From contig NZ_FOHV01000002.1 of the NCBI RefSeq assembly GCF_900111395.1, forward strand, positions 59,675 to 123,674: 64,000 bases of DNA. The letters run 5' to 3'. The position numbers and the translations under genes are program-made. Source of the DNA: Thorsellia anophelis DSM 18579 (lineage in GTDB: Bacteria; Pseudomonadota; Gammaproteobacteria; Enterobacterales; Thorselliaceae). The notes beneath the pieces are model-generated. The model did not search any database and was not told the DNA's origin. It saw nothing but the letters and a program-made list of their open reading frames with translations. The number at the start of each line of letters is the position of its first letter. The first letter of the stretch is position 1. Below are positions 1-64,000 of the stretch, in pieces.

Positions 1-39
1 AAATCAGAGCGTTTACTATCACATTTAGAGGATTAAATC

Positions 40-591
40 ATGAACATTAAAATGCTTTTTGCAGGTTTTTCTGCCTTATTAGCTGGATGTGGTGGTATTG
101 ATGGCCAGCAATATGTTAATCAAAGTCCACCCTTAAAATTAGAAGACTATTTCAATGGGCCTATCAAAGCTTGGGGATTTATCCAAGATAGAAGTGGTAA
201 TGTTATTACTCGATTTGATGTTGTTATGCATGGCTCATGGGAAGGTAATAAAGGCAAATTAGAAGAAGTGTTTACTTATTATGATAGTGGAAAAGTCCAA
301 AATCGCACATGGGAAATTACCAAAATTGATGAGTTAACCTACGAAGGTAAAGCAGGGGACATTCTAGGTACAGCTAAGGGGTCTGCATTTGGTAATGCGA
401 TAAATTGGGTTTATGAAATGGATGTTCCTGTTGATGATACAACTTATCGTTTAAAATTTGATGATTGGATGTGGGCAATGAATGATGGGGTTGTGATTAA
501 TCGTTCGTATATGAAAAAATTTGGTATTACCGTTGCCGAGCTGACCGTTTTTATGCAAAAAGTCCCTGTAGAGGCAATTGAAGTACAATAG
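40..591 (+). CDS. Putative lipoprotein (DUF3833-like)
   Basis: Signal peptide with lipobox LLAGC at the N-terminus. 183 aa. Sits upstream of an SDR gene, as commonly seen for this lipoprotein family (assignment from memory). Confidence 0.45.
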   Translation: MNIKMLFAGFSALLAGCGGIDGQQYVNQSPPLKLEDYFNGPIKAWGFIQDRSGNVITRFDVVMHGSWEGNKGKLEEVFTYYDSGKVQNRTWEITKIDELTYEGKAGDILGTAKGSAFGNAINWVYEMDVPVDDTTYRLKFDDWMWAMNDGVVINRSYMKKFGITVAELTVFMQKVPVEAIEVQ

Positions 592-646
592 TCCGGTCGT
601 TTAAGTGGCGATTGGTTTATTTTTCTAACAAGCTTTAGGTGGCATT

Positions 647-1408
647 ATGAAAAACAGTATGATTGATCGTACTTACTGGATTATTGGGGCAAGTAGTGGT
701 ATTGGCCGAGCATTGTCTATTGAACTTGCTAAAAAAGGTGCAACTTTAGTGATTAGTTCGCGAGATGAGAATTTGCTCATTTCGCTGCATGAACAACTAG
801 ACAAATCAAATGGGCAAACACATCTTGTTATTCCTTGTGATGCAAGTGCATTTGATAGTCTGCAAGAAGCTAAGTCTATCATATATAATAGATTAGATAA
901 GCTTGATTGTGTGGTTTATATGTCTGGTATATATCATCCTATGGATACTGCTCAATTAGAATTAAGTTGGGTGAAATCTATTGTAGAAACAAATTTGCTC
1001 GGTCCTATGTACATTACGCAATTGATGATAAATGATCTACTAAACATACCTAATTCTCAGCTTGTATTTTGCGCAAGTGTTGCAGGATACAGAGGATTGC
1101 CAAATGCACAACCTTACGGCGCGAGTAAAGCTGGTTTAATTAACTTTGTGCAATCCATTCATGCAGAATATGGTCGCAAGTTAGACATTAAACTTATCAA
1201 TCCTGGATTCGTTCAAACTCGGTTAACAGATAAAAACCAGTTCTCTATGCCCTTTATTATTGCACCAGAACAAGCAGCAACAGCAATTGTCTCTGGATTA
1301 TTGAAGCATAACCAGTTTGAAATTCATTTCCCTAAACGATTTACGTTATTAATGAAATGTTTCACGTCATTGCCTTATTGGTTGTACCATCGTTTAGTCA
1401 GACGATAA
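647..1408 (+). CDS. Short-chain dehydrogenase/reductase (SDR) family oxidoreductase
   Basis: N-terminal Rossmann motif GASSGIGRA. Catalytic YGASK (Y-x3-K) motif. 253 aa. Confidence 0.75.
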   Translation: MKNSMIDRTYWIIGASSGIGRALSIELAKKGATLVISSRDENLLISLHEQLDKSNGQTHLVIPCDASAFDSLQEAKSIIYNRLDKLDCVVYMSGIYHPMDTAQLELSWVKSIVETNLLGPMYITQLMINDLLNIPNSQLVFCASVAGYRGLPNAQPYGASKAGLINFVQSIHAEYGRKLDIKLINPGFVQTRLTDKNQFSMPFIIAPEQAATAIVSGLLKHNQFEIHFPKRFTLLMKCFTSLPYWLYHRLVRR

Positions 1409-1557
1409 GTGTTTAATTTTTAATCAATAAGTTATCCTGATAGTTCAAATTAAATAGGTGTGTTAGATTAAGGGTAATGCTAGAGTTAGCAATCACTTAA
1501 AAACCGATATGATAGTTTATTGTTTTGGCATCACTGACAGAGTAGACTGGAGCAGAT

Positions 1558-2283
1558 GTGAAATTATTAGTAATAGAAGATGATAAAAAAGTATCTCAAT
1601 TCATCGAGAGGGGATTTAAAGAGCTTGGTCATAATGTTGATATAGCTGAAGAGGGCAAAACTGGCTTATTTTTAGCTATGACTGAACAGTATGATGCGTT
1701 AATTGTTGATAGAATGTTACCTGGTATAGAAGGACTGACAATAGTACAAACTTTACGTGCGGCGTCAAATAAAATTCCTATCATAGTATTAAGCGCAATG
1801 GGAAAGGTAGATGATAGAGTCAAGGGATTAAGATCTGGGGCGGATGATTATTTAGTCAAGCCTTTCGCCTTTGAAGAGCTATTGGCTAGAGTTGAAGTGT
1901 TAATTGAGCGCTGCAGTGGTAAAGGCGATGTCAGGCAAACAGAATTAGTTGCGCATGATTTAGTTATGGATCTGTTGGCTAGGAAAGTAACGAGAAATGG
2001 AGTTGAGATAGAGCTTCAATCAAGGGAATTTAGATTATTGGAATATTTACTCCGTAATAAAGGACAAATGGTCACTCGCACTATGTTGCTTGAACATGTT
2101 TGGGATTACCATTTTGATCCTCAAACTAACGTCATTGATGTTCATATCAGTCGCTTACGAAATAAAATTGATAAAGGATTTGAAAATAAGATTATTAAAA
2201 CAATTAGAGGATCTGGATATATTATAGACGATAGTATACATAGCATCTCAGATGAGCAAGGTTTTCATGACATCAACGATTAA
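1558..2283 (+). CDS. OmpR-family two-component response regulator
   Basis: Receiver domain (LLVIEDD ... DALIVDRMLP). Winged-helix trans_reg_C motif (VIDVHISRLRNKID). GTG start after an ATGTGA context. Confidence 0.8.
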   Translation: MKLLVIEDDKKVSQFIERGFKELGHNVDIAEEGKTGLFLAMTEQYDALIVDRMLPGIEGLTIVQTLRAASNKIPIIVLSAMGKVDDRVKGLRSGADDYLVKPFAFEELLARVEVLIERCSGKGDVRQTELVAHDLVMDLLARKVTRNGVEIELQSREFRLLEYLLRNKGQMVTRTMLLEHVWDYHFDPQTNVIDVHISRLRNKIDKGFENKIIKTIRGSGYIIDDSIHSISDEQGFHDIND

Positions 2284-3691
2284 AAATTTCAGGCAAAGTT
2301 CTAGTTTTTTTATGGCGACATTGTGTTCCATACTTCTACTTAGTGTTGCATGCTTTGTTTTTTATTTTATTTCTGTTGTCAATAGTGATGGTTTTTTAGC
2401 AGAATCACGCGCCGCAATAGATGCAGAAATGTCTCGCTTATTAATGTTAGATCAAATCGATAGCAACGCGTTAAAAAAAGCGCTAAGCATGCATAATGAT
2501 ACACCTCAAAATACGTTTATTTACGGTTTATTCTCTAAACAGAATGAAGTATTAATTGGGAATAAGGCATTTTGGTCACCATTTTTAAATGAGCTACAAC
2601 AAAATACTCCTACATTGACTCAATATCAAATCGCCCAAGGTGGTGGTGCTGATGACCTATCCTTTTTTCAACAACTTGAGAATTTAACTTTGGAAAGTAA
2701 TTATCTTTCTAAATCAGTTCAGGTAGAAGAAGGTAATTATTTGATTGTCGCTCGTAATATTGATGAATTCAGAACAGCCAGATGGTTTGCTATGACTTTT
2801 GGCTGGGTTATTTTTGTTATTACGCTCATGCTAATTTTATGTTTTTATATTATTGGGCAATTCGTCGTTAATAAAGTTAATTCTATCTCACGGATTGCCA
2901 ATGAAATTATCACTACAGGAAATATCAGTAAACGAATTGCCAGAGATAGATACTGGGATGATTTAAGTAAGCTTGAAATTGTCTTAAATACGATGCTTGA
3001 TGAAATTGAATCATTAATGCTAGGCATGAAAAAAGTAACGGATGATATTGCCCACGATCTCAGAACGCCACTTACCCGCTTAAGAAATGACTTAGAGCAA
3101 GTTGAGCCGGCTGAACTTAAAGAAGAGTTACTTAGTGAAGCTGATCGCTTATTAAGTATGTTTAATGGTTTACTTAGGATTGCAGAGGTTGAAAGCGGTA
3201 AAAAACGTGCAGAGTTTCAATTGGTTGATTTTGATGATATTGTTAGGGATGCTGAAGCACTATATGCCCCATTGTGTGATGAGAAAAATATCAGTATTAA
3301 CAGTGTGATAAAAACGGCTAAAGTTTATGGCGATCGTAATTTACTGTTTCAAATCTGTATTAATCTTATTGATAATGCAATTAAGTTCACGCCATCTGGA
3401 GGATTAATAGAAATTATGTTATCTGAGCAAGATGGGTGTACATTTTTATCGATTACTGATTCAGGCATAGGAATTGATGAATCTGAAATTAATCATATCT
3501 TTAAACGATTTTATCGAGTAGAGCGAAGCCGTAACAGTGAAGGTAATGGTCTTGGTTTATCGATTGTACAAGCGATTGTGCAATTACATAAAGGGCGGAT
3601 AACTGTTAAAAATAGGGCAGTAGGAACACGGTTTGAACTATTTTTCCCAAAAGATAAAAATATGACTTGTGCTGCTAATTTACCTAAATAG
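2252..3691 (+). CDS. Sensor histidine kinase (two TM segments, HAMP, HisKA, HATPase_c)
   Basis: H-box AHDLRTPLTRL. N-box and G-box motifs (IDNAIKFT, GLGLSIV). Two hydrophobic segments bracket a ~150-aa periplasmic region. Overlaps the response-regulator 3' end by 32 nt, indicating translational coupling. Confidence 0.8.
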   Translation: MSKVFMTSTIKNFRQSSSFFMATLCSILLLSVACFVFYFISVVNSDGFLAESRAAIDAEMSRLLMLDQIDSNALKKALSMHNDTPQNTFIYGLFSKQNEVLIGNKAFWSPFLNELQQNTPTLTQYQIAQGGGADDLSFFQQLENLTLESNYLSKSVQVEEGNYLIVARNIDEFRTARWFAMTFGWVIFVITLMLILCFYIIGQFVVNKVNSISRIANEIITTGNISKRIARDRYWDDLSKLEIVLNTMLDEIESLMLGMKKVTDDIAHDLRTPLTRLRNDLEQVEPAELKEELLSEADRLLSMFNGLLRIAEVESGKKRAEFQLVDFDDIVRDAEALYAPLCDEKNISINSVIKTAKVYGDRNLLFQICINLIDNAIKFTPSGGLIEIMLSEQDGCTFLSITDSGIGIDESEINHIFKRFYRVERSRNSEGNGLGLSIVQAIVQLHKGRITVKNRAVGTRFELFFPKDKNMTCAANLPK

Positions 3692-3879
3692 GGTAAAATA
3701 AGTTGAAAAAGCTAGTCTTAATATTCAAAATATGATATAAAGCGCGCCGCAAAAGCGCTCTTATTTATTGGTTATTTAACCTGGTTAATTAATCAAAAAT
3801 TAATTGCATTACGTTGCGACTATAACCGCTGGTATGTCTAGAGTTTTATTAAGCTCTGGGTTTACATGTGTAAATACAC

Positions 3880-4005
3880 ACATGCATCGACACAATAGCC
3901 GGGGTGCCATGATTTTATCAAGTTTATCTTAAATAAGATAAAAACTAGGTCGGTCTATTGGGATGTATGGAGGCAAAACCCCATTTATATGATTAGAGGT
4001 CTATT
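3880..4005 (+). promoter_or_regulatory. Candidate rpsB 5' leader (S2 autoregulatory leader region)
   Basis: ~120-nt GC-richer structured segment immediately upstream of rpsB. Gammaproteobacteria carry a conserved S2-binding leader at this position. Not verified by a covariance model. Confidence 0.3.
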
Positions 4006-4734
4006 ATGACAACAGTTTCAATGCGCGATATGCTACAAGCAGGCGTTCATTTCGGTCACCAAACTCGTTATTGGAATCCAAAAATGAAACCATTCATTTT
4101 TGGCTCACGTAACCGTGTTCACATCATTAACTTAGAGCAAACTGTTCCTATGTTTAATGCTGCACTTGCTGAGTTAAGCAGAATTTCTGCTCGTAAAGGT
4201 AAAATTCTATTTGTTGGTACGAAGCGTGCTGCAGGTGAAGCAATCAAGGAAGCGGCTAAAAGCTGTGATCAATATTATGTGAATCACCGTTGGTTAGGTG
4301 GCATGTTAACTAACTGGAAAACAGTTCGTCAATCAATTGGTTTGCTAAAAGATTTAGAAAAACAATCACAAGACGGTACATTTGACAAGTTAACTAAAAA
4401 AGAAGCGTTACTTCGTGCACGTGATCTTGAAAAGTTAGAAAACAGCCTTGGTGGAATCAAGGATATGAATGGTTTACCTGATGCACTATTTATCATTGAT
4501 GCTGAACATGAGCACATTGCAATTAAAGAAGCAAATAATTTAGGTATTCCAGTATTCTGTGTAGTTGATACAAACTCTAACCCAGATGGTATCGATTATA
4601 TTATTCCTGGTAATGATGATGCTATTCGTGCGATTACACTTTATTTAACTGCTGCTGCTGATGCAGTACGTAAAGGTCGTTCGCAAGAAGTGGAAATAAT
4701 CCCAGCTGCTGCAGAAGAAAGCGCTGCTGAATAA
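4006..4734 (+). CDS. rpsB: 30S ribosomal protein S2
   Basis: Near-identical to enterobacterial S2 ([27 protein letters not shown]...). 242 aa. Confidence 0.97.
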
Positions 4735-4779
4735 TCATTAAAGCATGTTGAGTTTAAATTGCTTTTGGTTATATAGCAT

Positions 4780-4846
4780 AAGGCCTTATTCTTGAATTCA
4801 ATATGCAGATATATTCTTTAAAGGGCCTGAATAAGGCCTTTTTTGT
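4780..4846 (+). terminator. rpsB-tsf intergenic stem-loop with T-tract (attenuator/terminator)
   Basis: AAGGCCTTATTC (4780-4791) pairs with GAATAAGGCCTT (4829-4840). Followed by TTTTGTT. Confidence 0.55.
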
Positions 4847-4898
4847 TATAAATATGTGTTCAATCAAAAGATAGCACTCCATTTAAGAGGATTTAAAT

Positions 4899-5756
4899 AT
4901 GGCAGATATTACTGCAGCACTCGTAAAAGAACTTCGTGAGCGTACCGGCGCAGGCATGATGGAATGTAAAAAAGCACTTGTTGAAAGTAACGGTGATATT
5001 GAGCTAGCCATTGATAATATGCGTAAATCAGGCCAAGCAAAAGCAGCTAAAAAAGCAGGTCGCGTTGCAGCTGAAGGCATCATTCTTGCTAAAATTGCAA
5101 GTTGTGGTACGTTTGGTATGCTAGTTGAATTAAATTGCGAAACAGACTTTGTTGCTAAAGATGCAGGTTTCATGGCGTTTGGTGAAGAAGTTATTGAAGC
5201 AGTTCTTGCGGCTAAAATGACCGATATTGAAGCAGTACAAGCAAAGTTTGAAGAGCAACGTGCGGCTCTAGTTGCTAAAATCGGTGAAAACATCACAATT
5301 CGTCGTGTTTCTTTAGTAGAAGGCGAGAAATTAGGCGCTTATTTGCATGGTGCACGTATCGGTGTTATCGTTGCTGCGTCTGGTGCTGATGATGAAACTA
5401 TTAAGCATGTTGCAATGCATGTTGCAGCAAGCAAACCTGAATATGTTAATCCTGAAGATGTACCTGCTGATGTTGTTAATCGTGAGCATCAAATTCAATT
5501 GGATATCGCGATGCAGTCAGGTAAACCACGTGATATCGCAGAAAAAATGGTTGAAGGGCGCATGCGTAAATTTACGGGTGAAGTCTCATTAACAGGCCAA
5601 CCATTTGTTATGTCTCCAGATAAAACTGTTGGTGCAATGCTACAAGAAAAAGGTGCTAAAGTAAGTACTTTTGTACGCTTTGAAGTAGGTGAAGGCATTG
5701 AAAAAGTTGAAACGGACTTTGCAGCTGAAGTTGCAGCTATGAGTAAAGGCGTTTAA
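4899..5756 (+). CDS. tsf: Elongation factor Ts
   Basis: [27 protein letters not shown] matches EF-Ts. 285 aa. Directly follows rpsB. Confidence 0.97.
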
Positions 5757-5765
5757 TTTGATAAA

Positions 5766-5805
5766 GATCCTTATGGTATTAATATATGCTAATACTATAA
5801 GGATC
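5766..5805 (+). terminator. Hairpin downstream of tsf (16-bp stem, one mismatch)
   Basis: GATCCTTATGGTATTA / TAATACTATAAGGATC inverted repeat. Weak T-run follows, so possibly a weak terminator. Confidence 0.4.
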
Positions 5806-6003
5806 AAATCTTATAATAATCTATTTTTTTAGAACTCATCAATAAAAAATATGTTAGCATTCATTATTGATTTCTCTATTTTTATTAGACTATTTTGAAA
5901 ATTTCACTCTCGAAATATCAATAATCAATGTTAATCAATTAATTATTAAATCTATTTATACTATTTAAATTTAATAATTTCAAAGTTATATAGAGGATAA
6001 CCT

Positions 6004-6726
6004 ATGGCCAAAAATTCACAACCACTTTATCGTCGAATTCTTCTTAAACTCAGTGGTGAGGCTCTGCAAGGTGCTGAAGGATTTGGGATTGATCCGGCTG
6101 TGTTGGATAGAATGGCCCAAGAAATCAAAGAATTGCTTGAATTAGGCGTCCAAGTTGGTGTTGTCATTGGAGGCGGAAATCTATTTCGCGGTGCCGGATT
6201 AGCAAAGGCTGGTATGAACCGTGTTGTTGGCGACCATATGGGAATGCTTGCAACTGTTATGAACGGGCTTGCGATGCGCGATGCACTCCATAGAGCTTAT
6301 GTTAATGCAAAACTCATGTCAGCAATTCCACTTAATGGCGTGTGTGAAGATTATAACTGGGCAGATGCTATCGGTTTGTTAAAAGAAAATAAAGTCGTTA
6401 TTTTTTCTGCTGGTACAGGTAATCCATTTTTTACAACTGATTCTGCAGCTTGCTTGCGTGGTATTGAGATTGAAGCGGATGTGGTATTGAAAGCAACAAA
6501 AGTTAATGGTGTTTATACCGCAGATCCTGAAAAAGACCCAACAGCAGTTATGTATGAAAGATTAACCTATCAGGAAGTATTAGAAAAAGAGCTTAAAGTA
6601 ATGGATCTTGCCGCATTCACCTTAGCAAGAGACCATAAAATGCCAATACGTGTGTTTAATATGAATAAGACAGGTGCACTCAGAAATGTGATTCTGACAG
6701 AAACAGAAGGCACTTTGATTTCTTAA
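6004..6726 (+). CDS. pyrH: UMP kinase
   Basis: [15 protein letters not shown] ... [11 protein letters not shown] motifs. 240 aa. Confidence 0.96.
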
Positions 6727-6759
6727 GTCAGTCAAATATAATTAAATTAGGATAATATT

Positions 6760-7323
6760 ATGCAAACAATTAGTGACATTAGAAAAGACGCTGAAGCAAG
6801 AATGGAAAAATGCTTGGAAGTGTTTAGAAATAATATTTCTAAAATTCGCACAGGGCGTGCCTCTCCAAGCATTTTAGATGGTATACAAGTTGATTATTAC
6901 GGTTCGTTAACACCACTACGTCAATTAGCAAACGTCACCGCTGAAGATTCAAGAACACTTGCTGTTACTGTATTTGATCGTTCAATTGGACCTGCTGTGG
7001 AAAAAGCAATCATTAACTCTGATTTAGGATTAAATCCTTCTTCAGCTGGAACGACGATTAGGGTACCGTTACCGCCTTTAACTGAAGAACGTCGTAAAGA
7101 TTTAATTAAAATTGTGAAAGCAGAAGCAGAGCAAGGTAGAGTCTCTGTACGTAATGTGCGCCGTGATGCGAATGATAAATTAAAAGCATTATTGAAAGAT
7201 AAAGAGATCGGTGAAGATGAAGAACGCAAAGCACAGGATGAAATTCAAAAAATCACAGATGCTGTGATTAAAAAAGTTGATGCAGCTTTAGGTGAAAAAG
7301 AAACTGAATTAATGACTTTTTAG
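6760..7323 (+). CDS. frr: Ribosome recycling factor
   Basis: 185-aa class. [13 protein letters not shown] motif. Confidence 0.96.
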
Positions 7324-7349
7324 TCTTAATGGCTAATGAGATGAATAGA

Positions 7350-7391
7350 CGCGTGAGTATTAAGTGATTAACTAGCTCACGCGTTTTTTTT
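7350..7391 (+). terminator. Rho-independent terminator after frr
   Basis: CGCGTGAG ... CTCACGCG stem followed by T8. Confidence 0.8.
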
Positions 7392-7431
7392 CACTGCTTA
7401 ATTTTTTAGTTTTGCGTAATCGGAAAAGTCT

Positions 7432-8646
7432 ATGCAACAAATTGCTATTTTAGGTTCAACAGGATCAATAGGCCATACCTCACTTCGCGTGATAACGGAA
7501 CATAGTGATAAGTTTAACGTGTTTGCTCTGATTGCGGGTGGAAACGATAAAGTTATGTTTGAACAAGCCATACGATATCGGCCAAAGTTTATTGTCATGG
7601 CTAATATCGAAGCAAGAGATTCACTCGCAAAACAACTTAATAATTACTTTCAAATGCATGGCAGTCAAAAATTTGAATGTGAATTATTATTTGGTGAGCA
7701 ATCGATGTGTGATGTTGTTGCTCATCCGGATATCGATCAGGTGATAGCTGCGATTGTTGGCGGTGCTGGGCTTGTTCCGACTTTAGCTGCAGTTAAGGCA
7801 GGTAAACGAATATTACTTGCAAATAAAGAATCGCTTGTCATGTGTGGCAAGTTGTTCATGCAGGCAGTAAAAGAGCATAACGCCACGTTATTACCTATCG
7901 ATAGTGAGCATAATGCTATTTTTCAGTCCTTGCCTGAAGCGCTGCAATCTAATCTAGGGCAAGTTTCTTTAGCTGATAATGGTATCAAGTCAATTATTCT
8001 CACTGGGTCAGGCGGCCCTTTTCTAAATACACCATTAAGTGATTTTAAATTGATTACGGTTCAGCAAGCTATTACTCACCCCAAATGGAATATGGGAGCA
8101 AAAATATCAGTTGATTCTGCTACGATGATGAATAAGGGCTTAGAATTCATTGAAGCAAGATGGTTATTTAATGCGAGTTTAGAAGAAATGGAAGTGATTC
8201 TTCACCCTCAGTCTATTATCCATTCAATGGTGAGATATAATGATGGTAGTGTCATTGCTCAGATGGGTAATGCGGATATGGCTATTCCAATTAATCATGC
8301 ATTAACTTACCCTATGCGAGAACACTCGCCTGCGCAACAATTAGATTTTTTTAATTTAGAGCCTCTTGTTTTTAAGGAGCCTACAAAAGATAGATTTCCT
8401 TGTTTATTTTTAGCAAAACAAGCATCTCAAGCCGGACAGGTTGCAACAACTATTTTGAATGCAGCAAATGAAGTGATTGTTGCTGCTTTTTTGGATAAAA
8501 GAATCCAATTTTCTGATATATTTAGACTTAATGATATGATGTTATCTCAATATGTTTATTCAGAGCCAGAGTCAGTTGCTGAGGTGCTAGAAATAGATAA
8601 AGAAGTTAGAGTTAAGACTAATGAACTTATCGCTAAACGAGTGTAG
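7432..8646 (+). CDS. dxr: 1-deoxy-D-xylulose-5-phosphate reductoisomerase
   Basis: ILGSTGSIG N-terminal NADPH motif. 404 aa. Conserved position after frr. Confidence 0.95.
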   Translation: MQQIAILGSTGSIGHTSLRVITEHSDKFNVFALIAGGNDKVMFEQAIRYRPKFIVMANIEARDSLAKQLNNYFQMHGSQKFECELLFGEQSMCDVVAHPDIDQVIAAIVGGAGLVPTLAAVKAGKRILLANKESLVMCGKLFMQAVKEHNATLLPIDSEHNAIFQSLPEALQSNLGQVSLADNGIKSIILTGSGGPFLNTPLSDFKLITVQQAITHPKWNMGAKISVDSATMMNKGLEFIEARWLFNASLEEMEVILHPQSIIHSMVRYNDGSVIAQMGNADMAIPINHALTYPMREHSPAQQLDFFNLEPLVFKEPTKDRFPCLFLAKQASQAGQVATTILNAANEVIVAAFLDKRIQFSDIFRLNDMMLSQYVYSEPESVAEVLEIDKEVRVKTNELIAKRV

Positions 8647-8656
8647 AAGCCGCATA

Positions 8657-9364
8657 ATGGAAGAAAATACGAAACCTAAGCATGTTGCTATAATCATGGA
8701 TGGCAATGGAAGATGGGCGAAATTACGAGGTAAACTTCGTATTTCAGGACATAGGGCCGGAGCAAATGCAGTCAGAACAACCGTTAAAGCTGCTATATCT
8801 GCAAACATTAAAGTATTAACGCTTTATGCTTTTAGTAGTGAAAATTGGCGAAGGCCGAGTGCTGAGGTGACTGGATTAATGGAACTCTTTTTGCGTTCAT
8901 TAAAAACCGAAGTCCCTAAATTACATGAAAATAATATTAAACTACAGGTTATTGGCGATATAAGCGGATTTAATCAACGTTTACAAAATGAAATAGCTAA
9001 AGCACACGAGCTTACGAAAAATAATAGTGGGCTGAAATTAAATATAGCTGCTAATTATGGCGGACGTTGGGACATAACGGATTCAGTAAAGACACTATTT
9101 CAGCAAATTCAAACAGGGCAGCAATCTATTGAGGCGATTAATGAAACAATGCTTACTGAATTGATCGCAGATCGCACTGTTTCTGATGTTGATCTTTTAA
9201 TACGTACAGGTGGAGAATGTAGAATAAGTAACTTTTTACTATGGCAAATAGCCTATGCTGAGCTTTATTTTACAGACTGTTTTTGGCCTGATTTTAATGA
9301 AGATGAGTTCAATACAGCTATTGCTGCTTTTTCTAATCGTATTCGGCGATTTGGTGGTCTTTAA
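8657..9364 (+). CDS. uppS: Undecaprenyl diphosphate synthase
   Basis: HVAIIMDGNGRWA and ALTLYAFSSENW motifs. Start chosen at MEENTKPK to avoid overlap with dxr. Confidence 0.9.
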   Translation: MEENTKPKHVAIIMDGNGRWAKLRGKLRISGHRAGANAVRTTVKAAISANIKVLTLYAFSSENWRRPSAEVTGLMELFLRSLKTEVPKLHENNIKLQVIGDISGFNQRLQNEIAKAHELTKNNSGLKLNIAANYGGRWDITDSVKTLFQQIQTGQQSIEAINETMLTELIADRTVSDVDLLIRTGGECRISNFLLWQIAYAELYFTDCFWPDFNEDEFNTAIAAFSNRIRRFGGL

Positions 9365-9459
9365 GTGATAATAGTGATTGTTATACTAAACTGCGTAATA
9401 CATTTTGTACTACAGATCGAAAAATATTTTTTATCTGTGCTTATTTCTAAGGAGCCAAT

Positions 9460-10296
9460 GTGTTTAAACAACGGGTTATTACATCTTTAATACTTATCCC
9501 TTTAGCTATAGGTGGGCTCTTTTATTTAGACTCATTTTGGTTTACGGCTGTTTTAGCAGTTGTTGGAGGCTTAACAGCATGGGAATGGACTAATATGATG
9601 CACATCAAATCATCTGCTATGCGCATGTTGTTAGGTGCTATTTTTACCTGTGTAGTGATTGCTTGTGCTGCAATATTTACCCCGATTCAGACTGCAATGG
9701 TGAATCATCTTATTTTAAGTATTTCAATTGGATGGTGGGTCGCTGTTATCGGTTTAGTCTTAACTTATCCTAAATCTAGCATGATTTGGAAACAAACCCA
9801 TTTCTTAAAATCCTTATTCATTCTTTTTATCCTACTTCCTTTTATTGTTGGCATGGTTGAGCTTAAAGCAATGAGTCCTTGGTGGGTCATGTATGTTTTA
9901 TGTTTAGTCTGGATAAGCGACACAGGTGCGTATCTTGTTGGAAAAAAATGGGGTAAACATAAATTAGCACCAAAAGTTTCTCCAGGGAAAACTTGGCAAG
10001 GTTTTGGAGGAGCTCTATTTTTCTCATGTTTATTACCTGTAGGAGTGTTGTTGTTCAAACCAGAATTTATTCCTGTAACGACCTTACAGTTTTTTATTAT
10101 TTCAGTTATAACTGTAATTGTCTCAGTCTTTGGTGATTTAGCTGAAAGTATGTTTAAGAGGGAAGCTGGAGTAAAAGATAGCAGTCAGTTAATTCCTGGG
10201 CATGGTGGTGTTTTTGACAGAATAGATAGCTTAACAGCTGCTGTTCCTATTTTTTTTATGCTTTTACAATTTGCAATTAATGGATTTAATGCATAG
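9460..10296 (+). CDS. cdsA: Phosphatidate cytidylyltransferase
   Basis: Multi-TM protein. GTG start with AAGGAG SD. C-terminal PGHGGVFDRIDS signature. Confidence 0.9.
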   Translation: MFKQRVITSLILIPLAIGGLFYLDSFWFTAVLAVVGGLTAWEWTNMMHIKSSAMRMLLGAIFTCVVIACAAIFTPIQTAMVNHLILSISIGWWVAVIGLVLTYPKSSMIWKQTHFLKSLFILFILLPFIVGMVELKAMSPWWVMYVLCLVWISDTGAYLVGKKWGKHKLAPKVSPGKTWQGFGGALFFSCLLPVGVLLFKPEFIPVTTLQFFIISVITVIVSVFGDLAESMFKREAGVKDSSQLIPGHGGVFDRIDSLTAAVPIFFMLLQFAINGFNA

Positions 10297-10339
10297 ATTA
10301 ACTAATGATGAAATCTAGTTAATAGAAGCTTGAGGTGGT

Positions 10340-11695
10340 ATGTTTAATTTACTTTTATTTTTAGTCACAATCGGTATATTAGTTGTTATCCATGAATATG
10401 GACATTTTATTGTGGCAAGAAAATGTGGCGTTAGAGTTGAGAAGTTTTCTATTGGATTTGGCCCTAAGCTTTATAGTTGGTATGATAAGAATGGAACAGA
10501 GTTTAGTTTGTCTATGATACCTCTAGGTGGTTATGTCAGGATGCTAGATGAAAGAGTTGCAGAGGTAAATCACACTTTAAAAGACAAAGCATTTAACAAT
10601 AAAACAATCGCTCAGCGCGCTATGATTATTGCAGCAGGCCCACTTGCGAATTTTATATTGGCCTTTTTTATTTTTTGGCTATTAGCAATGATAGGATTTG
10701 AATCTAGAAAATCTGTTATTTTATCTGTTGAACCAATGTCAATTGCATCTCAAGCTAATATACCAGCTAATACAGTGATAATGGAAATTAATGGACAAGA
10801 TGCGCGATCACTTATTACGGCCGAGGCTATCTTACATAAACTCGCTGAAAATAAGACTAGCTCAGCAACACTCATATTACAAGATATGGATGATGAAACG
10901 TATGAGTTTGAGCGAGTGTTATCATTAAGTGATTGGCAGTTTGATCCTCAAAATCAAGTTGCCTTAACAAGTTTAGGTATTGTTTTTCCAGAATACCCAC
11001 TGAATATTCAAGAAGTTTTATCAGATAGTCCCGCGCAGAAAGCAGGACTACAGCCTGGCGATATAATTACACATATGAATGCAGAGCCAGTAAATAGCCG
11101 CCAAGAATTTATCCATTTTATTAATTATCATGCAAATGAAACAGTTTATTTAACTCTTATGCGTAATTCTACAGAAATTGATGTTATGATTACCCCAGAG
11201 AAAATTGTTGATAAACAAGGTGATAAAGAGATATCAAAAGGTAGAATAGGGATTTCATTTGCAAATGATCCGTTAAAGGATGAATATATGCTCAATAATC
11301 GCTATAATCCATTAACAAGTCTCTGGATTGCCAGTAAAATGCTGACTCAAAAAGTAGGATTGATACTAGGATTTTTGGTTGATGCAGTTAAAGGAAATGC
11401 TAGTATTGATGATATCGCTGGGCCAGTTGGAATTGCGCAAGCAGCCGGTTCACAGTTTTCTTTTGGTATGAGTGCCTATTTAGCTTTTTTAGCATTTTTG
11501 AGTATCAATTTAGGGATAATGAATCTGCTGCCGATCCCTGTATTAGACGGTGGACACTTGCTTTTCCTTGCTGTAGAAAAGATTAAAGGAAGTCCGGTTT
11601 CATTAAAAATACAGCAGAATTTTTATTTTGTGGGAGCGATTTTGCTCATACTATTAATGGGATTAACTTTCATTAGCGATTTTATGCGGTTTTGA
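10340..11695 (+). CDS. rseP: RIP metalloprotease RseP (site-2 protease)
   Basis: HEYGHF zinc motif. PDZ domains. C-terminal LDGGH motif. 451 aa. Confidence 0.92.
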   Translation: MFNLLLFLVTIGILVVIHEYGHFIVARKCGVRVEKFSIGFGPKLYSWYDKNGTEFSLSMIPLGGYVRMLDERVAEVNHTLKDKAFNNKTIAQRAMIIAAGPLANFILAFFIFWLLAMIGFESRKSVILSVEPMSIASQANIPANTVIMEINGQDARSLITAEAILHKLAENKTSSATLILQDMDDETYEFERVLSLSDWQFDPQNQVALTSLGIVFPEYPLNIQEVLSDSPAQKAGLQPGDIITHMNAEPVNSRQEFIHFINYHANETVYLTLMRNSTEIDVMITPEKIVDKQGDKEISKGRIGISFANDPLKDEYMLNNRYNPLTSLWIASKMLTQKVGLILGFLVDAVKGNASIDDIAGPVGIAQAAGSQFSFGMSAYLAFLAFLSINLGIMNLLPIPVLDGGHLLFLAVEKIKGSPVSLKIQQNFYFVGAILLILLMGLTFISDFMRF

Positions 11696-11773
11696 TATAA
11701 AATTGCATAGTTAAAAACTGCACTCTAATGTTAACAATGTGCGTATTAGCTTTAGATAATTTAAACAATTTTC

Positions 11774-14257
11774 ATGAAGAATAAACCAATGAAAAAATCT
11801 ATGAATACTAAAAACACTAAACATGTTAAAAGCATGTTAGCACGATTTAAACGCCATCCAATAAAGCATGTGGTTGCTGCCTCACTTTTTTTGGCTAGTA
11901 CGACACTATTAGCGGACAGTTTTGTGCTCCAAAATATTCGTTTTGAAGGATTACAAAGAGTAGATGAAGGAGCTGCATTACTTAATATGCCTGTAAGAAC
12001 GGGTGATACAATAGATGATGAATCTGTTGGAGATGTTATTCGTTCTTTATTTGCTTCAGGAAATTTTGAAGATGTTAAAGTTTTAAGAGACGGTGATTCA
12101 CTAGTGATTCAAGTCACTGAACGTCCAACTATTGCAAGTATTACATTTTCGGGTAATAAAGCAGTTAAAGAAGATCAACTTACTCAAAATCTAGAAGCAT
12201 CAGGCGTAAAAGTTGGTGAAGGTCTAGATAGAAATGCCTTAGCAGATATTGAAAAGGGTTTAGCTGATTTTTATTACAGTGCTGGCAAATATAATGCAGC
12301 GGTTAAAGCCGTTGTTACTCCTCTACCTAGAAATCGTGTCGATCTTAACATTGTCTTTAGTGAAGGCGCTTCTGCTGAAATACAGCAAATTAATATTGTT
12401 GGCAATCAACAATTCACATCCAAAGAGCTTATCAGTAAATTTGATTTACGTGATACATTACCATGGTGGAATATCATGGGTAATAAACAGTATCAAAAAC
12501 AAACTTTGGCAGGTGATTTAGAGAAGCTAAGGAATTTTTACTTAGATCAAGGTTTTGCTAGGTTTACAATTGATTCAACTCAAGTTAGCTTGACGCCAGA
12601 TAAAACAGGTATTTTTGTGACTATCAATATCACTGAAGGTGAAAAATACCAAGTGTCTGATGTGGTTGTTCGTGGTGAGCTAGTTGGTTTGAATAGTAAA
12701 ATTGAAGAGCTTTCTCATGTTGAGCCAGGCACCTTATTTAGTGGACAACGTGTAACTGAAATAGAAAACTCTGTAAAAGAATTATTAGGGGCAAATGGGT
12801 TTGCCTATCCTCAAGTATTAGTTGAACCTGAATTTATTGATGATGCAGGGCAAGTAGTTCTGTATGTGAATGTCAGTCCAGGTAGCCGTTTTTATGTTAG
12901 ACAAATTTCTTTTGAAGGAAATGATATTAGCCGAGATGAAATTTTACGCCGTGAAATGCGCCAATTTGAAGGGGCATGGCTTGCAAGCGATAAAATTGAA
13001 CAAGGCCGTGAAAGATTAAATAGACTAGGGTATTTTGATAGTGTTGAAGTTGAAACTGTCAGAGTGCCAGGAACAGAAGATCAAGTTGATGTTGTCTATC
13101 GTGTCAAAGAACGTAATACTGGTACTTTCAATGTCGGTGTTGGATTTGGTACAGAGAGTGGCTTAAGTTTCCAAGTTGGTGTAGAACAAGACAACTGGCT
13201 CGGAACAGGTAATACGGTTGGAATTAATGCTACAACTAATAAGTCAGACACATCTGTTGATCTTTCATTAACTAATCCTTATTTTACTGCAGATGGCGTG
13301 AGTTTAGGGGGTAGAATTTTCTACAATGCTTTTGATGCATCAGATGCAGATCTAGATAGTTATACAAATAGCAGCTATGGTGCTGATATTTTGATGGGTG
13401 TGCCTGTTAGTGAAACAACTACACTGCGCGCAGGGTTAGGGTATGTACATAATGATATCAAAGATATTCAAGCAAGAATTGATACAGTCCGTTACTTTGA
13501 TGCGTTAGGTAAAGATGTCGATTCCTCAGGTGGAAATAGATATTCATTTAACGCTAACGATTTTAACTTAACGTTAGGCTGGAATTATAATAGTTTAAAT
13601 AAAGGTTTTTTCCCAACAGACGGAATGAGAGCAAACGTGAGTTCGAAAATCACTGTGCCTGGCTCTGATAACCAATACTATAAAATCAATGCCGATATCT
13701 CAAATTATTTGCCATTAGATGAAAAACAAAAATGGGTCTTACTTGGACGTGGTCGCTTAGGTTATGGTGATGGTTTTGGTGGGAAATATATGCCATTTTA
13801 TGAAAATTTCTATGGTGGGGGTTCAAGTTCATTACGCGGGTTTGCGGGCAATAGCATAGGTCCTCGGGCAGTCCCAGTTTCCTGTACGAATCTAAATGAT
13901 TCCAAGTGCATAGGAAATCCTGGCGATGCGATTGGGGGGAATGCGCTAGTTGTTGCGACTGCAGAGTTAATCACGCCGACTCCATTTGTGAGTGAAGAAT
14001 ATTCTAATTCACTACGTACATCGCTATTTATTGATTCAGCGACAGTTTGGGATACGAAATGGAAAAACACTGCAGCAACAAAAGCAGCAGGTATTCCTGA
14101 TTATGGTTCCCCAACTGAATATCGTGCATCAGCGGGTGCAGCGCTGCAGTGGGTATCACCATTAGGACCATTAATTTTCTCTTATGCAGTTCCTGTCAAA
14201 GATTATGCAGGAGATGAATCAGAAGAATTCCAATTCAATATTGGACGAACTTGGTAA
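11774..14257 (+). CDS. bamA: Outer membrane protein assembly factor BamA
   Basis: 827 aa. POTRA repeats plus C-terminal beta-barrel ending ...FQFNIGRTW. Confidence 0.95.
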
Positions 14258-14351
14258 ATTAGAGTGAGTGAAGTTTAATTTATCTAGTGCTTAACTATTT
14301 TATAAAAATATTATTGATTATTGTTCATAACCATTATTTTAGGAGTCAGAT

Positions 14352-14855
14352 GTGAAAAAATTATTAAATTTAGGATTGATCGCTGCTGCATTGATGAGTA
14401 CTACGGCTTTTGCAGAGGATAAACTAGGCGTTGTGAATATTGCATATGTTTTTCAGAATATGCCTGAGCGTGCTGAAATTGCCAAACAGCTAGAAGCTGA
14501 GTTTCAACCAAGAGCAGAGTCTTTGCAAAAAATGGAAAAAGACCTTCAAGATAAATTGAAAAAAATTAATACTGAAGGCGATAAAATGAAAGACGCTGAT
14601 CGTGAAAAATTAGCAAATGAAATTAAAACAATGCGTGATAAATTTGCTGCTGAGGCGCAATCATTTCAGCAAGATAACCAAGAAAGAGAGAATACTAAGC
14701 GTGCTGAATTATTAACTCAAATTCAAGAACAAGTTAAAACCATTTCGGAAGCAGAAGGTTTTACAGTTGTAATTGACTCAACAGCAGTGACATACCGCCA
14801 AGATTCAACTGATATCACTGAAAAAGTTTTAGCAAAATTTACTAAAGCTAAGTAA
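14352..14855 (+). CDS. skp: Periplasmic chaperone Skp (OmpH)
   Basis: GTG start with AGGAG SD. Signal peptide. Coiled-coil-rich 167 aa. Conserved position between bamA and lpxD. Confidence 0.85.
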
Positions 14856-14863
14856 GGTTAAAC

Positions 14864-15925
14864 ATGCAAGCATTAATAGTTAAAGATATCGCAGCTGAAA
14901 TTGACGCGATTGTGCTAGGAGATGAAACAATTGCAATTAGTCGGTTAGCTTCACTTTTATCGGCTAAGAATACAGAAATTACTTTTTTATCTAATCCTCG
15001 TTATCGAGATGATTTAGTAAATTGTAAAGCAGCTGCAGTTATTTTAACAGAAGAAGATTTACCTTTTTGCCCAGATAATCTTGTTAAGTTAGTGGTAAAG
15101 AACCCCTATTTTGCTTATGCAAAGATTGCAAGATTATTAGATACGACCCCTAAACCTGCAACAGATATCTCTAAATATGCAGTTATTGCTAAGAGTGCTG
15201 TCTTAGGCAAGAATGTGTCGATTGGTGCTAATGCAGTCATTGAAGATGGCGTCGTGCTTGGAGACGATGTTGTTATTGGGGCTGGTTGCTTTATTGGTAA
15301 ATATACTAAAATTGGTGCAAGAACAAAGCTTTGGGCTAATGTTAGCGTTTATCATGAAGTTGAAATAGGGGAAGATTGTTTGTTTCAATCTTCTGCAGTG
15401 GTTGGATCTGATGGTTTTGGATATGCAAATCACCAAGGAAATTGGATTAAAATACCACAACTTGGCAGAGTTATTATAGGCAATAGAGTTGAAATCGGCG
15501 CTTGCACGACAATAGATAGAGGGGCATTAGGTGATACTGTCATAGAAGACGGTGTTATCATAGATAATCTATGCCAAGTAGCTCACAATGTACATATCGG
15601 TAAGAATACAGCAATTGCCGGCTGTGTGACACTAGCAGGTAGCTTAAAAATTGGATCTAACTGCCAGATAGGTGGAGCGAGCGTTCTAAACGGTCACATG
15701 AGCATTGCTGATGGTGTTGTAGTGACAGGAATGGGCATGGTGATGAGACCAATTGATAAACCCGGTATTTATTCATCTGGTATTCCACTACAGACAAACA
15801 AAGAATGGCGAAAAACCGCAGCTCTTGTTATGAACATAGATAAGATGAATAAACGGATTAAGGTATTAGAAAAAGAACTTAAATCTTCAAATAGTACTGA
15901 TAATATGGATGTGAATGAATCATAA
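14864..15925 (+). CDS. lpxD: UDP-3-O-acylglucosamine N-acyltransferase
   Basis: Left-handed beta-helix hexapeptide repeats. Strong identity to E. coli LpxD ([11 protein letters not shown] ... GMGMVMRPI). Confidence 0.93.
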
Positions 15926-16010
15926 TTATTATTCACAGCTCGTGAATCTTATTTTAAAAGTGTATGCAAATGGATTTGTTAATTATAAAATTTTAAACAG
16001 GTAAATAATT

Positions 16011-16499
16011 TTGGCTAATCAATCAGAACAAGTAGAACTAGCAGAGCAAGATCCAATTACTATTGATATTGAAGAAATCTTAACGCTTCTTCCACATCGC
16101 TACCCATTTTTGTTAGTTGATCGTGTGGTAAGCGTCAATCTAGGTAAATCGCTTGTCGCTATTAAAAATGTCACGTTTAATGAACCTTTTTTTCAAGGCC
16201 ATTTTCCAGGTAAACCAATTTTTCCTGGCGTTCTCATTCTTGAAGCTATGGCTCAAGCGACAGGTATACTTGCTTTTAAAAGTGTCGGCAAGCTCGCTGA
16301 TGGAGAGCTCTATTATTTTGCTGCAATTGATGAAGCAAGATTCAAACGGCCTGTTATGCCTGGTGACCAACTTGTTCTTGAAGTTGAATTTATCAAAGAA
16401 AGAAGAGGGGTTGCTAGGTTCAAAGGTGTAGCAAAAGTTGACGGTGAGATAGCATGTGAAGCATCAATGATGTGTGCTCGTCGACGCGTAGGAGACTAA
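16011..16499 (+). CDS. fabZ: 3-hydroxyacyl-ACP dehydratase FabZ
   Basis: [14 protein letters not shown] ... [24 protein letters not shown] is near-identical to FabZ. TTG start. Confidence 0.93.
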
Positions 16500-16502
16500 A
16501 TT

Positions 16503-17327
16503 ATGACACAATCAAGCCAAGCATCTCCATTTATTCACCCTACTGCTGTTATTCACCCAAGTTCTATTATTGAACCGGGTGCGATTATTAGCGAAAATGT
16601 TGTTGTAGGCCCATTTTGTACGGTAAGTGGACAGGCTAAGATTGGCGCTCATTCAGTTCTTAAATCTCATGTTGTCATAGACGGTATTATTGAAATAGGT
16701 GAACATAACACAATTTTTCCATTTGCTGTATTAGGGGGAATAAATCAAGACCTCAAATATGCAGGTGAACCTACAAGCGTTGTTATTGGCGACAGAAATT
16801 CAATTCGTGAAGGCGTGACGATTCAAAGAGGTACAATCCAGGGTAATAGTGTTACCGTTGTTGGAAATGATAACCTTATGATGATTAACACCCATATCGG
16901 CCATGATTGTATCATTGGAAATAATTGTGTTTTTGCTAATAATGCAACCATGGCAGGGCATGTCACGGTAGGGGATTTTGTGATTATCGGTGGACTAAGC
17001 GCCGTGCATCAATTTTGCGTAGTGGGCTCTCATGCGATGTTAGGTGGTTGCTCTGGTGTTGTTCAAGATATCCCTCCTTATATAATTGCACAGGGTAATC
17101 ATGCAATACCATATGGTGTTAATCTTGAAGGGTTAAAGCGTAGAGGATTTAGTAAATCAGACATTCTCGCGATTCGAGATGCGTATAAAATTTTGTATCG
17201 CAATAGCAACAGTTTAGATGAGGCGAAGCAATCAATCGCAGAGTTATCAAATACCCATACTGTGCTCAATAAATTCACTGAGTTTTTTGCCCTATCCAAA
17301 CGTGGCATTATTCGTGGGCAAAATTAA
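16503..17327 (+). CDS. lpxA: UDP-N-acetylglucosamine O-acyltransferase
   Basis: Hexapeptide repeats. 274 aa. Canonical position. Confidence 0.95.
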
Positions 17328-17331
17328 TCTG

Positions 17332-18498
17332 ATGCAATCTCAAGAAGATAAACCAATTATAATAGGTCTAGTCGCTGGAGAAGTCTCCGGTGATATTCTT
17401 GGTGCCGGATTAATTGCTGCTATCAAGCAACAATACAACAATGTTAGATTTGTTGGAATAGCTGGTCCTAGAATGAAAGCGATGGGATGTGAAGCTTGGT
17501 ATGAGATGGAAGAGCTAGCCGTTATGGGAGTAGTTGAGGTATTAGCTCGCTTGCCAAGGCTATTATCCATTCGCCGTGATTTAGTTAAACGGTTTACAGA
17601 ATTAAAACCAGATGTATTTGTAGGTATTGATGCACCAGATTTTAATTTAACCTTAGAATCAAAACTAAAGCAATCTGGTATCAAAACAGTTCAATATGTT
17701 AGCCCTTCTGTTTGGGCTTGGCGACAAAAAAGGATTTTTAAAATTGCAAAGGCAACACATTTAGTGCTAGCGTTATTGCCATTTGAAAAAGCTTTTTATG
17801 ATAAATTTGAAGTGCCTTGCTTATTTGTTGGACATACCTTAGCGGATAAATTACCACTTGAACCAGATAAAAATGGCGCAAGAAATCGATTGAAACTTGA
17901 ACCAGAGGGTTTGTATTTAGCTATCTTACCAGGTTCAAGGCACGCTGAGATTACTTTACTCACTCCTGTTTTTTTACAAGCGGCAGAAGAACTCTTGAGC
18001 AAAATACCTAATCTTAAATTTATTGTACCTATGGTAAATGAAACTAAGAAGAAGGCTTTTTTAGACATAAAAGCTAAAGTTGCTCCTAACTTACCACTAA
18101 CTGTATTTGAAGGCAAATCTACAGATGTTCTAACGTCTGCTGATGCAACTTTATTAGCATCTGGCACCGCAACACTAGAGTGCATGCTTGCAAAATCACC
18201 TATGGTTGTTGGTTATAAAATGCGTGGGCTTAATTATTTTATTGGCAAAAGGCTAGTTAAAACCCCATTTATCTCATTACCAAACTTACTAGCAAATAAA
18301 CAGGTAGTGCTAGAACTTCTGCAAGATGATTGCATAGTTTCGAATATTGTTAATGGATTAACACCACTACTCAGTGATGTAGAGCATAATAATGCGCTAA
18401 AATCTATTTTTAGAGATCTTCATTTACAGATTCGTTGTAATGCCGATGAGAAAGCAGCGCAAGCTGTGTTATCATTAGTTCAAACACATACGACATAG
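17332..18498 (+). CDS. lpxB: Lipid-A-disaccharide synthase
   Basis: [22 protein letters not shown]-terminus matches LpxB. Start set at the ATG 4 nt after the lpxA stop rather than the longer overlapping ORF. Confidence 0.93.
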
Positions 18499-18573
18499 AG
18501 TATCTTTCTATAAATTACCAATTGATAAGATCCTGCGTTATCTATTTTATTAACTATCATTGAAATTATCACT

Positions 18574-19710
18574 ATGGCTGATCTCATACATATTTTAGGT
18601 TCCCCTATTACCCATCATAATACGACTGTATTTTCATTTTTCCAAGAGCACATCACTAAACTCACTCATAAAACGTTACCTATAAAATTCATGGTAGCGG
18701 TTGATACCCTTGATCCGAAACAATCTGAAAGATACCGTCTAGATTACCCTGATCTTTCAATTGAGTGCTATGAAGGTAAAAAACAATTAGCTTTAGCATT
18801 GATTGAGCATGCTAAGACACATAAAACGTGTCGTTATTTTTTGCACGGACAATTTAATCCGAAAATATGGTTTAGCCTTATTCTCAATCAACTTGATGGA
18901 AGTCGATTTGCTTGGCATATTTGGGGAGCCGATCTTTATGAAGAAGAAACTAGTCTCAAATATAAATTTTTTTATTTTATAAGGCGTTTTGCACAACAGC
19001 GTATTGAGTGGTTTTTTGCAACAAAGGGTGATGCAGAAGTTCTTGCCAAGCGTATAACACATTCTAAAATAAAGCGATTATATTTTCCAACAAAAATGAA
19101 CTATGACTTAACGCCTAGTCTTGATGTTAAAAGGCATAGATTAGAGCGGTTACAATCGCAAGAAAGAGAGCTAACCATACTACTTGGTAATTCGGGTGAT
19201 AAAACAAATCATCATTTGTTGGGTTTAGATTTGATTTATAAAACATTTGGACAAAATGTGAGAATCATTATTCCTATGGGTTATCCTGAAAATAATCAAA
19301 CTTATATTGCAGAAGTAGAACAAAAAGCGAATCATTTATTTAATATAGGTTCAGTTGATATTTTGAAAGTAAGATTGCCATTTGAAGACTATTTGAAATG
19401 CTTATCAAAATGTGATTTAGCTTATTTCTTATTTGAAAGGCAGCAGGGCATTGGGACTATTTCATTATGTATTCAGCAATGTGTACCATTTGTGCTACAT
19501 TCTGAAAATGCTTTTCATGTGGACTTAAGTTACGAAAACATTCCTTATTTTTTAACAACAAGTCAAATGGATATTGATTCACTTGTTGAATTACAAACTA
19601 ATCTTAATCAAGTTGAAATCGAGAAAATAGGTTTTTTATCACCTAACTATATGTCAGATTGGGCGCAGGCATTGAGTAATCTCACAGGAGAAGAGCATGT
19701 CATTACCTGA
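18574..19710 (+). CDS. wecF: TDP-N-acetylfucosamine:lipid II N-acetylfucosaminyltransferase (ECA)
   Basis: Strong identity to E. coli WecF along its length ([53 protein letters not shown]). Identity judged from recalled E. coli WecF sequence, not a database search. Confidence 0.85.
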
Positions 19711-21040
19711 GTTAAGTTTATTATTAGTCATTTATCTCTTTTCAATTGGATTTGTCGGCTTAATGACAATAAAGGCCTACCAGCGAGATAAATTTAACTT
19801 TCATATACTTTTTTCTTTGCTATTTTTATTGACATTTTATTTCGGGTTTCCATTTACAGTGATGTTAATTTTTGGATACCAGGTGCAAGTTGAAACAACA
19901 ACTTCGTTGGCTTACACATTATTGAGTGCAACCTTATTTTATGGCATTTATTCGCTTGCATATCACACAAAATTAATCCCCGCTAAATCAACTTATAACA
20001 GAAATAAAGCAAAGCCACTGTTAAATTTCACTCGATTGGAAGTTTATCTAACGGTTCTATTTTTAGCTTTTATCTCTATTGGTACATTAGGCGTCTTTTT
20101 TATTCAAAATGGATTTTTATTATTTAAGCTCGATGGTTATAGTGAGATTTTTTCAAGTGGTGTATCAGGGGTTGCTTTAAAACGGTTTTTTTATTTTTTT
20201 ATTCCAGCTATGTTAGTTGTTTATTTTTTAAAACCTACACAAATACGTTGGTTACTTTTTTTAGGTATTTGTACAGCGTTTGGGCTATTCACTTACATTG
20301 TGGTAGGTGGCACGCGCGCAAATATCCTAATTGCGTTTGCGTTATTCTTGTTTATCGGCATTACAAGAGGGTGGATAACACTTTGGATGCTTATCTTAGC
20401 TGGTTTGCTTGGTGTCGTAGGGATGTTTGCGCTTGCGATTATGCGTTATGGATTAGATGTTTCAGGACCTGAAGCTTTTTATCATTTTTTATATCTGACA
20501 AGAGATACCTTTTCTCCTTGGCAGAGTGTTGCTAAAATTTTTGATAATTATGACAAAATCGAAACTCAAGGTTTAATGCCTATTTTGAGAGATTTTTATG
20601 TTTTTATTCCAAAATCTCTTTGGCCTGAAAGACCTGATACAATTGTTAATACGGCGAATTATTTTACTTGGGAACTCTTAAATATTTTTTCAGGATTAGC
20701 TTATTCACCGACGATGCTTGGTTCCATTTTGATTATGGGGGGAGTGGCGTTAATTCCATTTGGCGCAATTTTTGTGGCGTGGGTTATTCGTGCTTTTGAT
20801 GTTTTATACAAATCCGGAAGTGAAGAGACAAATATTTACCGAGCTGCTATCTTGAAAGCATTTTGCTTCGGTGCGATTTTCAATATAATTGTGCTAGTGA
20901 GGGAGGGCATTGATGCTTTTTTCTCAAGACTGATTTTCTTTGTCATAATTTTTGCTCTCTGTGTTTTACTGGCCAAGATTGTCTATTGGATGTTGGTTGC
21001 AGGTAAGTATGTCTATTTTAAGATAAGGCGAATGGTATAA
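19697..21040 (+). CDS. wzyE: ECA polysaccharide polymerase
   Basis: ~450-aa polytopic membrane protein. Lies between wecF and wecG as in the E. coli wec cluster. Overlaps the wecF stop by 14 nt. Confidence 0.8.
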
Positions 21041-21114
21041 GTTTAAAGCGCTACATATCTCAAAGCAAATACGCTTGAAAAAATGTTATTATTTATATAT
21101 TCACGGAGTTTAAA

Positions 21115-21846
21115 TTGGAACAGATTACCACGTACCAAATTAGAGGGTTTTCAATAGCAGGATTTGCAGATGAAAATCATTTTCTATCCTATCTATTTGA
21201 AAATGGTGATGTTAAAACGGGTGCTTTAGTCGCAATTAATGCAGAGAAGATACTCACCGCTGAAACAAATAGCGAGCTTGCTACTTTAATTCATGAAGCA
21301 GAATATAAATATCCTGATGGCATCAGTATTGTTAAGGGAATAAAACGTAAGTACCCAGGCACTCAAATCACTAGAATTGCGGGAGCTGATCTTTGGGAAG
21401 CTCTGATGGAAAAAGCGGGAAAGCATAATACACCTGTTTTTTTGATAGGCGGGAAACCTGAAACGTTGTCGGAAACACAGCAAAAGCTGAATCAACTTTG
21501 GCAAGTTAATATTGTAGATAGTCAAGATGGTTATTTTAAATCTGATGAAGAAACGGATTTAATCGCACGCATTAAAGCAAGCGGAGCAAAAATTGTCACA
21601 GTGGCAATGGGTTCTCCTAAGCAAGAGTTATTCATTCGTGCCTGTAAAGCAGCTTATCCTAATGCTCTTTATATGGGAGTTGGAGGGACCTATGATGTAT
21701 TTACTGGTCGAGTAAAAAGAGCGCCACTCGTCTGGCAAAATATGGGCTTAGAATGGCTTTATAGACTACTTAGTCAGCCAAGTCGAATTAAACGTCAATT
21801 GAAACTCTTGAAATACGTTTATTATTATTACTTTGGCAAGTTGTAA
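21115..21846 (+). CDS. wecG: UDP-N-acetyl-D-mannosaminuronic acid transferase
   Basis: WecB/TagA/CpsF family (glycosyltransferase family 26). 243 aa. TTG start. Confidence 0.8.
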
Positions 21847-21872
21847 TTGCTTTGAAGTGAACGTTTTCCAAG

Positions 21873-22502
21873 TTGACTGTCATAGTAGCGCTCGGAGGCT
21901 TTATGAGTTCAGATGAATCAAAACCTATTAAAGGGCTGTTTAAGTTAGAGGAACACTCGGAGTGTCCCCTATGCGGAGCAAAACTTGTGATAAAATCGAG
22001 CAGTAAAGGTCCTTTTTTAGGCTGCTCTAATTATCCTGAATGTCATCATATTCAATCTTTTAAACCGCAGTCGGAAACCACCGTAATTAAAGAGTTGCCT
22101 GAAAAACACTGTGAGCTTTGTCAAAGCCCATTAGTGTTAAGACAGGGGCGGTATGGGATGTTTATCAGTTGTGTAAATTATCCATCATGCCATTATGCTA
22201 TCTCAACGCACAATACGAATGATTCACAAAAAACGCATTCGCTTGAACAAAATGAGTCAATTGAATGTCCTAGCTGCCAAGAAGGGCATTTAATTTCTAG
22301 ACAATCTCGGTTTGGTAAGCGTTTTTGGGGATGTTCTACTTATCCAACTTGCAAATTCATTGTTAATTTGCAACCAATTGCTAAAAGCTGCCCTAAGTGT
22401 CAACTGCCTATATTATTAGAAAAAAGAAATACTAAAGGGGTTATTTACCAGTGTGCAAGCAAGAAATGTGATTTTCACTCTGATATTCAAACAGAGCCTT
22501 GA
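21873..22502 (+). CDS. yrdD: Topoisomerase-type zinc-ribbon protein YrdD
   Basis: Four CxxC...C zinc-ribbon repeats (CPLCGAKLVIKSS..GPFLGCSNYPEC etc.) collinear with E. coli YrdD. Conserved position next to tsaC. Confidence 0.8.
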   Translation: MTVIVALGGFMSSDESKPIKGLFKLEEHSECPLCGAKLVIKSSSKGPFLGCSNYPECHHIQSFKPQSETTVIKELPEKHCELCQSPLVLRQGRYGMFISCVNYPSCHYAISTHNTNDSQKTHSLEQNESIECPSCQEGHLISRQSRFGKRFWGCSTYPTCKFIVNLQPIAKSCPKCQLPILLEKRNTKGVIYQCASKKCDFHSDIQTEP

Positions 22503-22552
22503 TCAGTAAAATAGTTACTTAACCATAGTTTTAATTAACCTCAAAGGCCTTT

Positions 22553-23134
22553 ATGACCACTAACCTTAACCCTGTATTTTCTGTCTCAACAGTTTTAGAA
22601 GCAGCGCAAGCATTAGCATTAGGCCATCTATTAGCCTACCCAACAGAAGCGGTATTTGGATTAGGATGCGATCCTGATAACGAGCAAGCCGTTCTATCGC
22701 TTTACCATCTCAAGCAACGATCTCTCAAAAAAGGATTAATTCTGATTGCATCCAGTTTTGAGCAATTGCAGCCCTACATTGAGCTTGATGCTATGAGTCA
22801 AATCCAGTTAGAAGCCGTTACTCAAACTTGGCCAGGTCCATATACATGGGTTATGCCCTCAAAAAATACTACGCCTCATTACTTACGAGGTGAGTTTGAC
22901 ACTATTGCAGTGAGAGTCAGTGCTCACCCAATAGTAAACAAGTTATGTCAACATTTTGGTAAGCCAATTGTTTCAACAAGCGCCAATATATCTGGTTATG
23001 AACCGGCGAGAAATGCTGAAGAAGTATTTGAGCAATTTGGTCAATCAGTGGTGATTTGTGAAGGCAATGTAGGTGGACTTGGAAAACCAACTACTATTAG
23101 AGATGCGATAACTGGCGAAATTTTTCGAGGATAA
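22553..23134 (+). CDS. tsaC: L-threonylcarbamoyladenylate synthase (YrdC/Sua5 domain)
   Basis: AYPTEAVFGLGCDPDNE, STSANISG motifs. 193 aa. Confidence 0.88.
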   Translation: MTTNLNPVFSVSTVLEAAQALALGHLLAYPTEAVFGLGCDPDNEQAVLSLYHLKQRSLKKGLILIASSFEQLQPYIELDAMSQIQLEAVTQTWPGPYTWVMPSKNTTPHYLRGEFDTIAVRVSAHPIVNKLCQHFGKPIVSTSANISGYEPARNAEEVFEQFGQSVVICEGNVGGLGKPTTIRDAITGEIFRG

Positions 23135-23165
23135 ATAATAGGTTTAGTACTAAACCTATTATTTA
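23132..23165. terminator. Perfect 34-bp palindrome; bidirectional terminator between convergent tsaC and abgT-family gene
   Basis: TAAATAATAGGTTTAGT|ACTAAACCTATTATTTA is exactly self-complementary. A/T-rich flanks on both strands. Confidence 0.65.
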
Positions 23166-23188
23166 GTAGGGCAGAATGATGATGCTTC

Positions 23189-24775
23189 TTATGGCATGGC
23201 ATTTAATACTTGTGTATCAGGCGGGCTCCAATGGAACTGACTACCTATACCAAGAGGTATCTCAAATCCCCAGAAAATAAATAAAGTTGCAGTTAATACA
23301 AGTAATAAACCTAATGTATACGGAATCATCATTGAACTTAAAGTGCCCACTCCTGTCCCTTTAAAGTATTTTTGGCAATATGAAATAATTAAAGGATAAA
23401 ATGGGAACATAGGGGTGGCAACATTGACTGCAGAATCACTTATTCTAAAACTTGCTTGAGTCAATTCGGGTGAAATCCCTACCGCCATTAGCATAGGGAC
23501 AAGAACTGGAGCCATAACTGACCATTTTGCTGAAGCGGAGGTAATCAGAATATTTAATAAACCTGTTAATATGATCACCCCTATAATAGTAATACCACTT
23601 GGTAGCGCAAGGCTTTTTAATAGATCTGCACCTGAAAATGCGAGTAATGTACCAATATTAGACACTTTGAAAATATATAAAAACTGAGCACAGACAAACG
23701 CAAAGACAAAGAACGAGATTAAAGTAGTTAAAATCCCTTCCATCGATTTAACAATATCATTACTAGATTTAAATTTCCCTGTAATATACCCATAAATGAT
23801 ACCCGGTACAGAGAAGAATACTAATAGGATTGGAACAATCATGTTCATAAGAGGTGATTTATTACTGGTTAATGACCCTTCAAATCTTAAAATAGATGAT
23901 TCTGGGTATGCCCATAAAGTTAATCCACCAGCTAGTAGTAAAAGACTTAGCATAGCAAATCTAAACGCTTTAATTTCAAGCGGCGTCATATAGGTCATTT
24001 CTTTTACAGAACCTTTTTGTTCGCCAAAAGCAATCGGTATATTGCGATTTAAGCGAGGCTCTACCCATTTATCCGTAATAAGCCAGCACATTCCGATTAC
24101 TCCAATCGTTCCACCTAGGCTAACAAAATAATTGCTTAATACATTAACAGAGTAAGTCGGATCGACAATATGAGCGGCATCTTGCGTAAAGCCTTGCATA
24201 ATTGGGTCGATATTTGAGGGGAGAAAACTTGCGGAAAAACCACCAGCTAAGCCGGCAAAAGCTGCAGCAATGCCAGCTAATGGATGCCTGCCATAGTTAT
24301 AGTACATTAAAGCAGCAATAGGCATTAAAAATACATAAGCAGAATCAGAAGCAACATGGCTGACAACCGCAACAAATGCAACTAAAGGGGTAAGTGCTTT
24401 ACGAGGTGTAATACGCAAAAGCTTTTTTAAAATAGCCTGTAAAAATCCACTTGCCTCTGCTATTCCAATTCCTAGTGTTGCAACAATTGTAATTCCTAGG
24501 GGCGGAAATCCCATAAAATTACCGACTAAACCGGTAATTAGATTTAATAGACCTTGCTCTGTCATTTGGTTCACAATCACAATTTTTTCATGTGTTAGTG
24601 GATGGATGTAATCAAAATCAAATTTAGATAGGATGAATGATAAAATCAAGCAAATCAAGAAAGCAAAAAAAATGAGTACAGTAATATTGGGTATAGCATT
24701 ACCAAAGCGTTCAATTGTGTCTAGAAATCCCTTTTTTTTTACTGTAGGTGGCGGTACTTGCTCTGCTGTCGTCAT
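23189..24775 (-). CDS. AbgT-family (p-aminobenzoyl-glutamate/drug) transporter
   Basis: ~528-aa polytopic membrane protein. AbgT/MtrF-like sequence throughout. Start set at the ATG preceded by a GGAGAG SD rather than the first ATG. Confidence 0.75.
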   Translation of the reverse strand: MTTAEQVPPPTVKKKGFLDTIERFGNAIPNITVLIFFAFLICLILSFILSKFDFDYIHPLTHEKIVIVNQMTEQGLLNLITGLVGNFMGFPPLGITIVATLGIGIAEASGFLQAILKKLLRITPRKALTPLVAFVAVVSHVASDSAYVFLMPIAALMYYNYGRHPLAGIAAAFAGLAGGFSASFLPSNIDPIMQGFTQDAAHIVDPTYSVNVLSNYFVSLGGTIGVIGMCWLITDKWVEPRLNRNIPIAFGEQKGSVKEMTYMTPLEIKAFRFAMLSLLLLAGGLTLWAYPESSILRFEGSLTSNKSPLMNMIVPILLVFFSVPGIIYGYITGKFKSSNDIVKSMEGILTTLISFFVFAFVCAQFLYIFKVSNIGTLLAFSGADLLKSLALPSGITIIGVIILTGLLNILITSASAKWSVMAPVLVPMLMAVGISPELTQASFRISDSAVNVATPMFPFYPLIISYCQKYFKGTGVGTLSSMMIPYTLGLLLVLTATLFIFWGFEIPLGIGSQFHWSPPDTQVLNAMP

Positions 24776-25231
24776 ATTACTCTCCGTAAAGTCACAAAAT
24801 GATAAATGCATTTTAAAAATAGGCTAGGATGCCAAAATTGAAACGTATGTAGATTTAAACATAGATTTAGGTTGAGCCCAAAGGTTATGAATCATAGTTA
24901 AGAGAATGAAAAATAATTAATTTTATTCTTATGCTGCTTGGTATGACACTTTAAACTCATTAGGCTAAGTAATCTTTGATACTAAACTATTTTTATCCGT
25001 TTGGTCTAGAGGTATTTTATTTAGATATCTCTAAAATCAATTTTTAATGTTTCATATATAAAGTATATGAGCTCAATTAATGTATGTATTATTTTGTAGT
25101 ATGTAAGTATATCATTGTTATGAACAGGCTAAGGATCAAAAAATGAGACCAATTATTACAAAGCATCTAATTAAAATATTTGCTACAATCACATTATTAA
25201 TTCTATCCATAAATTAGTTGAGAAAATGAAT

Positions 25232-26593
25232 ATGTTTGCAAATTTATCAGAACGATTATCCAAAACTTTACGAAATATCAGTGGCCGAGGTCGCTTAACA
25301 GAAGACAACATTCAAGAAACACTTCGTGAAGTGCGCATGGCGCTTTTAGAAGCGGATGTTGCCTTGCCTGTTGTGAGGGAATTTATTAAGCAGGTTAAGG
25401 ACAATGCAGTAGGACAAGATGTCAATAAAAGTTTAACCCCAGGTCAAGAGTTTATTAAAATTGTTCAGCGCCAATTAGAAATTGCCATGGGTGATGTAAA
25501 TGAAGCGCTTAATTTAGCAGCTCAGCCACCTGCTGTTATCTTAATGGCGGGTTTGCAAGGGGCCGGTAAAACAACTAGCGTAGGTAAACTCGCTAAATTT
25601 TTAAAAGAAAAACATAAGAAAAAAGTATTAGTGGTCTCTGCAGACGTATACAGACCTGCCGCAATTAAGCAACTGCAAACATTAGCTGAATCTTTAGATG
25701 TTGCATTTTTTCCATCAGAGAATAATCAAAAGCCGATTGATATTGTTGATGACGCATTAAAACACGCGAAATTGAATTTTTTCGATGTGTTAATTGTTGA
25801 TACTGCAGGCCGCTTACATGTTGACAGTGATATGATGGATGAAATACAGGCCATACATAGTTATTTAAATCCTGTAGAAACATTATTTGTAGTTGATGCA
25901 ATGACAGGACAAGATGCTGCCAATACTGCAAAAGCATTTAATGATGCTTTGCCCTTAACAGGTGTTATTTTAACTAAGGTTGACGGTGATGCCAGAGGCG
26001 GAGCTGCATTATCAATTAGGCATATAACTGGCAAGCCCATTAAATTTTTAGGTGTAGGTGAAAAAACTGATGCTTTAGAACCATTTTATCCTGAGCGTTT
26101 AGCTTCAAGAATTCTGGGTATGGGGGATATGCTATCTCTGATTGAAGAGCTTGAAAGTAAAGTTGATAAAGAAAAAGCTGAAAAAATGGCTAATAAGCTT
26201 AAGAAAGGAGAGGGATTTGATCTTAATGATTTTTTAGAGCAATTGCAGCAGATGCGTAAAATGGGCGGCATGGCAAATTTAATGACTAAGTTACCTGGTA
26301 TGGGTAATTTACCTTCTGGTGCAATGGATATGGTTGGTGACAAATCGATGACAAGAATGGAAGCGATTATCAATTCTATGACATTAAAAGAAAGAACTAA
26401 CCCAGATATTATCAAAGGTTCACGTAAAAAAAGAATCGCTGCAGGGTCTGGTACTCAGGTGCAAGATGTAAATCGAATGCTCAAACAATTTGATGAAATG
26501 CAGCGTATGATGAAAAAAATGAAAAAAGGTGGCTTGGCTAAAATGATGCGTGGTATGAAGGGCATGATGCCACCAGGCATGTTAGGTCGCTAA
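25232..26593 (+). CDS. ffh: Signal recognition particle protein Ffh
   Basis: Near-identical to E. coli Ffh (MFANLSERLSKTLRNISGRGRLTEDN ... methionine-rich C-terminal M domain). Confidence 0.97.
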   Translation: MFANLSERLSKTLRNISGRGRLTEDNIQETLREVRMALLEADVALPVVREFIKQVKDNAVGQDVNKSLTPGQEFIKIVQRQLEIAMGDVNEALNLAAQPPAVILMAGLQGAGKTTSVGKLAKFLKEKHKKKVLVVSADVYRPAAIKQLQTLAESLDVAFFPSENNQKPIDIVDDALKHAKLNFFDVLIVDTAGRLHVDSDMMDEIQAIHSYLNPVETLFVVDAMTGQDAANTAKAFNDALPLTGVILTKVDGDARGGAALSIRHITGKPIKFLGVGEKTDALEPFYPERLASRILGMGDMLSLIEELESKVDKEKAEKMANKLKKGEGFDLNDFLEQLQQMRKMGGMANLMTKLPGMGNLPSGAMDMVGDKSMTRMEAIINSMTLKERTNPDIIKGSRKKRIAAGSGTQVQDVNRMLKQFDEMQRMMKKMKKGGLAKMMRGMKGMMPPGMLGR

Positions 26594-26853
26594 GGTTGTA
26601 AGGTAGATTGTTTACTAATTAGATTCTTATGGCTTGCAATTTACCTCAAAATAAGTAAAATGCTCGATTGATCTTGGCTAAGTGTTGTAAATTTGGTGCT
26701 TAGTTTATGTCAAATCGTAAAGAATCTGGTGTATCCTATATTCTTTCACTCCCCTTTTCTATGCATTAAGGTTGTAAATCGATAATGCATTTTACAGCGA
26801 CTGCCTTCGGAATGTTGGCGGTCGTTGTTATTTTATATACAAATGAGGATGTT

Positions 26854-27102
26854 ATGGTAACAATTCGTTTAGCTCGTGGCGGTTCAAAAAAACGCCCATT
26901 CTATCAAGTCGTAGTGACTGATAGCCGTAATTCACGTGATGGTCGTTTCATCGAACGTCTTGGTTTTTTCAACCCGATCGCTTCAGGCCAAGCTGAAAAA
27001 TTACGTTTAGATTTAGATCGTATCAATCACTGGATCGGTGTAGGTGCAACTGTTTCTGATCGCGTAAATCAATTAATTAAAGATGCAAAAAAAGCAGCTT
27101 AA
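26854..27102 (+). CDS. rpsP: 30S ribosomal protein S16
   Basis: [21 protein letters not shown] matches S16. The longer ORF from 26785 was rejected. Confidence 0.95.
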
Positions 27103-27177
27103 TTAATTGTTATTAATTTATAGGGTAATACCATATAAATAATTGCTTTTTAAATTTGATAGAGTAAGTATTTTAAC

Positions 27178-27723
27178 ATGCAATCTCAAACACATTCAGT
27201 GCTCTTAAAACCGATTGTTGTAGGTAAAGTTGGTGCACCTTATGGTGTACGTGGCTGGTTAAAGTTGTTTCCTGCAACAGAAAACAAAGAGAATATCTTT
27301 GACTATGCGCCTTGGTACCTTCGTGCCGCTGGACAGTTAAAGTTTGTTGAAGTTGAAGAGTGGAAATGGCATGCACAAGATATTGTCATCAAACTTAAAG
27401 GGATTAATGATAGAGATGAAGCTCAGCGTTTAACGAATGCTGAAGTGGTAATCGAAGAAAATAATTTACCCGCGTTAACACAAGGGGATTATTATTGGAA
27501 GGATCTTATCAATTGCCGTGTTTTGAGTGAAACTGGCTATGATATGGGAATTGTGACTGATTTGATGGAAACAGGTTCTAATGATGTGTTAATTGTTAGA
27601 GCAAATCTCAATGATGCCTTTGGTGCAAAAGAACGATTAATTCCTTACCTTGATGGTCAGGTAATTAAAAATGTTGATCTTAAAGCTAAACAGATTATTG
27701 CTGATTGGGATCCCAATTTTTAA
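27178..27723 (+). CDS. rimM: Ribosome maturation factor RimM
   Basis: [19 protein letters not shown] motif. Conserved rpsP-rimM-trmD-rplS order. Confidence 0.92.
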
Positions 27724-28466
27724 TGCATATTGGTATTATTACCCTTTTTCCAGAGATGTTTCATGCTATTACTGATTATGGCGTGATAGGTCGAGCAGTA
27801 AAAGATGGGCGTTTGCGTGTTGATTTTTGGAATCCGCGTGAGTTCACACAAGATAGACATCAAACCGTTGATGATAGACCTTATGGCGGCGGGCCTGGTA
27901 TGTTGATGATGGTACAACCATTGAGTGATGCTATATTACAAGCTAAAACAGTAATAGGTGAGCAATCTAAAGTGATTTATTTATCACCTCAAGGAAAACC
28001 TCTAACGCAAACAGGTGTGAGTAAGCTTAGCACAGCTGAATCTTTGATTTTAGTGTGTGGTCGATATGAAGGGATTGATGAACGTGTGATACAAACGTTA
28101 ATTGATGAAGAGTGGTCAGTTGGTGATTACGTTCTTAGCGGTGGGGAGTTACCTGCTATGGTGATGGTTGATGCCATAACAAGGTTGTTACCTGGTGTAC
28201 TAGGACATTCTGAATCAGCAGTTGAAGACTCATTTGTGAATGGATTACTTGATCATCCACATTACACCCGACCAGAAGTTTTAAATGGCATGCAAGTTCC
28301 GAAAGTGTTACTTTCAGGTAATCATGCAGAAATTCGTCGCTGGCGGCTTAAACAATCGCTTGGGCGTACTTGGCAAAGAAGACCCGATCTTCTACAACAT
28401 CTAGCTCTGACTGATGAGCAAAAATCTTTGTTGAAGGAATTTCAGCAAGATTCAAATGAACATTAA
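27723..28466 (+). CDS. trmD: tRNA (guanine37-N1)-methyltransferase
   Basis: [13 protein letters not shown] ... near-identical to E. coli TrmD. Start overlaps the rimM stop. Confidence 0.93.
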
Positions 28467-28497
28467 TTCATAGACAATTCAGTTAATCTAGCAATAG

Positions 28498-28872
<375 letters not shown>

Positions 28873-28902
28873 TCTATTTTTTAGCAGATTATGACCTAAA
28901 AA

Positions 28903-28926
28903 AGCTCGGCATTGCCGAGCTTTTTG
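28903..28926 (+). terminator. Rho-independent terminator after rplS
   Basis: AGCTCGGC att GCCGAGCT followed by TTTTT. Confidence 0.8.
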
Positions 28927-29066
28927 CTTTAGGTAATAATATAAATTTGATAGAAAAGATTGAGATAGTTATTGGACTAGGTAATAATAGGCATTAAACA
29001 AAAGATCGATGTTAGTCTTAGTGCGTGCAATATATTTTCAGGTTAATTTTAAAAGTGGTGGTCGAT

Positions 29067-29414
29067 ATGACAACAAGTGATGAGGGGTTGCCCCTACAAT
29101 TTACAGATAAAGCAGCTAATAGAGTTAAAGAATTAGTCAGCGAGGAAGAAAACCCAAACCTAAGATTGCGAGTTTATATAACAGGCGGTGGATGTAGCGG
29201 ATTTCAGTACGGATTTATGTTCGATGAAAAAACCAATGAAGATGACTTTTTGATAGAAAAACAAGGTGTTGCTTTAGTGGTAGACCCAATGAGTTTACAA
29301 TATCTTGTGGGCGGTACAGTCGATTTTTTAGATGGTCTGGAAGGATCTCGTTTTGTTGTGAGTAATCCTAATGCGACAAGTACGTGTGGGTGTGGCTCTT
29401 CTTTTAGTGTTTAA
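29067..29414 (+). CDS. erpA: Iron-sulfur cluster insertion protein ErpA (A-type carrier)
   Basis: ~115 aa. C-terminal CGCGSSF motif. [11 protein letters not shown] motif. Start set at MTTSDEG. Confidence 0.8.
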
Positions 29415-30054
29415 GATTGATTTAAATAAAAAATAGAACAGCTAATCAATCGTTTTTATCAGGAATACCCATAAAACCTAAGCCTAGTAACAGCCTATTG
29501 CCATAATACACATTTCCTAGAGACGATGATCGATATGAAGTGTCCCTCATAAATGAGTTAGGCGTTTTTAGATTAAACGCCGAATTCTTTTCTTATCTCA
29601 AGTGGTTATTTTTAATAAAATATTTCGTAATTCATTATGTTCATTTCTGTTAGTGTAGATGGATGAAAAATAAGTTGTTTCGGTATTTACGTTACATAAA
29701 TCAGGCTGATTTTTAATTATTTTTTTAAGTCGGATTAAAAAGCCAAAATACTACGCTTTTAGACAACCATCTACAGCAAGACCATAAAATGAGAAGTAGC
29801 CGTAACCGAAGAGTTCATCAGTGATCAATCTGTTTATCAATAATGTCTCAATTCTATGGAAAATAAAGAACCATATAGAATGGTTAATACACGGATGAGA
29901 GAGTCTGCTTATGTAATTGAAGTTGCGCAGTAGGAATCCCTTGCTTTATTGGGAGAGGATGCCAAAGCTATTTACTATCAGTTATTGTGGATGGCTGCGT
30001 TAAAACGTAGCCGTCCATAATAGATAATAATTGAAAAGCTAATTGGCAAATATA

Positions 30055-31290
30055 TTAACCTTTTACACAAACAACTTGTCTTAGAGTATGCACTACTTCG
30101 ACAAGTGATTTTTGTGCAGCCATCACTGCATCAATATCTTTATAAGCCATTGGTATTTCATCAATCACTGCCTCGTCTTTTCTACATTCAACATGTGCTG
30201 TAGAGCGGATTTGATCTTCAACTGTGAAACGTTTTTTAGCAGCGGTACGACTCAACGTTCTTCCTGCACCATGACTACAAGAGCAAAAACTCTCTTCATT
30301 CCCTAATCCACGTACAATAAAACTTTTTGCCCCCATAGATCCAGGTATGATTCCAAGTTGTCCCTTTTGAGCTGACACTGCCCCTTTTCTGGTAATAAAG
30401 ACAGACTCACCGAAATGAGTTTCTTTTTGTACGTAATTATGATGGCAGTTTACCGCCATAAGATCGGTATAAAATGGTTTCTCAATTTGACTAGCCAAGG
30501 CTTTTAATGTGTTTTCCATCATAACTTCACGATTAGCAAGCGCAAATTCTTGTGCCCATTTAACGGCCTCAACATAATCATCAAAATGCTGGCTTCCTTC
30601 TTCAAAATATGCAAGATTTTTGTCTGGTAGGTTGCCAATATGAGCTTCCATATCTTTTTGAGCCATTTCAATAAATAGGCTACCAATTAAATTACCGACG
30701 CCACGTGAACCGCTATGTAGCATTACCCAAACCCTGTCTCTTTCATCTAAACAAAGTTCTATAAAGTGATTTCCTGTACCGAGTGTCCCTAAGTGTTTTT
30801 GATTATTAGAATTTTTAAGTCTAGGGTATTTGTCACATAATGCAGCAAATCCAGGTGCCAGTTTTGCCCATTGAAGATCTACGTTATGCGGAACATTATG
30901 CCAAGAACCTGTATCTCTTCTTCCTCTTTGCATCACTCTACCATGTGGTACCGTTTTCTCAATTGCAGAACGAATACCAAATAGATTATCTGGCAGATCA
31001 CTGGCTACAAGTGACGTACAGACAGCCATCATACCACATCCAATATCGACTCCAACGGCAGCCGGAATAATCGCTTTATAGGTTGGGATAACGCTTCCAA
31101 TTGTCGAACCTTTACCTACATGTACATCAGGCATAACGGCCAAATGTTTAAAAATAAAGGGTAGTGTAGCAGTATTAAATAGTTGTTTTTTAGCCTCTTC
31201 TTCAACGGGTACGCCATGGGTCCACATTTTAATTGGGTGGTGTTTATCTGAGCTAATTGTTTGGTATGATTCATTCATGATTATATTCAT
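30055..31290 (-). CDS. rtcB: RNA-splicing ligase RtcB
   Basis: Collinear with E. coli RtcB (KMWTHGVPVE, FIFKHLAVMPDVHVGKG, CHHNYV, GSMGAKSFIVRGLGNEESFCSCSHGAGR, C-terminal VVCVKG). Confidence 0.93.
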   Translation of the reverse strand: MNIIMNESYQTISSDKHHPIKMWTHGVPVEEEAKKQLFNTATLPFIFKHLAVMPDVHVGKGSTIGSVIPTYKAIIPAAVGVDIGCGMMAVCTSLVASDLPDNLFGIRSAIEKTVPHGRVMQRGRRDTGSWHNVPHNVDLQWAKLAPGFAALCDKYPRLKNSNNQKHLGTLGTGNHFIELCLDERDRVWVMLHSGSRGVGNLIGSLFIEMAQKDMEAHIGNLPDKNLAYFEEGSQHFDDYVEAVKWAQEFALANREVMMENTLKALASQIEKPFYTDLMAVNCHHNYVQKETHFGESVFITRKGAVSAQKGQLGIIPGSMGAKSFIVRGLGNEESFCSCSHGAGRTLSRTAAKKRFTVEDQIRSTAHVECRKDEAVIDEIPMAYKDIDAVMAAQKSLVEVVHTLRQVVCVKG

Positions 31291-31352
31291 TTTCTTATCT
31301 CTCATTTATTTTAAATTTGTTGTTTGCTATCTATTTTGGTTTATTTACTGGC

Positions 31353-32648
31353 CTATTTATTTTGGTTGAGGGTGACAAGTCCGTTTAATACACCGTCTAA
31401 ACCGCCATAAACACTCAATGTATCAATATGTTCAACAACTTTTTCTAGAGTTTCTAGTTCTTTTAACCTAAGTGCAATCGGATTATTTTCCATCACTTTA
31501 GCTGTATTCAGTAGTGAGCGTGTTGCTGATGTTTCTTCTCGGCGACGAATTACATTGGCTTGAGCTGCTTTTTCAGCCTCAACGACCTTGGCCAAAATCG
31601 CTTTAATTTCGCCAGGCAATATAATGTCTTTAACGCCTAATGAGGTGACTACAATCCCACTATTTTTTAGTACTTCAGAGAGCCTATCTATCACAATTTT
31701 ATTGATAATCTCTTTATCTTCCAATAATTCATCAAGTGTTCTTGTACCAATTGCTTCTCTAAGCGAAAATTGCAACTCTCTGTAAAGATAAGGTTTAATC
31801 TCACTCAGTTGTTCATGCGCTTTTAATACATCGATATATTGCCAGTTAGCAATTAAATTTATTCTTAAGGTGACTTTATCTTTGGTTAATATTTCTTGGC
31901 CATTGACTTCTAATCCTGTGATACGTGTATCAATGATTTCCAAATCAATCGTGCGGTTAACTGCCCAATATGCATGATTGCCCGCTGCTAAAAGAGGCAT
32001 TATTTTGCCATCTACTTTCAATATACCAACATGATATGCAGGGATATTAGCCATTAAAACATGAGATGTCCCAACGATTTTTTTTGCCCTTGCATTAGGG
32101 CGTAAAAGTTGACGTTTGATCGATTCATCTACTTCAATCGCCTCTTCAACGCAATACGTTTTAAGTGTTTGGGTTGTTGGACCTAACCAATATAAACGTT
32201 TCGTCGCTGGTGGTAAGATTTCAATTAAGATCCCATTTTCATAGCGTAAACCGATTTCATTTTCATTTGTATTGATTTCAGTACAATACTTAGCAATGAC
32301 CTCTGGTAAATAAGCATACAAATGATTTGCTAATTTCTCATCAATCAAAGGAGCAGCAAGATCAACAAAAACTACGTTAAGCTCATTATCTGAATCTTTA
32401 AATTGAAATTCACCTTGAGCGTACACATTCTCTAAAAGCTGATTGCGGTATAGCAGAGCTAATTGATTAGGTTGAACTGTTAGTTTTTTTCTGCCAAACC
32501 ATTGCTGCGTAAATTGAGTTTGTTTATCGTGTTGTTGTTCTGTTTTAATCATTATTTTATCTCTTATTATATTTCTTATTGAAATCACTGCGTAGCGTGT
32601 AGCGAGGTGTAGAATAAAATCAGTCAATTTTTTACGGTCTTTTGTCAT
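31353..32648 (-). CDS. SPFH/band-7 (slipin/stomatin-like) domain protein with ~200-aa uncharacterised N-terminal region
   Basis: C-terminal half shows SPFH features (TKDKVTLRINLIANWQ; GTRTLDELLEDKEIINKIVIDRLSEVLKNSGIVVTSLGVKDIILPGEIKAILAKVVEAEKAAQANVIRRREE). The N-terminal 200 aa has no family I recognise. No obvious SD at the first ATG; an alternative start is at 32552. Confidence 0.6.
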   Translation of the reverse strand: MTKDRKKLTDFILHLATRYAVISIRNIIRDKIMIKTEQQHDKQTQFTQQWFGRKKLTVQPNQLALLYRNQLLENVYAQGEFQFKDSDNELNVVFVDLAAPLIDEKLANHLYAYLPEVIAKYCTEINTNENEIGLRYENGILIEILPPATKRLYWLGPTTQTLKTYCVEEAIEVDESIKRQLLRPNARAKKIVGTSHVLMANIPAYHVGILKVDGKIMPLLAAGNHAYWAVNRTIDLEIIDTRITGLEVNGQEILTKDKVTLRINLIANWQYIDVLKAHEQLSEIKPYLYRELQFSLREAIGTRTLDELLEDKEIINKIVIDRLSEVLKNSGIVVTSLGVKDIILPGEIKAILAKVVEAEKAAQANVIRRREETSATRSLLNTAKVMENNPIALRLKELETLEKVVEHIDTLSVYGGLDGVLNGLVTLNQNK

Positions 32649-32668
32649 TAAAAGCTGATTTTATTTAC

Positions 32669-32727
32669 TCACATTAAGTCGTTTTTCCTCTTATCTAACT
32701 TAAGATCTAGATTAGATAAGATAAGAG
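32669..32727 (-). promoter_or_regulatory. 5'-UTR hairpin sequestering a strong SD plus ATG-TGA start-stop element upstream of the SPFH gene
   Basis: On the minus-strand RNA, CUCUUAUCU ... AGAUAAGAG forms a 9-bp stem with a palindromic interior (AUCUAGAU) whose 3' arm supplies the AAGAGGA. This is followed 10 nt later by AUG UGA. Confidence 0.35.
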
Positions 32728-32729
32728 GG

Positions 32730-32960
32730 GGTATTGGCGATACCTCGTACAGTCTGTCTCGCCTTAACCTTCGAGTTAATGCCCAGTTACTAGCCAGGCA
32801 GTGATTGTCAGCAGTAAACCTTCTACTGCAATGTTGTTTTAAAGTTGAAGGAGTCGAACCTTCCCAGCGTTAGCCTTACCATAATTGCAAGAGAGAATCA
32901 GTTAGTTCTCTTGATTGCATCTGTGTCTTAGTCTTATCTAACCCGCTAGTATTAGAGGGA
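32730..32960 (-). ncRNA. Candidate structured leader RNA with tRNA-like T-arm (possible Y-RNA/YrlA-like element)
   Basis: Lies between the sigma54 promoter and the SPFH start. Minus-strand RNA contains GGAAG-GUUCGACU-CCUUC (a T-arm-like GGUUCGAnUCC). Several further perfect hairpins are present (AGAGAA/UUCUCU, GCAGUA/UACUGC, GGCGA/UCGCC). No ORF of 60 aa or more occurs in the region. Confidence 0.35.
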
Positions 32961-33076
32961 GACGGTGGAGTATTAACGATAGTGATAAAATTATGACTAA
33001 ATCGGTAACCTCAATCCAACCTAGACCTAAAGAAAGTGTAATTATTCTGTTAGGTGACGATGACATGAAAAATAAA

Positions 33077-33091
33077 GCAATCAATGTGCCA
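33077..33091 (-). promoter_or_regulatory. Sigma54 (-24/-12) promoter driving the SPFH-rtcB operon
   Basis: Minus strand reads TGGCAC-ATTGA-TTGCT, a near-consensus TGGCAC-N5-TTGCW. Upstream (33092-33317) is A-tract-rich and bend-prone DNA before the divergent rtcR gene, as expected for an enhancer-binding-protein-dependent promoter. Confidence 0.6.
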
Positions 33092-33317
33092 ACTTTTTAA
33101 ATGACATGACTAATTTTATTTAAGTTATTGTTTTTAAGTTTTTTAATGTTTTAATTTTTATTTTTAATCTTTATTTGAAGGGGAAGTCATCATGGTAAGT
33201 ATCTATAGAACTTTGTTATATTTTTTTTATTTTTATATAAAATTATAATAATTTATATTATTATCTATTTAAGGGTGAGTAAATTTTTTGTTCGATTGAT
33301 CTAGTAGGTGGAGTAAC

Positions 33318-35051
33318 ATGATAAATAGCATCGAAACAGGATTAAAAAATGTCGTGATTGGCACAGTAGGCACGATTTTAGATAAACGTGGCAATAAGCA
33401 TAATCGATGGCGCAGTTGGCGGCCCTCATTAGGTGCCTGCTTGCAAACAAACTTACCAATTCATCGATTTGAGTTACTGTATCAAGAAAATCACAAACAC
33501 ATTGCTTTGCAACTACAGCAAGATATAACCATCGCGGCGCCGCAAACAGAGGTCTACCTGCATTGTGTTCCGATTAGCGATCCTTGGGATTTTCAAGAAA
33601 CCTATACGCAGTTATATGAATTTTCAAAGTTATATCAATTTGATAGGGAAAAAGAAAATTATTATGTGCATATCACAACAGGCACACATGTGATGCAAAT
33701 ATGCTGGTTTTTACTGACAGAGGCCCATTATTTTCCTGCAAAGTTACTACAAACGTCACCGCCAAAAAAAGAGCGAGAATCTCAAAAACAAACATCAGTT
33801 GAGAAAAATATTGAGCAAGATGAGGCTCATATAGACATAAAATATAAGGAAAATGAACATTCTATTGATATCAAGCCAGTTGCAGGGACTTACTCAATTA
33901 TTGATTTAGATTTAAGTCGTTATGATGAAATTGCTAAGCGTCATGCCTCCGAGAAAGATAATCATTATGAGCAACTTAAATCTGGTATTGCTACGCTTAA
34001 TTCTAATTATAACCATATGATTACAGAGATAGAGAAAGTCGCAACGCTCTCTAAGTCTCCCATTTTGCTGAATGGTCCTACAGGATCGGGTAAATCTTTT
34101 TTGGCAAAGCGTATTTATGATTTAAAACGAAGTAAACACCAATTAGTGGGTGATTTTGTAGAAGTTAACTGCGCGACTCTACGAGGAGATGCGGCAATGT
34201 CTGCACTTTTTGGTCATACTAAGGGTGCTTACACAGGCGCACTCTCAGATAGACCTGGTTTGTTAAAAAGGGCAAATGGTGGCTTATTATTTTTAGATGA
34301 AATCGGGGAGCTAGGGCTTGATGAACAAGCGATGTTGCTAAAAGCGATAGAAGAAAAGGTATTTTATCCGCTTGGAAGCGATAAAGAAATATCCTCAGAT
34401 TTTCAACTTATTGCAGGGACTCATCGAGATTTAAGGCAATGGGTCAGGGCAGGAAAATTTAGAGAGGATTTATATGCTAGAATTAATCTTTGGGCATATG
34501 AATTGCCTTCACTTGCTAACAGGCCAGAAGATATTGCACCAAACATTACTTATGAATTGAATCAATTCGCATTTTTAAATCAGCAGCAAGTTGCTTTTAG
34601 TACGGAAGCAAAACAAAAATATTTATCGTTTGCGACCTCGAAACATGCGAAGTGGTCTGGCAATTTTCGAGAATTGAGTGCGAGCATTACCCGCCTTGCG
34701 ACATTATCTTCTGGTGGGCGAATTGATGCCTCACTTGTTGATGAAGAAATCAAGCGTTTAGAGTACGCATGGGGGCTTAAGTTAAAGGATTCAGATAGGT
34801 TGGAAACCGTACCAATAGAAAAAGAACTCGAGTTTTCAGATTTGATAGATTTAAATGGATTAGATTTATTTGATAAACAACAATTGTTGACTGTGTTAGA
34901 GGTATGTAAATCTAGCAAAAATCTTTCAGAAGCAGGAAGGAAATTATTTTCTGTTTCTAGAACTGAAAAAAAATCACCTAATGATGCTGATAGACTGCGG
35001 AAATATTTAGCTAAATTTGGTCTTTCATGGGAATTAATTCACTCCTACTGA
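33318..35051 (+). CDS. rtcR: Sigma54-dependent transcriptional regulator RtcR (CARF sensor, AAA+, HTH)
   Basis: N-terminal domain aligns to the E. coli RtcR CARF region (GTVGTILDKRGNKHNRWRSWRPSLGACLQ versus GFVGTVLD..RWSKWRPTL; HITTGTHVMQICWFLL). AAA+ motifs GPTGSGKS, GGLLFLDEIGEL, GAFTGA-like GAYTGA. Has a ~45-aa insert in the linker relative to E. coli. Confidence 0.88.
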   Translation: MINSIETGLKNVVIGTVGTILDKRGNKHNRWRSWRPSLGACLQTNLPIHRFELLYQENHKHIALQLQQDITIAAPQTEVYLHCVPISDPWDFQETYTQLYEFSKLYQFDREKENYYVHITTGTHVMQICWFLLTEAHYFPAKLLQTSPPKKERESQKQTSVEKNIEQDEAHIDIKYKENEHSIDIKPVAGTYSIIDLDLSRYDEIAKRHASEKDNHYEQLKSGIATLNSNYNHMITEIEKVATLSKSPILLNGPTGSGKSFLAKRIYDLKRSKHQLVGDFVEVNCATLRGDAAMSALFGHTKGAYTGALSDRPGLLKRANGGLLFLDEIGELGLDEQAMLLKAIEEKVFYPLGSDKEISSDFQLIAGTHRDLRQWVRAGKFREDLYARINLWAYELPSLANRPEDIAPNITYELNQFAFLNQQQVAFSTEAKQKYLSFATSKHAKWSGNFRELSASITRLATLSSGGRIDASLVDEEIKRLEYAWGLKLKDSDRLETVPIEKELEFSDLIDLNGLDLFDKQQLLTVLEVCKSSKNLSEAGRKLFSVSRTEKKSPNDADRLRKYLAKFGLSWELIHSY

Positions 35052-35309
35052 GTTTTTAGCATGAGGCAAACTTACGTATTGTCTTTTTGAGAAGCAAGGC
35101 AATTATAGGGTTTGTACTCACCTCTATATTGAGAGCCGCCGTATAGTGAAGTTTAGATTTTAATTAAAATCAGGTTGATTGCCACCATTCTTGATAGGTC
35201 GGGGGTGTTACGCTACCTTCAGCATACACTGCCTTAAGCTCCACACAAGTTTCATGTCTGTTCTGCTTTACATTTGGTACCTGATTTATCAGTATCTTGA
35301 ATTCTCTTA

Positions 35310-35590
35310 TTAAAATAGTTTGCGTATCAAAAATTAACAAAAATGAGATACAAGGTATTTTGTTGCTCATTTATGAGTATCAAATTAGTTTGTCACTCAA
35401 AAAAAAGGAAAAATAAGATACAAAGTGTTTTGTTGCTCATTTATGAGCATCAAATTAGTTTGTCACTCAAAAAACAGGAAAAATAAGATACAAAGTGTTT
35501 TGTTGCTCATTTATAAGTATCAAATTAGTTTGTCATTCAAAAAATAGCAAAAATGAGATACAAGATATTTTGCCGTTCATTTATAAACAC
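35310..35590. repeat. Tandem direct repeat, 70-bp period, ~4 copies (~85-95% identity)
   Basis: Unit CAAATTAGTTTGTCACTCAAAAAAAAGGAAAAATAAGATACAAAGTGTTTTGTTGCTCATTTATGAGTAT recurs starting at 35381, 35451 and 35521, with a partial copy from ~35310. Each unit contains the palindrome CTCATttATGAG. Confidence 0.85.
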
Positions 35591-35769
35591 CAAAACAACC
35601 AATCTATTCATATCTAAGTCCCTTATGATATTTCAAACACGAATAAAAATTGGTTGGCGAAAATTGAGCAATATAATGGTGGTGGTATACCGAGGGAATT
35701 ATAATGTTAGATCATGATTGTTATGATCTAATCTTTATTGAGTGATTCTGAACAAGGAGTTATTTTATC

Positions 35770-36887
35770 ATGGACTATAAATATAAAGAGATCACGGATT
35801 ATCACTATGATCTATTCCCACCTGCAGTGTTGAATTATGAAATCTTAATCAATCATCTTATTGACGCGACTGATGCACTTGCCAGATTTGATGCAATCCT
35901 AAAAACAGACCTGATAAGGATATCCTTTATGCTCTTTTAAGCCATCAGGAAGCTGTCATATCTTCTAGAATAGAAGGTATTATTAGTACAATGGATGAAG
36001 TTTTGAAGCTCGAAGCTCATTCGCGCCATGAAAATCATAAAGGGCAGGTCCGCTTGGATATAATTGAAACATTCCTTTATCAGCGTACATTAAAATCAGC
36101 TCAAATGGCTATGGAGGATGGATATCATATTTCCCAATCCCTAATTAAATCTGCCCATCAACAATTACTTTCTTTTGGCCGAGGCACAGATAAGTCTCCA
36201 GGAATGTTTAAGACAGAACAAAATTATCTCGCGGATAAGCGCAATAAAACAATATTATTTATTCCGATTAGTGCTGAAAGATTACAAGAAGGGCTAGATA
36301 AGTTATTTCTTTTTATTGCTGAATCTGATGCGCCAGCCTTGATTAAGGCTGCGCTCACCCATGTTGAATTTGAAGCGCTGCATCCTTTTAAAGATGGGAA
36401 TGGTAGAATTGGACGAATCCTCATACCTTTAATGCTTTGGCAATCTGGTTTGATTTCAGAGCCACATTTCTACATAAGTGGATATTTACAAGAGCATAAA
36501 GATGATTATATTGATGTGATGCGTAATGTTTCCAAAAATAATGATTGGCACTCATGGTGTGTCTTTTTTTTAAAAGCCGTTAAGGCTCAAGCAAAACAAA
36601 ATTTAGAAACAGTACAAAGCATCAGGGAATTATATGAAGATATGAAGGAAGAGTTTAGTAAACATCTAGCTTCAAAATGGTATGTGCATGCATTAGATTT
36701 TATTTTTACGTATCCGATTTTTCGAAATTCTTCTTTCATCGAAAAAAGTGGTATACCTAAAGCAACTGCTTCTAAATTTGTTCGAATCTTACTAGATCGC
36801 GAGATTTTAGTGGTGGTGGAAGAGGGGGCTGGTAGAAGAGCCGCTATGTACGCATTTGAACCACTCATGAAATTAGTCAGGGTTTAA
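35770..36887 (+). pseudogene. Fic-family (class II, FIC motif HPFKDGNGRIGR) protein, apparently frameshifted in an A5 run
   Basis: The N-terminal 56 codons (35770-35940, frame +1) end ...LARFDAILKT. The remainder (frame 0, open from 35892) encodes ...PDKDILYALLSHQEAVISSRIEGI (inhibitory S-x-x-x-E-G motif) through the HPFKDGNGRIGRIL active-site motif. The frame switch maps to AAAAA at 35901-35905. Confidence 0.6.
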
Positions 36888-37005
36888 TATCTTGAATAAA
36901 AAGTAAAAATACAAAGAGACTTTATATGGTCGTATGAAGAGATATTTTTTGATATGATGACAAGATAATTAATTAGCCATGTTATGCAAAAAAGGAAGAT
37001 AGTCT

Positions 37006-37737
37006 ATGCCTTGGTTGACCATATTAAATGCTTTAGGATTTGGTTTATTAAGTGCCAGTAGTTTGTTAATCGGTGCTGCATTAGGATTTTATTTCAACTT
37101 TTCTAAAAAAGCAGTCGCAAGCGCATTAGCCTACGGGAGTGGTGTGTTAATTGCAGCTGTTTGTTTTTCTCAGATCCCAGAATCAAGAGAATTATCAAGT
37201 ACCCCAATTGTTTTGATGGGCATTCTTTGTGGTGCTATCACGTTTATTTTGGCGGGTAAAGGACTTGAGTATATTCAAAAGAATAAAAAAGGGACAGGAA
37301 GTGAGCGCCATTCGAATATTGCTCTTTTATTAGCGTTTGGTGCGTTACTAGATGGTATTCCTGAATCTTTGAGTTTAGGTTTAGGATTTTTAGAAGGGGG
37401 GGAACTCAGTACAGTATTATTAATTGCCATTTTCTTATCAAATTTACCAGAAGGATTAAGTAGTGCCTCTGGTATGAAACAGGCAGGTAAATCAGCAAAA
37501 AGTATATTCTTATTATGGGGTATGATAACGATTGCCTGTGCAATCGCAGCGGGTTTAGCTCCAGCATTATTTGCTGATGTTGACCCGATGATACTAGGCT
37601 TCATTACGGCATTTTCAGCAGGCGCTATTTTGTGCATGGTTGTCGATAGTATGATTATTGAAGCATTTGAGTCAACGCATGATTGGACTGGATTGATTGT
37701 TGTTTTAGGCTTTATTACTGCTTATGCTATACATTAA
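37006..37737 (+). CDS. ZIP-family metal (zinc) transporter, ZupT-like
   Basis: 243-aa polytopic protein. Conserved LSNLPEGLS and HN.PEG-like motifs typical of ZIP/ZupT. Confidence 0.7.
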   Translation: MPWLTILNALGFGLLSASSLLIGAALGFYFNFSKKAVASALAYGSGVLIAAVCFSQIPESRELSSTPIVLMGILCGAITFILAGKGLEYIQKNKKGTGSERHSNIALLLAFGALLDGIPESLSLGLGFLEGGELSTVLLIAIFLSNLPEGLSSASGMKQAGKSAKSIFLLWGMITIACAIAAGLAPALFADVDPMILGFITAFSAGAILCMVVDSMIIEAFESTHDWTGLIVVLGFITAYAIH

Positions 37738-37906
37738 GCAAATAATCATCGCATTTTTTCAATTGCTTTGAAGTCATCAGTCTATTGGGGGATTTGGGGT
37801 AGGTTATTCAAAATCACTCTGGCAAACCATGTCTATTTGAGATCCAAGAGATATTGGATGTGGTAGAAATGCCCTTCTCTAATCGAAGGGCTAAAAATAG
37901 ATTAGT

Positions 37907-39157
37907 TTAGCTCTTTTTTGCTGCAGCTAAGCATAATCCTAATGTCACTTGATACGATTTTTCAAATGCGCTGAGTGGTAAAAATTCAAATGCTGAATGA
38001 AAGTTATGTGCGCCTGTGAAATAATTAGGCGTCATAATACCGCGTGCAGATAAAGCGCTTCCATCTGTGCCTCCACGCATTGGGATAATCTTAGGCTCAA
38101 TGTTTAGCTCATTAAATACAGCTTTTAAAAGATCAATTGAGGTTGATTGCCCGCCATCTGCTAAAGAGTTCGCAATATTGCTATACATATCAATTATTTC
38201 ACATTTAATTTCAGCTGTAGGATAAGCTTGTTTGACGCGTTCTACTCGTTCAAACATAATCTCTTTACGTTTTTCGTAGTTTTTTAAATCAAAGTCCCTA
38301 ATTGAAACTTGAACGCTAGCCTCATTTTGATTAGCAATCAGGTGATTGAACCAAAAATATCCTTCACGTTTTTCAGTATGTTCAGGGGTATCTAATGGAT
38401 CAAAATACCCCATGAGATCTTGAACGATACGCAGGGGATTGACTAGTACATTCTTCGCAGACATAGGATGCGCAGTGACGCCTTTAATATGTAAATGGGC
38501 AGTGCCAGCATTAAATGTTTCATAGATGAGTTCACCTGTTTCACAACAATCTATTGTATAGGCAAAATCAACAGGAAAGCGGGTTAGATCAAGTAGTTTA
38601 GCCCCTTTCAGTCCAATTTCTTCATCTGGGACAAAACTAATATAAATATCACCACGTGGAGTATTAGGATGTTCAAAAAAGTACTCTACCATTTGCATGA
38701 CGACTGTCACCGCAGACTTGTTATCAGCGCCTAAGACGCTCGTACCATCACTGAAAATAATGTCTTCATTAAGATATTTTTTAATTTCAGGACGCTCATT
38801 TACACGTAACCATATATCGTGCTCTTGATTAAGGCAAAGATCCTCACCTTTGAATGTCAAAATTTGAGGTTTAATGTCAGGACTGAGTCCAACATCAACA
38901 GTATCCATATGGGCAATAAAGCCTATCGTATGAGTATCTTTCAAATTACCCGCTAACTTAGCGGTCACATTAGCATATTCATCGATATGGACATTCTGAC
39001 AGCCAAGTTCAGTTAACTCTTTAGCAAGGAGTTTAGCCATATCCCATTGGCCCGAGGTGCTAGGCACAATGCTCTTAGAAGCGTCACTTTGGCTTGTTAT
39101 GGCTAAATATCTAAAAAATCGGTTGGTTAATTTTTGTTGTATAGATTGATTATTCAC
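37907..39157 (-). CDS. pepT: Peptidase T (tripeptide aminopeptidase, M20B)
   Basis: ~410 aa. Collinear with E. coli PepT (GFIAHMDTV, LGADNKS, PDEEIG.KGAK, RGGTDG). Confidence 0.85.
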   Translation of the reverse strand: MNNQSIQQKLTNRFFRYLAITSQSDASKSIVPSTSGQWDMAKLLAKELTELGCQNVHIDEYANVTAKLAGNLKDTHTIGFIAHMDTVDVGLSPDIKPQILTFKGEDLCLNQEHDIWLRVNERPEIKKYLNEDIIFSDGTSVLGADNKSAVTVVMQMVEYFFEHPNTPRGDIYISFVPDEEIGLKGAKLLDLTRFPVDFAYTIDCCETGELIYETFNAGTAHLHIKGVTAHPMSAKNVLVNPLRIVQDLMGYFDPLDTPEHTEKREGYFWFNHLIANQNEASVQVSIRDFDLKNYEKRKEIMFERVERVKQAYPTAEIKCEIIDMYSNIANSLADGGQSTSIDLLKAVFNELNIEPKIIPMRGGTDGSALSARGIMTPNYFTGAHNFHSAFEFLPLSAFEKSYQVTLGLCLAAAKKS

Positions 39158-39192
39158 GTGTATGGCGCTCCTATGAAGTAAAAAATGAAATA

Positions 39193-39774
39193 TTATTCAT
39201 CAAAAATCGCGTTGATTTCTTCAAAACTAAATCCTCTAGATTGTAAGAAACGCTGAATTTTGAGTTTAGATTCAATCTGTCTATCCTCAAGTAAATGCGG
39301 ATATTTTTTGTGTGCGGTAAGCTGTGCTAGTGCAAACCAATCAATCTCAGCTGATTCTATTAACGTATTGATTAAGGTTTTATCTATCCCTTTTTGATAG
39401 AGCTCACTTTTGAGTTTACTCTTTCCGATGCCTTTTTTATGCCGGTTTTCAATATACCTCTCGGTAAATCGGCTGTCGTTTAACCAATTATGCTCTGCAC
39501 AATATTCTAAGACAGACTCAATCAGGGTATATTGTGATTCTGATAGGTGATGTTGCTGGCTTGAAAATGAAAAATCATCCGTGAGATCATCTCTGAACTC
39601 TGAATCGATATCTTCGCCATTGCATTTTTTATTCTGCCATCTATTGGTATGAGATGATTCTTTTTTTAGTATAAATTGAGTGAGCTTACGCATGAGTTCA
39701 ACTCGCCCATGATCTCGCTTTGAAAGATAATATTGTGCTTGTAGCAATAAGGCTGAAAATGGATTTGTGGTCAT
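39193..39774 (-). CDS. recX: RecX-family regulatory protein
   Basis: C-terminal KLKIQRFLQSRGFSFEEINAIF matches the E. coli RecX C-terminus ([22 protein letters not shown]). Helical-repeat composition. Not adjacent to recA in this window. Confidence 0.6.
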   Translation of the reverse strand: MTTNPFSALLLQAQYYLSKRDHGRVELMRKLTQFILKKESSHTNRWQNKKCNGEDIDSEFRDDLTDDFSFSSQQHHLSESQYTLIESVLEYCAEHNWLNDSRFTERYIENRHKKGIGKSKLKSELYQKGIDKTLINTLIESAEIDWFALAQLTAHKKYPHLLEDRQIESKLKIQRFLQSRGFSFEEINAIFDE

Positions 39775-39919
39775 AATATCGTTTGTTATTGCCGTTACCC
39801 TAGCTTGACTTCTTACCGCCCAAATTGGGTGAGCATTTACGTTGAAATTGCTAATATGTTTTCTTATTATATTCTAATTTGACTTTTCCTATTGAATATT
39901 TTGAGTATTTCAATGTGAC

Positions 39920-40231
39920 TTAAGTTTCAGTATAAGAGGATTTAACCTGAGATGTATTTGTTTCTGATAAGGCTGCCTTTTGGCGTCGATACATGGGGAT
40001 CATCTCAAACACACCAAATAGAAAGAGTCTAATCTTCTGTGCAAAAGTCAATGGTTCACTTTTTGCAAGCATAAAAGAAATCATGAATACTTTTAATAAA
40101 TGCATAATTGTCATGAAGATGAGTGCAAAATATAAGAAGTAATTAAGTGGTTTTTGTACTGGCATGATGATATTCAAGAGTAAAAATACCCAAATGATAA
40201 GCATCAACAATCGACCTAAGTTAATTAACAT
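39920..40231 (-). CDS. Small membrane protein (3 predicted TM helices), unknown function
   Basis: 103 aa. Strongly hydrophobic segments. No recognisable motif. Confidence 0.35.
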   Translation of the reverse strand: MLINLGRLLMLIIWVFLLLNIIMPVQKPLNYFLYFALIFMTIMHLLKVFMISFMLAKSEPLTFAQKIRLFLFGVFEMIPMYRRQKAALSETNTSQVKSSYTET

Positions 40232-40349
40232 AATGTTCCTATTTAGTTTAAAGTGAAAAAAGCATTTTTATTGATTAGTTATGCGTGTGTTTGAACGCTG
40301 GCAATGCATGATTGATATACGAACTGATGAGTCAGGTGATGACATTAAT

Positions 40350-41093
40350 TTAATGCTCTATTGTGCCATTTCTTTCACGCCACAAGCAAGATTTACCTTT
40401 TTTCATCACAGTATCTAATCGTGCTTCATGCATCGCTATCTCATCTGTACTAGCATAGACAACTTTTAAAGGATGCGCTCGTTTTATTGCAACTCTAACC
40501 TCTTGTATTTTTGAATGTGTGGTTTCTTCATTTTCTAGTGAAGCGAGTGATAAAGAGGTTTGCCCACCTGTCATGGTTAAATACACATCTGCTAGGATTT
40601 GGGCATCAAGTAGCGCGCCGTGTAAAGTACGCTTGCTATTATCTATGCCTAATCTTGAGCAGATGGCATCAAGACTATTTCGTTTGCCAGGGAATAGCTG
40701 GCGAGCCAGTGTTAATGAATCGGTGACTTTACAAATGTCATGTGTTTTGATTGATTGGCCTAATAATTTAAATTCATGATCCATAAAGCCAACGTCAAAT
40801 GGTGCATTATGGATCACTAATTCACTTCCTTTTATAAAATCAATAAATTCTTCAAAAATATCCTTAAATTCTGGTTTGTCATATAAAAATTCATCAGAGA
40901 TCCCATGGACTTTAAAAGCGGGAAAATCAACTAATCTGTCAGGTTTGATATAGACATGAAAATGTCTTCCTGTGAGACGCCGATTAATAACCTCGACTGC
41001 CCCTATTTCAATAATTCTGTGTCCTTCATAGGTGACCCCGAACTTATTCATACCAGTTGTTTCAGTATCGAGAATGATTTGACGAGATTGCAT
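40350..41093 (-). CDS. dnaQ: DNA polymerase III epsilon subunit (3'-5' exonuclease)
   Basis: RQIILDTETTG (Exo I), HNAPFDVGF, HGALLDAQILADVY (Exo III) motifs. Divergent from rnhA as in E. coli. Confidence 0.92.
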   Translation of the reverse strand: MQSRQIILDTETTGMNKFGVTYEGHRIIEIGAVEVINRRLTGRHFHVYIKPDRLVDFPAFKVHGISDEFLYDKPEFKDIFEEFIDFIKGSELVIHNAPFDVGFMDHEFKLLGQSIKTHDICKVTDSLTLARQLFPGKRNSLDAICSRLGIDNSKRTLHGALLDAQILADVYLTMTGGQTSLSLASLENEETTHSKIQEVRVAIKRAHPLKVVYASTDEIAMHEARLDTVMKKGKSCLWRERNGTIEH

Positions 41094-41504
41094 AGTTTCT
41101 TAGGCCTTTATTTTTTAGTAATAAATTTGGTTAGTCGTCTGTTTTTTCATCTAAACAGTAAAAGGCAATTTTTTACTTATTTTCTTATTTGCTTTGCTAT
41201 AATGCTTTACATAGAGTATGACGCTGAGATAACGTTTATTTTATCAACTAAGTGAGCTTGAACTTTTGAATATTACGTGGAACACATTCAAGACGAACAA
41301 CCTCAAAAGTGAATTGTCGCATTAATTTAGTGTGAGCTCAATTAATCGATCGCAATTGAATGTATATTTGTTCAAAGCTATCGATTTTGGCAATGAGTTT
41401 TGTGTAATTCCATTATTGATCCTGTAGACTCAATCGTTTAATAGAGTGTTTGATTCAAAAGTGTCAAGGATGAGCAAATTGATAATAAAGAAAAGGAAAT
41501 AGTA

Positions 41505-41966
41505 TTGAAAGAAATAAAAATTTTTACTGATGGGTCGTGCCTAGGTAATCCAGGACCTGGTGGGTATGGTGCTATATTGCGTTATAATCAGCATGAAAAA
41601 GAGATCAGCGGTGGATTTTATCATACAACGAATAATCGTATGGAGCTGCTTGCGGTTATTGAGGCCTTAAATAGTCTTAAGGAACCTTGTAAAATAACTG
41701 TGATGAGTGATAGCCAGTATATGAAAAATGGTATTACTAAGTGGATACATAATTGGAAAAAAGATAATTGGGCAGTTGCTCTTCGTAAATCAATCAAAAA
41801 TATAGATTTATGGCAAAGGTTAGATCAGGCAGTAGCCCCCCATCAAATTGACTGGCAATGGGTAAGAGGACATTCTGGCCATGTGGAAAATGAACGATGT
41901 GATGAACTAGCTCGGCAGGCGGCAAATGCACCAACAGCAGATGATACAGGTTATAAAGAAGAATAA
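41505..41966 (+). CDS. rnhA: Ribonuclease HI
   Basis: [22 protein letters not shown] ... TTNNRMEL ... SDSQY ... near-identical to E. coli RNase HI. TTG start with AGGAAA SD. Confidence 0.92.
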
Positions 41967-42069
41967 CCCAAAATAAATCGAGGTTTATTTTGATAAATTT
42001 GATTCTCACGTATCATGCCAATGATTGGTTTTTAAGTAGTAGGGACTTTATTTAACTAGGAAAATATGT

Positions 42070-42525
42070 ATGTCAGAGAAAATCACTCTCATTACAGGAA
42101 GCTCACTTGGTAATGCGGAGTATGTTGCAGAACATCTTGAGCCTTTACTTGGCGTCTTAGGACTAAATCCAGAGATTAAACATGGCCCAAAGTTAGATGA
42201 AACACCTTTGTTTGGTCTTTGGCTTGTTATCTGCTCGACACATGGTGCGGGGGATTTACCTGATAATTTACAACCCTGGCTAAATGAATTGGAAGCTAGA
42301 GAACCTGATTTGAGTCAAGTCAAATTCGGCGCCATAGGTCTTGGAAGCAGTGAATACGATTTGTTTTGTGGGGCGATTAAAACAATTGAAACAGTTTTGA
42401 CTCAACTAGGGGCAACAAAAGTTGGCTCTCGATTGGAGATAGATGCGACTACAGATAGCTTACCTGAAGAGGTAGCTGAGGCTTGGTTGGATACTTGGGT
42501 ATCGAACTTACAAAACGAAAATTGA
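42070..42525 (+). CDS. mioC: FMN-binding flavodoxin-like protein MioC
   Basis: ITLITGSSLGNAEYVAEHL and STHGAGDLPDNL are collinear with E. coli MioC. ~150 aa. Confidence 0.8.
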   Translation: MSEKITLITGSSLGNAEYVAEHLEPLLGVLGLNPEIKHGPKLDETPLFGLWLVICSTHGAGDLPDNLQPWLNELEAREPDLSQVKFGAIGLGSSEYDLFCGAIKTIETVLTQLGATKVGSRLEIDATTDSLPEEVAEAWLDTWVSNLQNEN

Positions 42526-42627
42526 GAGATGTGGATATGCTTGATTAAGTGTTAGAGCTAACGTTTAATCAAGCTTTAGGTTATTGCATAAATAGCATTT
42601 AATGTATAAATGATGAAGGAAGTTAAA

Positions 42628-43500
42628 ATGTTAGATTCAATTAGAGTATTATTCCAGCACTTATTGCCTAAGCAGTTGCTGACTGTTTTACTAGGATTTG
42701 TTGCAGAGAAACAGTTAGGTTGGTTTACGCAAGGACTTATCAAAATTTTTATCAAAGCCTATCATGTAGATATGCAAGAAGCGAAAGAATCAGAACCAAA
42801 GGCTTATAAAACGTTCAATGAGTTTTTTACAAGACCCTTAAAAGAGGGCGTAAGACCGATTGATGAAAATTTATCGAGTCTTGTGTTTCCTGCAGACGGT
42901 AAATTAAGTCAGTTTGGAGATGTTGAAGGGGAAGCTCTCGTTCAGGCAAAAGGACATACTTACACTTTAACTGCTTTACTCGCGGGTAATACCCCATTGA
43001 TTGATGCATTTGCTGGAGGTCTGTTTGCGACAATTTATCTTTCACCCCGCGATTACCACCGACTTCATATGCCTTGTGACGGGGTGTTAAGAGAAATGAT
43101 TTATGTTCCTGGAGATTTATTTTCTGTGAATTTGCATACTGCAGCACATATTCCGAACTTATTTGCACGTAATGAGAGACTTATTTGTATTTTCGATACC
43201 GAGTTTGGTCTTATGGCACAAATTTTAGTAGGAGCAACAATTGTTGGTAGTATTGAAACGGTGTGGGCTGGATGCGTAACCCCACCAAGAGAGGGGATTA
43301 TCCAGAGATGGACTTATCCAAAAGAGGGTGAGGTAGATGAATCTTTAGTGATTAAGTTGAAAAAAGGTCAAGAGATGGGACGCTTTAAACTCGGTTCAAC
43401 AGTCATTAATCTTTTTGTTAAAGATTCACTTACCTTTGATGCAACTGTGACACTAGGTCAATCGACGAAGCTTGGTGAATTATTTTTACAGAAAAAATAA
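42628..43500 (+). CDS. psd: Phosphatidylserine decarboxylase proenzyme
   Basis: Collinear with E. coli Psd, including the LGST self-cleavage motif ([11 protein letters not shown]) and [12 protein letters not shown]. Start set at MLDSIRV. Confidence 0.9.
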
Positions 43501-43518
43501 CCATAAATCGCATCATAG

Positions 43519-43546
43519 AAGCGAATGATGATTTTATCATTCGCTT
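43519..43546 (+). terminator. Perfect 11-bp hairpin immediately after psd (no U-tract)
   Basis: AAGCGAATGAT gatttt ATCATTCGCTT. Lacks a T-run, so it may be rho-dependent or a stability element. Confidence 0.35.
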
Positions 43547-44181
43547 AAAATAGCCTTGTTTATTAAATGAGCTCATAGCTCATTACACGGCTAAGTGGAA
43601 GGCATCGAAGAAAAAGGCATAGAAGCAGCCTATTGATAAAGACGAGTATTAATTTACTAAATTAACAATCAAAGCTAAAAGCTATCGAAGTATCTCTTGT
43701 TGATTGCAATCTGAGTTGCTAGTATTTGAAGATAAACCCTATTTTGTTGTTAAGATTAGTCTTTGGGATGGAATAAATCCGTCATTTAAAGGACTTATGA
43801 TTCTAATGACAAATCAGAATATTACCAGGTTAGCTCAAGCTAGGGCTATTTATGCAGGTTATATTTTGTTTTTTAAAACAGAATTTAGGTTGGTTGATTT
43901 TTAAGTTTTTGATTTTTAATTGATTAATGGTTTATTGGCGATTGTTTTTTTAGTGAGTTACTTTAAGGAAATTGAGGGCCAATTAAACACCCACCCCTTA
44001 GCATTATTTCACTGCGATATTGCCCTTTCTAAAGTAAAGTACACTTTTTTATTTTCGGGTAGGATGAATACAAGTCGCTAGTTATCTAGAAGTTGCCGAT
44101 TTGATGAAAGAAAATAACATATGTGTGTGCGTTTTTAAACATAATACCACTTATTTACATCTCGATTGATAGGAGTATTTG

Positions 44182-47100
44182 ATGACACTTCCCCCTGTGT
44201 TTACAGAGCAGAGTTTTACAGCAAAAGAAGTTCAAGATTTTCGAAATGTATGGCGCAAAGCCTTCACTGCTTTATTAGCAGGTGATGAAGAAAAAGCAGC
44301 TTTTTTGCCTGAAACAATTCGCGCTTTACCCAAGCCCGTAATTGAATTTGCTAGCCAATTATTCCCCAGTAATACTTCTGGGCATAACGCTTCAGGTATG
44401 AAATTATATTTCACTTTAGAAAGTGCTTCGTTTGCCGCTATTTTGCCATTGATACCTGAAGATCTATGGCAAAATGAGGATTATTTAACCTTATTCACCT
44501 ATTTATATGGAGCTGAAAGGTTGCCTTTAGTGAAGCATACGTGGCATAAAATCCCCGAGAAAATCTATCAATATGGTTATTACCGTCGCTCTTTTCGTGC
44601 ACCACAAGATAGCCAACGGATACGAGTTAATCAATTGAATTTTTTATCTAATATTTGCCAGCCATCTAGATGGTACGATAACAATAACAATAAATGGCAT
44701 TATTATCAATTGAGTCTAGTTGAACAAATTAGGTATGATCATCAATTATATCAAACTTCCCAAATGCTACTTTGGTCGGCGGCATTAGATCTAGAATACC
44801 CTGAAATTTACCAAACCTTTGAAGATATTATTTTTAATAAAGATAATATTGGAAAAGTCAGTGTTACACTGATTCAGGCATTATTGAATAGTGAAAAGGT
44901 CGCCAGTTGGCAATTAGTCGAAAAATTACTATTAGCCGCTCAACGCCAAGAAGGCTTGCGTCAAATGATTTTAGAATCCTTAGATGAAACCAGTATTGGT
45001 GCTTTAACTTATATGATCCAAGTGATTTTGGAACATAAATTGACGCGTTTTTCATCATTAGTACGTGCGGTCGATACTTGGACAGGTCTCGGTTGGGAAG
45101 CTGAAAAAGAGCGCGTAGTAAAAGATATCTTATCCTTAGCCCACACCTATTTACAGCAACCGGCGTTGATTTCACAGGCAATAAAAAGTAAAAATAATAA
45201 TGAAGTTTATATGGCACTGTGGGCGCAAGGAGTATTCGATATTGAAAAAACGCAGCCCCATTTAAACTATTTAGTGCAACGAGGCAATGTTGAGAAAAAA
45301 TTATTAGCCATCAAATTTGCCAGTGAGATAAATATTCCCACCTTAGAAATTCCCTTTTATTTATCGATTTTAAATAGCCTAAATAATGAACTAGATGATT
45401 CAAAGGCTAAAGTGGGAGAAAGTAATCAAAAATTGATGATTTTAGGTGCGTTGTTCAGTCGTTTAGTTGAGTTATTTCAGCAGCACAATGCAGGCTATGC
45501 TGATTCACAATTATTTGCGAAAATTTATGCTCTAGCAGCAAGCATCCAGACCCAAGAACAAAGTTTTACTGGGAAGGTATTTTCTTGGTTAACTATAAAT
45601 TTTAGAAAAAGTGATATTTATTTAGTACTCACCGAATTAGCGGGCGATAATCAAACAGATAATAACCAATTATTAGCAATATTTGATACGTTAGCGATTA
45701 ATGTGCGTGAAGCCATCACCCTAAAAATATTAGGTCGCCATTATTATTATGCTTATGAATTTAATACAATAGAAAAGCCTTCCACATTAACTGCAAGACA
45801 ACGTGAATTTTGTTTTCAAGTTTTGAGTGATCGTGCAGAAGGGATCGCGGCTAGCGCATTACGTGGTTTGTCATCGGTGCAACTTACCCCTGTTGAATTA
45901 GAGCAAATCTACCCATTACTGAAACGTAAAGCGGCTAGAGTACGTAAAAATACCATCACATTGATGGCTAAGCAGTCAGATACTACCCTAGAAACCTTTA
46001 TTGCAAGCCACCTTACGCTTGGGGATCTGGAACAAAAAATCGGGCTATTAGATCTCATTTTGCAATTAAAAACACAACAACGTTTATTGACTCAGATCGA
46101 TAAATGGGCAGAGCGTTATCAGAAAGAAAATAAAGTGTCCGCACGTGAGTTAACTTTATTACAGCAGTTGACCCAAAACGGTGATGAGCAAGCGTTTGTG
46201 TCTGCCGAAAACGGTTATGGATTATTTGATCCCAGTCGGATTGAGGCTAAACAACCACTCAGTGTGAAGACAGATAGTCTGTATCAAAAGCGTATTGCAA
46301 AAGAGCAATATGGGTTTTCTCAACCACTAGATACAATCAAAGTACATTTAGCCGCACTGAATCAATTGTATTTAGCGCACCAATATTACGAATATGAAGT
46401 AGAATATTATGGCGGAGAGTTTACTAAAGTTTTACTTAGCAATAGTTTACAATATAGCCGAAATACATTTGAGAAGGGGTATTCCGCTAGGGAGATTTTT
46501 GAACTTTTACCCCTTTGGCAAGAGTGGGAAAACTGGTATCAAGCCTCTGGTTTAGATCCGATTGATCTACTGTTATTGACCTTGATTGATGGCTGTAATC
46601 GAAAAGTGTGGCGGGATACATTAAGTCCGATGATGTTTTTTCATAAAAATGTGCTGATTAATCCAAAACAATCGGCTTATCAATGGGATAATCCAGCTAA
46701 AACCATTCTTGAAGGTTTATTAAAATTAGAATTAGGGAATAAAGAGAACCAAAACGTGGTGGTTGACTTTTTATTAGATGCCTGTGAACAGCTATTTTTA
46801 TCATTACCTGACGAAATATTACAATACCAAATTGATACGAAGGATAGTTACGGCTACCATGGTGATGGTTGGCAACAAGAACCTATCTTTAGTACTTTCC
46901 TACACTCGGCTTATTCACACTCTGGGCCCACCCTTAAGTTAGATCTTGTCACTACGGCACGGTTATTTAAGTTATATAAATGGCGAATGGAGTCTGGTTT
47001 AGCGCATAATCGCGACCATGCTCGCCCCCCAATTGAGCTATATTTACAGGCATTCCATCATCAGCTGATCGGTGAAGATGAACTCTATTTTGCTTTATGT

Positions 47101-49335
47101 GAACCTAGTGCATTACGTAAATTGACAGCATGTTTACAAATTAAACAACAACACCAGTTTAATTATTGCCAACATTATCCATTTTTAACTGCGATGCTAA
47201 CGCGCATTATCAATATGTGTTTAGATATTGAATTGATACGTGGCGATTCAAGCACTTTAGTAACTCATTTTAGTCAAGAGTTACAAGTTATTTTTGGCAG
47301 TCAACGTTTAGTGCAAATTTTAGTCGGTTTAGATAAAACCAATCTATATCGAGGGTATATTTACGCAGGCTATAATCAAAACCAGCTTAATAAACAGCAA
47401 ATGTTCAGTTATTTATTAAAGCGTTGTTATCCACTGCCGACGGATACTCAAGCGGAATTTAACCAAATGGTTACCCAGTTTAACATTAAAGAATCACGGT
47501 TAATTGAAGCTGCAATCTACGCACCACAATGGCAAAAATGGGTGAGTGACTTTTTAGGGTGGAAGGGATTAGACTCAGCTATTTGGTGGATGCATGCGCA
47601 TACTAAAATCGCTAGCTATCAAGATGTGAATGCTGAAAATGAGAGTGAAATTGCCAGATATTCAGCTATCGATCTGAATGAATTTAAAAATGGTGCGGTG
47701 GATAAAGAGTGGTTTACGGCTGCTTATAAAGCCTTAGGCAAAACTCGTTGGAATATATTATATACTGCTGCTAAATATATTTCTGAAGGTAATGGTCATA
47801 AGCGAGCACGATTGTATGCAGATGTGATGACCGACAACTTAAAGATCCGTGAAGTGATAGCTAAAGTGAAAGAGATGCGTGATCAAGATTATTTGCGTGT
47901 TTATGGTTTGGTGCCATTGAGCAAAACTAACCCAGAAAAAGATGTACTTACGCGTTATGAATATTTGCAACAGTTTAAAAAAGAGAGTCGCGAATTTGGT
48001 GCTCAGAAACAAGCAAGCGAAGCATTAGCGATTCAAATTGCGATGGAAAACCTTGCCCGTAATGCTGGATATGCTGATCCGGTGCGTTTAACTTGGTCAA
48101 TGGAAATGCAGCAAGTGCAGCGTATTTTATCCACCGAAACCGATGTTATCTTGGATGATTTGCAGATTAAGTTAGTCGTTGATGCCACCGGTATCGCGGA
48201 CTTGGTTTATAGCAAAGCAGGTAAGCCTTTAAAATCCCTACCTAAGGCGCATAAAAAAAATCCTGAGGTATTATCTCTCATGGAGAAGCGTAAAACCTTA
48301 CGCGAGCAATATAAGCGGGCACTACGTGGATTAGAAGAGGCAATGGTGCGAGGGGATGAATTTACTCTACAAGAGATGTTGAACCTACTTGAACACCCAG
48401 TGATAACTCATCACTTACAAAAACTAGTCTTTATTACCCAGGATAAGCAAACAGGATTTTTACGTGACGGACAGCTAATTTCAGCAACGGGTGAAGTTCA
48501 CCCTTTGCATGACGAGGCTCAAACACTTCGCCTACGGATTGCACACTGCGTTGATTTACATCTTACTCAAGAATGGGTGGCCTATCAGAAGGTTTGTTTT
48601 AATCAGCAATTACAGCAACCGTTTAAACAAGTGTTCCGTGAACTGTATCTGCCTACTGCGGATGAACTTGCCGCCAAAACCGTCTCCCACCGTTATGCAG
48701 GGCACCAAGTCGCGCCTAAACAGACTTTAGCACTGCTAAAAACACGTGGATGGAAAGTCGATTATGAAAGTGGCTTACAAAAAGTTTTCCATAAACATGG
48801 TTTTATCGCCAGAATATATGCTGTAGCTGATTGGTTTTCACCTGCTGACGTTGAAAGCCCTACTTTAGAAACGGTTGAATTTAACTCACTTAAAACGGGG
48901 GACAACGTTGAGTTCAGTTCGATTGCACCTATTATTTTCTCAGAAGTAATGCGTGATTTGGATTTAGTGGTTTCTGTTGCTCATGTTGGTGAGGTTGATC
49001 CAGAAGCAAGTCAATCATCAATTGAGCTACGTGCTGCACTGTTACGTGAAACTGTAGATTTATTTAAACTTAAGAACATTGAGATTGCTGGCAGTCATGC
49101 CCTCATCACTGGCAGTTTAGCCCAATACAGTATACATTTAGGCAGCGCGGTAGTGCATCAATTAGGTGGTAGTTATCTATCCATCATAGCGGTACCCTCT
49201 CAGCATCGCGGACGGATATTTCTCCCCTTTATGGATGAAGATCCAAGGACAGCCGAAATCATGGCAAAAGTATTGTTGTTAGCGTGCGATGATGAAATTC
49301 AAGATCCGACCATTTTGCAACAAATTAGGCGGTAA
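44182..49335 (+). CDS. Giant (~1717 aa) alpha-helical hypothetical protein; possibly DUF4132/MolR-like C-terminal region
   Basis: Single uninterrupted ORF with AGGAG SD 6 nt before the ATG. No P-loop, nuclease, protease or TM motifs seen. Helical-repeat composition. The C-terminal segment (…VSVAHVGEVDPEASQSSIELRAALLRETVDLF…GSHALITGSLAQYSIHLGSAVVHQLGG…) resembles, from memory, the C-terminus of DUF4132 proteins such as E. coli YehI/MolR; unverified. Confidence 0.5.
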   Translation: MTLPPVFTEQSFTAKEVQDFRNVWRKAFTALLAGDEEKAAFLPETIRALPKPVIEFASQLFPSNTSGHNASGMKLYFTLESASFAAILPLIPEDLWQNEDYLTLFTYLYGAERLPLVKHTWHKIPEKIYQYGYYRRSFRAPQDSQRIRVNQLNFLSNICQPSRWYDNNNNKWHYYQLSLVEQIRYDHQLYQTSQMLLWSAALDLEYPEIYQTFEDIIFNKDNIGKVSVTLIQALLNSEKVASWQLVEKLLLAAQRQEGLRQMILESLDETSIGALTYMIQVILEHKLTRFSSLVRAVDTWTGLGWEAEKERVVKDILSLAHTYLQQPALISQAIKSKNNNEVYMALWAQGVFDIEKTQPHLNYLVQRGNVEKKLLAIKFASEINIPTLEIPFYLSILNSLNNELDDSKAKVGESNQKLMILGALFSRLVELFQQHNAGYADSQLFAKIYALAASIQTQEQSFTGKVFSWLTINFRKSDIYLVLTELAGDNQTDNNQLLAIFDTLAINVREAITLKILGRHYYYAYEFNTIEKPSTLTARQREFCFQVLSDRAEGIAASALRGLSSVQLTPVELEQIYPLLKRKAARVRKNTITLMAKQSDTTLETFIASHLTLGDLEQKIGLLDLILQLKTQQRLLTQIDKWAERYQKENKVSARELTLLQQLTQNGDEQAFVSAENGYGLFDPSRIEAKQPLSVKTDSLYQKRIAKEQYGFSQPLDTIKVHLAALNQLYLAHQYYEYEVEYYGGEFTKVLLSNSLQYSRNTFEKGYSAREIFELLPLWQEWENWYQASGLDPIDLLLLTLIDGCNRKVWRDTLSPMMFFHKNVLINPKQSAYQWDNPAKTILEGLLKLELGNKENQNVVVDFLLDACEQLFLSLPDEILQYQIDTKDSYGYHGDGWQQEPIFSTFLHSAYSHSGPTLKLDLVTTARLFKLYKWRMESGLAHNRDHARPPIELYLQAFHHQLIGEDELYFALCEPSALRKLTACLQIKQQHQFNYCQHYPFLTAMLTRIINMCLDIELIRGDSSTLVTHFSQELQVIFGSQRLVQILVGLDKTNLYRGYIYAGYNQNQLNKQQMFSYLLKRCYPLPTDTQAEFNQMVTQFNIKESRLIEAAIYAPQWQKWVSDFLGWKGLDSAIWWMHAHTKIASYQDVNAENESEIARYSAIDLNEFKNGAVDKEWFTAAYKALGKTRWNILYTAAKYISEGNGHKRARLYADVMTDNLKIREVIAKVKEMRDQDYLRVYGLVPLSKTNPEKDVLTRYEYLQQFKKESREFGAQKQASEALAIQIAMENLARNAGYADPVRLTWSMEMQQVQRILSTETDVILDDLQIKLVVDATGIADLVYSKAGKPLKSLPKAHKKNPEVLSLMEKRKTLREQYKRALRGLEEAMVRGDEFTLQEMLNLLEHPVITHHLQKLVFITQDKQTGFLRDGQLISATGEVHPLHDEAQTLRLRIAHCVDLHLTQEWVAYQKVCFNQQLQQPFKQVFRELYLPTADELAAKTVSHRYAGHQVAPKQTLALLKTRGWKVDYESGLQKVFHKHGFIARIYAVADWFSPADVESPTLETVEFNSLKTGDNVEFSSIAPIIFSEVMRDLDLVVSVAHVGEVDPEASQSSIELRAALLRETVDLFKLKNIEIAGSHALITGSLAQYSIHLGSAVVHQLGGSYLSIIAVPSQHRGRIFLPFMDEDPRTAEIMAKVLLLACDDEIQDPTILQQIRR

Positions 49336-49844
49336 GGTTAGTATTTTCGGCGTAACATTAGCTATATATCTTTATTGCTTCAGCTGAGGTCGTTGCAAAA
49401 TTGCTTGTGAATGTTGTTTTTTAGGTTTTAAGATCAAACGTTATGATTTATTTATCATATTTCGTATTTTTAAAGGCTTTTGTAGACGGTTTGCCAATCG
49501 CTGTTAAAAAGTGCATAAATTTGGCTTTTTAACTCGTTTTTATGATGTTTTTCGCTCAGTTTTTTTGACCGATTTTTTTGCTTATTCTGTTGCTTAATCG
49601 TGCACTAGAGATTAGGCAGGATTGAGGGCTAAGAGTCACTACTTTCCATGGCCTGCTTGTCGCGGTAGGACTTAGCCTCGAGTTTGATGATGTAGTACTT
49701 CTCGATTAATCTATCGATTAAAGAGATGGCGGTGGCGTTATTTTCAATGCCCTCAAAAAAAGGATTCAGTGCAAGGCTTCCCAGTTATGGTTTCGTGAAT
49801 TCCCTTATCAGAATTGGTTTTACTGTGGAAACCATAAACTTGAA

Positions 49845-50222
49845 GTGAATTCCGAGAAAGATTTGAAAAGAATCATGATTAAAGAGAAAGAACTCACTGT
49901 CAGCTGTGCAGAACTTGCTGACTATGAAGTGGTAGACGCGATTGGCAAGCTGATTTCATTTGAGCATGTCGCAGAATTATTTCAGGGTTTAGTCAATCTT
50001 AGCCCTAGAAAAGTACAAGATATTCTTGAACGAAGTAGCTCTGTTCAGGCAAACCGAGTATTTCTATTTCTGGGTCGATACTACGATCACCAGTGGGTCA
50101 ATCGCGTAGATGAGACAAGAATTAAATTGGGAGCAGGAAAGCGGCAGGTTGTCGAAAAAGGGCGTTTTGATGAGCGATATCAAATCACAGTGCCAGAGAT
50201 ATTAAACGTCAAAAAAAGATGA
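49845..50222 (+). CDS. Hypothetical 125-aa protein (orphan)
   Basis: Intact ORF with no recognisable family. Lies between an IS-like remnant and the purF 3' end. Confidence 0.35.
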   Translation: MNSEKDLKRIMIKEKELTVSCAELADYEVVDAIGKLISFEHVAELFQGLVNLSPRKVQDILERSSSVQANRVFLFLGRYYDHQWVNRVDETRIKLGAGKRQVVEKGRFDERYQITVPEILNVKKR

Positions 50223-50517
50223 ATAACAGAATGGATAAAGATAGCCCATATTACAAACAGGTTTCTTTGCTCAAAAGAATGCTTCCTGTGGTAGCAACAG
50301 AGACGGTTTTAGCATTACTTAACGCCCACTGAATGGGAATCGGAATAATATCTGCCCCTGCAACTTGAAGTAACTACAGTATAATTTTACAAAAAAATGT
50401 CAATTCAATGTGTCAATATGCAGTTAAATTAGCATTGACTATTTTTTTATGAACTGAATGCCTCGTAATAAGATCCAAGATAATTTTTAGACACTATCTT
50501 GAACCTAATCTTATTTT

Positions 50518-52056
50518 TTAGCCTTCATTATACATATCTAGATTTTCTATCTCATGAGTGGCCTTAATCGCTTGATTATCCGCATTTCTGATGGCATCTA
50601 AACGTTCAAAGTAGGCATCATTTACTTCATCACTCGCATAAACACCATCAAATACTGAGCAATCAAAATCAGTTAAAGTAGGATTTTCTTCTGTGATGGC
50701 TGATTTTAAGTCTTCTAAGTCTTGGAATATAAGCTTATCTGCACCGATTAACTGTCTGATATCTTCAAGCTCTCTTTCATGAGCAATCAATTCGGTTACA
50801 CTTGGCATATCAATACCATACACATTGGCAAAACGAACTTCTGGCGCGGCTGAGGCGAGGTACACTTTTTTAGCACCTGCTTCACGAGCTAAATTCATAA
50901 TTTGCTCAGAGGTCGTACCTCTAACGATTGAATCATCCACTAAAAGTACATTTTTACCTTTAAATTCTGCCGCATTAGCATTTAATTTACGTCTGACAGA
51001 AGCGCTTCTTGCCTCTTGACCTGGCATAATAAAGGTACGACCAACATAGCGATTTTTAACAAATCCTTGACGATAAGGTTTATTTAGAATTCTAGCGATT
51101 TCTAAAGCAGAATCGCATGAGGTTTCAGGAATAGGGATAACGACATCGATGTCGACATCTTGCCATTCCCGTGCAATTTTCTCACCTAGTTTTTTGCCCA
51201 TATTAAGCCTAGCGTTATAAACCGAAACATTATTGATAAAAGAGTCGGGTCTTGCAAAATAGACATATTCAAATATACATGGGCGTAATTTAGGATTCTT
51301 CACACAAATTTTACTATGGAGTTCCGCTTCAGCTGAAATATAGACTGCTTCACCAGGTAAAATATCACGAATCAGCTTAAATCCCAATGTATCTAGTGCG
51401 ACACTCTCTGAGGCTACCATGTATTCTTTATGTTCCGATGTAACACCATTTCGTGTGATTGAGACAATTTTTTCTCCTAAGACTAATGGTCGAATGCCAA
51501 ATGGATCTCTAAATGCAATTAAGCCATATCCACTTATCATCGCAACACAGGCGTATGCGCCTAGAAGGCGAGCATGCGTGCGTTCAATAGCACTAAAAAT
51601 CACTTCTGGAGTAAGGGTTAAATCAGTACATTTATCTAACTCGCTAGCAAGAACATTTAATAACACTTCTGAGTCCGAAGTAGTATTAATATGTCTTTTA
51701 TTGGTTTGATATAATGATTTTCTAAGTGATTCAGTATTGGTCAAATTACCATTATGGGCAAGCGTTAGTCCATAAGGAGAGTTAACATAAAATGGTTGAG
51801 CCTCTGAAGCGCTAGAGCTGCCAGCAGTTGGGTAACGGACATGGCCTATTCCCATGTTGCCTTGTAATCTCTGCATATGTTTAAGCCCAAATACATCTTT
51901 AACCAATCCATTTGCTTTTCTCAGGCGAAAAGCACCAAGGTGGTCTAATGTTACTATACCTGCTGCGTCTTGCCCTCTGTGTTGTAAAACAGTTAAAGCA
52001 TCATAAATTGATTGGTTTACAGGAGATACTCCGACGACCCCAACGATTCCGCACAT
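50518..52056 (-). CDS. purF: Amidophosphoribosyltransferase
   Basis: MCGIVGV N-terminal nucleophile. PRTase motif [13 protein letters not shown]. Conserved cvpA-purF linkage. Confidence 0.96.
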
Positions 52057-52128
52057 ACCATGCTCCTAAAGATGTTGTTGAAATATTCAAAAAAAACGCG
52101 ACCTTCTGATCGCGTGCAATATCATTAA

Positions 52129-52632
52129 TTATTTTTTATTCATATACTCAGCAAAAGTACTTGATGAAGTTTTTAGATAATCAAAGAACCAATGTTGAAT
52201 AGGTTTGAATTTACTGACGAGTTCAGATCTTCCCCAGTCTTCAGAACTACCAATACCAGTGAAGGCATCAATAAATAGTAGCAGAGCAGCGACTAGCAAA
52301 GTCCCTCTTAATGCACCAAAGCACATTCCTAGTAGTCTATCTGTACCACTTAGTCCTGTTTTGTCAACTATTGTTCCGATTAGGTGGTTAATAATACCCG
52401 CAACAATCAAAGTTGCAGCAAATAAGATTCCAATAGCAGTCGCATTTCGTAAAATAGTATCTTCAATTCCTGTAAGATAAACCGCTAGATAAGCATAAAA
52501 TTTGCTTGCGATAAAAAAAGCAGCTATCCAGCCAATTACAGAAAGTGCCTCACGGACGAACCCTCTGATTAAACTGATAAGTGTTGAGATACCGATGATG
52601 CCTAGAATAATATAATCAATCCAAATTAACAT
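52129..52632 (-). CDS. cvpA: Colicin V production membrane protein CvpA
   Basis: 167-aa 4-TM protein immediately upstream of purF. Confidence 0.85.
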   Translation of the reverse strand: MLIWIDYIILGIIGISTLISLIRGFVREALSVIGWIAAFFIASKFYAYLAVYLTGIEDTILRNATAIGILFAATLIVAGIINHLIGTIVDKTGLSGTDRLLGMCFGALRGTLLVAALLLFIDAFTGIGSSEDWGRSELVSKFKPIQHWFFDYLKTSSSTFAEYMNKK

Positions 52633-52706
52633 AATAACTCTTTATATATGAAAAATAACCTCTGGCAAGTTGATTCAACCAACCAATTACATTTACTGCT
52701 AATTAT

Positions 52707-53417
52707 CTACTTTAAAGTGACTACTTGTCCATCTAAACCCGTTAAACTTTTCAATTTACCAAGCTGTTGATTCAACGCTTGTTTAGAATCATTCGGACCG
52801 ACATAAACACGGGTAAGTTTAGCACCAGATACAGTGAAAGCTGGGTAGCCAGCTGCTTGTAATTTTGATACTAATTCATTTGCTCTTGTGCTATTTGATA
52901 ATGCCGCAAGCTGAACTGCATATTTACCTGAGGCTTGACTAGATTTAGTATCAACGGGCTTAGCTTTAGTTTGTTCAGCTGGTTTTTCCACAGGCTTCTC
53001 AATATTTGTGGCAACTTGTTTTGGTGTTGTTGTATTTAATTCCTTGGGCTGTGTATTTGGGATATTTGCATTTGATGCCGTTGTAAGAGGAATCAGACCT
53101 TGTACTTGAGCTGTTGTATCGATTATGGCTGTCTCATCTGTGGTATTTGCTATTTCATTTTGTTCATTTAAATTATTATTTGGAACTGAATAATGTTCTG
53201 GTAATTCATTACTGAGTTGAATATTTTGTCCGTTAATTTGTGGTGCTTCAATATACGTTTGATCAGTGTGGTTTTGATTTTGGGGGTATAAGGCAATAGC
53301 AGGTTGATTTTGTCCATTGTACCATTTTTTACCATCAAACAAACTCGGTAAAACAGCAACACTTATTCCAACTAGAATAATAGAACCGACTAATTGTTTT
53401 TGAAACTTACTCGCCAC
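52707..53417 (-). CDS. dedD: Cell division protein DedD (SPOR domain)
   Basis: N-terminal TM. Low-complexity Q/N/P/T-rich linker. C-terminal SPOR-like domain (YAVQLAALSNSTRANELVSKLQAAGYPAF). Canonical position. Confidence 0.7.
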   Translation of the reverse strand: MASKFQKQLVGSIILVGISVAVLPSLFDGKKWYNGQNQPAIALYPQNQNHTDQTYIEAPQINGQNIQLSNELPEHYSVPNNNLNEQNEIANTTDETAIIDTTAQVQGLIPLTTASNANIPNTQPKELNTTTPKQVATNIEKPVEKPAEQTKAKPVDTKSSQASGKYAVQLAALSNSTRANELVSKLQAAGYPAFTVSGAKLTRVYVGPNDSKQALNQQLGKLKSLTGLDGQVVTLK

Positions 53418-53470
53418 TGATAACTCCTTGTCGCTTACTATGAGCTTCTTTTTAAAGTAACAGGTAGTAT

Positions 53471-54856
53471 TTAAAAAGAAGATGTTAAAAATTCTGCAAC
53501 TGTATAGAATGAACCGCAGACGATAATGATATCATTTTTTTCAACTTTATTTTCTAAGTAATCATATGCTTCTTTAATCGAGTTATGAGATGTTACTGGT
53601 GCTACAAAATGCCCTGACTGTTTATACGAAGCTTGAAGGTTATTCAGCGTATCAGATAACAGCTCAGCACTAGCCCCTCTAGAAACGTTCAAAGAGATAA
53701 AATGAAAACTATCTGCTGAAGGTATTAATGCATTAAGTGTGCTTGCAATATCTTTATCTGATAACATACCAATAATAAAGTGAAATTTAATTGAGTTAGG
53801 TAGGGTTAATTTTAGTTTGTTTACTTGCTCACTCAGGTACTTTGCTGCATGTGGGTTGTGTGCGACATCTAAAATGATCTTTGCAATTGTTTTTTCTTTA
53901 TCGTCAATGCGTATTTCTTGGGTCTGTATAATTTGGAATCTACCACTGAGCGAAACCTTAGTGAGTGCATCTTTAATTTGTTTTTCAGAGATTCGTCTAT
54001 CATCAGCGCGATTTAAAAAGCCGCCAGCATATAAAGTTGCCAATGCCGTAGCTGCATTTTGTACCGGAATCTGCGGATAGGGTAGATTCAAAAGTTGTAA
54101 ATCTGTACCATGCCAATTCCAAGAATCTAAAGATTGCTTAAAATGCCAAACTTGCCCCAATTCATAAAGCGGTGCATTGATTTCGTTTGCAAAATTTATC
54201 ATGGATTGAGGAATATTAGGTTCACCTATCACAGCAGGTCTGTTTGTGCGAAATATGCCTGCTTTTTCTTTAGCTATGACTTCTCGGTTATCCCCTAACC
54301 AATCAACATGATCAATATCAATAGAGGTAATGACAGAGATATCTGCATCAACAATATTACATGAATCTAGTCTTCCTCCTAAACCAACTTCTAGGATAAC
54401 GACATCTAAACTAGCCTGTTTAAAAAGATGTAAAGCACTTAGGGTGCCAAATTCAAAATAAGTTAAAGAAGTTTCCCCTCTAGCGTTTTCAATCCAAGAA
54501 AATGATGCTGTATGTTCATGATCTGGAAGTTCTTTACCTTGAATTCTAACTCGCTCATTATATTTAATTAGATGAGGAGAGCTATAGACTCCTACTTTAA
54601 ATCCAGCTTCAAGTAAAATTAATTCTAAGGTTCTGCAAGTAGTACCTTTACCATTTGTTCCCCCTACAGTTATCACAATTGGGGCAGGTTTCAATAGAGA
54701 TAATTTATCACCAACCTTTTTTACTCTAACTAACCCCATATCAATAGATTTTGAATGTAAGTTTTCTAAGTAGGATAACCAGGTTGTAATATTATCTTTT
54801 TCGTGTGGACGATAACATTTATCATCGTGTACAGTAGGGGAAGATTGTTCTGACAT
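53471..54856 (-). CDS. folC: Bifunctional folylpolyglutamate synthase/dihydrofolate synthase
   Basis: WLSYLENLHSKSIDMGL ... VGGTNGKGTTCRTLELIL ... collinear with E. coli FolC. Start codon uncertain; the listed ORF is ~40 aa longer than E. coli. Confidence 0.88.
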   Translation of the reverse strand: MSEQSSPTVHDDKCYRPHEKDNITTWLSYLENLHSKSIDMGLVRVKKVGDKLSLLKPAPIVITVGGTNGKGTTCRTLELILLEAGFKVGVYSSPHLIKYNERVRIQGKELPDHEHTASFSWIENARGETSLTYFEFGTLSALHLFKQASLDVVILEVGLGGRLDSCNIVDADISVITSIDIDHVDWLGDNREVIAKEKAGIFRTNRPAVIGEPNIPQSMINFANEINAPLYELGQVWHFKQSLDSWNWHGTDLQLLNLPYPQIPVQNAATALATLYAGGFLNRADDRRISEKQIKDALTKVSLSGRFQIIQTQEIRIDDKEKTIAKIILDVAHNPHAAKYLSEQVNKLKLTLPNSIKFHFIIGMLSDKDIASTLNALIPSADSFHFISLNVSRGASAELLSDTLNNLQASYKQSGHFVAPVTSHNSIKEAYDYLENKVEKNDIIIVCGSFYTVAEFLTSSF

Positions 54857-54970
54857 AGGCTCACATTATTCTAAGGGAAATGAATCAGACTTGTTATATA
54901 ATCACTTAAACAAATAAAGGCACCTTATTAAATAATACGGTGCCTTTATGAAAATTGCATTTTGCGCTAC

Positions 54971-55897
54971 TTAAGCCTTTTTAGGTGTTGAGGAATCTTC
55001 TTCAACTTCATGCGCAGAGTGTTCAATAAAGGCCTCTGGCTCAGGCTCTGGTTTATTCATTAATTTTGCAAGAATATTTGCAATACGCTCACGCATTTCT
55101 GTTCTGCGAATTATCATATCAATTGCACCTTTTTCGATTAAGAATTCGCTACGTTGAAATCCTGATGGTAATGTTTCTCTAACAGTTTGTTCTATAACGC
55201 GAGGACCTGCAAATCCAATTAATGCATTAGGCTCAGCAATATTTAAATCACCTAACATCGCAAGGCTAGCAGATACACCACCCATAGTGGGATCAGTCAT
55301 TATTGAAATATATGGCAAGCCACGTTCACGTAATTTCGCTAATGCTGCACTTGTTTTAGCCATTTGCATTAAGGATAAAAGCGCTTCTTGCATTCTAGCG
55401 CCCCCACTTGCTGAAAAGCAGACAAAAGGGCAGTTATCTGCTAGAGCTTGCTCTACGCCTTTAACAAACCTAGCCCCTACAACAGATGCCATTGAGCCCC
55501 CCATAAATGAAAATTCAAATGCCGCTGCAACAATAGGCATTTGTGCTAATTCGCCTTTCATAACAATTAATGCATCTTTTTCACCAGTGGCTTTTTGCGC
55601 TGCAACTATGCGGTCTTTATATTTTTTTGTATCTCTAAATTTTAGAGCATCCTTAGGTTCAAGTTCTGCACCAATCTCTATGGCAGTGTTTTTATCCAAG
55701 AACTTAAGTAGTCTAGCCCTTGCATGAATTCTCATGTGATTGTCACATTTGGGGCATACTTCTAAATTTCGAATGAGTTCAGGACGAAACAGGGTTTGGT
55801 CGCACTGTGAGCATTTAGTCCAAGTGCCTTCAGGAATGTTTGCTTTTCCTGTTGCTGAAATTGTTGGTTTGTTAAATATTCTCTCGAGCCAGCTCAT
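54971..55897 (-). CDS. accD: Acetyl-CoA carboxylase carboxyltransferase beta subunit
   Basis: N-terminal C4 zinc finger (CSQCDQTLF...CPKCDNH). Carboxyltransferase domain. Near-identical to E. coli AccD. Confidence 0.95.
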
Positions 55898-56164
55898 CGT
55901 TATAGCCTATAAATTAAAGGGTTAGTAGTTTTATTGAAACCATTCTTTTTATGAATGATCTTTTCATTATATTTAATAATATCTAATGCAAGCGACTTTT
56001 CGCTCATAAGTATATTTTACCGTATTATACACGAACCTTAGTTGATTGTCGGTAATCAAAATGAATCGACGATAAAATTAGTTCAAACATAGGTATTGAT
56101 AACTATATTGTACCGATTAATCAATTAGATTAAAGCATAGATTTTCGTGGTTGTATATTTTTTG

Positions 56165-56209
56165 ATAAAAAAAATGAGTTATCTGCCTAATTCTAGGAGA
56201 TAACTCATT
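56165..56209 (-). terminator. Rho-independent terminator after dedA
   Basis: Minus strand: AATGAGTTATCT cctagaattaggc AGATAACTCATT followed by T8. Begins 5 nt after the dedA stop. Confidence 0.7.
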
Positions 56210-56213
56210 TTTA

Positions 56214-56876
56214 TTAATTACTGTTCGATTTTTTGTATTTTCTTCTTTCTTTTATGAATTCAATTATCCCTGGTAGAATTGAAATGAAAATTATAGCAAC
56301 TATCAAAAGCTTTAGGTTGTTTTGAACAAATTCTGTTTGACCAAAGAAATAACCAGCGTAGCTAAAGCTGCAGACCCATAGAATCGCGCCAGATACATTA
56401 TACATTGCAAATTGACGATAGTTCATGCTTCCCATACCTGCAACAAATGGGGCAAACGTGCGAACTATAGGTACAAATCTTGCTATGATAATGGTTTTAC
56501 CACCATATTTTTCATAAAAAGCATGAGTTTTATCTAAATGACTAGGTTTAAAAAACTTTGCGTTAGGATTGCTGAATAATTTTCGTCCAAAATATTTGCC
56601 AATCGTATAATTCACCGCATCCCCTAGAATTGCAGCAACCAGAAGTAGTGCCACGATTATATGGACATTAATTGGTGTTTCAGGCAAAGATGCAAATGCG
56701 CCAGCAACAAAAAGGAGTGAATCACCAGGTAAAAATGGTGTCACAACTAAGCCTGTTTCACAAAACACAATCAAAAATAAAATGGCGTAAACCCAAATGC
56801 CATATTCAGCAATAAGAGTTTGTAAGTGAACATCTATATGAAGAATAAAATCTACTAGAGCTAAGATATAATCCAT
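56214..56876 (-). CDS. dedA: DedA-family inner membrane protein
   Basis: 220 aa, multi-TM. DedA/SNARE-associated signature GYFFGQ-like region. Canonical position upstream of accD. Confidence 0.82.
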
Positions 56877-57091
56877 TAAAAATCCTTAAATTAAATAAAC
56901 GACTAAGTTTATGTGTGTTAACTATCATGCTTTTATCGAAGTTTAGTAGGATTTAACATAAAAAAGCAAGTTAATAGCGGATGTTTGAGTGATTAATTAT
57001 TTTTTTGATATTTTTACATGGTTTAATCAATAGGGTATGATTTGGTAGCAACTAATCGGTATGCTGTTGAATAGTTGCTGGCTTGATTAAT

Positions 57092-57472
57092 TTAGCGTGC
57101 TTGAATAATGGCAAAATAATTATTTTCAGGATCAGCAAAGTTGAATACTTGTTGACCTGTCGGGAGAGTCATTAATTCACCAACAGTAATTTTTTTGGAT
57201 TTAAACTGTTTATATAATGTATCGATATCTTGAGTTGTAGATAAGAGTATCGACGGCGTACCCAGATTCAGCTCAGGTTGATAGCGAGCAATTAAATTTT
57301 TATCGTGTAGAACAATTTCAGTTCCATTTTCTCGACCATCACTGATAACAATGATTGGTACCCCTGAATCATTATTGTTCTGTTTTATAACAAAATTTAA
57401 ATGTTCAACCCAGAATTGAGCGATTTTTTCTTGGTTTTCAACATAAAGCATAATTTGATGAAATTTAATCAT
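57092..57472 (-). CDS. VOC/glyoxalase-bleomycin resistance family protein
   Basis: 126 aa. Paired beta-alpha-beta-beta-beta module pattern typical of VOC proteins. No specific subfamily assignable. Confidence 0.45.
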   Translation of the reverse strand: MIKFHQIMLYVENQEKIAQFWVEHLNFVIKQNNNDSGVPIIVISDGRENGTEIVLHDKNLIARYQPELNLGTPSILLSTTQDIDTLYKQFKSKKITVGELMTLPTGQQVFNFADPENNYFAIIQAR

Positions 57473-57761
57473 TTTCGTTAATTTCCATGAATAGATATTG
57501 TGTTTATAAAAAAGCCTAATATTTCGATTGATTATGGCTGAATGTATCTAAATTTGATTTAACCATATCAGCTAATATTTTGCCCGATATAGACAATTAC
57601 AGAAGATTATCAGAGTAGTCAAAAGAAGTATATTCATGAATGAGTTTATTATTAGCTTCCATTTTCTTGTTTTTAATAAAAACAAAAAAATGAAAGCTAT
57701 ATGAGATAATTTTCGCAACATAAATTTAGAGCTTACTATTTGTATATTAAGGTTTTTTATG

Positions 57762-59492
57762 TTAAGCAGATCTTGATGAGATTGCGTTTAAATGCACACC
57801 AATATAGCGTTCATATCGTGCAGGCTTTAATTTACTCAGATCTACTAAAACTAATCCATCTATACTATTATTAAAATCAGGGTCAGTGCCAAAATCAATA
57901 AATTTAACCCCGCCTGGTTCACATAATTCAGTATATTGCTTATATAGCGTTGGAATAGCACAACCCAAATTAGTTAACATACTTTTTAAGCATGTGAAAT
58001 CTGCTTGATAATCATCGCCTTTAAATTGGGCGAGGACATCAGGTAATGATGCAGGATAGGGATTGCGTGAAGTTGCTAATAGGTCAAGGTCAGGAAAATA
58101 TAGCCGATAAAATGCAATCATTAAATCTCTCGCAGCCAAGGGCAGGGTACCTGACATTGACACTGGTCCAAAAAGGTAACGATAATGTGGATAGTGTGCG
58201 ATAAATGCACCAATGCCTAGCCAAAGGTAGTCTAATCCACGTCTCCCCCAATATTTTGGTTGAATGAAGCTTCTCCCAAGCTCTATGCCATGCTGTAAAT
58301 AAGGCATCATACGCTCTTCATAATTAAAAAGCGTATGGCTATAAATAGATTCAATCCCTTTTTCGATAATCGATTCACCCGTAGGCAAAAAGCGATACGC
58401 GCCGACAATTTCTAATTCTTGATGGTCCCATAAAATAAGCTGGTAGTAGTAATCATCATAGATATCTAAATCGCGTCTTTTTCCAGTACCCTCTCCAACT
58501 GCACGAAAAGCAATTTCTCTAAGGCGACCAAGTTCCCTAAGTACAGGGCTATTGTCGCTATCTTTACGCTGATAAAGATAGATAGATTTGCCATCAGGAG
58601 TTTGTCCAAGGCATTCGGATTGTTCAATTTGTTTTTTCAGTAAGATTCTATCTTCAGCTAAGGCAATAGGGGCTTCACAATGAAACAATCCAGGTTTGGA
58701 ATGTCCAAGACGATAAACATGTTTTCTAAATTTTTTTGCTAACTCATTGATATCAATTTTGTTGTCGTGCCAGTTATGGAAAGGAATACTTTGGCCAACT
58801 TTGATTTTTACAGTTTTATTTTTTTGTTCAAACATTTCTCTAATCAATAATAAAGATGAAAGCGGTTTGTAACAAATTGAGGTTGTATAAAAAAGCGGAC
58901 TATTTCTAGCTTTGACATGGATTGGAACGATAGGAGCTCTAGATTTTGCTGCAAGCTTAATAAAGCCAGTGTACCACTTCCCATCACGCACACCGCTAAC
59001 ATTTAATCGTGAAACCTCTCCTGCTGGAAAAAATAATAAGGCACCTTGGTTTGTTAGGTGTTGATGCATAGATTTAATTTGTTGTCTATGTGTGTTTTTC
59101 CCTACATTATCAACAGGAATGAATAAATTGCTAATCGGTTTGAGATTAGAGAGAAGTTGGTTAGCAACTACTTTAATATCCGGTCTCACTTTAGCGATTA
59201 ATTTGATCAATAACAAACCATCTAAAGAACCAATTGGATGATTAGCAACAAGAACTAATGGACCATTTGAGGGAATGTTTTCCAGTTCATCAATATCATA
59301 CAAACAATTAATTTTGAAATATTCTATAATTTGTTCGACACACTCTAGTCCTCTTAAGTGAGGGTAAGCTTCAGCAAAGTCTTGAAACTCTTTTTCATAC
59401 ACAAATTTTTGCAGTGCTTTGCGTTTGAGTGATGCAAAAGGACTATCATTAAAGTTGCTCGGAAGTACATCGTTAATATTAAACATAAGCAA
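57762..59492 (-). CDS. Bifunctional acyltransferase, OlsF-like (N-terminal PlsC-type O-acyltransferase plus C-terminal OlsB/GNAT-type N-acyltransferase); candidate ornithine/aminolipid synthase
   Basis: N-terminal acyltransferase motif VLVANHPIGSLDGLLL and PAGEVSR-like block. C-terminal ~280 aa resembles the OlsB/hemolysin-like N-acyltransferase fold. Length 576 aa matches OlsF-type fusions. Confidence 0.55.
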   Translation of the reverse strand: MLMFNINDVLPSNFNDSPFASLKRKALQKFVYEKEFQDFAEAYPHLRGLECVEQIIEYFKINCLYDIDELENIPSNGPLVLVANHPIGSLDGLLLIKLIAKVRPDIKVVANQLLSNLKPISNLFIPVDNVGKNTHRQQIKSMHQHLTNQGALLFFPAGEVSRLNVSGVRDGKWYTGFIKLAAKSRAPIVPIHVKARNSPLFYTTSICYKPLSSLLLIREMFEQKNKTVKIKVGQSIPFHNWHDNKIDINELAKKFRKHVYRLGHSKPGLFHCEAPIALAEDRILLKKQIEQSECLGQTPDGKSIYLYQRKDSDNSPVLRELGRLREIAFRAVGEGTGKRRDLDIYDDYYYQLILWDHQELEIVGAYRFLPTGESIIEKGIESIYSHTLFNYEERMMPYLQHGIELGRSFIQPKYWGRRGLDYLWLGIGAFIAHYPHYRYLFGPVSMSGTLPLAARDLMIAFYRLYFPDLDLLATSRNPYPASLPDVLAQFKGDDYQADFTCLKSMLTNLGCAIPTLYKQYTELCEPGGVKFIDFGTDPDFNNSIDGLVLVDLSKLKPARYERYIGVHLNAISSRSA

Positions 59493-59903
59493 TTCTCCTT
59501 AATACAGTTTATTAACCTATCTCAGATATTCTCATATTGAGATGACAGTTAAATGACCGAATATACAATTAAACTAGCATAAACGGTATTAGGTTAACCT
59601 TAACAAACACAGACTTAAAAAAAAATCACTTAATTAACTAACAAAAATAGTTAGCTAGTTTTTTTTGAAATGTTTAAGTTTGATTTTTTTTGGTGTAAGT
59701 AGCTTATTGTAAATGAAAAAATAAATATAGTGTTGGTTAAGAGAGTATTAAATACTGATCTTCAAGGGGATAAAAAATGATGCTTTTTTTATGATGAAAG
59801 TGTTTTTTTTTCTCTTTATTTATGCCTTTTTACGAATCATAATCATGTTAAAAAGGCATAGATTAAAAGAGGTAGAAGAGTGAAAACAAATCACTACAAG
59901 AGG

Positions 59904-60740
59904 TTATGCTGTCGGAAGATTACTCAAAAATAAAGGACCGTCATCGAATTTTGGTAGATTAAAATGGTCTGGATAGTTTACATGGACTAAATATAAGCCA
60001 TTCGGCTTAGCGGTAGCAGCAGCAATTTGACGATTTTTTAGAGTGAGTAGCTCAGCTATCCACTTTTCCGGTTTTGCTTTAATACCTACTTGTATTAAGC
60101 TACCTGCAATATTTCTTACCATATGGTGTAAAAAAGCATTTGCCTGAACTTCAATAACAACATAAGCCCCAATCCGTTTAACCGAAATATACTCTAAATT
60201 TCTCCATGGGCTGTGAGATTGGCAAGCTAAAGCTCTAAAACTGGTAAAATCATGTTCTCCAACTAAACTTTGTGCAGCCCTGTGCATAGCCATTTCATCT
60301 AGTGGCTCAAAACACTGAGTTAACCCACTTTGTAATATTGCAGGTCTTAGCCTGTGGTTATAAATCACATAGCGGTATCGACGTGATTGAGCTGAAAATC
60401 GCGCATGGAAATCTTGTGCTATAGGCATGGCAAATTTTACTGCGATATCTGGCGGTAGTTGACTATTGACACCTAAGGTCCAAGCGCCTTGTGCCCTTTG
60501 AACATGAGTTTTGAAATGAACAATTTGGCAAGTTGCATGAACACCTGCATCAGTTCGACCTGCACATTGGACCTCGATTACTTCATTGGCAATGTGACTG
60601 AGTGCTTTTTCCAGTTCACCTTGCACAGTTACTGCATGATGTTGTCTTTGCCAGCCGGCATAACGAGAGCCATCATATTCAATTCCCATTGCATAATTTA
60701 ATAAGGGAAGCTCATTATTGTTATTTAAAGAGGGTTGCAT
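59904..60740 (-). CDS. truA: tRNA pseudouridine(38-40) synthase
   Basis: Collinear with E. coli TruA. Catalytic-Asp context [11 protein letters not shown]. Confidence 0.92.
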
Positions 60741-60847
60741 AATTAATGTTATGATTTTTTTAAAGTAATTTTATGTGTGATTAGTCAGTATAAAGCAGTA
60801 CGGCGACTGTTAACAAGTCGCCGTATCAGAGATGAATCTATTTTAAC

Positions 60848-61759
60848 TTATATTTGCGGCCAAAGCCATGCTGCACCACGAACACCACTCGAATCACCAT
60901 GAACAGCTTTTAGAATTGGGGTTGAGCACTCACCACCAAATACCCAAGGTAGAATTAATGAAGGAAGTGAATCATAGAGTTTATCTACATTACTCATCCC
61001 TCCCCCAAGGACAAATACGTCTGGGTCAAGTTGGTTTGTGACCTGAGCAATTGCTTTAGCTAAACGAACCTGATAATTATCAAAAGCTTTAATTGCAATA
61101 GGATCGCCATTTGTTGCTTTTTCCATTATGATTCGACCGTTAACTCTTGGGCCTTTAGAAAGCCTTTGATAATCATTCATGAAACCAGTGCCTGATACAA
61201 ATGTTTCTAAGCAACCGCGTTTTTGGCAATAACATAACACATCTTCACTATAAGATTTATCTTCAGGCGTCATCCAAGGCAGAGGATTATGTCCCCACTC
61301 ACCTGCATTACCATTTGCGCCTGCATGGACTCGCCCATCAATCGCAATACCAGCACCACACCCAGTCCCAATGATGATTGCAAATACGGTTCTTTTGCCT
61401 TTTCCAGCTCCATCTGTTGCTTCTGATACGGCAAGGCAGTTTGCATCATTTGCGACTCTCACTTCGCGATTAAGGAGTTTTGATAAGTCAGTATCGATTT
61501 TTTGACCATTTAACCAGGTTGAATTCGCATTTTTAACCTTCCCCGTAAAAGGCGATATCGTGCCAGGCATGCCAAGACCAACTGTCCCTGTTTGCTTAGT
61601 TTCTTGCTCTGTTAAATTTACTAAATAGACTAACGCTTCTAATGTTTTTTGATATTCACCTTGCGGAGAGTCAATTCTATGGCGAAAAATTTCTTTTCCA
61701 TCGTCCGCTAAAGCAATAACTTCAGCTTTTGTACCGCCTAAATCAATTCCGATACGCAT
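60848..61759 (-). CDS. mak: ROK-family fructokinase (Mak/manno(fructo)kinase)
   Basis: [11 protein letters not shown] ... near-identical across its length to E. coli Mak ([35 protein letters not shown]-x-C-x-x-GC zinc motif, [15 protein letters not shown]). Confidence 0.88.
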
Positions 61760-61855
61760 ATCAATTCCTCTTATTAATAAGTTTACTATAATGGATTTAA
61801 ATCTGAGCTAGCATAAGTGCCTTTTAAATGATTTTATTTGGTTAACTTACTGTGT

Positions 61856-63385
61856 TTAATATTGCCATAGTGTTACAGATGTTTTATGGCCTTGCCAAAT
61901 AATGGCATTATTGTTAACAGCAGAAAAATGCCTTAAGCTAGCGGCTGCCTCTCCATGATTAAAAAATACCTCAAGAGACGAAGTATCCCCAAATAACTGA
62001 ATGTGAGTCAATGGTTTACTTAGTTTGTAACAACGTGTTGTACCGTACTTAGTTGCAAATGCAATTCCTGCAAATTCCCTATCAATGGTGACCTGTCGCG
62101 CCATCGAATCATATCGGACGGTTAATTTTTCGATAGCGGAATCTTTATTGTTTAAAAGTAATGGGTCACTTGCAAATAATGCTAACTCAAAATTATCAAA
62201 GGTTGAGTCATCTGATAAGATTAATTCAAAATGGGCACTGCGTCCAATAATACTTTTATCATCTGCATACCCTTTAAAAATGACTTCTTTTCTCAGGTTT
62301 TGTAATTCTTTGACTGGATGCTGAAAAATCTTTCCATCAATTAAAGTCAGTTCTCTAGGTAAGGTTAGACAATGCGCCCATCCATCTTTATCGCTTGGAT
62401 ACTCAATCTCTGGTAATCCCATCCATGCTATCATGATACGTCTACCATCAGGAGTCATGGTTGTTTGAGGGGCATAGAAATCAAAGCCAAAATCAAGCTC
62501 ATGAAATTCTCCATGAGAAAATGTGAGATTAGGTAAATTAAGCTCTGGACCCACAATATAGCCGGATTGATAAATATTTTGGAATTTATCATCAGTAGGG
62601 TTTAATCCTTGAGGTGAAAAAATAAAGACACCGAATGATTCATTTTCTTCAGTTAAACAAAAATAATCAGGACATTCCCACATATAACCAAATTGCGTTA
62701 ACTGTGTGTTTATTTCCCCTATAAATTGCCAATCTTTACCATTTAGGGAGCGATAGATAACACCGGTCCCTTTTAGATCGCATTTTCTTTGGGCGCCAAT
62801 AATGGCATAAAAGAGTTCCCCTTCTTGCCAAACTTTTGGATCACGAAAATGTTCAGTATATTCTGGAGGAATCGATTCAATCGCATCATTAACGGTTTCA
62901 ATCAGACCGTTTGGCATCAGTTTTGCAATTACCTGCGAACAACTGCGCTTCCAGTTTTTATCACGCCTATTAGCAGTATAAAAAACGTGTAGCGAATCGT
63001 TGAGAATAAAACCACTACCTGAATAGGCACCATGAGAATTAATATGACCATCAGGAATTAAAGCAACACCACAATCTTCCCAGCTAACTAAATCCTTTGA
63101 TTTTACGTGGTACCAATGCTTTAAACCATGTACAGGCCCTAAAGGAAACCATTGATAGAACAAGTGATACTCACCATTAAAATAACAAAAACCATTTGGG
63201 TCATTCAATAAGCCACACGGTGGCTGGATATGGTATGTTAATCTAAAAGGTGCATGAGCGACTTTTGATTTTAATGTCTCTAATGAATACGCGCTGACTT
63301 CATGCAAAGAGGTATAACGTTTTTCCCTATCCCATTCGGATGTTTCAATAGAAAGTAAAGATGCTAGCATAGTTTCTTTGTCCAT
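61856..63385 (-). CDS. scrB: Sucrose-6-phosphate hydrolase (GH32 beta-fructofuranosidase)
   Basis: GH32 catalytic motifs LLNDPNG, FRDP, WECPD. Lies immediately downstream of a sucrose PTS EIIBC gene. Confidence 0.88.
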   Translation of the reverse strand: MDKETMLASLLSIETSEWDREKRYTSLHEVSAYSLETLKSKVAHAPFRLTYHIQPPCGLLNDPNGFCYFNGEYHLFYQWFPLGPVHGLKHWYHVKSKDLVSWEDCGVALIPDGHINSHGAYSGSGFILNDSLHVFYTANRRDKNWKRSCSQVIAKLMPNGLIETVNDAIESIPPEYTEHFRDPKVWQEGELFYAIIGAQRKCDLKGTGVIYRSLNGKDWQFIGEINTQLTQFGYMWECPDYFCLTEENESFGVFIFSPQGLNPTDDKFQNIYQSGYIVGPELNLPNLTFSHGEFHELDFGFDFYAPQTTMTPDGRRIMIAWMGLPEIEYPSDKDGWAHCLTLPRELTLIDGKIFQHPVKELQNLRKEVIFKGYADDKSIIGRSAHFELILSDDSTFDNFELALFASDPLLLNNKDSAIEKLTVRYDSMARQVTIDREFAGIAFATKYGTTRCYKLSKPLTHIQLFGDTSSLEVFFNHGEAAASLRHFSAVNNNAIIWQGHKTSVTLWQY

Positions 63386-64000
63386 TACATAGCCTCTTTT
63401 TGAGCTTGTCTTTTGGCTAAAATAAATGTCATGCTAAAGGCAATAGTAAAAGCAATCGCCATGCCAATAATATAAGAAAAGAGTGATTTGGGTGCAATAG
63501 AGATGATCCCAGGTAAACCCGCTGCTCCTAAGGCGATTGCAAGTACATCTTGATAAGCAATAAAAGCAGAAGCAAAACCTGATCCTAAAATTGCCGCATA
63601 AAATGGATAACGTAGTTTAAGATTTACCCCAAACATAGCGGGTTCAGTTATGCCTAATAATGCAGAGAAACCTGAAGCTGAAGCAACACCTTTCATTTTT
63701 GCATCTTTGATAATAAAGAATGCTGCTAGAGCTGCTGCTCCTTGTGCAACGTTAGACATAGCTGCAATAGGGAAAATAAAGGAGCCACCAGTTTCCCCCA
63801 TGTTAGCTAATAATTGCGTTTCAAGAGCAATAAAGCTATGGTGCATACCAGTAATGACAATTGGGGCATAGAAGAATCCAAATAAAAATCCTCCTAAAAC
63901 ACCTAAAGAATTGAATAACCACAAAATACCAAACATAATCCATTCACCTAATTCACGGGTTATTGGACCTAAAGCAATAAAAGTTAAAATTGAGGTAACT
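63385..64000 (-). CDS. scrA: PTS sucrose-specific EIIBC component, C-terminal part (gene continues beyond window end)
   Basis: Polytopic EIIC-like C-terminal region ending directly at the scrB start (overlap). The frame is open to the window edge. Confidence 0.75.
   Translation of the reverse strand, partial: VTSILTFIALGPITRELGEWIMFGILWLFNSLGVLGGFLFGFFYAPIVITGMHHSFIALETQLLANMGETGGSFIFPIAAMSNVAQGAAALAAFFIIKDAKMKGVASASGFSALLGITEPAMFGVNLKLRYPFYAAILGSGFASAFIAYQDVLAIALGAAGLPGIISIAPKSLFSYIIGMAIAFTIAFSMTFILAKRQAQKEAM

Follow-up and report, generated by a model that had tools for sequence, protein, structure and literature searches.

What is the tRNA-like sequence in the untranslated leader of an RNA-repair operon of Thorsellia anophelis DSM 18579, and to which class of RNA, if any, does it belong? 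The window, i.e., the whole stretch of DNA that was analysed, is 64,000 nucleotides long. On its minus strand, a consensus sigma-54 promoter is followed by a leader of approx. 510 nt, a slipin/Band-7 gene, and rtcB, and the gene of a sigma-54 activator, rtcR, is located divergently:

33076..33091, minus strand: sigma-54 promoter, TGGCAC-N5-TTGCT, divergent from rtcR
32553..33065, minus strand: leader of the slipin-rtcB operon, approx. 510 nt, with the slipin start codon taken as 32552
31353..32552, minus strand: slipin (SPFH/Band-7) gene, Pfam Band_7
30055..31305, minus strand: rtcB RNA ligase gene, the last of the operon, Pfam RtcB, E = 6e-129
33318..35051, plus strand: rtcR, sigma-54 activator with an RtcR/CARF N-terminal domain, Pfam RtcR and Sigma54_activat

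The promoter sequence TGGCAC-N5-TTGCT has a single exact match within the window. The promoter is also kept in loci L001 and L003, the two closest relatives, and Enterobacterales loci carry TGGCAC-N5-TGGCA at the equivalent position. The slipin-rtcB leader would be transcribed from this promoter, with a predicted start near 33065. The slipin start codon was placed on the basis of homologues P0002 and P0003, which begin at an ATG matching 32552. No terminator-like site or attenuator was found on the leader strand. Slipin and rtcB lie directly downstream of the tRNA-like element on the same strand, and the gene order matches in L001, L003, L084, L086, and L087. In the protein search, the slipin is named a slipin family protein of Thorsellia anophelis; its C-terminal half is stomatin-like, and the whole model aligns with major vault protein. 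A Band-7 protein is what defines the class of Band-7-associated RNAs, and the slipin encoded here is that protein. The view that the leader is leftover coding sequence of the longer, 520-aa slipins was ruled out because the extra length of those proteins is an internal duplication, with no N-terminal extension.

The centre of the element is a T-arm:

32847..32863, minus strand: T-arm GAAGG-UUCGACU-CCUUC, 5-bp stem and 7-nt loop, with the tRNA T-loop consensus and the G53-C61 pair

A first-pass annotation of the window had proposed that the sigma-54-driven leader of the SPFH/slipin gene contains a structured RNA resembling a tRNA, with a perfect 5-bp T-arm stem. Inspection of the window sequence placed every feature that it listed on the minus strand of this region, with the T-arm at 32863-32847 and a loop of 7 nt, and the proposal of such an element is supported. 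The motif GGTTCRANTCC occurs once in the 64-kb window versus 0.11 occurrences expected by chance. Of 80 related loci from gamma- and beta-proteobacteria, 78 have it at a distance of 200-450 nt upstream of the slipin match. The block 32890-32845 shares 98% identity with L001 and 65% with L003 (leader means, 68% and 37%, respectively) and forms the conservation peak of the leader, though the slipin proteins share only 62-83% identity. Covariation in homologous loci, which the annotation had named as a check, is found in the T-stem: across 103 homologous T-arms, 96.5% of the cells are paired and 92 cells are changed on both sides, a level reached in 0 of 500 shuffles. In RNAalifold, the T-arm is the sole consensus structure of a mixed alignment of Thorsellia and Morganellaceae sequences, and a mini-hairpin is kept besides it among the three Thorsellia-type sequences. 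By sequence comparison, the T-arm stretch is a real, conserved piece of tRNA-like RNA in the untranslated leader of an RNA-repair operon, and conservation is what is decisive for regarding the block as more than a chance resemblance.

The T-arm is surrounded by four shorter elements:

32884..32890, minus strand: UUGCAAU, which could be the 5' strand of an acceptor-like closing stem, with AUUGCAG at 32832-32826 as the putative partner
32876..32883, minus strand: linker UAUGGUAA with a conserved GG, D-loop-like; UGGUAA is common to the window, L001, L003, and Providencia
32866..32875, minus strand: mini-hairpin GGC-uaac-GCU (3 bp), immediately before the T-arm on its 5' side, common to the three Thorsellia-type sequences
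32833..32846, minus strand: A-rich spacer AACUUUAAAACAAC, 3' of the T-arm, at the position of the acceptor 3' strand and NCCA in other taxa

A GG-containing linker occupies the equivalent place in minihelix units of other taxa (see below), and the D-loop of canonical tRNA-like units carries GGUAGAGC. In the mini-hairpin, a G-U pair of the window is G-C in L001 and L003, and other taxa have analogous hairpins directly next to the T-arm (CCC-gcaa-GGG, CCUC-gcaa-GAGG, CACC-gcga-GGUG, and UAGC-cua-GCUA). The A-rich spacer measures 13 nt in L001 and 9 nt in L003. None of the window, L001, and L003 encodes CCA; in the window, it is missing both after the T-arm and after the candidate stem. The pairing UGCAAU/AUUGCA, previously put forward as closing a multi-helix domain, is present as sequence but is less certain as a helix: UGCAAU has two copies (one at 32919-32914, the other as part of UUGCAAU, 32890-32884), and either copy may pair with AUUGCA(G) at 32832-32826. 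The best stem around the T-arm comprises 7 bp in the window, 8 bp in L001, and a different sequence in L003 (CAUGGUU/AACUAUG); it is not significant alone, as stems of at least 7 bp arise in 23% of the shuffles of each sequence. Moreover, this acceptor-like stem lies 14 nt from the T-arm and both overlaps and competes with the GCAGUA hairpin described below. Two further arrangements were rejected, namely a cloverleaf closed by UGCAAU (32919-32914) and AUUGCA, which lacks support because GG is missing from the loop of the arm in the D position and the linkers greatly exceed the length required, and UAAGG/CUUUA as an abutting acceptor stem, which is absent from L001 and L003.

Related loci show what the T-arm is usually part of. 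In many of them, the motif lies within a complete tRNA-like unit that scores as tRNA with the Rfam model (36-60 bits; threshold, 29) and also with ARAGORN; loci satisfying tRNA models include L005, L043, L042, L065, L038, L027, and L053. These canonical units keep the D-arm and T-arm while the anticodon arm varies or is tetraloop-capped, and many relatives have UUCG or GNRA tetraloops in place of the anticodon loop. This combination of kept and varied arms points to the elbow and the top half as the selected part of the canonical units. A second type, defined in the present analysis as the acceptor/T-arm minihelix, is the distal unit of beta- and gamma-proteobacterial slipin leaders. It consists of an acceptor stem of 5-8 bp located 0-2 nt from the 3' side of the T-arm, a GG linker, an optional mini-hairpin, and NCCA, which is common in beta-proteobacteria. 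Stems of 6 bp or more are present in 73% of the distal units versus 16% in shuffles, and some relatives' units have an encoded NCCA and 7-bp acceptor stems. The window shares with the distal units the order linker-GG, mini-hairpin, T-arm; it has the GG linker and the mini-hairpin but neither the abutting acceptor stem nor NCCA. The anatomy of the Thorsellia element, its conservation, its position, and the homology of its motif with the tRNA-like units of relatives are evident from these comparisons.

Searches with general RNA models gave no match to the Thorsellia copy. ARAGORN found no tRNA genes in the window, Rfam at gathering thresholds returned nothing relevant over the whole window, and neither the Rfam tRNA model nor the Rfam Y-RNA families, both searches that the first-pass annotation had recommended, matched positions 32500-33200 at E<=10, though it is not certain that Rfam 15 holds a YrlA model. 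Of a canonical tRNA gene (7-bp acceptor stem, D-arm, anticodon arm, and T-arm), the T-arm alone is present in the window. Likewise, Rfam gave no matches in the leaders of Klebsiella and E. coli. Two minihelix covariance models, R1 and R2, recover beta-proteobacterial and some Enterobacterales units; in the window, R2 finds the T-loop core only (11.7 bits, E = 8.9). A metagenome scan with the pattern AAGGCTNNNGCNGNNAAGGTTCGANTCCTT for further Thorsellia-type copies gave no matches, and a protein search for further loci of this type returned only two close relatives.

A class of RNA with this genomic setting has already been predicted. According to Wang et al. [quoted passage not shown] A full-text literature search found no later validation. 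The complete tRNA-like units of relatives correspond to the predicted b7a-tRNA, and the Thorsellia element is a reduced relative of it; thus, the class is known by prediction and is not new. As far as the citing description goes, b7a-tRNA and the window RNA are both non-coding tRNA-like elements beside a Band-7/slipin gene and rtcB, and neither is a decoding tRNA; in addition, the same T-arm occupies the same place upstream of slipin as in the related loci counted above. In contrast to b7a-tRNA, which in the words of the citing paper "strongly resembles an authentic tRNA", the window unit does not, as it has no D-stem, anticodon arm, abutting 7-bp acceptor stem, or CCA. The Thorsellia copy retains the T-arm, the D-loop-like UGGUAA linker, and the 3-bp mini-hairpin, without a cloverleaf. 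Both the place of the element in the predicted Band-7-associated class, as the citing paper describes that class, and the full tRNA-like units in relatives had escaped the first-pass annotation.

The region is probably the Thorsellia version of the b7a-tRNA-class RNA of slipin-RtcB operons, acting as a tRNA-shape mimic or cofactor. Because the element would be transcribed within the 5' leader from an RtcR-dependent sigma-54 promoter, it would be made only upon induction of the repair operon. The Thorsellia unit would be cut down to the tRNA elbow (T-arm, GG D-loop-like linker, and mini-hairpin), perhaps closed by the weak acceptor-like stem; such a reduced unit, without a CCA end, could not decode. 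Folded as an elbow and released from the leader, it may bind the slipin/RtcB machinery expressed along with it, or else an elbow-reading factor. Its putative function would be that of an RNA cofactor or scaffold for the slipin/RtcB machinery, similar to the role proposed for YrlA with Rsr. Burroughs and Aravind reportedly proposed in 2016 that Band-7 and TROVE proteins are scaffolds with cognate non-coding RNAs. More generally, the tRNA-like RNAs encoded beside RtcB, YrlA with Rsr and b7a-tRNA with Band-7 proteins, are believed to assist bacterial RNA repair as cofactors. The reduced variant suggests that the part under selection is the T-arm with the GG linker and not the acceptor end or the anticodon arm, and it narrows the search for a partner to factors that read the tRNA elbow.

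The tRNA-like domain of tmRNA offers an architectural analogy only, and no homology is claimed. This domain has an acceptor stem and a T-arm, its D-arm is reduced to a GG-containing loop, and it lacks an anticodon arm. Its layout is that of the distal minihelix units of relatives and, loosely, that of the window unit; however, the window lacks an mRNA-like domain, a CCA, and the G-U pair that confers alanine identity. In E. coli, RtcB reportedly often acts on tmRNA (PMC9650030), and no link between that report and the slipin-leader element was found.

Outside the T-arm block, the leader contains several hairpins:

32892..32911, minus strand: V hairpin AGAGAA-cuaacuga-UUCUCU, in minimum-free-energy folds
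32811..32829, minus strand: hairpin GCAGUA-gaagguu-UACUGC, in minimum-free-energy folds
32799-32781, minus strand: GCCUGG hairpin, broken in L001
32736..32763, minus strand: hairpin GGCGA-N18-UCGCC, in minimum-free-energy folds; the L001 hairpin is in a shifted register
32687..32728, minus strand: 3' hairpin CCUCUUAUCU...AGAUAAGAGG; L001 has a hairpin of other sequence here

Three of these had been listed in the first-pass annotation as perfect hairpins flanking the T-arm. They are present, AGAGAA-N8-UUCUCU at 32911-32892, GGCGA-N18-UCGCC at 32763-32736, and GCAGUA/UACUGC at 32829-32811 with a loop of 7 nt instead of 8; however, they are less secure than the T-arm, as the V and GCAGUA hairpins are changed in L003. 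The V hairpin can be extended by pairing of UGCAA (32919-32915) with UUGCA (32890-32886). L001 retains it, with a single compensatory pair and a single mismatch; in L003, a shorter, different hairpin takes its place. The GCAGUA hairpin may alternatively form a D-arm-like, 4-bp stem with a GG-containing loop; the L001 hairpin differs only in its loop, GUUGGUU, AACU-auggaaa-AGUU occupies the equivalent place in L003, and in Morganellaceae a hairpin lies 4-13 nt after the T-arm. The 5' strand of the GGCGA hairpin, AAGGCGAGA, resembles by eye the conserved AGGCAGAA motif of other Enterobacterales leaders. CUCUUAU (32727-32721) is complementary both to a 5' repeat (32944-32932) and to the Shine-Dalgarno region AUAAGAG (32567-32561), and these alternative pairings are conserved only in part. 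Because only three Thorsellia-type sequences are available (the window, L001, and L003), two of them close, helices other than the T-arm have no statistical support. By itself, the folding energy carries little weight (z = -2.06 over a stretch of 261 nt and -1.41 over one of 431 nt). A long closing stem was not relied on because the long-range pairs in full-leader minimum-free-energy folds differ among the window, L001, and L003.

These features bear on a possible, though unlikely, alternative to a released cofactor, according to which the whole leader of approx. 510 nt is a riboregulator whose tRNA-like module acts as a sensor (of an elbow-binding protein, RtcB, or slipin) and controls the translation or stability of the slipin-rtcB mRNA, with no separate RNA released. 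The location of the element in the 5' UTR agrees with such a role; because the element lies there without a CCA or an abutting acceptor stem, it is doubtful that it could be excised in the manner of RNase P. In Enterobacteriaceae, the homologous leaders have structure from end to end, and 27 of their 49 predicted pairs show compensatory changes; a C-rich motif, UUCCCCU (CCCCCUCUUAU in the window), is conserved near the 3' end of the leader. The complementarity of CUCUUAU to the Shine-Dalgarno region would likewise suit control in cis, as would the mutually exclusive pairings around the T-arm in both lineages; however, the alternative pairings are not clearly conserved among the window, L001, and L003, the leader strand has no terminator or attenuator, and in relatives, units with an encoded NCCA and a 7-bp acceptor stem resemble small RNAs that can be excised. 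Moreover, roles in cis and in trans are not mutually exclusive. A narrower version, which appears rather improbable, holds that the minimal elbow core (T-loop/GG) in the structured leader of approx. 500 nt would be a new cis-acting tRNA-elbow riboregulator and not a free cofactor: slipin, RtcB, or a tRNA-handling enzyme would, as the elbow-reading partner, bind the leader while it is being made and control the expression or assembly of a vault-like slipin-RtcB particle. In the least probable of the readings considered, the T-arm would now be without function, either the remnant of a tRNA-like unit in decay or a resemblance due to chance. The cloverleaf, CCA, and acceptor geometry are lost, the T-arm consensus is lost in Xenorhabdus hominickii, and the downstream region looks like a decayed second unit, with a D-arm-like hairpin (32829-32811), an anticodon-arm-like hairpin (32799-32781, not kept in L001), and half a T-arm, GAAGGUU (32772-32766); nevertheless, the block is the most conserved part of a leader whose slipins have diverged, and its motif is not expected by chance even once in the window.

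Membership of the YrlA-type Y RNAs, which the first-pass annotation had raised, is now very improbable. In such an RNA, the tRNA-like module would be permuted, in the order V, T, closed acceptor stem, D, and a long stem would close it. YrlA and the window element each contain a T-arm within a tRNA-like module, each belong to an RNA-repair operon with rtcB under RtcR/sigma-54 control (PMC7790460), and each have been proposed to act as a cofactor of a scaffold protein. The V hairpin lies 5' of the T-arm, a GG-loop hairpin lies downstream of it, the minimum-free-energy fold closes the domain by a long stem of GGGUUAGAUAAGA with UCUUAUCUAAUC, and YrlA has occasionally been reported beside Band-7 genes (bioRxiv 10.1101/312249). 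However, that stem is not reproduced in L001 or L003. In YrlA, the order is V, T, a closed acceptor hairpin, and a D-arm, with near-invariant D and T stems, whereas no conserved D-arm was found in the window, and the T-arm there leads not into a closed acceptor hairpin but into 17 nt of single-stranded, A-rich sequence. YrlA of the Salmonella rsr-yrlBA-rtcBA operon binds Rsr via a 5' GNCGAAN0-1G motif (Chen et al. 2014, PMC4201824); a regular-expression search found no such motif in the leaders of the window, L001, and L003. The absence of Rsr, already remarked upon by the annotation, holds among the operon genes, their neighbours, and the eight large window ORFs scanned, none of which encodes an Rsr/TROVE protein. 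The Rfam Y-RNA search at E<=10, negative as described above, also speaks against YrlA to the extent that Rfam 15 holds a model of it. Nor do Y RNAs sit in exactly this position in Salmonella, as had been stated: in the rsr-yrlBA-rtcBA operon they lie downstream of rsr, between rsr and rtcB (PMC7790460), whereas the window element is located in the 5' leader. A feed-forward inducer or decoy is very unlikely as well. The first-pass annotation had suggested that a tRNA mimic might sense or present a 2',3'-cyclic phosphate end to RtcB or the RtcR CARF domain. RtcR is activated by tRNA fragments with cyclic phosphate ends (PMC7790460, PMC10159003), so stress nucleases might cut the leader into 2',3'-cyclic phosphate fragments that bind the RtcR CARF domain; alternatively, the mimic might soak up tRNA-targeting toxins. 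Yet the window unit has no anticodon arm, and cleavage in the anticodon loop is argued against by the many relatives in which a UUCG or GNRA tetraloop takes its place, so that the site usually cut by nucleases is gone. Furthermore, YrlA was not cleaved in Salmonella, and the RNA would be made only once RtcR is already active.

The slipin-linked tRNA-like family, to which the favoured mimic or cofactor would belong, is absent from Rfam and is unannotated in the one RefSeq record that was inspected. A survey found it in about 30% of complete E. coli genomes, where it sits inside a larger structured leader; with this spread and setting, the class lends itself readily to experiments in a model organism.

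The tRNA-like feature in the leader of the slipin-rtcB operon is real, and the Thorsellia element that carries it is a reduced variant of a predicted, unvalidated class, the Band-7-associated tRNA-like RNA (b7a-tRNA). Wang et al. (bioRxiv 10.1101/312249) attribute to Burroughs and Aravind (2016) the prediction that some bacteria encode RtcB beside a Band-7 protein and a non-coding "b7a-tRNA"; there the RNA is described as strongly resembling tRNA, as possibly redundant with YrlA, and as having no experimental validation. Full-text literature searches found no later validation, and the P. aeruginosa rtcB paper makes no mention of b7a-tRNA. The features of the locus are as follows.

33318-35051, plus strand: rtcR (Pfam RtcR/CARF and Sigma54_activat domains)
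33091-33076, minus strand: sigma-54 promoter TGGCACATTGATTGCT, between rtcR and slipin
32911-32892, minus strand: hairpin AGAGAA-N8-UUCUCU, read in the window
32881-32876, minus strand: UGGUAA, conserved in the window, L001 and L003
32863-32847, minus strand: T-arm GAAGG-UUCGACU-CCUUC, read in the window
32829-32811, minus strand: GCAGUA hairpin with a 7-nt loop, read in the window
32763-32736, minus strand: hairpin GGCGA-N18-UCGCC, read in the window
31353-32552, minus strand: slipin (SPFH/Band-7; Pfam)
31305-30055, minus strand: rtcB (Pfam)

The T-arm and the AGAGAA and GGCGA hairpins are thus present as the first-pass annotation described them, and so is the GCAGUA hairpin, apart from its loop, which had been given as 8 nt. 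For the long-range pairing UGCAAU/AUUGCA proposed there, AUUGCA is present and UGCAAU occurs twice. The T-arm consensus GGTTCRANTCC is found once in the 64 kb vs. 0.11 occurrences expected by chance, and the folding energy of the region is mildly unusual at most (z = -2.06 and -1.41).

The promoter is the sole exact sigma-54 consensus match within the 64-kb window and is kept in both closest relatives (loci L001 and L003), while TGGCAC-N5-TGGCA occupies the equivalent site in Enterobacterales loci. The slipin encoded at 32648-31353 (minus strand) matches a Thorsellia anophelis protein at 100% identity; the public record of this protein starts at 32648 (431 aa). In the closest homologues the protein begins at an ATG corresponding to 32552 (398 aa), which makes the leader approx. 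510 nt long. Alignments to more distant homologues begin no earlier than about residue 52 of the 431-aa protein. The first 32 annotated residues (32552-32648, minus strand) are probably leader sequence. No terminator-like site was found on the minus strand of the leader. Reading the plus strand gives a site that scores as terminator-like at 32811-32829, made up of the GCAGUA hairpin and the AATGTTGTTT that comes after it; this is probably incidental because no plus-strand gene ends there.

Only two close slipin relatives were present in the protein collection searched, both on metagenome-assembled contigs: L001 (83% identity to the window slipin; L002 is nearly the same as L001) and L003 (62%). 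Block 32890-32845 is the conservation peak of the leader, promoter excepted, with 98% identity to L001 and 65% to L003 against leader means of 68% and 37%. A wider survey (one genome per species) yielded 80 slipin loci of gamma- and beta-proteobacteria. In 78 of them GGTTCRANTCC lies on the coding strand, 200-450 nt upstream of the match to the slipin gene, and about 48 loci hold two copies 70-75 nt apart; the motif is absent from L021 and L024. In L086 (Xenorhabdus hominickii, ~1300-1340), the consensus is degenerate (UAGGGUUCUAUCGGAUA) beside intact slipin, rtcB and sigma-54 promoter. Among 103 distinct T-arms aligned from slipin leaders over five stem pairs, 96.5% of cells are in standard pairs and 92 cells carry both-sided changes, with 5-6 pair types at each of the three outer pairs. 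None of 500 shuffles matched these values, and the signal was lost when the 3' partner was slid. Covariation in homologous loci, which the first-pass annotation had proposed to look for, is found for the T-stem. On this comparative evidence, the T-arm is an RNA helix under selection and neither a chance match nor a DNA site.

In relatives, the T-arm belongs to recognizable tRNA-like units. Leader units of Pseudomonas, Undibacterium, Dechloromonas, Ralstonia, Roseateles and Acidovorax score above the Rfam tRNA threshold (36-60 bits vs. 29), and several are tRNAs with odd anticodon loops according to ARAGORN. The gene-proximal unit is spaced like a canonical cloverleaf and retains a conserved D-arm (GCUC-AG..GGUAG-AGC) and T-arm; its anticodon arm is variable, capped in Pseudomonas and Burkholderia by a UUCG or GNRA tetraloop. 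In many units of these two genera the tetraloop replaces the 7-nt anticodon loop (e.g., L007 2776, L038 2712, L017 2716, L030 2715); such units are tRNA mimics without an anticodon. In most cases the distal unit takes the form of an acceptor/T-arm "minihelix", in which a 5-8-nt acceptor 5' strand is followed by a 10-30-nt linker with (U)GG(U), the T-arm and the acceptor 3' strand. The linker often includes a mini-hairpin abutting the T-arm, often tetraloop-capped in beta-proteobacteria, many of which encode NCCA directly 3' of the distal acceptor stem; there the distal unit abuts a second, cloverleaf unit (e.g., L042 2616-2666, L033 2610-2663, L053 2560-2622, L056 2556-2619). In minihelix geometry, 73% of distal units form a stem of 6 bp or more, vs. 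16% of shuffles. Enterobacterales leaders hold one unit only, and its form varies. Erwinia has a minihelix; in Klebsiella, Citrobacter and E. coli a closed hairpin comes after the T-arm, and Proteus and Providencia show other forms. A clean cloverleaf is found in Gilliamella (with encoded A-CCA), Snodgrassella and Entomomonas.

The Thorsellia unit is laid out like the distal minihelices, with a linker GG, a mini-hairpin and the T-arm, and is nearest the Providencia form (UGGUAA-UAGC-cua-GCUA, T-arm, then AACUUA). All three Thorsellia-type sequences (window, L001 and L003) have UGGUAA, a 3-bp mini-hairpin, the T-arm and an A-rich spacer 3' of it; in the mini-hairpin GGC-uaac-GCU, a G-U pair becomes G-C in L001 and L003. 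In the window, the leading candidate for a closing, acceptor-like stem pairs UUGCAAU (32890-32884) with AUUGCAG (32832-32826). The stem is 8 bp in L001, and L003 has similar geometry with different sequences (CAUGGUU and AACUAUG). Since shuffling each sequence yields stems as long in 23% of cases, and the stem lies 9-14 nt 3' of the T-arm, overlapping the downstream hairpin, this closure is suggestive only. Neither L001 nor L003 shows the long domain-closing stem seen in the minimum-free-energy fold of the window. The Rfam models that the first-pass annotation had recommended gave no match at the element even at E<=10, nor did ARAGORN, and a minihelix covariance model recovered only the T-loop core in the window (11.7 bits, E = 8.9). 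Sequence 3' of the unit may be a decayed second unit: the hairpin at 32829-32811 could be read as a D-stem of 4 bp with GG in its loop, an anticodon-arm-like hairpin (32799-32781) is not kept in L001, and GAAGGUU lies at 32772-32766.

The "tRNA-like" part of the first-pass interpretation was therefore right, whereas its "Y RNA" part is unsupported. YrlA is defined by linkage to Rsr, a 5' GNCGAAN0-1G motif and near-invariant D and T stems, and its helices run V, T, closed acceptor hairpin and D-arm within a closing 5'/3' stem (PMC4201824). At the Thorsellia element the motif is absent, the T-arm is followed by single strand instead of a closed hairpin, and no conserved D-arm or closing stem is demonstrable. 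As had been noted, no TROVE/Rsr gene was found among the window ORFs scanned. Moreover, Salmonella Y RNAs are placed after rsr (PMC7790460), not, as had been claimed, in exactly this leader position. The element is not classed as a YrlA.

Association of the element with slipin is fixed, and slipin adjoins rtcB in the loci whose genes were examined. The T-arm persists in the aligned units, accompanied by a GG-containing loop or D-arm, whereas the anticodon arm and the acceptor end differ between units or are missing. Upon RNA damage, the element would be made from the RtcR/sigma-54 promoter, would fold into a tRNA-elbow-like shape and, by analogy with YrlA and Rsr, would probably serve as an RNA cofactor or scaffold of the co-expressed slipin/RtcB system. 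The putative cyclic-phosphate inducer or decoy suggested earlier is less likely, as relatives' anticodon arms are tetraloop-capped and YrlA is reported to be resistant to cleavage.

A cis-regulatory role of the leader is a serious rival to the cofactor or scaffold reading. The Thorsellia unit has no excision signals, a C-rich motif near the Shine-Dalgarno sequence is conserved, and the homologous Enterobacteriaceae leader (L006, L032, L034, L044, L047, L059, L060, L063, L079, L081, L050, L039; ~2650-3000) is structured throughout its ~300 nt: the RNAalifold consensus has 49 pairs, 27 with compensatory changes. In this consensus a 5' domain precedes the T-arm and a hairpin, and the conserved motifs AGGCA(A/G)AA and UUCCCCU fall in a long 3' domain; no Rfam family covers this leader. 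Of 5426 complete E. coli genomes, 1632 have a homologous leader with slipin. In strain IAI39 (L088 3789-4316 = NC_011750.1 about 4622738-4623265), the leader has promoter TGGCAC-N5-TCGCA, T-arm AUGGGUUCGAUUCCCGA and closed hairpin AUUCAUU-ccug-AAAUGAAU. It sits between yjbD and a slipin-nucleotidyltransferase pair, with neither rtcR nor rtcB adjacent, no annotation in the record and no Rfam match.

In the window leader (minus strand), GUUAGAUAAGA(G) is present twice, and CUCUUAUCUUAUCUAA is complementary to each copy as well as to the Shine-Dalgarno region AUAAGAG (the elements involved lie at 32944-32932, 32727-32712, 32699-32687 and 32567-32561). Mutually exclusive pairings are therefore possible and could hide the ribosome-binding site; L001 conserves the arrangement only in part.

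The predicted slipin structure (mean pLDDT 73) has two beta-rich repeats at residues 50-190 (pLDDT 80-91), followed by the SPFH domain and a long helix. In Foldseek searches, approx. 410-425 columns of the model aligned with major vault protein (E 4e-9 to 1e-6), whereas stomatin, HflK/C and prohibitin matched only the C-terminal SPFH-plus-helix half (~225 columns). The model suggests a vault-like repeat/shoulder/helix architecture beside a small structured RNA.

No rtcA was found among the window ORFs scanned or beside rtcB, which is followed by an erpA-like gene on the opposite strand. The locus is flanked on one side by erpA-like, rplS, trmD, rimM and rpsP and on the other by Fic and Zip. 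Neighbours of rtcB differ among relatives: a Cas_NE0113 family gene in L003 (3424-4563) and an RlaP-type nucleotidyltransferase in L084 (4371-4530) and L086 (4334-4566). The sole Rfam family in the window at gathering thresholds is t44 RNA (RF00127, 67 bits), at 3860-3979 on the plus strand.

What the first reader, a model, noticed from the sequence alone, without database searches (positions are those of the whole stretch)
43547..50517. 7-kb accessory insertion between psd and purF made up almost entirely of one 1717-aa motif-poor giant ORF
Enterobacterial-type synteny places ubiX-purF next to this position. Here, a 5.15-kb single ORF sits in AT-rich DNA between the psd terminator hairpin and the purF 3' end. 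It has its own AGGAG SD and AT-rich promoter region. I could find no Walker A/B, nuclease (PD-(D/E)xK, HNH), protease, TIR/SIR2 or TM signatures. Composition suggests long helical repeat arrays. Only the last ~250 aa look like a family I half-recognise (DUF4132/MolR-YehI-like). The right flank carries a degraded transposase-like fragment (49629-49790, minus) and a 125-aa orphan ORF, consistent with horizontal acquisition. A single huge orphan protein in a mobile context is the classic signature of single-gene conflict or defence systems, and of uncharacterised regulatory giants. Either way it is effectively undescribed.
Basis: partly seen in the sequence, partly recalled or inferred. Interest (0 to 1): 0.75.

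Follow-up and report, generated by a model that had tools for sequence, protein, structure and literature searches.

The report
Partnerless giant DUF4132 scaffold gene insertion
A 7-kb insertion in Thorsellia anophelis carries one intact 1717-residue gene from a widespread but uncharacterised protein family (its Deinococcus member is induced by DNA damage), and this copy lacks the small partner gene that sits just upstream in every other locus examined.

Summary
An intact 1717-aa ORF (44182-49335, +) fills most of about 7 kb between psd and purF. In the sister species Thorsellia kenyensis, psd and purF are 193 bp apart, so this is a lineage-specific insertion.

- The DNA is not AT-richer than the core genome.
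- The protein is not motif-poor. Three Pfam families cover it: DUF5724 (94-1307), DUF4132 (1347-1524) and DUF7737 (1615-1715).
- It is 100% identical to an NCBI entry, "DUF4132 domain-containing protein [Thorsellia anophelis]".
- The family is large: 772 50%-identity clusters at E<=1e-30. The closest relatives are 50-53% identical, in Flavobacteriales and a Neisseriales-like metagenome contig.

New findings:
- In 86 of 86 other loci, plus Bacteroides and Deinococcus, a homologous 134-148-aa gene lies immediately upstream. No trace of it exists in this window.
- The Deinococcus radiodurans operon is drA0165-drA0166, a published DdrO/IrrE DNA-damage-induced unit.
- AlphaFold models show a HEAT/ARM-like solenoid followed by alpha/beta modules with no solved relative.
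- There is no PADLOC or phage hit.
- The "orphan ORF" is a truncated AbiEi antitoxin, 95.8% identical in DNA to ICE R997 cargo. It sits next to an IS21 IstB remnant.

Function remains unknown. A stress or conflict role is plausible but untested.

The parts
42610..43500 (+). psd (phosphatidylserine decarboxylase), the left core flank of the insertion
   Evidence: Pfam PS_Dcarbxylase E=2.4e-62. It is 100% identical to the T. anophelis entry and 72% to T. kenyensis.
43501..44181 (.). 681-bp spacer upstream of the giant gene. It holds the psd hairpin (inverted repeat about 43519-43546) and no recognisable gene. The partner gene found upstream in every other locus examined is missing here.
   Evidence: tblastn with the 144-aa partner found nothing. 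A profile HMM of 82 partner sequences against the six-frame window gave a best E of 0.41, elsewhere in the window. No Pfam hit for the 66- and 53-aa ORFs. No similarity to any fetched locus. No Rfam family.
44171..44175 (+). AGGAG Shine-Dalgarno, 6 nt before the ATG
   Evidence: Read directly from the sequence.
44182..49335 (+). Giant ORF, 1717 aa, DUF5724-DUF4132-DUF7737 (DRA0166-like family)
   Evidence: ORF. Pfam domains. 100% identical to NCBI 'DUF4132 domain-containing protein [Thorsellia anophelis]'. It keeps 445 of 494 columns that are at least 98% conserved among 119 homologues.
44461..48102 (+). DUF5724 region (aa 94-1307): a HEAT/ARM-like alpha-solenoid with a few beta-hairpins
48220..48753 (+). 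DUF4132 domain (aa 1347-1524), the only part shared with E. coli YehI
   Evidence: Pfam E=3.9e-45. 23% identity to YehI over aa 1351-1596.
49024..49326 (+). DUF7737 C-terminal domain (aa 1615-1715), among the most conserved parts of the protein
   Evidence: Pfam E=1.4e-33. Column conservation is 0.83-0.95. The model shows a beta-meander plus helices with no significant PDB match.
49629..49790 (-). Remnant of the C-terminal tail of an IS21-family IstB helper ATPase (51-aa open frame)
   Evidence: Pfam IstB_IS21 positions 204-236 of 238, E=0.05. tblastn hits lie under annotated istB genes, best E=2e-3 at 43% identity. Support is weak.
49787..50314 (+). 528-bp fragment 95.8% identical in DNA to the AbiEi/AbiEii toxin-antitoxin cargo of the SXT/R391-type element R997 of Proteus mirabilis. 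It includes a truncated AbiEi ORF (49845-50222) and the first ~31 codons of AbiEii (the 37-aa stub ORF at 50219-50332 runs past the matched block into unrelated sequence).
   Evidence: Pfam AbiEi_3 positions 44-157 of 157, E=2.7e-44. blastn against NZ_KY433363.1. Annotation of L093.
50518..52056 (-). purF, the right core flank of the insertion
   Evidence: Pfam GATase_6/7 plus Pribosyltran. It lies directly next to psd in T. kenyensis.

Best explanation
Shown:
- The region is a mosaic, lineage-specific insertion in Thorsellia anophelis.
- Its main cargo is an intact, horizontally acquired member of the DUF5724-DUF4132-DUF7737 family of ~1630-1740-aa proteins (Deinococcus DRA0166 type).
- Elsewhere this gene was always found as the second gene of a two-gene operon behind a 134-148-aa protein. 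Here that partner is missing.
- The right end of the insertion is unrelated debris: an IS21 IstB remnant and a recent fragment of an ICE-borne AbiE module.

Inferred mechanism:
- The N-terminal ~1300 residues form a HEAT/ARM-like solenoid, which would act as a binding platform.
- The strongly conserved C-terminal alpha/beta modules (DUF4132 and DUF7737, 64-70% identical to relatives in another phylum) would be the working end.
- In the canonical operon the giant would act with the small partner, which may be ubiquitin-like.
- The Deinococcus operon is switched on by DNA damage through DdrO/IrrE, so I take the family to be a damage or stress response module. Whether it acts in repair or in damage-triggered conflict is open.
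- The Thorsellia copy either works without its partner, borrows one from the second, distant paralogue in the same genome, or is at an early stage of decay.
For: - Insertion: T. kenyensis has psd and purF 193 bp apart in otherwise identical synteny. Another Thorsellia-like contig has different genes after psd.
- Family membership: three Pfam domains far above their cut-offs.
- Homologues: the 120 listed hits share the architecture, and the best non-self hits are 49-53% identical, in Chryseobacterium, Flavobacterium and a metagenome contig. That contig (L008) is Neisseriales-like by its MoeA.
- Family size: 3215, 2122 and 772 50%-identity clusters at E<=1e-3, 1e-10 and 1e-30; 329 GTDB species genomes matched.
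- Partner gene: present immediately upstream on the same strand in 86 of 86 loci. It is the only neighbour conserved across genera. It is homologous in Bacteroides finegoldii and D. radiodurans, HMM E=1.6e-28 and 5e-17.
- Partner absence here.
- Deinococcus link: the published RDRM sequence lies 63 nt upstream of the small gene in L091. The paper reports DdrO dependence and mitomycin-C induction of DRA0166, which is absent in a delta-irrE mutant (PMC8533742).
- Constraint: the 5.15-kb frame is open, and 90% of family-conserved columns are retained, against 94% for its nearest relative.
- Mosaic right end.
Against: - No biochemical function is known for any family member. The DNA-damage link rests on one organism and on regulation only.
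- No SOS-box excess lies upstream of the Thorsellia gene, and no promoter signal exceeds chance.
- The C-terminal modules match nothing solved (Foldseek best E=0.027; profile against PDB sequences, zero hits), so calling them the 'working end' rests on conservation alone.
- The ubiquitin-like reading of the partner is weak: Urm1 E=0.44 and hhalign probability 21%.
- Loss of a partner found in every other locus examined argues that this copy may not function as the family normally does.
- I could not retrieve the context of the second paralogue.
Confidence: 0.6

Rival explanations
1. The gene, or the family's two-gene operon, is an anti-phage or other conflict system. The giant protein would sense an invader or damage signal through its solenoid and act through its C-terminal modules.
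For: - It sits in a lineage-specific insertion next to toxin-antitoxin and IS debris.
- Its distribution is patchy across phyla, and its nearest relatives are in other phyla or classes.
- Among 120 nearest neighbours in 33 Flavobacterium loci there are GajA/OLD/AriA-like ATPases (4-5), PADLOC 'SWIM_XIII' WGR-DUF6493 giants (3-5), RlaP (10) and RNA ligase (6) RNA-repair genes, and VgrG-like genes (3). One locus also holds a reverse transcriptase.
- The Deinococcus operon is controlled by a prophage-like repressor/protease pair, DdrO/IrrE (PMC8533742).
Against: - Neither the giant nor the partner has a significant PADLOC hit.
- There is no tblastn hit in 50,697 phage records, and all 14 plasmid hits are on non-mobilizable large replicons.
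- About 30 Chryseobacterium species carry the operon in one conserved housekeeping neighbourhood: leuS/exbBD/tonB on one side, nusB/yajC on the other.
- No effector domain (nuclease, NADase, protease or pore) is recognisable.
- I made no statistical comparison of neighbour content with the genome background.
Confidence: 0.22
2. The Thorsellia copy is a non-functional relic. It would have been brought in on a larger element that has since been deleted down, and it stays open only because too little time has passed since it lost its partner.
For: - The partner found in every other locus examined is absent.
- The rest of the insertion is clearly decayed: AbiEi lacks its N-terminus, AbiEii is reduced to a 37-aa stub ORF, and only an IstB tail remains.
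- Retention of conserved columns is slightly lower than in its nearest relative, 90% against 94%.
Against: - 1717 codons remain open in 38%-GC DNA.
- The protein differs by about 47% from every known relative yet keeps 445 of 494 near-invariant positions, and conservation is concentrated in the same regions as the rest of the family. That pattern needs long-term purifying selection.
- It has a good Shine-Dalgarno sequence.
Confidence: 0.15
3. It is a regulator of molybdate or molybdopterin metabolism, as the old MolR name attached to DUF4132 proteins suggests.
For: - It shares DUF4132 with the E. coli molR/yehH-yehI region.
- By chance or not, moeA lies 2.7 kb upstream in L008 and modA lies nearby in Deinococcus.
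Against: - Only 23% identity to YehI, confined to DUF4132.
- No DNA-binding domain is recognised.
- The Deinococcus study found that molybdate-metabolism genes were not co-regulated (PMC8533742).
- No molybdenum genes lie next to the gene in Thorsellia, Chryseobacterium or Flavobacterium.
Confidence: 0.03

Closest known systems
Deinococcus radiodurans DRA0166 (WP_010889426.1) with DRA0165, the drA0165-drA0166 operon of the radiation-desiccation response (DdrO/IrrE) regulon
   Same: - The architecture and length class match: tblastn covers aa 209-1716 at about 42% identity over the aligned pieces, and the gene is annotated as a DUF4132 protein of 1626 aa.
- It belongs to the family whose small upstream gene is homologous across phyla.
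   Different: - The Thorsellia locus has no DRA0165-like gene and no RDRM or DdrO system.
- Regulation in Thorsellia is unknown.
- Even for DRA0166 only expression data exist, not a function (PMC8533742).
Flavobacteriales and Neisseriales-like DUF5724-DUF4132-DUF7737 proteins (for example Chryseobacterium timonianum P0093, Flavobacterium collinsii P0053, metagenome P0002)
   Same: - 50-53% identity over about 95% of the length, rising to 64-70% in the C-terminal 618 aa.
- The three Pfam domains are the same.
   Different: - All of them have the 144-148-aa partner 23-372 bp upstream (one at 1053 bp).
- The Thorsellia protein lies outside the flavobacterial cluster: 49-53% identity to it, against 53-98% among its members.
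E. coli YehI / MolR (YehH), DUF4132 proteins of the yehF-yehQ cluster
   Same: They share the DUF4132 domain and a long helical N-terminal part.
   Different: - No DUF5724, no DUF7737 and no small upstream partner of this type.
- YehI sits with WGR (YehF), MoxR ATPase (YehL), DUF5682 (YehM), VWA (YehP) and SWIM (YehQ) genes. None of these flanks the Thorsellia gene.
Eukaryotic HEAT/ARM solenoid adaptors (importin-beta, exportins, Mak21, Integrator subunits)

Membership tests
DUF5724-DUF4132-DUF7737 giant proteins (DRA0166 type) | Near-full-length match to Pfam DUF5724 (PF18991) | tested here: met
   E=0, 1024 bits against a cut-off of 25; residues 94-1307 cover profile positions 38-1214 of 1214.
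DUF5724-DUF4132-DUF7737 giant proteins (DRA0166 type) | DUF4132 (PF13569) followed by a C-terminal DUF7737 (PF24879) | tested here: met
   154 bits and 115 bits against cut-offs of 27.
DUF5724-DUF4132-DUF7737 giant proteins (DRA0166 type) | A 134-148-aa partner gene immediately upstream on the same strand (an empirical rule derived here) | tested here: not met
   Present in 86 of 86 other loci and in the Bacteroides and Deinococcus loci. Absent from the whole 64-kb window by tblastn and profile HMM.
DUF5724-DUF4132-DUF7737 giant proteins (DRA0166 type) | Induction by DNA damage (known only for D. radiodurans) | not testable with these tools
   Needs expression data. An SOS-box pattern search shows no excess (20 found, 17 expected).
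E. coli YehI/MolR-type DUF4132 proteins | Homology beyond the DUF4132 domain, and a WGR/MoxR/VWA/SWIM gene neighbourhood | tested here: not met
   BLASTP aligns only aa 1351-1596 at 23% identity. The neighbours here are psd, purF and TA/IS debris; the E. coli cluster is shown.
Known or candidate anti-phage defence systems (PADLOC-DB v2.0.0) | A match to any of the 5027 defence-protein models | tested here: not met
   Zero families at E<=0.1 for the giant. For 15 partner proteins there was only one weak hit, E=0.014.
Genomic island delivered by site-specific recombination | An integrase gene, a tRNA or other att site, and flanking direct repeats | tested here: not met
   No tRNA in the window. 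No flanking direct or inverted repeats beyond chance-sized matches. No integrase ORF in 43501-50517.
AbiE type IV toxin-antitoxin (the neighbouring remnant, not the giant gene) | A complete AbiEi antitoxin plus an AbiEii nucleotidyltransferase toxin | tested here: not met
   AbiEi covers only profile positions 44-157 of 157. AbiEii is cut down to a 37-aa stub ORF. The intact genes in ICE R997 are 263 and 312 aa.

The most novel reading that the evidence does not exclude
The conserved pair is an uncharacterised, cross-phylum, damage-inducible system. It consists of a small protein ending in a ubiquitin-like tail (...RLTALAGG at the stop in Deinococcus, ...RLTFLAGSYW in Flavobacteriales) and a ~1700-aa HEAT-DUF4132-DUF7737 protein. 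The giant protein would handle or conjugate a ubiquitin-like partner, or use it as a switch, in response to DNA damage or infection. The Thorsellia orphan would then show that the giant subunit can be kept on its own.
Probability: 0.15. Interest if true: 0.75.

Novelty: new member of a known kind. Interest (0 to 1): 0.5.

Why it matters
- The gene is not a unique orphan. It belongs to one of the larger families of very big bacterial proteins that still have no function, with hundreds of 50%-identity clusters across Bacteroidota, Deinococcota and Proteobacteria.
- Three things found here make the family easier to attack experimentally.
  - It is a strict two-gene unit, and the small partner was not previously tied to it in any library I could search.
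  - Its Deinococcus member is the published DNA-damage-induced drA0165-drA0166 operon.
  - Its best-conserved C-terminal modules have no relative among solved structures.
- The Thorsellia locus is a natural 'partner-deleted' case.
- For the genome itself, the locus is a clear example of mosaic acquisition at a synteny junction in a mosquito-gut bacterium. It includes a recent fragment of an SXT/R391-type ICE.

Tried and rejected
- **Compositional anomaly:** rejected. GC and GC3 are at or slightly above core values.
- **Remnant of the partner gene in the 681-bp upstream spacer:** none found by tblastn, profile HMM, tblastx or blastn against all fetched loci.
- **Mobile-element boundaries:** no tRNA, integrase or terminal repeats.
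- **RNA elements:** nothing in Rfam.
- **SOS box upstream:** a one-mismatch CTGT-N8-ACAG at 43866-43881, but the window-wide count equals chance.
- **Sequence relatives in the PDB:** none for the protein, or for the family profile of 1686 positions.
- **Fold searches:**
  - Foldseek against the PDB gave nothing below E=0.027. The low-probability hits to Knl1 RWD domains, ZipA and a bacterial E1-E2-Ubl complex chain were noted but are not evidence.
- **Ubiquitin-like nature of the partner:** Urm1 was the best PDB sequence hit but not significant (E=0.44), hhalign gave 21% probability, and MoaD gave nothing. I kept this only as a hypothesis.
- **Context of the second T. anophelis paralogue P0249:** not on record.
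- **Phage origin:** no hits.
- **NCBIfam:** no model.
Full report
**Observation**

The window holds a single very long ORF at 44179/44182-49335 on the + strand, 1717 aa from the ATG. AGGAG lies 6 nt upstream of the ATG. The left flank is psd (42610-43500, +) and the right flank is purF (50518-52056, -). Further out lie dnaQ-like, rnhA and flavodoxin genes on one side and cvpA, a SPOR-domain gene and folC on the other.

The claim that the DNA is AT-rich does not hold. The ORF has GC 0.387 and GC3 0.32, while neighbouring core genes have GC 0.35-0.39 and GC3 0.23-0.29, and the whole window averages about 0.365. Promoter-like and terminator-like matches do not exceed shuffled controls.

**Is it an insertion?**

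Yes. The psd protein is 100% identical to the Thorsellia anophelis entry, and the next relatives are Thorsellia-like (79%, 72%, and 72% for T. kenyensis). A T. kenyensis contig has the same order, dnaQ-rnhA-flavodoxin-psd followed by purF-cvpA-SPOR-folC, with only 193 bp between psd and purF. About 7 kb (43501-50517) is therefore extra in T. anophelis.

A third Thorsellia-like contig has NUDIX and PAAR genes after psd, so this junction varies between lineages. I found no tRNA, no integrase and no bounding repeats. The insertion is not a recognisable intact mobile element.

**What the protein is**

It is not motif-poor. Three Pfam families cover it:
- DUF5724 at residues 94-1307 (E=0, 1024 bits, near-full-length profile)
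- DUF4132 at 1347-1524 (E=3.9e-45)
- DUF7737 at 1615-1715 (E=1.4e-33)

NCBIfam and PADLOC have no model for it. The exact sequence is in NCBI as "DUF4132 domain-containing protein [Thorsellia anophelis]".

The next-best hits are only 49-53% identical. They come from Chryseobacterium, Flavobacterium and a metagenome contig, all with the same three domains and lengths of 1674-1700 aa. The metagenome contig (L008) is Neisseriales-like, judged by its MoeA.

The Thorsellia protein lies outside the flavobacterial cluster: 49-53% identity to it, against 53-98% within it. The donor therefore cannot be named.

The family is large:
- The C-terminal 410 aa finds 3215, 2122 and 772 representatives of 50%-identity clusters at E<=1e-3, 1e-10 and 1e-30. 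Most of the best 150 are 1600-1750 aa long.
- Two peptide patterns found relatives in 329 GTDB species genomes.
- Copies also lie on large non-mobilizable replicons of Deinococcus, Chondrinema, Fulvitalea and Bacteroides.
- None is found in phage records.

T. anophelis has a second paralogue on another contig (WP_177168662.1, 1723 aa). It is only about 38% identical to this protein, which is more distant than the flavobacterial proteins are. This suggests two separate acquisitions.

**A conserved partner that is missing here**

In the first flavobacterial loci a 144-aa gene sits just upstream on the same strand. I then checked every fetched locus that carries the giant gene:
- 86 of 86 have it, 23-372 bp upstream, with one at 1053 bp.
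- It is the only neighbour conserved across genera.
- The Neisseriales-like contig has a 148-aa version.
- Bacteroides finegoldii has a 139-aa version and D. radiodurans a 134-aa version. Both match a profile of the flavobacterial proteins, at E=1.6e-28 and 5e-17.

The Thorsellia window has no trace of this gene, either in the 681-bp upstream spacer or anywhere else in the 64 kb. This holds for tblastn, the profile HMM against all six frames (best E=0.41) and tblastx/blastn.

The partner has no Pfam or PADLOC family. Its tail is ...RLTFLAGSYW in 73 of 82 flavobacterial sequences and ...RLTALAGG followed by the stop in Deinococcus. Its best, non-significant, PDB sequence hit is Urm1 (E=0.44; hhalign probability 21%). 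A ubiquitin-like beta-grasp fold is therefore a hypothesis, not a result.

**Link to published work**

The Deinococcus locus carries the published RDRM sequence GGTTATGCTATTTACATAAC 63 nt before the small gene. This identifies it as drA0165-drA0166.

PMC8533742 reports several things about this operon:
- It is strongly up-regulated when DdrO is depleted.
- It is not induced in irradiated delta-irrE cells.
- DRA0166 protein rises after mitomycin C in the wild type but not in delta-irrE.
- Molybdate genes are not co-regulated with it.

No paper in the searchable library mentions DUF5724 or DUF7737, and only five mention DUF4132, all in passing.

**Structure**

Conservation is highest at residues 200-400, 1100-1300 and 1500-1717. 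The C-terminal 618 aa are 64-70% identical to the flavobacterial proteins, against 41-45% for the N-terminal part.

E. coli YehI shares only the DUF4132 stretch (23% identity) and lacks DUF7737. Its WGR/MoxR/VWA/SWIM neighbours have no counterpart here.

**Is the Thorsellia copy alive?**

The frame is open over 1717 codons in 38%-GC DNA. The protein keeps 445 of 494 columns (90%) that are at least 98% conserved in the other 119 homologues, and its nearest relative keeps 94%. This points to long-term constraint, perhaps slightly relaxed. Expression is untested.

**The rest of the insertion**

- The 125-aa "orphan" ORF (49845-50222) is the C-terminal part of an AbiEi_3 antitoxin (E=2.7e-44).
- The block 49787-50314 is 95.8% identical in DNA to the AbiEi/AbiEii pair that lies between traA and dsbC on the SXT/R391-type element R997 of Proteus mirabilis.
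- AbiEii is cut down to a 37-aa stub ORF.
- The ICE-derived block begins at 49787. There it abuts (overlapping by 4 nt) a 51-aa frame on the minus strand (49629-49790) that resembles the C-terminal tail of IS21 IstB (Pfam E=0.05; tblastn to annotated istB genes E=2e-3).

The insertion is therefore a mosaic. It combines an old, diverged giant gene with recent, decayed Morganellaceae-type mobile DNA.

**Defence or not?**

Against a defence role:
- There are no PADLOC models and no phage copies.
- About 30 Chryseobacterium species hold the operon in one conserved housekeeping neighbourhood.

For a defence role:
- Among 120 nearest neighbours in 33 Flavobacterium loci there are RlaP (10) and RNA ligase (6) RNA-repair genes, DEDDh exonucleases (5), GajA/OLD/AriA-like ATPases (4-5), WGR-DUF6493 giants that match PADLOC 'SWIM_XIII' (3-5) and VgrG-like genes (3).
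- The Thorsellia copy lies beside toxin-antitoxin debris.

I did not compare these counts with a genome background, so this is suggestive only.

**Verdict**

- The "orphan, undescribed, AT-rich, single-gene defence" framing is only partly right.
- The gene is a new member of a catalogued but functionally unknown family, and it is unusual in lacking the family's partner gene.
- My preferred reading is a HEAT-type scaffold with conserved C-terminal modules belonging to a damage or stress response pair. This rests on shown architecture, context and one organism's expression data. The mechanism itself is inferred.

Noticed in passing
window 49787-50314: A 528-bp block is 95.8% identical in DNA to the AbiEi/AbiEii toxin-antitoxin genes carried between traA and dsbC on the SXT/R391-type element R997 of Proteus mirabilis. 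This is a recent fragment of Morganellaceae mobile DNA in Thorsellia, cut at both ends.
   Followed up: yes
window 49629-49790 (-): A 51-aa open frame resembles the C-terminal tail of the IS21 helper ATPase IstB. It ends where the ICE-derived block begins, overlapping it by 4 nt, which suggests an IS21 insertion truncated abiEi before most of the IS was deleted.
   Followed up: partly
not in the window: T. anophelis WP_177168662.1 (P0249), 36.8-kb contig: A second paralogue of the same three-domain family (1723 aa) exists in the same genome. It is only about 38% identical to the window protein, so it was probably acquired separately. Its gene context could not be retrieved.
   Followed up: partly
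L001 9411-9845; L002 9540-9974; L008 9472-9918; L091 4081-4485; L092 4001-4420: The partner protein has no Pfam family. Its tail is like the end of ubiquitin-type proteins: RLTALAGG then stop in Deinococcus, and RLTFLAGSYW in Flavobacteriales. It also shows a weak resemblance to Urm1.
   Followed up: partly
L011-L043, flanks of the operon: Flavobacterium neighbourhoods repeatedly hold RlaP nucleotidyltransferase and RNA ligase (RLIG1) genes, 10 and 6 of 120 neighbours. They also hold another giant helical protein type, WGR-DUF6493-DUF7824-DUF7825, which matches the PADLOC model 'SWIM_XIII'.
   Followed up: no
L007 1594-4489 and L006 9298-9655: In other Thorsellia-like contigs the DNA after psd differs again. 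One has NUDIX, PAAR and M23 peptidase genes, and another breaks 358 bp after psd. The psd 3' junction looks like a recurrent site of gene gain.
   Followed up: no
window 43501-44181: This is a 681-bp stretch with no recognisable gene, RNA family or similarity to any fetched locus. It holds a 32-nt imperfect direct repeat (43740-43771 and 43862-43893, 72% identical) and a one-mismatch SOS-box-like site at 43866-43881, which is no more than chance predicts.
   Followed up: partly
(genome-contig scan): T. anophelis itself did not appear among the 80 best loci, although the window protein would match at 100%. The species genome is presumably absent from the collection or masked in it.
   Followed up: no
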